From Promethearchaeia archaeon (lineage in GTDB: Archaea; Asgardarchaeota; Lokiarchaeia; Sigyniarchaeales; SOKP01), in the NCBI GenBank assembly GCA_029856045.1, contig JAHQWG010000055.1, positions 1 through 12,482 on the forward strand: a DNA stretch of 12,482 nt, written 5' to 3'. The notes below the pieces were generated by a model that made no database searches, was not told the origin of the DNA, and was given only the letters and a program-made list of their open reading frames with translations. Numbering within the stretch: the first letter of the stretch is position 1; every line of letters starts with the position of its first letter. Shown piece by piece: positions 1-12,482 of this stretch. The translations under genes and the position numbers were made by a program.

Positions 1-822
1 GAAATTATATACATCAAATCATCTATCTTGAAAGATTATTATTCAGATTTATATGTAAAAACTTTAACTGAATTAATTATTGAGCATAAACCAGAGATTA
101 TATTAATCGGTGCAACACCTACAGGTAGAGATTTCGCACCAAGAGTAGCAAAAAGGGTTAATGCTGGACTTACTGCAGACTGTACTGGATTAACCATTGA
201 CCTTGAAAGTAGGAATCTATTACAAACACGCCCTACGTTTGGTGGAAATATAATGGCGACAATCAAAACTCCATACAGCAGACCGCAAATGGCTACTGTA
301 AGACCAGGTATATTTAAACCACTTAAAAAAAGTAAGAGAAAGGTAAAAATAAAAAAAATTGATTATGACTATAGCCAAAAAGATTCCGTTTCAAAAATTG
401 TAAAAATTATCAATAGAGAAAAAAGGAAGATAAATCTTGAAGAGGCAGAAGTTATAATTACCGGAGGTAGAGGAGTTGGCTCAAAAGAAAATTTTAAACT
501 TATTGAACAATTAGCAGATTCTTTAAATGCTGAAGTAGGAGGATCAAGAGTTGCAGTTGAATTAAATTGGATTGAACAAGATCGTCAAGTTGGACAAACA
601 GGCAAAACTGTTTCACCAAAATTATACATTGCATGCGGAATATCGGGTGCAATACAGCACATAGTGGGTATGCAAGGTGCAGAGATTATAGTAGCAATTA
701 ATAAAGATCCGAAAGCACCAATTTTTAAAGTCGCACATTATGGAATTGTTGGTGAACTTCAAAAAGTTATACCAGAGCTGATTAAAGAAATAAAAAAAGT
801 AAGGACTGAAGAAAAAATTTAA
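1..822 (+). CDS. etfA: Electron transfer flavoprotein alpha subunit (EtfA/FixB family), 5'-truncated by the window edge
   Basis: Frame is open from base 1 (EIIYIKSSILKDYY...), so the TTG at 28 is probably internal. Motifs GLTADC, TRPTFGGN, RPQMATVRPG, GGRGVG and the FAD-binding QVGQTGKTVSPKLYIACGISGAIQHIVGM...AINKDPKAPIF. Stop TAA at 820-822. Confidence 0.96.
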   Translation, partial: EIIYIKSSILKDYYSDLYVKTLTELIIEHKPEIILIGATPTGRDFAPRVAKRVNAGLTADCTGLTIDLESRNLLQTRPTFGGNIMATIKTPYSRPQMATVRPGIFKPLKKSKRKVKIKKIDYDYSQKDSVSKIVKIINREKRKINLEEAEVIITGGRGVGSKENFKLIEQLADSLNAEVGGSRVAVELNWIEQDRQVGQTGKTVSPKLYIACGISGAIQHIVGMQGAEIIVAINKDPKAPIFKVAHYGIVGELQKVIPELIKEIKKVRTEEKI

Positions 823-923
823 AAAAAATGTTTTATCGTTTAAATAAATCTAATTTTTTTATATATAATTTTTAAATGAAATTATTATTTAGATTATTTA
901 AATAAATATTTGAATTCAAGTTA

Positions 924-1358
924 ATGAAAATCTTTAAAGATAATAAATTATTTTTTAAAAAGTATTGTGTTTTAATCCTAATATTGAATTTTATAGTTTT
1001 GGGTATTTCCTTAATTTTATACCCATTGTTATTTATCGGGATAATAGTTCCAGTTTTTGGTAATATTTTTGGTGTCTTATTTTTATGCAATATCTTTATA
1101 AATTTACTATTTGTTCAAATAAATTCTAAATTTTTAATAAAAACTAATGATAAGGGTAAGATTTTAAATCGAGTAACATATTGCTATCTTTTCTTTTTAT
1201 TATTCGGAGTTTTACCATTATTTTCTATCTCAGGACCAGTAGTAATTCAAAATTATATTATTTCTCTAGTAATATATCTATTTCCTATAATTATTAGCTA
1301 TTATGAACTTAAAATAATTGATAAAAAAGAGGGGATCTTTAAATGGGAGATAATATAA
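924..1358 (+). CDS. Hypothetical integral membrane protein (about 4 TM helices)
   Basis: 144-aa ORF with four hydrophobic stretches separated by short Lys-rich loops. Overlaps the next gene by 16 nt in the same orientation. Confidence 0.72.
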   Translation: MKIFKDNKLFFKKYCVLILILNFIVLGISLILYPLLFIGIIVPVFGNIFGVLFLCNIFINLLFVQINSKFLIKTNDKGKILNRVTYCYLFFLLFGVLPLFSISGPVVIQNYIISLVIYLFPIIISYYELKIIDKKEGIFKWEII

Positions 1359-2674
1359 AGATACTAAAAGTTTCATTAATTGTAATTTTTTTTTGGACTT
1401 TTATTGGTGGATTTATTTTTTCCTATACATTATTTACTGGGGGTCCAGATTCCTTAGGGATATTAATTGGTTTCGCAAATACAATTTTATCTCCTCACTT
1501 AATTATATTATATCCAATAATTACAATATTTTTCTCAAAATTAATTCCTAAAGAAAAACACAAAATTATTTACTCTCTTATCATAATTATTGGATTATCT
1601 CTAAGCATAATTTATGCAATTCCATTATTCGCGGTGCCAATTTCGATTCAACAGACAAATTCTCAATTCTATTCTAATTATGGTTCAAATTGGAATACAT
1701 TCCCAGCTGAAGTCCAAAATAATTTTTATACAACACCTTTTGAATTATATCTATTATATTATGGTATTCCTGATTCAAATGATCACAAGTTTGGTGTTTA
1801 TAAAGATATAATTTTTGTGAATGAAACTGATTACCAACTATATTTTGACGTATATTATCCAAAAGAATTAGGATTTGTTAATAATGCAACAATTATTTAT
1901 ATTCATGGAGGTGCATGGACTGGCGGTGAGAAAGAACAACAAGCAAGCACATTGGAGTATTTTGCCTCTCAAGGTTATGTTGTATTTGCTATTGAATATA
2001 GGCTATTGAATGCAAGTTTATTAGAAGAAAATTCAGATTCAGAGATAATTAGTGGACTTTTTAACCTTCAAACGACAGGGCTTGAATATCGCACTGGAAA
2101 TTATACTTTAGCGGACCAAATTACTGATATTGGAACTTTTACAAAATTTATTGCAAATAACTCAAACAATATTTATGGTGCCAACTTAAATCGAGTCTTT
2201 TTTATGGGTGGAAGTGCTGGAGCACATTTAGCAGGAGTTTGTGGATTTGGTTATAAGAATGAATATTTTAATGGAATTTTTAGTAGTGCTTTAAATATAA
2301 GTGGTTTAGTATTATATTATCCCCCTAATAACGCTTCAGAATTCTTTTATTATGTTAATAAAATGTATTATGAGATAAATCAATTTATTCCGGGTACACC
2401 TGAAACTAACCCAGAGGCATATTTATATTACAGTCCAAGTTATCTAATAAATGAAAACTCGCCGCCATGTATTCTTTTACATGGAACTTCAGACACAATG
2501 GTTCCCTATAAGGAAAGTATAACCATTCAATTAAAAATGAAGGAAAATAATCGTATATGTATTTTAATTCCAGGATATTTTGGAGGACATGGACACATAT
2601 CAGGAATTCAGCATAACTTTATGACAACTTATTATATTGAGAGATTTTTATATCACAATACTTATTATAATTAG
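1343..2674 (+). CDS. Membrane-anchored alpha/beta hydrolase (HSL/family IV esterase-lipase-like)
   Basis: About 3 N-terminal TM helices. Oxyanion motif IHGGAW, nucleophile elbow GGSAG, acid in HGTSDTMVP, His in GGHGH. Purine-rich AGAGGGG upstream of the ATG. Confidence 0.9.
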   Translation: MGDNIKILKVSLIVIFFWTFIGGFIFSYTLFTGGPDSLGILIGFANTILSPHLIILYPIITIFFSKLIPKEKHKIIYSLIIIIGLSLSIIYAIPLFAVPISIQQTNSQFYSNYGSNWNTFPAEVQNNFYTTPFELYLLYYGIPDSNDHKFGVYKDIIFVNETDYQLYFDVYYPKELGFVNNATIIYIHGGAWTGGEKEQQASTLEYFASQGYVVFAIEYRLLNASLLEENSDSEIISGLFNLQTTGLEYRTGNYTLADQITDIGTFTKFIANNSNNIYGANLNRVFFMGGSAGAHLAGVCGFGYKNEYFNGIFSSALNISGLVLYYPPNNASEFFYYVNKMYYEINQFIPGTPETNPEAYLYYSPSYLINENSPPCILLHGTSDTMVPYKESITIQLKMKENNRICILIPGYFGGHGHISGIQHNFMTTYYIERFLYHNTYYN

Positions 2675-2801
2675 GTTAAATTCACTTGATATGCTATTCA
2701 TTTTAGTCTATGACATATCAATTTTATATTGGATTCAAGATAAACTATATATAGAAGTAAAAAATTAATTCCAAAATATCTATTGGAAGTTTGTGAAGAT
2801 A

Positions 2802-3173
2802 ATGAAAAAAACGATTTTTATTGTGGAAGATAATGAAGTTTATTTAAAATTAGTTAAAGCTGTAGTTAATACTATGCCTGATTTGGAAGTTATAATTGAA
2901 ACTGAAGGAGGACGAGCTCTTGAATTGATGAAAAAAGATATTCCTGATCTTATTATTTTAGACATTCAACTTCCTGGTATAAATGGAATTGAGATTTGTA
3001 AGGAACTCCGGAAATTACCTGAGTTTAAAAATATACCCATAATTGCTATGACAGGTTATCCTGAAGATTTTGATGAATACATTGCTTCAGAAGCAGGGTT
3101 CAACAAATTATTTTCAAAACCAATAGAGCTTAACGATTTTATAAAATCAATACAAGATTTTCTATCGGTTTAA
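2802..3173 (+). CDS. Single-domain response regulator (CheY/DivK-like receiver)
   Basis: IVEDN acidic pocket, phospho-acceptor Asp in ILDIQLPGING, Thr in AMTG, Lys in SKP. No output domain. ATG at 2802 preferred; in-frame GTG at 2793 is the alternative. Confidence 0.93.
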   Translation: MKKTIFIVEDNEVYLKLVKAVVNTMPDLEVIIETEGGRALELMKKDIPDLIILDIQLPGINGIEICKELRKLPEFKNIPIIAMTGYPEDFDEYIASEAGFNKLFSKPIELNDFIKSIQDFLSV

Positions 3174-3278
3174 TTAGATTTTATATAAAGTACAATAAAG
3201 AGTAATTGATTTTAAGAGACATTTTTTATGTTGATAAATTGCTAATTTTTAATTATTTGATTATATTACTTATTTAAA

Positions 3279-3953
3279 TTAGCTATATTTCTTTTTTTTA
3301 ATTTTTGTAAAAGGTTTAGAGAATTTTCTTTCACAAAAATTGTTAATGGGGCAAATTTTACATCGAGGATAAGTTGGGATACATATTTGTTGACCAAACT
3401 TTACTATTAATCCATTAGAACTCATCCATAAATCTTTTGGAATTATTTTTTTTAACTCCTTTTCAGTTTGTTCCGGCGTTTTTGTATCTACCCAACCAGT
3501 TCTATTGGATATTCTATGTACATGTATATCCACGGCAATAGCTGGGATTTTAAATGCATATATCAATACACAATTCGCCACCTTATTTCCAACTCCAGGT
3601 AATTCTATTAATTCATTAAAATCTTTTGGTACTTGTCCATTATATTTTTCTAATATTATCTGAGAAACTTGTTTAATTCTCTGAGCTTTCGTTTTATAAG
3701 TTCCTGAAACGTAGATTAATTCTTCAATATCTTCTAAATCTGCTTCAGCGATCATTTTAGGGGTATTATATTTTTTGAATAAATTATCAGTTGCAGCTGA
3801 AGTATTTTTATCTTTAGTTCGAACTGAAAGAATGGTTGAGATTAAAATTTTATAAGGATCAATATTTTTAGGAGTTCTCTGGACTAGTTCATCCAAATGG
3901 GATAATCCATTCAAAGATTGCTTTATTTTTTTAAAAATTTCATAAAAGTCCAT
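3279..3953 (-). CDS. nth: Endonuclease III (HhH-GPD DNA glycosylase/AP lyase, 4Fe-4S)
   Basis: ILSVRTKD, HhH motif LPGVGNKVA with catalytic Lys, VDIHVHRI with catalytic Asp, and C-x6-C-x2-C-x5-C (CIPTYPRCKICPINNFC). Confidence 0.95.
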   Translation of the reverse strand: MDFYEIFKKIKQSLNGLSHLDELVQRTPKNIDPYKILISTILSVRTKDKNTSAATDNLFKKYNTPKMIAEADLEDIEELIYVSGTYKTKAQRIKQVSQIILEKYNGQVPKDFNELIELPGVGNKVANCVLIYAFKIPAIAVDIHVHRISNRTGWVDTKTPEQTEKELKKIIPKDLWMSSNGLIVKFGQQICIPTYPRCKICPINNFCERKFSKPFTKIKKKKYS

Positions 3954-3968
3954 AAAAATCCGAAAATT

Positions 3969-5381
3969 TTATTTATTATTATCTAATTTTTGGAAGATGT
4001 AAAATTTGCGTTTTATAATTTGATTTTTTTTAGATTCAATAATCGATTTTAAGCTATTTAGGTTTAATTGAAGTAATTTATTAGATTTACTAAAAATTCT
4101 ATTTTTTTGGAATATTGGAATTAAATGCAATTTATGTTTTTGAGCGATTTTTTGAAGAGGGAGTTGGACTTCAAGATTTTCAACGGTTTCAATTACGGGT
4201 GAAGTTAAACATAATCTCTTTCCTGGTTTAAGTAATTTATATGATATTTTCATTAATTCTTCAAAGTTGGGTCGAATTTTTGTATCTAATAAATTCTCTG
4301 CATCTTTAAAGTCTGGTTTATTTTTATAAAAAGGGCCAAATATAGGTTCTGTGCATATTCCATCAAAGGACGATTGGTTGAAAACATTTATAAGCTCTTT
4401 AATATCCACTTTTTTAATTCTTTCTTTAAAATTTGGTATATAATCCTCTTCTAATATCTTCCCAACCCATTTTAAATTCTTTACAGTTTGTTCAACGTAT
4501 TTATTTTCAATGTCAGCTCCATATACTTCAAAACCATTAATATGTGCAAAAATGAGAATTGTTCCTGAACCACAAAATGGATCAAGGATCCTTTTGGATT
4601 CTTTATTTTCATAAAGGTTTAAGAAATTAAGCATAATTTTAGCGAATTTTGGAGGAATAGATCGCTCAAAACTTGTAAAAGGACGCTTTTCATCAATCTT
4701 TTTTTGAAAATTTGGATTAGTAACTGTATATGTTCTTGCAATATAACATCCTTCTTCTGTGAAACCAAAAATTATTTCTGCACGGTTTTTCTCTAATAAA
4801 TTGTACCTAATGACATGGTGTGGAAATATTGGATTTAAATTTCCAGTATCTATATTTCTTTGAGGATATTTATAAAAAATATTTTTTTTTGCATTCCTTT
4901 CTTTTAATAATCTTGAAATATTTTCATTTAAATAGGGCAAAAAATGCTTAATTAATATGGATTTATAATAATCATCAATATAAAGATTTGGATAAATTGA
5001 AACCGCAAAAAAGATGTTTTCATTTTCAATTTTAGGGAAAATTTCTGGTAATAAATCATTTAACTTTTTAGATATATTCGTTCTAAAAGGTTTAATTTTT
5101 TTATAGGCAACTACTAATTCAGGAAATGCTGATTTTACCTTAGAAATGTCAATAAAATCTAGAATCACTGCAATTTTTAATATTCCTCCAAGATTAAATT
5201 GTAACAATTCCAAATCATTAACATATGTTTTGGGATTTAAGCCCTCTTCAATTTCTACTATTGCAATATTAGCTGAATAATCAATAATTCGACCTTTAAA
5301 CGGTGGATTTCTTAAAATAAGATCAATTTCTGCTAAAGATAAATGCCAATTAGAACCAAGAACTAGTAGAAATCTTTTCAT
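3969..5381 (-). CDS. Trm11/Trm-G10-like (THUMP + class I SAM) RNA methyltransferase
   Basis: N-terminal LGSNWHLSLAEI typical of the family, RPF...SIPPKFAKIMLN pre-motif, motif I ILDPFCGSGTIL, GADI, and variant motif IV CTEPIFG. Substrate not established. Confidence 0.78.
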   Translation of the reverse strand: MKRFLLVLGSNWHLSLAEIDLILRNPPFKGRIIDYSANIAIVEIEEGLNPKTYVNDLELLQFNLGGILKIAVILDFIDISKVKSAFPELVVAYKKIKPFRTNISKKLNDLLPEIFPKIENENIFFAVSIYPNLYIDDYYKSILIKHFLPYLNENISRLLKERNAKKNIFYKYPQRNIDTGNLNPIFPHHVIRYNLLEKNRAEIIFGFTEEGCYIARTYTVTNPNFQKKIDEKRPFTSFERSIPPKFAKIMLNFLNLYENKESKRILDPFCGSGTILIFAHINGFEVYGADIENKYVEQTVKNLKWVGKILEEDYIPNFKERIKKVDIKELINVFNQSSFDGICTEPIFGPFYKNKPDFKDAENLLDTKIRPNFEELMKISYKLLKPGKRLCLTSPVIETVENLEVQLPLQKIAQKHKLHLIPIFQKNRIFSKSNKLLQLNLNSLKSIIESKKNQIIKRKFYIFQKLDNNK

Positions 5382-6487
5382 TATTTATTTTTATTATCCT
5401 TTTTTTGTGCTGTATTTTCATCCGTGCCCGCAACTTTATCAATATCTGCTACTATCTCATCTATATCTATTTTTTCTCTTTTATCTCCTACCATATCTAA
5501 TATTTTATCTTCAGCCATTTTCTTTTTTACTGCAGCGGTTTTTTTTTTCTTCTCATACTCTTCCTTTTTTTTTAAACGTTCTTTTTTTGTTGTCTCAATT
5601 ATATTTTTATAATGGTCTTTAAGATATTTTAAACTAAAATTAACTACATCTGAAATAGATTCCCAATTTTGGTCTTTTAAAATATTTCTGGTCCAATGAT
5701 AGAGACTATCTTTTAACTTAATTGAAACAGCTTTTCCTCCAGAGATTTGCTCTTGAGATAACCACTTAAAAATGTTGGAAATAAGCATAGAGTTATCTAA
5801 TGCTCCAAAACCATATTCTCTACTTAATGAGCTAAACATTGATACATTACCAATAGCTAATACTTTTCCTTTGTAAAATTTAGTTGCTACAAGTATAGGG
5901 ATATTAGGACAATCTTCGTGATTCCAGTTATTTCCATCATAAATTTCCCTCCAACAGTTGAGTCCACCATATGCAATTATCTCGATTTTTATATTTTTAT
6001 CTTCACTGTATTCAACAACATCAATCGAACACCCACCTGAATGCACAAATGAATTTAGATCTTCAGTTATCGAGTGATGTATGAATTTCTTGATTATTGG
6101 ACGTTTTTGCAGATTTAAATAATAAACTGAATCATTAATTCGATCTGGAGAAAATGTAAATCCAAAATCCTTTGTTAAATCAAATAAGTTAGTTTTATTA
6201 GTATGATCGCCCCCACTATTACTAATAATAAATAAACTCCCGCCTTTTTTAACGTATTCAATTAGAACTTTTATTTCTGATTCGGAATAAACAGAGTTAT
6301 AGGGGGCACCAATAATTACTAAATCATAATTTTCTAACTTTTTCACTGAATTTATTCCTGCTTCGATTTTTCCAAGCTTATACCCACTAGTGAATAAAAA
6401 TTCAACAAAATCAATAAAAGAAGGACTTTCAATAACAAGCTTATTTCCGTGGGAATAATCAAAACAAATCTTTATATCTTGACTCAT
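5381..6487 (-). CDS. GIFT (IFT52/GldG, DUF4350-like) domain protein with putative C-terminal ribbon-helix-helix domain and charged tail
   Basis: aa ~5-244: FDYSH, YDLVIIGAP, SESEIKVLIEYVKKGGSLFII, TNLFDLTKDFGF, GKVLAIGNVSMFS, DNSMLISNIFKWL. aa ~252-292 has an RHH pattern. aa 300-324 is Lys/Glu-rich. No signal peptide or TM segment visible. Confidence 0.8.
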   Translation of the reverse strand: MSQDIKICFDYSHGNKLVIESPSFIDFVEFLFTSGYKLGKIEAGINSVKKLENYDLVIIGAPYNSVYSESEIKVLIEYVKKGGSLFIISNSGGDHTNKTNLFDLTKDFGFTFSPDRINDSVYYLNLQKRPIIKKFIHHSITEDLNSFVHSGGCSIDVVEYSEDKNIKIEIIAYGGLNCWREIYDGNNWNHEDCPNIPILVATKFYKGKVLAIGNVSMFSSLSREYGFGALDNSMLISNIFKWLSQEQISGGKAVSIKLKDSLYHWTRNILKDQNWESISDVVNFSLKYLKDHYKNIIETTKKERLKKKEEYEKKKKTAAVKKKMAEDKILDMVGDKREKIDIDEIVADIDKVAGTDENTAQKKDNKNK

Positions 6488-6516
6488 AAAATTACCACAG
6501 TCTACTTAGGATTAAA

Positions 6517-6528
6517 TATGAATTCATA
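6517..6528. promoter_or_regulatory. Perfect 12-bp palindrome TATGAATTCATA, candidate operator
   Basis: Lies 30-41 nt upstream of the GIFT-RHH start and just downstream of a TATA-like element. Function is inferred. Confidence 0.4.
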
Positions 6529-6543
6529 ATATTAATTTTTTAG

Positions 6544-6560
6544 TAATAAAAGTTTTTATT
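6544..6560 (-). promoter_or_regulatory. Putative archaeal BRE/TATA promoter for the GIFT-RHH gene
   Basis: Minus strand reads AATAAAAAC-TTTTATTA: an A-rich BRE-like segment then a TATA-like box about 57 nt before the ATG. The AT-rich background weakens the call. Confidence 0.4.
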
Positions 6561-6574
6561 TTTATTCTTAACCT

Positions 6575-7429
6575 TCATTTATTTACTAATATATCAACTA
6601 CAATATGATATAACCGAGGTCCGTAGCTTTTTACAACCCTATGTTCTATGAATTCACATTGATATCCATTTTGTTGAGCCACTTTATCAAATTCATCATA
6701 TAGTTCTAAATAATTATCCTTTTCTAGAACTCCTTCATAATGAATGAATGTCCCAGAATCTTTTACACATAATAATGCAGATGAAATGAAATCCTTCGGA
6801 GCAGGAAATACAGCCATTATTATTCTATCTGCCGTAATTCCGTTTTCAGCTAATTCTTTTACTTTTTCTTTACAATTACCGAAAATCGGAATAATTTTAA
6901 ATTCTAAATGATTTAATTTTACATTTTCCTTTAGATATTCAAATGCAACTGGGTTTAATTCAATACTATAAATTAATTTTGCTTCTGAATGTATTCCAAT
7001 TGGTAAAGAAAAGTATCCGATCCCTGCAAACATATCAATTATTATTTCTCCAGGTTTTACAAGTGTTGTTAAGTATTTTCTTTCATTAAGATTTCCTTTA
7101 CTGAACATAATTTTGGTAATATCAAATTTGTATAATACACCATGTTCTTTATGAATAACAATAGAATCATCTTTTCCAGCTAGAAATTCAATCTTTTCTG
7201 GAATTCGAAATTGTCCGGTAATTTTTCCTCCATAGTAATATACAGATTCCATCTTCGGATATAATTCTAGACATTTTTTTGCAATTATGAATCGTTTTTC
7301 ATATAATTCTGATAGTAATTTTAAAAGGATTATTTTTGAAATCATTTGAAAACCACGCGGTAATTTGTCCAATTCTTCTTGAGTTAATTCCGAATTCAAT
7401 GCAATTTTTAATCGATCTTTAAAATTCAT
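6575..7429 (-). CDS. taw2: Met-10+/Trm5-TYW2 family SAM-dependent tRNA enzyme, most like archaeal Taw2 (wyosine aminocarboxypropyltransferase)
   Basis: HKEHGVLYKFDITKIMFSKGNLNER, DMFAGIGYFSLPI, IELNP, ADRIIM, IHY, VKSYGPRLYHIVVD. 284 aa without the Trm5 D1 domain or NLP motif, and IMFS is the Taw2-like form. Confidence 0.8.
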   Translation of the reverse strand: MNFKDRLKIALNSELTQEELDKLPRGFQMISKIILLKLLSELYEKRFIIAKKCLELYPKMESVYYYGGKITGQFRIPEKIEFLAGKDDSIVIHKEHGVLYKFDITKIMFSKGNLNERKYLTTLVKPGEIIIDMFAGIGYFSLPIGIHSEAKLIYSIELNPVAFEYLKENVKLNHLEFKIIPIFGNCKEKVKELAENGITADRIIMAVFPAPKDFISSALLCVKDSGTFIHYEGVLEKDNYLELYDEFDKVAQQNGYQCEFIEHRVVKSYGPRLYHIVVDILVNK

Positions 7430-7471
7430 CTAATTCAAATGATTCTTTTTATTATTTAATTAATAGTAATG

Positions 7472-7496
7472 AATAATATTTTATTAGAATTTAAAA
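7472..7496 (+). promoter_or_regulatory. Putative promoter element upstream of ilvC (TATA-like TTTTATTA)
   Basis: AATAATATTTTATTAGAATTTAAAA, 22/25 identical to 8676-8700. Confidence 0.4.
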
Positions 7497-7524
7497 TTAT
7501 TAAAAAAATTGAGAGTTAATAATA

Positions 7525-8607
7525 ATGGTTAATGTTTACCATGATAAAGACGGAAATTTAGAAGATTTAAATGGAAAAATTATAGCTATTATTGGATATG
7601 GTAATCAAGGAAGAGCTCAATCTTTAAATTTAAGAGATAATGGATTAAATGTTATTATTGGAAATAAAAAAGATGAATATCGAAAAATCGCTAAGAAGGA
7701 TGGCTTTGATACATATTCCATATCAGAGATTGTATTGATGTCCGATATTTTATTTATTCTTCTTCCAGATGAGATAATGAAAGATGTGTATAAGAAAGAA
7801 ATTGAACCAAATTTAAAAGAGGGAAAGACTTTATGCTTCGCTAGTGGCTATAATATTGCATTTAATCTCATCAAACCCCCAAGTAATATTAATGTGATAA
7901 TGATTGCACCAAGAATGATTGGTATAGGTGTAAGAGAGACATTTCTCTTAAAAAAAGGCTTTTTTAGTTTTATTTGTGTACATCAAGATGCTACTGGGGA
8001 TGCAAAAAAAATATTATTGGCTTTATCTAAGGGGATCGGAACATTAATGAAAGGAGGGATTGAAATCGATATGAAGACGGAGGCAATCTTAGACCTCTTC
8101 TCAGAACAAGCTTGGGGTCCCTCAATGGGACGCTGTTTATTAACATATGTTGATACGTTAGTTGATGCAGGTTATCCTCCAGAAGCAGTATTAGTGGAAT
8201 TATACATGAGTGGGGAAATGAGCTACACATTTCAAAAAATGGCTGATATTGGGTTGATAAAGCAGGTTAATTTCCACTCTCAAACCAGTCAATATGGTTC
8301 AATGAGCCGTGGCATTAAATTTAGGAAAATACCACTTAGAGAGAAGTATGACCAAATCCTTAAAGAATTAGAAAATGGGGATTTTGCTAGGGAATGGGAA
8401 GGAAAATTAGCCAAATTGAAATTTAGATTCATTAAATTCTTTGCAACAAAACAAAGAATAGCAAAGTTGGAAAAAAAAGTCAGGGCAACTTTAAATCTAA
8501 AGGATATTGATATATATGAAGAGATGCCACCATCAATCGAAGAACTTGAGGATAAGGAGAAATTATTAGCAGAATTAAAAGAATTTCAAGAATTTTATGA
8601 ATATTAA
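7525..8607 (+). CDS. ilvC: Ketol-acid reductoisomerase, class I, divergent IlvC2-type
   Basis: Rossmann IIGYGNQGRAQSLNLRDNG, LLPDE, metal ligands D190/E194 (LDLFSEQ), GYPPEAVLVE, SQTSQYG, GDFAREW. Confidence 0.9.
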   Translation: MVNVYHDKDGNLEDLNGKIIAIIGYGNQGRAQSLNLRDNGLNVIIGNKKDEYRKIAKKDGFDTYSISEIVLMSDILFILLPDEIMKDVYKKEIEPNLKEGKTLCFASGYNIAFNLIKPPSNINVIMIAPRMIGIGVRETFLLKKGFFSFICVHQDATGDAKKILLALSKGIGTLMKGGIEIDMKTEAILDLFSEQAWGPSMGRCLLTYVDTLVDAGYPPEAVLVELYMSGEMSYTFQKMADIGLIKQVNFHSQTSQYGSMSRGIKFRKIPLREKYDQILKELENGDFAREWEGKLAKLKFRFIKFFATKQRIAKLEKKVRATLNLKDIDIYEEMPPSIEELEDKEKLLAELKEFQEFYEY

Positions 8608-8617
8608 TTTTTTTTTT
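8608..8617 (+). terminator. Oligo-T tract, putative archaeal terminator of ilvC
   Basis: T10 run directly after the TAA stop. Confidence 0.5.
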
Positions 8618-8675
8618 ATTAATTGCTAGCTTATTAAATATTCTTTATCAATTTAGCAGATTTGTAAGAATTTTT

Positions 8676-8700
8676 AATAATATTTTAATTGAAGTTAAAA
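8676..8700 (+). promoter_or_regulatory. Putative promoter element upstream of the acyl-CoA ligase (TATA-like TTTTAATT)
   Basis: AATAATATTTTAATTGAAGTTAAAA, 22/25 identical to 7472-7496. Confidence 0.4.
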
Positions 8701-8763
8701 GAATTAATTATTAGTAAAATTTTTGAAAAACAGAAAAAAATAAATGTAAAAAGTTGAAAAAAA

Positions 8764-10623
8764 ATGCCAGATTTAAAGGATTTTCACGTAGATGAAAAAA
8801 AAGTATGGTTTACTGGTGGATATTGGCCAGAAGGAGTACCTCATCAAATATATGATGTTGAAGATATATCAGTAGAACCTTTATATGAAGGATTTTTAAC
8901 TGCAGCAGATAAATATAATCTATGGGATAAAGATATTTGCATTTTTGTATTAAGTGGTCATTTAGAAAGAGTAAAATTAAGGACTTTAATAGACTATGCA
9001 AAAAGATTTGGAACTTTTCTTTATGATCTCGGTATAAGAAAAGGTGATGTTGTTGCAATTGATTTACCTAATTCTATTAATTTCGTGGTTGCATATATTG
9101 GTTGCCAGTATATCGGAGCAGTGGTTGCTGGAGTTAATCCACAATATAAACCGATGGAACTTTTACATGAATTAACTATAACTGAAGCAAAAGTATTAGT
9201 TGTAATGGACGCGTTATATGTTACAGGACCTAATCAAATATTACCTAAAACTAACATAAAGTACTTAATTTCCACAAATCTTTTAGATTTTATAACTGCA
9301 GAAGGAGAGATATTTGAAAAATTAAGAGAAGCACTCCCAGATTTTCAAAGTTCTGTTCCAGATGAAGGAGAAACTTTTAAGACATATAGAATGAAAAAAA
9401 TCATCAATGAAACTGAACCAAAAGAAATTAAAGTTGAAATTGATCCCTGGGAAGATCATGCAGTATATTTAATGACTGGCGGGACGACGGGACTTCCTAA
9501 AGCAGCAGTATTAACTCACGCAAATTTGATAACAGATTTGCAAATATTGAAACCTTGGACAAAAATTGAACCTGGAATGGTTACTATTGGAAGTATTCCC
9601 TTTTTTCATGTTTTCGGGATGACATGTGTAATGAATGCATCTTTATCAATTGGAATGATTATGCTTTTATTTCCAAAACCACCTCCAGATGACGCTTTAT
9701 GTGAAGCAATAAATCATATTGATGCTTCTGAAGGAATAATGTACACCGGAGTAGAAATGCTCTTTAAAAGATTAACAGATTTAGTTGAAGCAATGGGTGA
9801 AGATGAGTTTAAAAATAAATATGATATTTGGAAAAAAATAAAATTTGCAACTCAAGGTGCAGGACCACTTCATGATTATGTTCGAATACCTTTTGAACGT
9901 ATATTTAATTGCCCAATTCGGTCTGGTTATGGTTTAACAGAAACTTCTCCAGTCTTAAGTGTAGCTCCTTTCTGGGGAAAGAATAAAATTGGTAAGTTAG
10001 GTTTGCCTTTGCCTGGTGTAGATTGGGCAATATTTGACCCAAATAATTTTGAAGCAGGTCCTATTTGTGATGGTAGTCCAGAAAGGGGAAATTTTGGTAT
10101 TGAATATACTGGTGAGATTTGTGTTGCTGGTTCAATAATTATGAAGGGATATTTGGGAGAAGCTGGTGAAAAAGAAGATAATATAAAAATGTGGGGCGGA
10201 AAACGTTGGTTATTGACAGGAGATATTGGCTTTATGGATGAACACGGATTTGTAGAAATTAGAGATCGCAAAAAATCATTAATAAAAGTCTCAGGACATA
10301 GTGTTTTTCCAAAGGAAGTTGAAGAATTGATGGGGAAACATGAAATGGTTGATGAAATTGGGATTGCTGGCATACCAGATGAAATGACTGGAGAGGCGGT
10401 AAAAGCTTGGGTTACTCTAAAGCCAGGTTATAAGGCTGGAAAAGATATTGATTCTGAATCTTTGAAAAAATGGTGTCAAGAAAATATGGCAAAATGGAAA
10501 TCTCCAAAATATATCGAATTTCTTAGGAAATTGCCTGTAAGTATTACTGGAAAAGTTCAAAGAAGAGTATTACAAGAAAAAGATCTTGATAAATTGGAAA
10601 AAGGAAAAGAAATTAAGGGCTAA
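8764..10623 (+). CDS. fadD: Long-chain fatty acid--CoA ligase (AMP-forming, FadD/LcfA-like)
   Basis: P-loop YLMTGGTTGLPKA, IPFFHVFG, GYGLTETSP, LLTGDIG, DRKKSLIKVSG...FPKEVE, and A10 motif LPVSITGK. Confidence 0.92.
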   Translation: MPDLKDFHVDEKKVWFTGGYWPEGVPHQIYDVEDISVEPLYEGFLTAADKYNLWDKDICIFVLSGHLERVKLRTLIDYAKRFGTFLYDLGIRKGDVVAIDLPNSINFVVAYIGCQYIGAVVAGVNPQYKPMELLHELTITEAKVLVVMDALYVTGPNQILPKTNIKYLISTNLLDFITAEGEIFEKLREALPDFQSSVPDEGETFKTYRMKKIINETEPKEIKVEIDPWEDHAVYLMTGGTTGLPKAAVLTHANLITDLQILKPWTKIEPGMVTIGSIPFFHVFGMTCVMNASLSIGMIMLLFPKPPPDDALCEAINHIDASEGIMYTGVEMLFKRLTDLVEAMGEDEFKNKYDIWKKIKFATQGAGPLHDYVRIPFERIFNCPIRSGYGLTETSPVLSVAPFWGKNKIGKLGLPLPGVDWAIFDPNNFEAGPICDGSPERGNFGIEYTGEICVAGSIIMKGYLGEAGEKEDNIKMWGGKRWLLTGDIGFMDEHGFVEIRDRKKSLIKVSGHSVFPKEVEELMGKHEMVDEIGIAGIPDEMTGEAVKAWVTLKPGYKAGKDIDSESLKKWCQENMAKWKSPKYIEFLRKLPVSITGKVQRRVLQEKDLDKLEKGKEIKG

Positions 10624-10626
10624 AAA

Positions 10627-10654
10627 TTTTTATTTTTTTTTTATTATTTTTTTT
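10627..10654 (+). terminator. T-rich tract between convergent genes, putative terminator of the acyl-CoA ligase
   Basis: T5, T10 and T8 runs immediately after the stop at 10623. Confidence 0.5.
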
Positions 10655-11771
10655 AATCAATTATTTCGCCTTTTAAATTTTCAAATGCGAAATATGAAGT
10701 TGAAAATGTCTTAACATTCAACACTTCCAACACTTCAGCAATTTCATCATCATATGCTCTTGAAATTATTTCAGGTTTAAGTGTTAAATTTTTTACATTT
10801 TGAACTATTTCCAGTATTTCATTAACATCTTCTTTTAATGTTATAATGAGCTGTGTACAATCATAGATTCGTGCTTGGGTCAATATTTTTTTAGAAGTGG
10901 CGCTTCCTATTATTAATTTTATACTTAATAAATCTTCAACCTCTTCAATGTCCAATTCATCTCTTTCAAATTCAACTACAAAATATTCTCTTCCAATAGA
11001 TTCAAAATAATTTACTAATCGACGAGAAAAATTATTCCAGCCTACTATAATCACTAATCCTGATTTATTAACAAACCAACTTTTTATTCTTTCAAATGTC
11101 CATTTAGTTGACGAGAAAATATTAACATCAAATCCTTTTATCAGTTTCTTTAATCTCTCATCGAATATTCTACAATGAATAGGGCATTTTTCATTTATTT
11201 CGCGGATCCTTTTTACTAAAATAATCGCTTGTTTAACATTATTATTTACTAAAAACACTTCTCTACATTCTTTGATATTTACTAATTCTAAGGTTTCAGG
11301 TAATAAAGGGTTCCTAATAACAACAATATCTCCCGACTCCAAAAGATCTTGTACTAACTCTTCATTTTCTTCGATCATAACATATTTAATCCCTTTTTCA
11401 TTCATATATTCAATAATTCTAAGAGCCAAATGGGACCAACCAATAATCACAACATGTTTATCCATATTTTTTGCAATTTTTTCAGCAGTTAATCTCGGAT
11501 TGATTCGACTCGTGGATCTTTCAATGATAACCGTAAAAATTCCCTGACTTATAATAATTGTTCCAAATATTTGGTAAAATATTTCAAAAGTATTATCAGC
11601 ACCAAAATCTTTCATAAAAAATGTTGCTAAAAAAATATCTGTTAGAGATGCGATGGAACTATACATGAACCAATGAAATAAAAATCCTCCACCAAACCAA
11701 ACCAGTATCAGGATTAATGGTACTTTAATTTCCCCAATAAAAATACCTAATTTAACAAGCAATTTTCCCAT
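10653..11771 (-). CDS. 2-TM ion-channel-like protein with two tandem RCK (TrkA-N) domains
   Basis: TM1 aa ~17-37, short pore-helix-like segment, TM2 aa ~62-83. Two homologous Rossmann repeats start HVVIIGWSHLA and LVIIVGWNNFS and end FSSTKWTFERIK and FSTSYFAFENLK. Confidence 0.82.
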   Translation of the reverse strand: MGKLLVKLGIFIGEIKVPLILILVWFGGGFLFHWFMYSSIASLTDIFLATFFMKDFGADNTFEIFYQIFGTIIISQGIFTVIIERSTSRINPRLTAEKIAKNMDKHVVIIGWSHLALRIIEYMNEKGIKYVMIEENEELVQDLLESGDIVVIRNPLLPETLELVNIKECREVFLVNNNVKQAIILVKRIREINEKCPIHCRIFDERLKKLIKGFDVNIFSSTKWTFERIKSWFVNKSGLVIIVGWNNFSRRLVNYFESIGREYFVVEFERDELDIEEVEDLLSIKLIIGSATSKKILTQARIYDCTQLIITLKEDVNEILEIVQNVKNLTLKPEIISRAYDDEIAEVLEVLNVKTFSTSYFAFENLKGEIID

Positions 11772-11870
11772 TTTTTATCTACCTTCAATAAATGGTTATA
11801 AATAATTTAAGGTCATAATTTTAATTAAAGATATAGGATTCTTAAAATAATAAAAACCAATAAAATCTGA

Positions 11871-12482
11871 ATGATGATACAAGAGGATACAATAAAAGCG
11901 GCGGAAGTTATAAAAAAGTGCAACCGTATTGTAGTATTTACTGGAGCTGGTATTTCAACAGAATCAGGAATTCCCGATTTCCGAAATCCAGGAGGATTAT
12001 GGAGTAAATATGATCCCGATATATATGCGAATTACTTTCTATTTTTAAAAAATCCATCTCCATTTTGGACGATGCATCATGAAGTTGTTAATATGTTGAT
12101 AAAGGCTAAACCAAATCCTGCACATTACGCAATTTTTGAATTAGAAAAAATGAGGAAATTAAAGGCCATCATCACACAGAATGTCGATATGCTTCATCAA
12201 AGAGCAGGTTCAGGAACAGTCCATAATGTCCCTATCTTTGAATTGCATGGAGCATTTGGTGATTTATATTGTATGGAATGTGATAAAAAATATAATCACG
12301 ATGAAATTAAAGGTCTTTTAACAAAAGAGGAAAAAATTGTGCCATATTGCGAATGTGGCGGAGTTATTAAACCAACAACAATCTTATTTGGAGAACAGCT
12401 TCCTTCAAAAGTTTTATCTGGTGCTCTTAATGCTTGTAGTAATTGTGATTGTTTTTTAATGATTGGAAGTTCCCTACTTGTT
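11871..12482 (+). CDS. cobB: NAD-dependent protein deacylase, Sir2/CobB family, 3'-truncated by the window edge
   Basis: Manual translation gives 204 open codons: MMIQEDTIKAAEVIKKCNRIVVFTGAGISTESGIPDFRNPGGLW...PNPAH...ITQNVDMLHQRAG...ELHG...CMEC...CECGG...LFGE...IGSSLLV. Confidence 0.96.
   Translation, partial: MMIQEDTIKAAEVIKKCNRIVVFTGAGISTESGIPDFRNPGGLWSKYDPDIYANYFLFLKNPSPFWTMHHEVVNMLIKAKPNPAHYAIFELEKMRKLKAIITQNVDMLHQRAGSGTVHNVPIFELHGAFGDLYCMECDKKYNHDEIKGLLTKEEKIVPYCECGGVIKPTTILFGEQLPSKVLSGALNACSNCDCFLMIGSSLLV

Follow-up and report, generated by a model that had tools for sequence, protein, structure and literature searches.

A soluble GIFT-domain protein of Loki-type Asgard archaea with the IFT52 head domain as its nearest solved relative

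What is a GIFT domain like that of the intraflagellar-transport protein IFT52 doing in an archaeon? IFT52 is the backbone of the cilium-building IFT-B complex. In the literature searched, no paper that speaks of a 'GIFT domain' deals with archaea in its title or abstract. The question is raised by a gene, here called OG1, that lies on the minus strand at positions 5381-6487 of a stretch of 12,482 nucleotides of Loki-type Asgard DNA (the window). An earlier note on this DNA had read the gene product as a cytoplasmic, IFT52-like GIFT protein and as a possible overlooked eukaryotic-signature-like relative of IFT52.

OG1 is a real and strongly conserved Loki-type Asgard gene for a soluble GIFT protein. 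The ORF has an ATG start and a translation of 368 aa, and the full-length protein has matches in 399 clusters (formed at 90% identity), to which it is around 50% identical along 96% of its length. A search of NCBIfam returned no model for the protein, and some of its orthologues have been named 'Gldg family protein' by NCBI. The window stretch occurs in DNA runs of metagenomes sampled from marine sediment and salt marsh; no RNA runs carrying it are among the runs listed. As the highest mean Kyte-Doolittle hydropathy of any 19-residue span is just 1.08, the protein lacks a membrane segment. A hydrophobic core such as that of signal peptides is missing from the N-terminus (MSQDIKICFDYSH...), which is polar and leads directly into the first strand. 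The suggestion that the protein is soluble, with neither signal peptide nor transmembrane segment, is thus borne out.

Residues 1-247 (positions 5747..6487, minus strand) form a GIFT domain with a class I glutamine-amidotransferase-like fold. In the AlphaFold2 model, the first strand of the domain spans residues 6-10 and its last helix residues 229-244, so that the domain starts at about residue 5, just where the earlier note had placed it. The model as a whole is middling (mean pLDDT 70.8, pTM 0.64); within the GIFT domain the block-averaged pLDDT is mostly around 70-92, with low values at residues 18-21 and 120-128. The top fold match of the model in Foldseek is the head domain of IFT52 (IFT52N; 5fms_B, E 1.5e-15, TM 0.81), and the same domain gives a Z of 23.9 in VIA-align (5fms_A, rmsd 2.8 A over 215 residues). 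The N-terminal domain of OST48/Wbp1 (PF03345; 6S7O chain G and 6C26 chain B, Z 19.3 and 18.0) is the second-best fold family; a significant sequence match of OST48 on OG1 is absent and, unlike OG1, OST48 faces the lumen and is anchored in the membrane by its C-terminus. Bacterial cytoplasmic GATase1-like/ThuA-like proteins (STM3548 2GK3, 3RHT, 1T0B) are soluble, single-domain proteins that have the superfold in common with OG1 at Z 15-17 (STM3548 17.0, ThuA-like 15.2), but their similarity is lower, no GIFT signature match is found at E <= 0.001 and the helical tail is missing. Genuine GATases rank after IFT52N, OST48 and ThuA-like proteins, at Z 10-13. Thus, the top structural match is not an unrelated family such as ThuA or DJ-1, an outcome that the earlier note had named as a refutation of its reading; IFT52N leads, with a Z of 23.9 against about 15 for ThuA-like proteins.

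The likeness to IFT52 in sequence is carried by a core GIFT signature region at residues 32-131 (positions 6095..6394, minus strand; motif GGS...GGD.....TN.N), the sole part of the protein that aligns to IFT52 by sequence. In particular, phmmer matches residues 32-131 of the query to Chlamydomonas IFT52 (5fmr_A) with an E of 3.5e-6, and a profile of the OG1 orthologues finds IFT52 in the PDB through positions 32-132 with an E of 5.6e-14. IFT52 is the only real PDB family that this profile detects at E <= 0.001, the others being de novo designed TIM barrels. The nearest solved relative of OG1 is the IFT52 head domain (OSM-6/BLD1; PF23355; 5FMS, 5FMR, 8BD7 chain B), with which OG1 shares the fold, a domain length of around 245 aa, the cytoplasmic location, a GG(D/E).....TN.N signature past the fourth strand, the probable lack of a canonical amidotransferase triad and the succession of a head and an extended tail. 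However, the identity in the structural alignment is only around 23%, the sequence likeness is limited to around 100 residues, and OG1 has neither the IFT88/IFT70-binding central region nor the IFT46-binding C-terminal domain of IFT52. A search for the central region gave no Pfam match at E <= 1 beyond the GIFT domain, and a search for the C-terminal domain gave no Pfam or PDB sequence match in residues 245-368.

Two Pfam models were compared. IFT52_GIFT (PF23355) reaches 40.1 bits on OG1 over residues 36-124, above its cut-off of 27.2, and the GldG-type model ABC_transp_aux (PF09822) reaches 27.3 bits, under its cut-off of 34.7. PF09822 passes on several orthologues (47.5, 44.9, 38.5 and 37.8 bits), and across the orthologues the scores of the two models are about equal. 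The IFT52-like identity proposed earlier therefore holds for a cytoplasmic GIFT domain whose best solved match is IFT52N in both sequence and fold, and it does not hold beyond this, as the sequence likeness spans around 100 residues only, PF23355 and PF09822 score alike across orthologues and the other two IFT52 regions are absent by Pfam. The above-threshold PF09822 scores and the NCBI name given to some orthologues would fit a protein that is simply a GldG-type auxiliary component of an ABC transporter, its likeness to IFT52 being a misreading, with the GldG/ABC_transp_aux domain being the homologous domain on the bacterial GIFT side. Proteins of the GldG type act with ABC transporters and are either exported or anchored in the membrane. 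OG1, in contrast, is soluble, with no export signal, no membrane anchor and no membrane segment; neither the window nor the conserved neighbourhood contains an ABC transporter gene; PF09822 stays under its cut-off on OG1 itself; and the fold match to IFT52N is clearly above the rest of the results compared, from which GldG structures were absent. It is thus highly improbable that OG1 is a transporter component of this kind.

An alignment of 34 orthologues indicates that the sequence blocks quoted in the earlier note are real and are where the family is most conserved. G82, G83, G92, N97, T99, N100, S150, S154, G207, G213, S216, S219, S220 and N232 are invariant in this alignment. The invariant positions of the OG1 orthologues number 63, many of them polar (such as D10, H13, E20, R129, H138, S150, S154 and E224), with Y11, N64 and the D-rich GGD also invariant and C153 near-invariant. 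A beta-hairpin segment at residues ~159-195 (positions 5903..6013, minus strand; modelled strands 166-173, 178-183 and 188-192) likewise contains the invariant residues W188, D192 and P194 and the near-invariant W179. An equivalence between the invariant R129 and K130 of Chlamydomonas IFT52, the residue of the IFT-B1/B2 contact, was considered and dropped, as it comes from the final columns of the HMM alignment and the IFT52 motif H-P-K-E suits the H-x-I-T of OG1 (H138) equally well.

The polar invariants appear to sit for the most part along the C-terminal edge of the central sheet, which is the location of the active site in the superfamily. OG1 could thus be an enzyme or a small-ligand binder, with a putative cluster of these polar residues, including N97, T99, N100 and C153, as an active site since lost by IFT52. 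The fold is that of an enzyme superfamily, and 63 invariant positions are a very high conservation for a pure scaffold. Moreover, the H..(C)S pair is near-invariant in a paralogous coiled-coil family as well (H137, C152, S153), and the IFT52 alignment has GATL, with no Cys, at the equivalent of this stretch. On the other hand, the nucleophile-elbow residue, which follows strand 84-88 and precedes the invariant GG (before G92), is variable in the orthologue alignment (S, M, R, Q, T or I), and a canonical Cys-His-Glu triad is apparently absent in OG1. The closest relatives, IFT52N and OST48, are non-enzymatic, and IFT52N neither has catalytic residues nor binds sugar (PMC4818760). All in all, a catalytic or ligand-binding role appears unlikely.

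The remainder of the protein consists of a tail in which three parts can be distinguished. The first is a possible RHH-like segment at residues ~250-295 (positions 5603..5740, minus strand), with a strand-like ...VSIKL... and helices at 256-272 and from 278 onward. When its alignment was compared by hhalign with the RHH_1 proteins of the same genome, 42 columns were in register with a probability of 50.7% and an E of 1.6e-4. No RHH was detected in residues 250-295 by Pfam (E <= 1) or by the PDB profile search, which gave matches at chance level only (at best eIF1A, with an E of 0.07), and the monomer AlphaFold2 model gives two helices and no strand. The second part, a Lys/Glu-rich helical stalk at residues ~296-332 (positions 5492..5602, minus strand), continues the helix begun at residue 278, to form one long helix (278-332) that is modelled with low to middling confidence and whose alignment columns are charged and variable. 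The third is a conserved acidic helix motif at residues ~325-354 (positions 5426..5515, minus strand; family consensus EDKILE..PVRKKEDLEDIMSALEE.TGEK), in which R337, D341 and I345 are invariant and E326, L342, G354 and E355 near-invariant, with a modelled helix at 342-353. OG1 ends 14 residues past the acidic helix. Most orthologues, but not those of the window's genus, add a variable terminal motif, which in one subclade is HeH/SAP-like, with sub-threshold HeH and Rho_N matches (26.6 bits against a cut-off of 28.9).

Such a tail could belong to a DNA-binding regulator, in which an RHH dimer would sit on DNA and a ligand-sensing GIFT domain would control the adjacent tRNA-modification and repair genes. 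The register with the genome's own RHH_1 proteins and the HeH/SAP/Rho_N-like end of one subclade speak in favor of this, the gene lies within a co-directional run, and both the length of 368 aa and an AT-rich gap of 87 nt upstream are compatible with it. However, Pfam and the PDB profile search detect no RHH family, and the consensus strand ITVNLNL is poor in basic residues. RHH modules are usually N-terminal and found in small proteins. The long coiled stalk and the very high conservation of a 247-aa head would be unusual for a local repressor, and the gene neighbourhood differs between families. OG1 is thus doubtful as a regulator of this type.

True OG1 orthologues are found only in the window's own order, as matches with E <= 1e-33 occur in families f1-f4 alone, and all other Asgard genomes sampled give a best E between 1e-26 and 1e-6 or no match. 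The genome itself has four ORFs above the PF23355 cut-off, namely OG1 and three more signal-less GIFT paralogues. When the OG1 orthologue profile was run against cluster representatives from all of life, 2398 clusters were matched at E <= 0.001, and around 130 of the 149 best-scoring representatives had no strongly hydrophobic segment. The earlier statement that prokaryotic GIFT domains are typically extracytoplasmic therefore fails for this set. No IFT52 was seen among the best 150 of the 2398 representatives, and ten of them scanned with Pfam were of the archaeal type, with no central or C-terminal IFT52 domain. When the archaeal protein most similar to IFT52 (P0168) was used in a word-indexed search, the 48 matches were nearly all named Asgard, and none was an IFT52. 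In the ESM Atlas, PF23355 is listed in bacterial and Thermoplasmatota clusters too. Signal-less GIFT proteins thus form a large radiation in Asgard archaea, of which OG1 is one branch, of Loki type and restricted to a single order. The Asgard families also include a 306-aa paralogue of OG1 and a tail-anchored group.

One of the genome's paralogues (contig C47, L003:481-1863, minus strand, 460 aa) belongs to a pan-Asgard family with a GIFT domain followed by a coiled coil and, in some cases, a helical hairpin. This family is present in Heimdall, Thor and Frey/Jord lineages and in a lineage with an Odin-sized genome of 1.4 Mb. Like OG1, these proteins carry a signal-less GIFT head at the extreme N-terminus and then a helical tail, occur in the same genome and share the motifs around GGD..TN and H..(C)S. 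Unlike OG1, they have a head of around 225 aa that is missing the beta-hairpin, so that they match the OG1 profile in two stretches skipping residues ~159-193; their tail is without the RHH-like segment, they are spread across Asgard classes instead of one order, and PF23355 beats PF09822 on them by roughly 10-40 bits. No conserved gene context surrounds them in the four Asgard lineages compared. In a tree of archaeal sequences only, the OG1 clade (SH-aLRT 98) stands apart from this family.

OG1 looks no closer to IFT52 than the pan-Asgard coiled-coil family does. The profile of this family matches IFT52 with an E of 4.9e-29 and 105 bits in both halves of the domain, compared with 55 bits over one part for OG1, and the fold match of the family to IFT52N has a Z of 27.9 and an rmsd of 1.9 A. 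Since profile scores depend on profile diversity, the greater closeness of this family is a likelihood and not a demonstration: a Heimdall-only profile scores lower (42 bits), and single sequences are tied, with 30.7 bits for the genome's coiled-coil paralogue and 29.7 for OG1. These data bear on whether IFT52 has in OG1 its archaeal orthologue or its direct ancestor, in which case OG1 would be a eukaryotic-signature protein that had escaped notice and already acted as the core of an IFT-like transport complex. IFT52N being the best solved match, the cytoplasmic topology and the plan of a head domain with an extended tail are all in agreement with such a descent, and no paper in the literature searched pairs IFT52 with Asgard. 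Nevertheless, the orthologues are confined to one order of the Loki class and not found in the Heimdall lineage, where the coiled-coil family is present; the central and C-terminal domains of IFT52 are unmatched; PF09822 is as high as PF23355 on the orthologues; and PF23355 marks bacterial and Thermoplasmatota clusters too. A direct ancestry is therefore very hard to credit, and the description of OG1 as an overlooked eukaryotic-signature-like relative of IFT52 was overstated. As the domain is widespread in prokaryotes and the branch is confined to one order, OG1 alone does not establish a special archaeon-to-eukaryote link.

The gene neighbourhood provides a different kind of evidence. Upstream of OG1 lies a gene for a Taw2/Trm5b-type tRNA-modification enzyme (positions 6575..7429, minus strand), with a TYW2 N-terminal domain and a TRM5-TYW2 methyltransferase domain (PF02475 162.5 bits, PF25133 45.5 bits); the NCBIfam Taw2 and Trm5b models score around 176-184 bits on it, under their equivalog cut-offs. 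Downstream is a 470-aa homologue of Trm11-like tRNA guanine-N2 methyltransferases (positions 3969..5381, minus strand), to which TIGR01177 gives 62.7 bits, far under its cut-off. Its N-terminal ~200 aa have no family assignment, and its PDB matches are 5e71_A, deposited as an N2,N2-dimethylguanosine tRNA methyltransferase (E 4.6e-9), and 6zxw_G, a tRNA (guanine(10)-N2)-dimethyltransferase (E 2.3e-6). The OG1 and Trm11-like genes meet in a TAATG stop/start overlap (positions 5381..5385, minus strand), read directly from the sequence, in which the ORFs share base 5381. The last gene of the co-directional run encodes endonuclease III (nth; positions 3279..3953, minus strand), with 208 bits for TIGR01083, just below the cut-off of 211.7, and 99 bits for HhH-GPD. 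The other genes of the window encode ETF-alpha, an esterase, a response regulator, KARI, an acyl-CoA synthetase, TrkA and Sir2.

This arrangement recurs within the order. In the window's family (f1), the Trm11-like gene adjoins the OG1 gene in 23 of 29 other loci examined, and the order taw2 - GIFT - Trm11-like is found in most loci. In family f3, taw2 - GIFT occurs in three loci, and in a fourth the GIFT gene is beside the Trm11-like gene, so that taw2 just upstream of the GIFT gene is kept in two families of the order. In G143, a single-contig genome of 4.3 Mb, the Trm11-like methyltransferase gene is 2.7 Mb distant, and G128 has a Trm11-like methyltransferase and no OG1 orthologue. Synteny within one order may be simply inherited gene order.

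Taken together, OG1 may best be regarded as a scaffold or adaptor in the cytoplasm that is probably non-catalytic, a reading to which we give a probability of roughly 50%. The proposed function is drawn from analogy and from the neighbourhood. The non-catalytic part of the reading follows from the variable residue at the nucleophile elbow, from the lack of catalytic residues in IFT52N and from the fact that IFT52N works by docking IFT88 (through its TPRs) and IFT57/38 (a coiled coil) (PMC9753473). By analogy, the GIFT domain of OG1 could serve as a platform to which other proteins bind, as IFT52N does for IFT88 and IFT57/38. Dimers or oligomers of OG1 would form through the putative RHH-like segment and the long charged helix, and the conserved acidic helix may recruit partners, as may the variable terminal motif in most orthologues outside the window's genus. 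Given the flanking taw2 and Trm11-like genes and the putative translational coupling of OG1 to the latter, the likeliest partners would be tRNA-modification enzymes or nucleic acid, which is the weakest step of the argument. A broader proposal is that the eukaryotic IFT52 arose from the signal-less GIFT proteins of Asgard archaea, which comprise the coiled-coil family and, derived within them, the OG1 branch, and that OG1 is a nucleic-acid-associated scaffold organising Taw2 and the Trm11-like enzyme; as a whole this is speculative and rather improbable. If true, it would give the GIFT head domain a testable prokaryotic function.

Collectively, these data indicate that a large Asgard set of soluble, IFT52-type GIFT proteins, some of them in genomes that resemble those of cultured Loki strains in size and in being single contigs, offers an experimental handle on the role of the head domain outside the cilium. 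To this set OG1 adds a distinct architecture, with a GIFT domain, a possible RHH-like segment and a stalk, and a recurring link with tRNA-modification genes.

The GIFT-domain protein is encoded by an ORF of 368 codons with an ATG start (5381-6487, minus strand), which is the second gene of a co-directional run. The run opens with a Taw2/Trm5b-type enzyme (6575-7429, minus strand), separated from the GIFT gene by an AT-rich gap of 87 nt, and continues with a Trm11-like methyltransferase of 470 aa (3969-5381, minus strand), whose gene overlaps the GIFT gene in TAATG, and with endonuclease III (3279-3953, minus strand). The source organism belongs to the Loki class of Asgard archaea, and orthologues of the protein carry the NCBI names Promethearchaeota or Lokiarchaeota; its genome comprises 3.34 Mb in 55 contigs, with an estimated completeness of 100%, and the G+C of the window is 25-35%. 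The remaining genes are ordinary in kind: an ETF alpha subunit cut at the window start, an alpha/beta-hydrolase (BD-FAE) and a single-domain response regulator in 1-3173, and a ketol-acid reductoisomerase, an AMP-forming acyl-CoA synthetase, a TrkA-N protein and a Sir2 deacetylase, the last cut at the window end, in 7525-12482.

Judged from its sequence, the GIFT gene is real and strongly constrained. A word-indexed search returns 399 matching clusters, typically at about 50% identity across 96% of the query, and 63 positions are invariant among 34 aligned orthologues (44-79% identity to the target). The sequence blocks singled out in the earlier note turn out to be the conserved core of the family in this alignment. 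The highest 19-residue mean Kyte-Doolittle value is 1.08, and no hydrophobic segment was found with such windows; in parallel, the first beta-strand of the structural model (residues 6-10) is entered directly from a polar N-terminus. Thus, the protein is predicted to be cytoplasmic, in keeping with the signal-less topology first proposed for it.

The GIFT fold of the protein, its solubility and its family relations are established by these data together with sequence and structure searches. Pfam IFT52_GIFT (PF23355) matches residues 36-124 with 40.1 bits against a cut-off of 27.2, while the GldG-type ABC_transp_aux (PF09822) reaches 27.3 bits, under its cut-off. Among all PDB sequences, the top three single-sequence matches are Chlamydomonas and mouse IFT52 (E 3.5e-6 to 3.3e-5). 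A profile built from the heads of 22 orthologues finds IFT52 in the PDB at E 5.6e-14 and, at E <= 0.001, nothing further except four de novo designed TIM barrels, over a short stretch. The AlphaFold2 model, built from the 34-sequence alignment, has a mean pLDDT of 70.8; in the head, block-averaged values are mostly about 70-92, and low at 18-21 and 120-128. With this model, Foldseek places the N-terminal domain of IFT52 (IFT52N) on top (5fms_B, E 1.5e-15, TM 0.81; 5fmr, E 2.4e-14), followed by OST48 at 9e-11 and ThuA-like proteins at about 1e-9. An independent fold search over 48,161 chains gives 5fms_A at Z 23.9 (rmsd 2.8 A, 215 residues, 23% identity), then Chlamydomonas IFT52 at 19.7, OST48 at 19.3 and 18.0, the site-one protease/SPRING chain 8uw8_A at 17.6, STM3548 at 17.0 and a ThuA-like protein at 15.2. 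The IFT52-like fold read from sequence was therefore borne out, the top structural match being IFT52N and not an unrelated GATase-like family.

The link to IFT52 is tempered by four results. The sequence signal is limited to the GG(D/E).....TN.N signature and its surroundings, about 100 residues in all, and Pfam detects nothing similar to the central and C-terminal regions of IFT52 in the target or its orthologues. Eleven orthologues score 28-50 bits with PF23355 versus 21-48 bits with PF09822, and the latter exceeds its own cut-off on several of them, including the copies in the order's single-contig genomes of 4.3 and 6.0 Mb. Searched against all life, the orthologue profile matches 2398 clusters (50% identity) at E <= 0.001 and 495 at E <= 1e-10. 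A strongly hydrophobic segment is present in just 18 of the 149 best-scoring clusters, indicating that signal-less GIFT proteins are common, not exceptional, and undercutting the premise that prokaryotic GIFT domains are typically extracytoplasmic. In the ESM Atlas, PF23355 also occurs in bacterial (Thermodesulfobacteriota, Aquificota) and Thermoplasmatota clusters. True orthologues, with E <= 1e-33 and about 40-58% identity, are confined to the window's own order with its four families, best E-values being 1e-17 to 1e-26 in other orders of the class and 1e-6 to 1e-23 in the rest of the phylum. NCBI records label some close orthologues (47-51% identity) Thorarchaeota, Hodarchaeota, Heimdallarchaeota or Hermodarchaeota; since species-representative genomes carry orthologues of such quality only in the window's order, these MAG names are probably unreliable. 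The interpretation of the protein as an IFT52 relative is thus partly supported: the cytoplasmic GIFT head and the top rank of IFT52N speak for it, the short sequence signal and the restriction of orthologues to one order against it.

Beyond the head, the model has a poorly modelled stretch (residues 247-254), a helix at 256-272 and one long charged helix at 278-332. Next comes a conserved acidic helix with the family consensus EDKILE..PVRKKEDLEDIMSALEE.TGEK, beyond which only 14 residues remain in the target's genus. Orthologues of other genera mostly extend further, some finishing in an AIW.GK.T..F..WL motif, and forms of about 600 aa have an additional coiled coil. One subclade (P0038, P0084, P0099, P0104, P0113, P0118) ends in a HeH/LEM-, SAP- or Rho_N-like helix-extended-helix motif just below the Pfam cut-offs (HeH 26.6 versus 28.9 bits, Rho_N 23.1 versus 24.9). 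Pfam and PDB profile searches identify no ribbon-helix-helix (RHH) at residues ~250-295; a possible RHH-like segment is suggested there by profile-profile alignment to ten bona fide RHH_1 proteins from the same genome, in which 42 columns match in the expected strand-helix-helix register (probability 50.7%, E 1.6e-4).

The association of the GIFT gene with methyltransferase genes is recurrent, not obligatory. Within the window's own family, Taw2 lies directly upstream in 20 and the Trm11-like gene directly downstream in 23 of the 29 other loci examined, and where a neighbour is missing the DNA often ends too soon to tell. In another family of the order (f3), the Taw2-GIFT order is kept in three loci, and at a fourth the Trm11-like gene is adjacent to the GIFT gene in opposite orientation. 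The Trm11-like gene is located away from the GIFT gene in one genome (G143), and a genome of another order (G128) has a Trm11-like methyltransferase and no orthologue of the target. The link could be one of inherited gene order. The window's Trm11-like protein scores 62.7 bits against the 316-bit cut-off of TIGR01177 and is therefore a divergent member; its ~200 N-terminal residues have no Pfam match, and a THUMP domain was not detected.

Four ORFs of the window's genome exceed the PF23355 cut-off. A close paralogue of 306 aa (contig C27, L001:946-1866, minus strand) has 43% identity to the target in the head and the same post-domain segment, lacks stalk and tail, and scores 54.4 bits, above the target; a second copy resembling it is found in many genomes of the window's family. 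Its flanking genes resemble a thiolase and a PPP-family (calcineurin-like) phosphatase, as named from ORF reading. Another match sits in a 1332-codon frame. The 460-aa ORF of contig C47 (L003:481-1863, minus strand) belongs to a large second family, in which a coiled coil and a helical hairpin follow a GIFT head of 225 aa. All five genomes tested from other Asgard lineages have PF23355 matches above the cut-off, as against none of 14 controls. In those five, the matches are mostly GIFT heads at the N-terminus of 400-545-codon frames, and ORFs of the second family's type were read in three (G117, G128, G300); named carriers include Ca. Heimdallarchaeum endolithica, Heimdallarchaeota AB_125, Thorarchaeota, Freyarchaeota and Jordarchaeia.

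This second family looks at least as close to IFT52 as the target does. Its profile matches Chlamydomonas IFT52 with 105 bits (E 4.9e-29) over both domain halves, a score that rises with profile diversity, a Heimdall-only profile giving 42 bits. With a model of pLDDT 84, the fold search gives IFT52N at Z 27.9 (rmsd 1.9 A, 213 residues) and OST48 at 20.2, and in members of the family PF23355 exceeds PF09822 by roughly 10-40 bits; single-sequence scores against IFT52 are tied (30.7 bits for the C47 paralogue, 29.7 for the target). A quick ML tree of 86 archaeal-type GIFT heads, midpoint-rooted, without eukaryotes and hence silent on where IFT52 attaches, sets the second family (SH-aLRT 91) apart from a group with the target's orthologues (SH-aLRT 98), ~315-aa proteins and a tail-anchored set. 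The hairpin of the C47 paralogue (aa 391-460) matches 8WHN, the cytoplasmic domain of ribophorin I (OST1) from Ca. Prometheoarchaeum syntrophicum MK-D1, at Z 10.9 (rmsd 1.6 A, 70 residues, 23% identity), which may be only a shared arrangement of helical hairpins.

Signal-less GIFT proteins of ~350-400 aa (P0157, P0163, P0203, P0226, P0251, and L048:1369-2433, plus strand, in G128) are strongly hydrophobic in one segment only, at their very C-terminal end; from sequence this segment looks like a tail anchor, and the combination with a GIFT head recalls OST48. P0163 has a weak OST48_N match (26 bits), and one member is named Helarchaeales. Heimdall-type GIFT proteins of ~340 aa (P0285, P0306), many of whose group also have PF27016, come from 'candidate division Zixibacteria bacterium' and 'Candidatus Bathyarchaeia archaeon' records, by either mis-binning or transfer.

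As to function, IFT52N has no catalytic residues and binds no sugar (PMC4818760), and acts as a docking platform for IFT88 (C-terminal TPRs) and for the IFT57/38 coiled coil (PMC9753473). Since the solved relatives are non-enzymes and the nucleophile-elbow residue varies among orthologues in the 34-sequence alignment, we favour a non-catalytic scaffold in three parts. The GIFT head would bind a protein partner; the stalk, with or without a possible RHH-like element, would oligomerise; and the acidic helix and the optional terminal motif would recruit further partners, possibly the adjoining tRNA-modification enzymes or nucleic acid. A less likely alternative is that the head acts as an enzyme or binds a ligand, as invariant polar residues, including H138 and C153/S154, are dense along the sheet's C-terminal edge; the counterparts of H138 and C153/S154 are near-invariant in the second family. 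At the position equivalent to C153, the Cys is near-invariant in both Asgard families, whereas IFT52 has none in the alignment.

No paper searched brings IFT52 and Asgard together. By title and abstract, work on IFT52 and archaea does not have an archaeal IFT52 homologue as its subject, and papers using "GIFT domain" concern IFT-B, OST or site-one protease. Databases already carry the label: Pfam matches are precomputed, and the Atlas automatically names Promethearchaeota clusters "IFT52 GIFT domain-containing". The architecture of the target is new within a known domain family, and its main value lies in belonging to a wider radiation of soluble IFT52-type GIFT proteins in Asgard archaea, one that is apparently undescribed.

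What the first reader, a model, noticed from the sequence alone, without database searches (positions are those of the whole stretch)
5612..5734. Ribbon-helix-helix domain fused to the GIFT domain: possible new one-component regulator
Seen: KAVSIKLKDSLYHWTRNILKDQNWESISDVVNFSLKYLKDH, i.e. an alternating beta strand (V-S-I-K-L), helix A, a turn, then S-I-S-D-V-V opening helix B. Known: this is the CopG/MetJ/NikR RHH pattern, which dimerises and reads DNA through the strand. Inference: a GIFT sensor or interaction domain wired to a DNA-binding dimer, an architecture I do not know to be described. Caveats: the usual helix-B Arg is Asn here, and RHH domains are more often N-terminal, so it may only dimerise.
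Basis: partly seen in the sequence, partly recalled or inferred. Interest (0 to 1): 0.78.

Follow-up and report, generated by a model that had tools for sequence, protein, structure and literature searches.

The report
RHH dimer module on Asgard GIFT protein
A cytoplasmic Lokiarchaeia-type (Asgard) protein joins an IFT52-like GIFT domain to a real but divergent ribbon-helix-helix module that most likely makes it a homodimer; whether it still binds DNA or regulates genes is not shown.

Summary
The peptide is real. It is aa 252-292 of a 368-aa ORF on the minus strand (5381-6487).

Four lines of evidence say it is a ribbon-helix-helix (RHH) module:
- Profile-profile match to RHH_1 domains of the same genome: E 2e-5, score 25. 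Column shuffles reached at most 14; HTH and AbrB controls scored 11 or less.
- The module folded alone (pLDDT 88) gives an almost pure list of solved RHH proteins (Z 4-6.3, 43-52 residues aligned).
- A homodimer model passes (ipSAE 0.79, best control 0.00), with RHH-type contacts.
- The module's profile also finds small stand-alone RHH-like proteins.

The N-terminal 245 aa are an IFT52-type GIFT domain. The architecture is conserved in one Asgard order: 73 of 75 sampled genomes there, usually as a long and a short paralogue. I found it in no paper and in no precomputed Pfam list.

The "one-component regulator" reading is not established:
- Two of the usual basic residues at helix B are lost.
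- The module is about neutral in charge.
- One putative base-reading position varies, including to acidic residues and proline.
- No conserved operator was found.

My best reading is a constitutive dimeric adaptor, perhaps DNA-tethered. First readers of this scan noted the same architecture on six other genomes.

The parts
5381..6487 (-). Whole gene: 368-aa cytoplasmic GIFT-RHH protein (P0001). Its TAA stop shares base 5381 with the ATG of the next gene.
   Evidence: 399 homologues at E<=1e-3, the best about 50% identical over 96% of the length.
5753..6487 (-). aa 1-245: IFT52-type GIFT domain (class I glutamine-amidotransferase-like fold). No N-terminal hydrophobic segment.
   Evidence: Pfam IFT52_GIFT 40.1 bits, above the 27.2 cut-off. 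Foldseek top hits are IFT52 N-terminal domains 5fmr/5fms, E 4e-17, TMt 0.77-0.87. Family profile against PDB: IFT52 at E 1e-13.
5735..5752 (-). aa 246-251: short linker ending in the conserved E/D-G before the ribbon.
   Evidence: Low pLDDT at 247-254; column counts.
5711..5734 (-). aa 252-259: RHH beta-strand. K252 is conserved. Alternating hydrophobic residues 254/256/258 face inward; 253/255/257 face outward.
   Evidence: hhalign register with RHH_1 strands; column counts; residues 250-260 of both copies lie in the modelled dimer interface.
5669..5710 (-). aa 260-273: RHH helix A, with nearly invariant W265.
5657..5668 (-). aa 274-277: loop. Nearly invariant W275 aligns with the aromatic residue of the 'Y-P-N-R-S-E' motif of RHH_1.
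5609..5656 (-). aa 278-293: RHH helix B (DSSP helix 278-291) with S279-D280 N-cap, N283 in place of the usual Arg, K290 and Y293.
   Evidence: Helix B to helix B' self-contacts (module residues 37:37 and 40:40) in the dimer model.
5492..5608 (-). aa 294-332: long Lys/Glu-rich helix that continues from helix B.
   Evidence: helix 293-332; sequence.
5432..5479 (-). aa 337-352: conserved acidic amphipathic helix (R337, D341, I345 invariant in the orthologues). Function unknown.
6488..6574 (-). 87-nt spacer upstream of the gene. It holds the palindrome TATGAATTCATA at 6517-6528, which is shared only with same-genus relatives.
3969..5381 (-). Downstream gene: 470-aa Trm11/Trm-G10-like methyltransferase (P0273), the usual neighbour in the same GTDB family.
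   Evidence: best PDB matches are archaeal Trm11, 5e71 and 6zxw; synteny.
3279..3953 (-). Endonuclease III (Nth), third gene of the conserved run.
6575..7429 (-). Upstream gene: Taw2/Trm5b-type tRNA methyltransferase.

Best explanation
Residues 252-293 are a genuine but divergent ribbon-helix-helix module placed directly after a cytoplasmic IFT52-type GIFT domain. Two chains pair their beta-strands into an antiparallel ribbon and interlock helices A and B, so the protein is a constitutive homodimer carrying two GIFT domains. This much rests on models and profiles. I infer that the dimer is a housekeeping adaptor rather than a ligand-switched repressor. In this reading the ribbon, with conserved K252 and T/S/N255 and helped by the Lys-rich helix that follows, tethers the dimer to DNA with weak or low specificity. 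The GIFT domains and the conserved acidic helix 337-352 would then recruit partners. DNA binding itself is inferred, not shown; I put it at about even odds.
For: RHH fold:
- hhalign against own-genome RHH_1 domains: probability 76-78%, E 2e-5, 42 columns in register. Shuffle, reversal, HTH and AbrB controls all score far lower.
- The module folded alone has pLDDT 88.
- An exhaustive VIA search of 48,161 PDB chains returns mostly RHH proteins. The matches I recognise by name include CopA-SO, NikR, ParD, PrpA, TacA, PutA-RHH with operator DNA, ORF56, omega, SvtR, AmrZ, Arc, ParG and RelB. Z is 4-6.3, with 43-52 residues aligned.
- Foldseek's top hits are ParD, PrpA, NikR and MazE9, TM 0.62-0.75.

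Dimer:
- ESMFold2 homodimer ipSAE 0.79 (three runs 0.78-0.80); best of 3 controls 0.00.
- The runs share at least 94% of their contacts, and the partner's pLDDT is at least 83.
- In the tool's calibration the mark was reached by 20 of 30 proteins solved as pairs of one chain and by 1 of 23 solved as single chains. These counts hold only roughly because my own alignment was used.
- The interface is aa 250-260, one face of helix A, and helix B 281-290 with B-B' self-contacts.
- RHH dimers are in the PDB, so the pass shows likeness, possibly from memory.

Bridge sequences: the module profile finds small stand-alone proteins in other Asgard families. For three of the six that I scanned, the best Pfam hit is full-length RHH_1, E 0.006-0.1.

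Domain boundary: a 306-aa paralogue in the same genome ends 15 aa after helix B.

Leaning to nucleic acid:
- K252 is K or R in 32 of 40 and position 255 is T/S/N in 38 of 40.
- 15-21 of the 120 best homologues end in a HeH/SAP/Rho_N-type motif.

Housekeeping character:
- 66/68 and 7/7 genomes in the two families of one order carry the module.
- It keeps about 50% identity across them.
- It sits in a fixed run with tRNA-modification and base-excision genes.
Against: - No Pfam RHH model reaches even a weak score on the single sequences; only 1 of 40 members hits an RHH-type family (BrnA, E 0.08).
- A profile search of PDB sequences finds nothing.
- Two of the basic residues of the RHH_1 'n-R-S-E-a-I-R' helix-B cap are I278 and N283 here.
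- The 42-aa core is neutral to acidic: mean -0.6, range -5 to +4, against +1.2 for the own-genome RHH_1 domains.
- E or D precedes the ribbon in 27 of 40.
- Ribbon position 257 varies to E, D and P.
- No conserved inverted repeat lies upstream.
- The dimer and both folds are predictions. The coordinates of the dimer were not available, so strand-strand pairing was not seen directly.
Confidence: 0.42

Rival explanations
1. Dimerisation-only module. The RHH fold has been kept as an interlocking homodimer, or as a protein-docking surface, and no longer touches nucleic acid. The protein is a bivalent GIFT scaffold.
For: - I278 and N283 replace two of the basic residues at helix B; the net charge is neutral to acidic; an acidic residue precedes the ribbon; position 257 tolerates E, D and P.
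- The module is unusually well conserved (mean column identity 53% across an order), more like a structural element than a fast-evolving operator reader.
- No conserved operator was found.
- The structural hit list also holds a few RHH-like chains from non-DNA complexes: a ribosome-bound factor (9e7f) and an anti-CRISPR bound to Cas7 (8ji9).
Against: - From my own knowledge, nearly all characterised RHH domains bind DNA.
- K252 and T/S/N255 are conserved.
- Net charge does not separate this module cleanly from the true RHH_1 domains of this genome, several of which are also neutral.
- Some orthologues carry HeH/SAP tails.
Confidence: 0.3
2. One reading: a one-component transcription regulator. 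The GIFT domain senses a ligand or partner, and the RHH dimer binds an operator to control its own promoter or the downstream methyltransferase-nth genes.
For: - The RHH fold and dimer are supported.
- RHH fused to a non-DNA-binding domain is an established regulator design: NikR and PutA appear among the structural matches.
- A perfect 12-bp palindrome lies 30 nt before the start codon, with a one-mismatch copy 130 nt away. That makes 2 sites against 0.32 expected; 5 of 200 shuffles reach 2.
- The stop codon overlaps the start of the next gene.
Against: - The palindrome occurs only in this genome and two same-genus relatives among 122 loci.
- Upstream regions of 60 orthologues show no excess of inverted repeats: longest arm 6.13 against 5.81 in shuffles.
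- No ligand is known for any GIFT domain in the papers I found. The conserved polar residues of this one are the GIFT signature it shares with IFT52.
- Adjacency to the methyltransferase holds within one GTDB family, is divergent or lost in the sister family, and the methyltransferase occurs in a further family without the GIFT-RHH gene.
- Canonical phosphate-contact residues are lost.
Confidence: 0.2
3. Not an RHH at all: a generic helical hairpin that packs on the GIFT domain or starts the following coiled coil. The likeness would be convergent.
For: - Pfam and PDB sequence searches are negative.
- Z scores of 4-6 are within the range that small helical models reach by chance (note).
- In the monomer model the strand region is unstructured.
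Against: - Most of the top 50 structural matches are RHH proteins, aligned over their whole chains including the strand.
- hhalign aligns strand, helix A, N-cap and helix B in register, at a z-score of about 11 against shuffles.
- The dimer model uses the strand of both chains.
- The short paralogue ends just after helix B.
Confidence: 0.08

Closest known systems
CopG/Arc/MetJ ribbon-helix-helix superfamily (Pfam RHH_1, PF01402), in particular the archaeal 'Y-P-N-R-S-E-A-I-R' type found in the same genome
   Same: About 42 aa with strand, helix A, aromatic-containing loop, Ser N-cap and helix B. The alternating hydrophobic strand matches. The module is predicted to form an intertwined homodimer, and its fold superposes on solved members.
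   Different: It is not detected by the Pfam HMM. Two basic residues around the helix-B cap are replaced by Ile and Asn. It has a Trp in helix A and in the loop. It lies inside a 368-aa protein, after a 245-aa domain, rather than at the N-terminus of a small protein. DNA binding is untested.
NikR, PutA and HicB: RHH fused to a sensor, enzyme or partner-binding domain
   Same: One polypeptide joins an RHH dimer to a larger non-DNA-binding domain. In HicB (from my own knowledge) the RHH is C-terminal, as it is here.
   Different: The partner domain here is a GIFT domain, a combination I did not find described. No ligand, toxin partner or operator is known.
IFT52 N-terminal GIFT domain (PDB 5fmr, 5fms); also Wbp1/OST48 and GldG
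   Same: aa 1-245 share the fold and the signature motifs (P..E, GGS, GG-D/E, TN, FG) and, like IFT52, the protein is cytoplasmic.
   Different: IFT52 continues into IFT88/70- and IFT46-binding regions (from my own knowledge), not an RHH. GldG and OST48 are extracytoplasmic or luminal (from my own knowledge).

Membership tests
Ribbon-helix-helix (CopG/Arc/MetJ) superfamily | Strand, helix, helix topology in about 45 residues | tested here: met
   AF2 models: extended 252-259, helices 260-273 and 278-291.
Ribbon-helix-helix (CopG/Arc/MetJ) superfamily | Fold superposes on solved RHH proteins | tested here: met
   VIA-wide: Z 4-6.3, 43-52 residues aligned, mostly RHH chains among the top 50. Foldseek TM 0.62-0.75 to ParD, PrpA, NikR and MazE9, but E is only 0.15-1.
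Ribbon-helix-helix (CopG/Arc/MetJ) superfamily | Profile-level sequence similarity to RHH families | tested here: met
   hhalign A3 against A4: probability 76-78%, E 2e-5. Shuffles reach at most 14.2 against 25.0. HTH and AbrB controls give probability below 1%.
Pfam RHH_1 (PF01402) as curated | Score above the gathering threshold of the family HMM | tested here: not met
   No RHH_1 hit at E<=10 on the query or on any of the 40 family members.
Ribbon-helix-helix (CopG/Arc/MetJ) superfamily | Intertwined homodimer with a two-stranded antiparallel ribbon | tested here: met
   In silico only. ipSAE 0.79 against best control 0.00. The interface uses aa 250-260 of both chains and helix B-B'.
Ribbon-helix-helix (CopG/Arc/MetJ) superfamily | Basic residues flanking the helix-B N-cap that contact DNA phosphates | tested here: not met
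   I278 and N283 stand where RHH_1 has Arg. N283 is present in 36 of 40.
Ribbon-helix-helix (CopG/Arc/MetJ) superfamily | DNA binding through the ribbon | not testable with these tools
   Needs EMSA, DAP-seq or a structure.
GIFT domain (IFT52/GldG; Pfam PF23355) | HMM score above the curated cut-off, and the fold | tested here: met
   40.1 bits against 27.2. Foldseek E 4e-17 to IFT52 N-terminal domains. Profile against PDB, E 1e-13.
One-component transcription regulators | A cognate operator near the regulated genes | tested here: inconclusive
   The palindrome is shared only with same-genus relatives. There is no excess of inverted repeats upstream of 60 orthologues. The test is weak because direct repeats and short sites would be missed.
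One-component transcription regulators | A sensor domain that binds a ligand | not testable with these tools
   No ligand is known for GIFT domains in the papers I found.

The most novel reading that the evidence does not exclude
An Asgard-specific class of regulator or chromatin-linked adaptor in which a cytoplasmic IFT52-type GIFT domain is wired to DNA through an RHH dimer. This would be the first GIFT domain with a DNA-linked or signal-sensing role. It could also be a prokaryotic relative of the IFT52 N-domain working in a quite different setting.
Probability: 0.2. Interest if true: 0.7.

Novelty: new variant of a known kind. Interest (0 to 1): 0.5.

Why it matters
GIFT domains sit in IFT52, OST48/Wbp1, SPRING and GldG, yet in the papers I found they have no defined molecular activity. 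Here a whole Asgard order keeps a cytoplasmic, IFT52-like GIFT protein, mostly in two paralogues, whose next module is an RHH dimer. That gives a testable handle: dimer state, DNA binding and partners. It bears both on what GIFT domains do and on a conserved but unnamed Asgard gene. A complete single-contig genome of the same order carries an orthologue, so experiments in or near a cultured relative may be feasible. If the module only dimerises, the finding is a modest annotation gain: a hypothetical protein becomes a GIFT-RHH homodimer.

Tried and rejected
- Pfam on the tail and module of the query and of five homologues: no RHH family.
- Pfam on all 40 module sequences at E<=10: no recurrent family; one BrnA hit at E 0.08.
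- NCBIfam: no family for the protein.
- Profile of the module against PDB sequences: only a chance galactanase match, E 0.47.
- ESM Atlas by features for aa 246-300: no usable hit.
- DUF5847 (a weak hit in one orthologue's tail, E 7e-4): not found in this genome nor in any control genome, so uninformative.
- Test of whether the common 'A-I-W-x-G-K' C-terminal motif of orthologues is a diverged SAP/HeH motif: hhalign probability 0.3%, rejected.
- Conserved operator: none. The window's palindrome is absent from relatives outside the genus.
- Co-distribution with the Trm11-like methyltransferase: rejected as a strict link. That enzyme also occurs in a further family (68/76 genomes) where the GIFT-RHH module was found only once, weakly. 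In the sister family the two genes are often apart.
- Net charge as a discriminator of DNA binding: not decisive, because several true RHH_1 domains of this genome are also neutral.
- Literature: five searches found nothing on GIFT domains in Asgard archaea or on a GIFT-RHH fusion.

Full report
**Observation.** The finding's coordinates read as stops on the plus strand. On the minus strand they give exactly the quoted peptide. It is aa 252-292 of a 368-aa ORF, window 5381-6487(-). The neighbouring genes are archaeal housekeeping genes:
- Taw2/Trm5b upstream.
- A 470-aa Trm11/Trm-G10-like methyltransferase downstream, whose ATG shares a base with the stop codon.
- Endonuclease III after that.

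Public records of near-identical proteins come from Lokiarchaeota MAGs and call the protein hypothetical. All 80 related loci fetched from species genomes are titled Promethearchaeota, other Asgard candidate phyla, or 'uncultured archaeon'.

**The N-terminal domain.** aa 1-245 are a GIFT domain.
- Pfam IFT52_GIFT scores above its cut-off.
- The AF2 model has mean pLDDT 82 overall, and the ten-residue blocks covering aa 11-240 are mostly near or above 90.
- Its best Foldseek matches are the IFT52 N-terminal domains, E 4e-17. After those come Wbp1/OST48, SPRING, ThuA-like proteins and the GH42 trimerisation domain.
- A profile of the family hits Chlamydomonas IFT52 at E 1e-13 and shares the GIFT signature motifs.
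- There is no signal peptide or membrane segment in the sequence.

**Is the segment an RHH?** Sequence-to-HMM methods say nothing. Pfam finds no RHH on the query, on five homologues or on 40 module sequences, and a PDB sequence search is empty. Four more sensitive tests agree with RHH.

1. *Profile-profile comparison.* I compared the family's module (A3, 40 sequences) with ten RHH_1 domains that Pfam's own model finds in the same genome.
   - Probability is 76-78%, E 2e-5.
   - 42 columns align in register: strand on strand, helix A on helix A, W275 on the aromatic of the 'Y-P-N-R-S-E' loop, the S-D cap on S-E, and helix B on helix B.
   - The score of 25.0 stands against 8.3 +/- 1.5 (max 14.2) for 200 column shuffles and 10.2 for the reversed alignment.
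   - HTH_3 and AbrB/MazE domains of the same genome scored 10.8 and 7.7.
2. *Structure search.* The module folded alone is confident (pLDDT 88.2), with an extended N-terminal segment and two helices.
   - An exhaustive structural comparison with 48,161 PDB representatives returns a list made up mostly of RHH proteins, at Z 4-6.3 with 43-52 residues aligned.
   - The matches I recognise by name include CopA-SO, NikR, ParD, PrpA, TacA, PutA-RHH on operator DNA, ORF56, omega, SvtR, CdbA, AmrZ, Arc, ParG, TraM, RelB and DinJ.
   - Foldseek's top rows are ParD, PrpA, MazE9 and NikR, TM 0.62-0.75.
   - Each single Z is modest for so small a domain. The weight lies in the uniformity of the list and in the whole-chain coverage.
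   - ipSAE is 0.79 (0.78-0.80 in three runs) against 0.00 for the best of three controls. At least 94% of contacts are shared between runs, and the partner's pLDDT is at least 83.
   - In the tool's calibration this mark was reached by 20 of 30 proteins solved as pairs of one chain and 1 of 23 solved as single chains. These counts hold only roughly, because my own alignment was used.
   - The interface is aa 250-260 of both chains, one face of helix A, and helix B 281-290 with B-B' self-contacts. That is the RHH arrangement.
   - RHH dimers are in the PDB, so the pass shows likeness and may come from memory. I could not inspect coordinates.
4. *Bridge sequences.* Searched across 301 genomes of the phylum, the module profile also picks up small stand-alone ORFs of 65-186 aa in other families. 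I scanned six. Three have full-length RHH_1 as their best Pfam hit, below threshold at E 0.006-0.1. Several share the helix-A Trp.

A 306-aa paralogue in the same genome (P0272) is GIFT plus this module and stops 15 aa after helix B, which fixes the domain boundary. One JGI record already names an orthologue an Arc/MetJ-type RHH regulator. I put the RHH fold at about 0.9.

**Distribution and architecture.**
- The module in this form occurs in 66 of 68 sampled genomes of the window's GTDB family and in 7 of 7 of the sister family in the same order.
- It was not found in the two other sampled genomes of the class. Elsewhere in the phylum it appears only as the weak small-ORF hits.
- Most genomes of the family have two copies: a long form of about 420 aa and a short form of about 310 aa.
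- After the RHH the long form has a Lys/Glu-rich helix (293-332 here), a conserved acidic helix (337-352) and then a variable tail.
- Among the 120 best homologues, about 66-81 (two regex versions) end in an orphan 'A-I-W-x-G-K' motif and 15-21 in a HeH/SAP/Rho_N-type motif. The two tails are not detectably related.
- The window's own small clade (360-369 aa) has no such tail.
- A complete single-contig 4.36-Mb genome of the order carries a 509-aa orthologue.

**Does it bind DNA or regulate?** This is inference only.

In favour:
- From my own knowledge, RHH domains are nearly always DNA binders.
- K252 is K or R in 32 of 40, and outward ribbon position 255 is T/S/N in 38 of 40.
- A Lys-rich helix follows the module.
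- Some orthologues add a SAP/HeH motif.

Against:
- The RHH_1 residues 'R-S-E-a-I-R' read 'I-S-D-v-v-N' here, with Asn nearly invariant.
- The core's mean net charge is -0.6, against +1.2 for the RHH_1 set. The two ranges overlap.
- E or D precedes the ribbon in 27 of 40.
- Outward position 257 varies to E, D and P.

On operators:
- The window has TATGAATTCATA 30 nt before the start codon and a one-mismatch copy nearby. That is 2 sites against 0.32 expected; 5 of 200 shuffles reach 2.
- Among 122 loci the palindrome is found only in this genome and two same-genus relatives.
- Upstream regions of 60 orthologues show no excess of inverted repeats, 6.13 against 5.81.

On synteny:
- The run GIFT-RHH, methyltransferase, Nth holds in nearly all loci of the family that have enough sequence.
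- In the sister family the two genes are divergent or apart.
- The methyltransferase also occurs in another family that lacks the GIFT-RHH gene.
- A 32%-identical relative keeps Taw2 and Nth nearby but not the methyltransferase.

The neighbourhood therefore gives no firm functional link.

**Verdict.** The architecture is a new variant of a known kind: RHH fused to a larger domain, as in NikR, PutA and HicB, but with a GIFT partner. The 'one-component regulator' label is not earned.
- My best reading (0.42) is a constitutive homodimeric adaptor whose ribbon may tether it to DNA.
- A dimer-only module stands at 0.30.
- A true ligand-switched regulator stands at 0.20.
- 'Not an RHH' stands at 0.08.

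First readers of this scan noted the same architecture on six other genomes. None of those notes carried a check.

Noticed in passing
own genome G000:C27:425383-426303 (L019:1504-2424, minus strand): Short paralogue P0272 (306 aa): GIFT domain plus the same RHH-like module, ending 15 aa after helix B. It lies next to a metallophosphoesterase and a thiolase. Most genomes of the family carry this second copy.
   Followed up: partly
L019:106-465 (minus strand): A 119-aa ORF made of two SH3 domains (Pfam SH3_2 at E 2e-14, SH3_1 at E 2e-7), two genes from the paralogue.
   Followed up: no
orthologues P0009-P0122 (for example the P0093 C-terminus): About 66-81 of the 120 best homologues end in an orphan motif, 'Y-T-x-E-D-I..F....K-x-A-I-W-x-G-K-x-T-K-x-F..W-L' followed by lysines. 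It matches no Pfam family and has no detectable relation to the SAP/HeH tails of other orthologues.
   Followed up: partly
window 3969-5381 (minus strand): A 470-aa methyltransferase related to archaeal Trm11/Trm-G10 only in its catalytic half (aa ~207-350). The first ~200 aa match no family. Full-length orthologues (27-34% identical) also occur in another Asgard family, in 68 of 76 genomes.
   Followed up: partly
window 6517-6528 and 6647-6658: Perfect palindrome TATGAATTCATA before the GIFT-RHH start codon, plus a one-mismatch copy inside the end of taw2. Among the loci fetched, only two same-genus relatives share the perfect copy.
   Followed up: yes
L039, L054, L070, L072, L074-L077, L080, L091, about 100-108 nt before the GIFT-RHH start: A recurring inverted repeat, AAAATTAGATAATTTT, at the taw2 / GIFT-RHH junction in a dozen orthologous loci. 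It may be the end of taw2 plus a T-rich terminator, or only shared ancestry.
   Followed up: no
L112-L116, L120 (other Asgard families): Small stand-alone RHH-like proteins (49-84 aa). Several have a Trp in helix A and one has an 'S-I-S-D-V-I-R' helix-B cap. They are the nearest free-standing relatives of the fused module, and Pfam RHH_1 sees them only below threshold.
   Followed up: partly
window 924-1358 (plus strand): A 144-aa ORF with no Pfam or NCBIfam match, overlapping the start of the alpha/beta-hydrolase gene at 1343.
   Followed up: no
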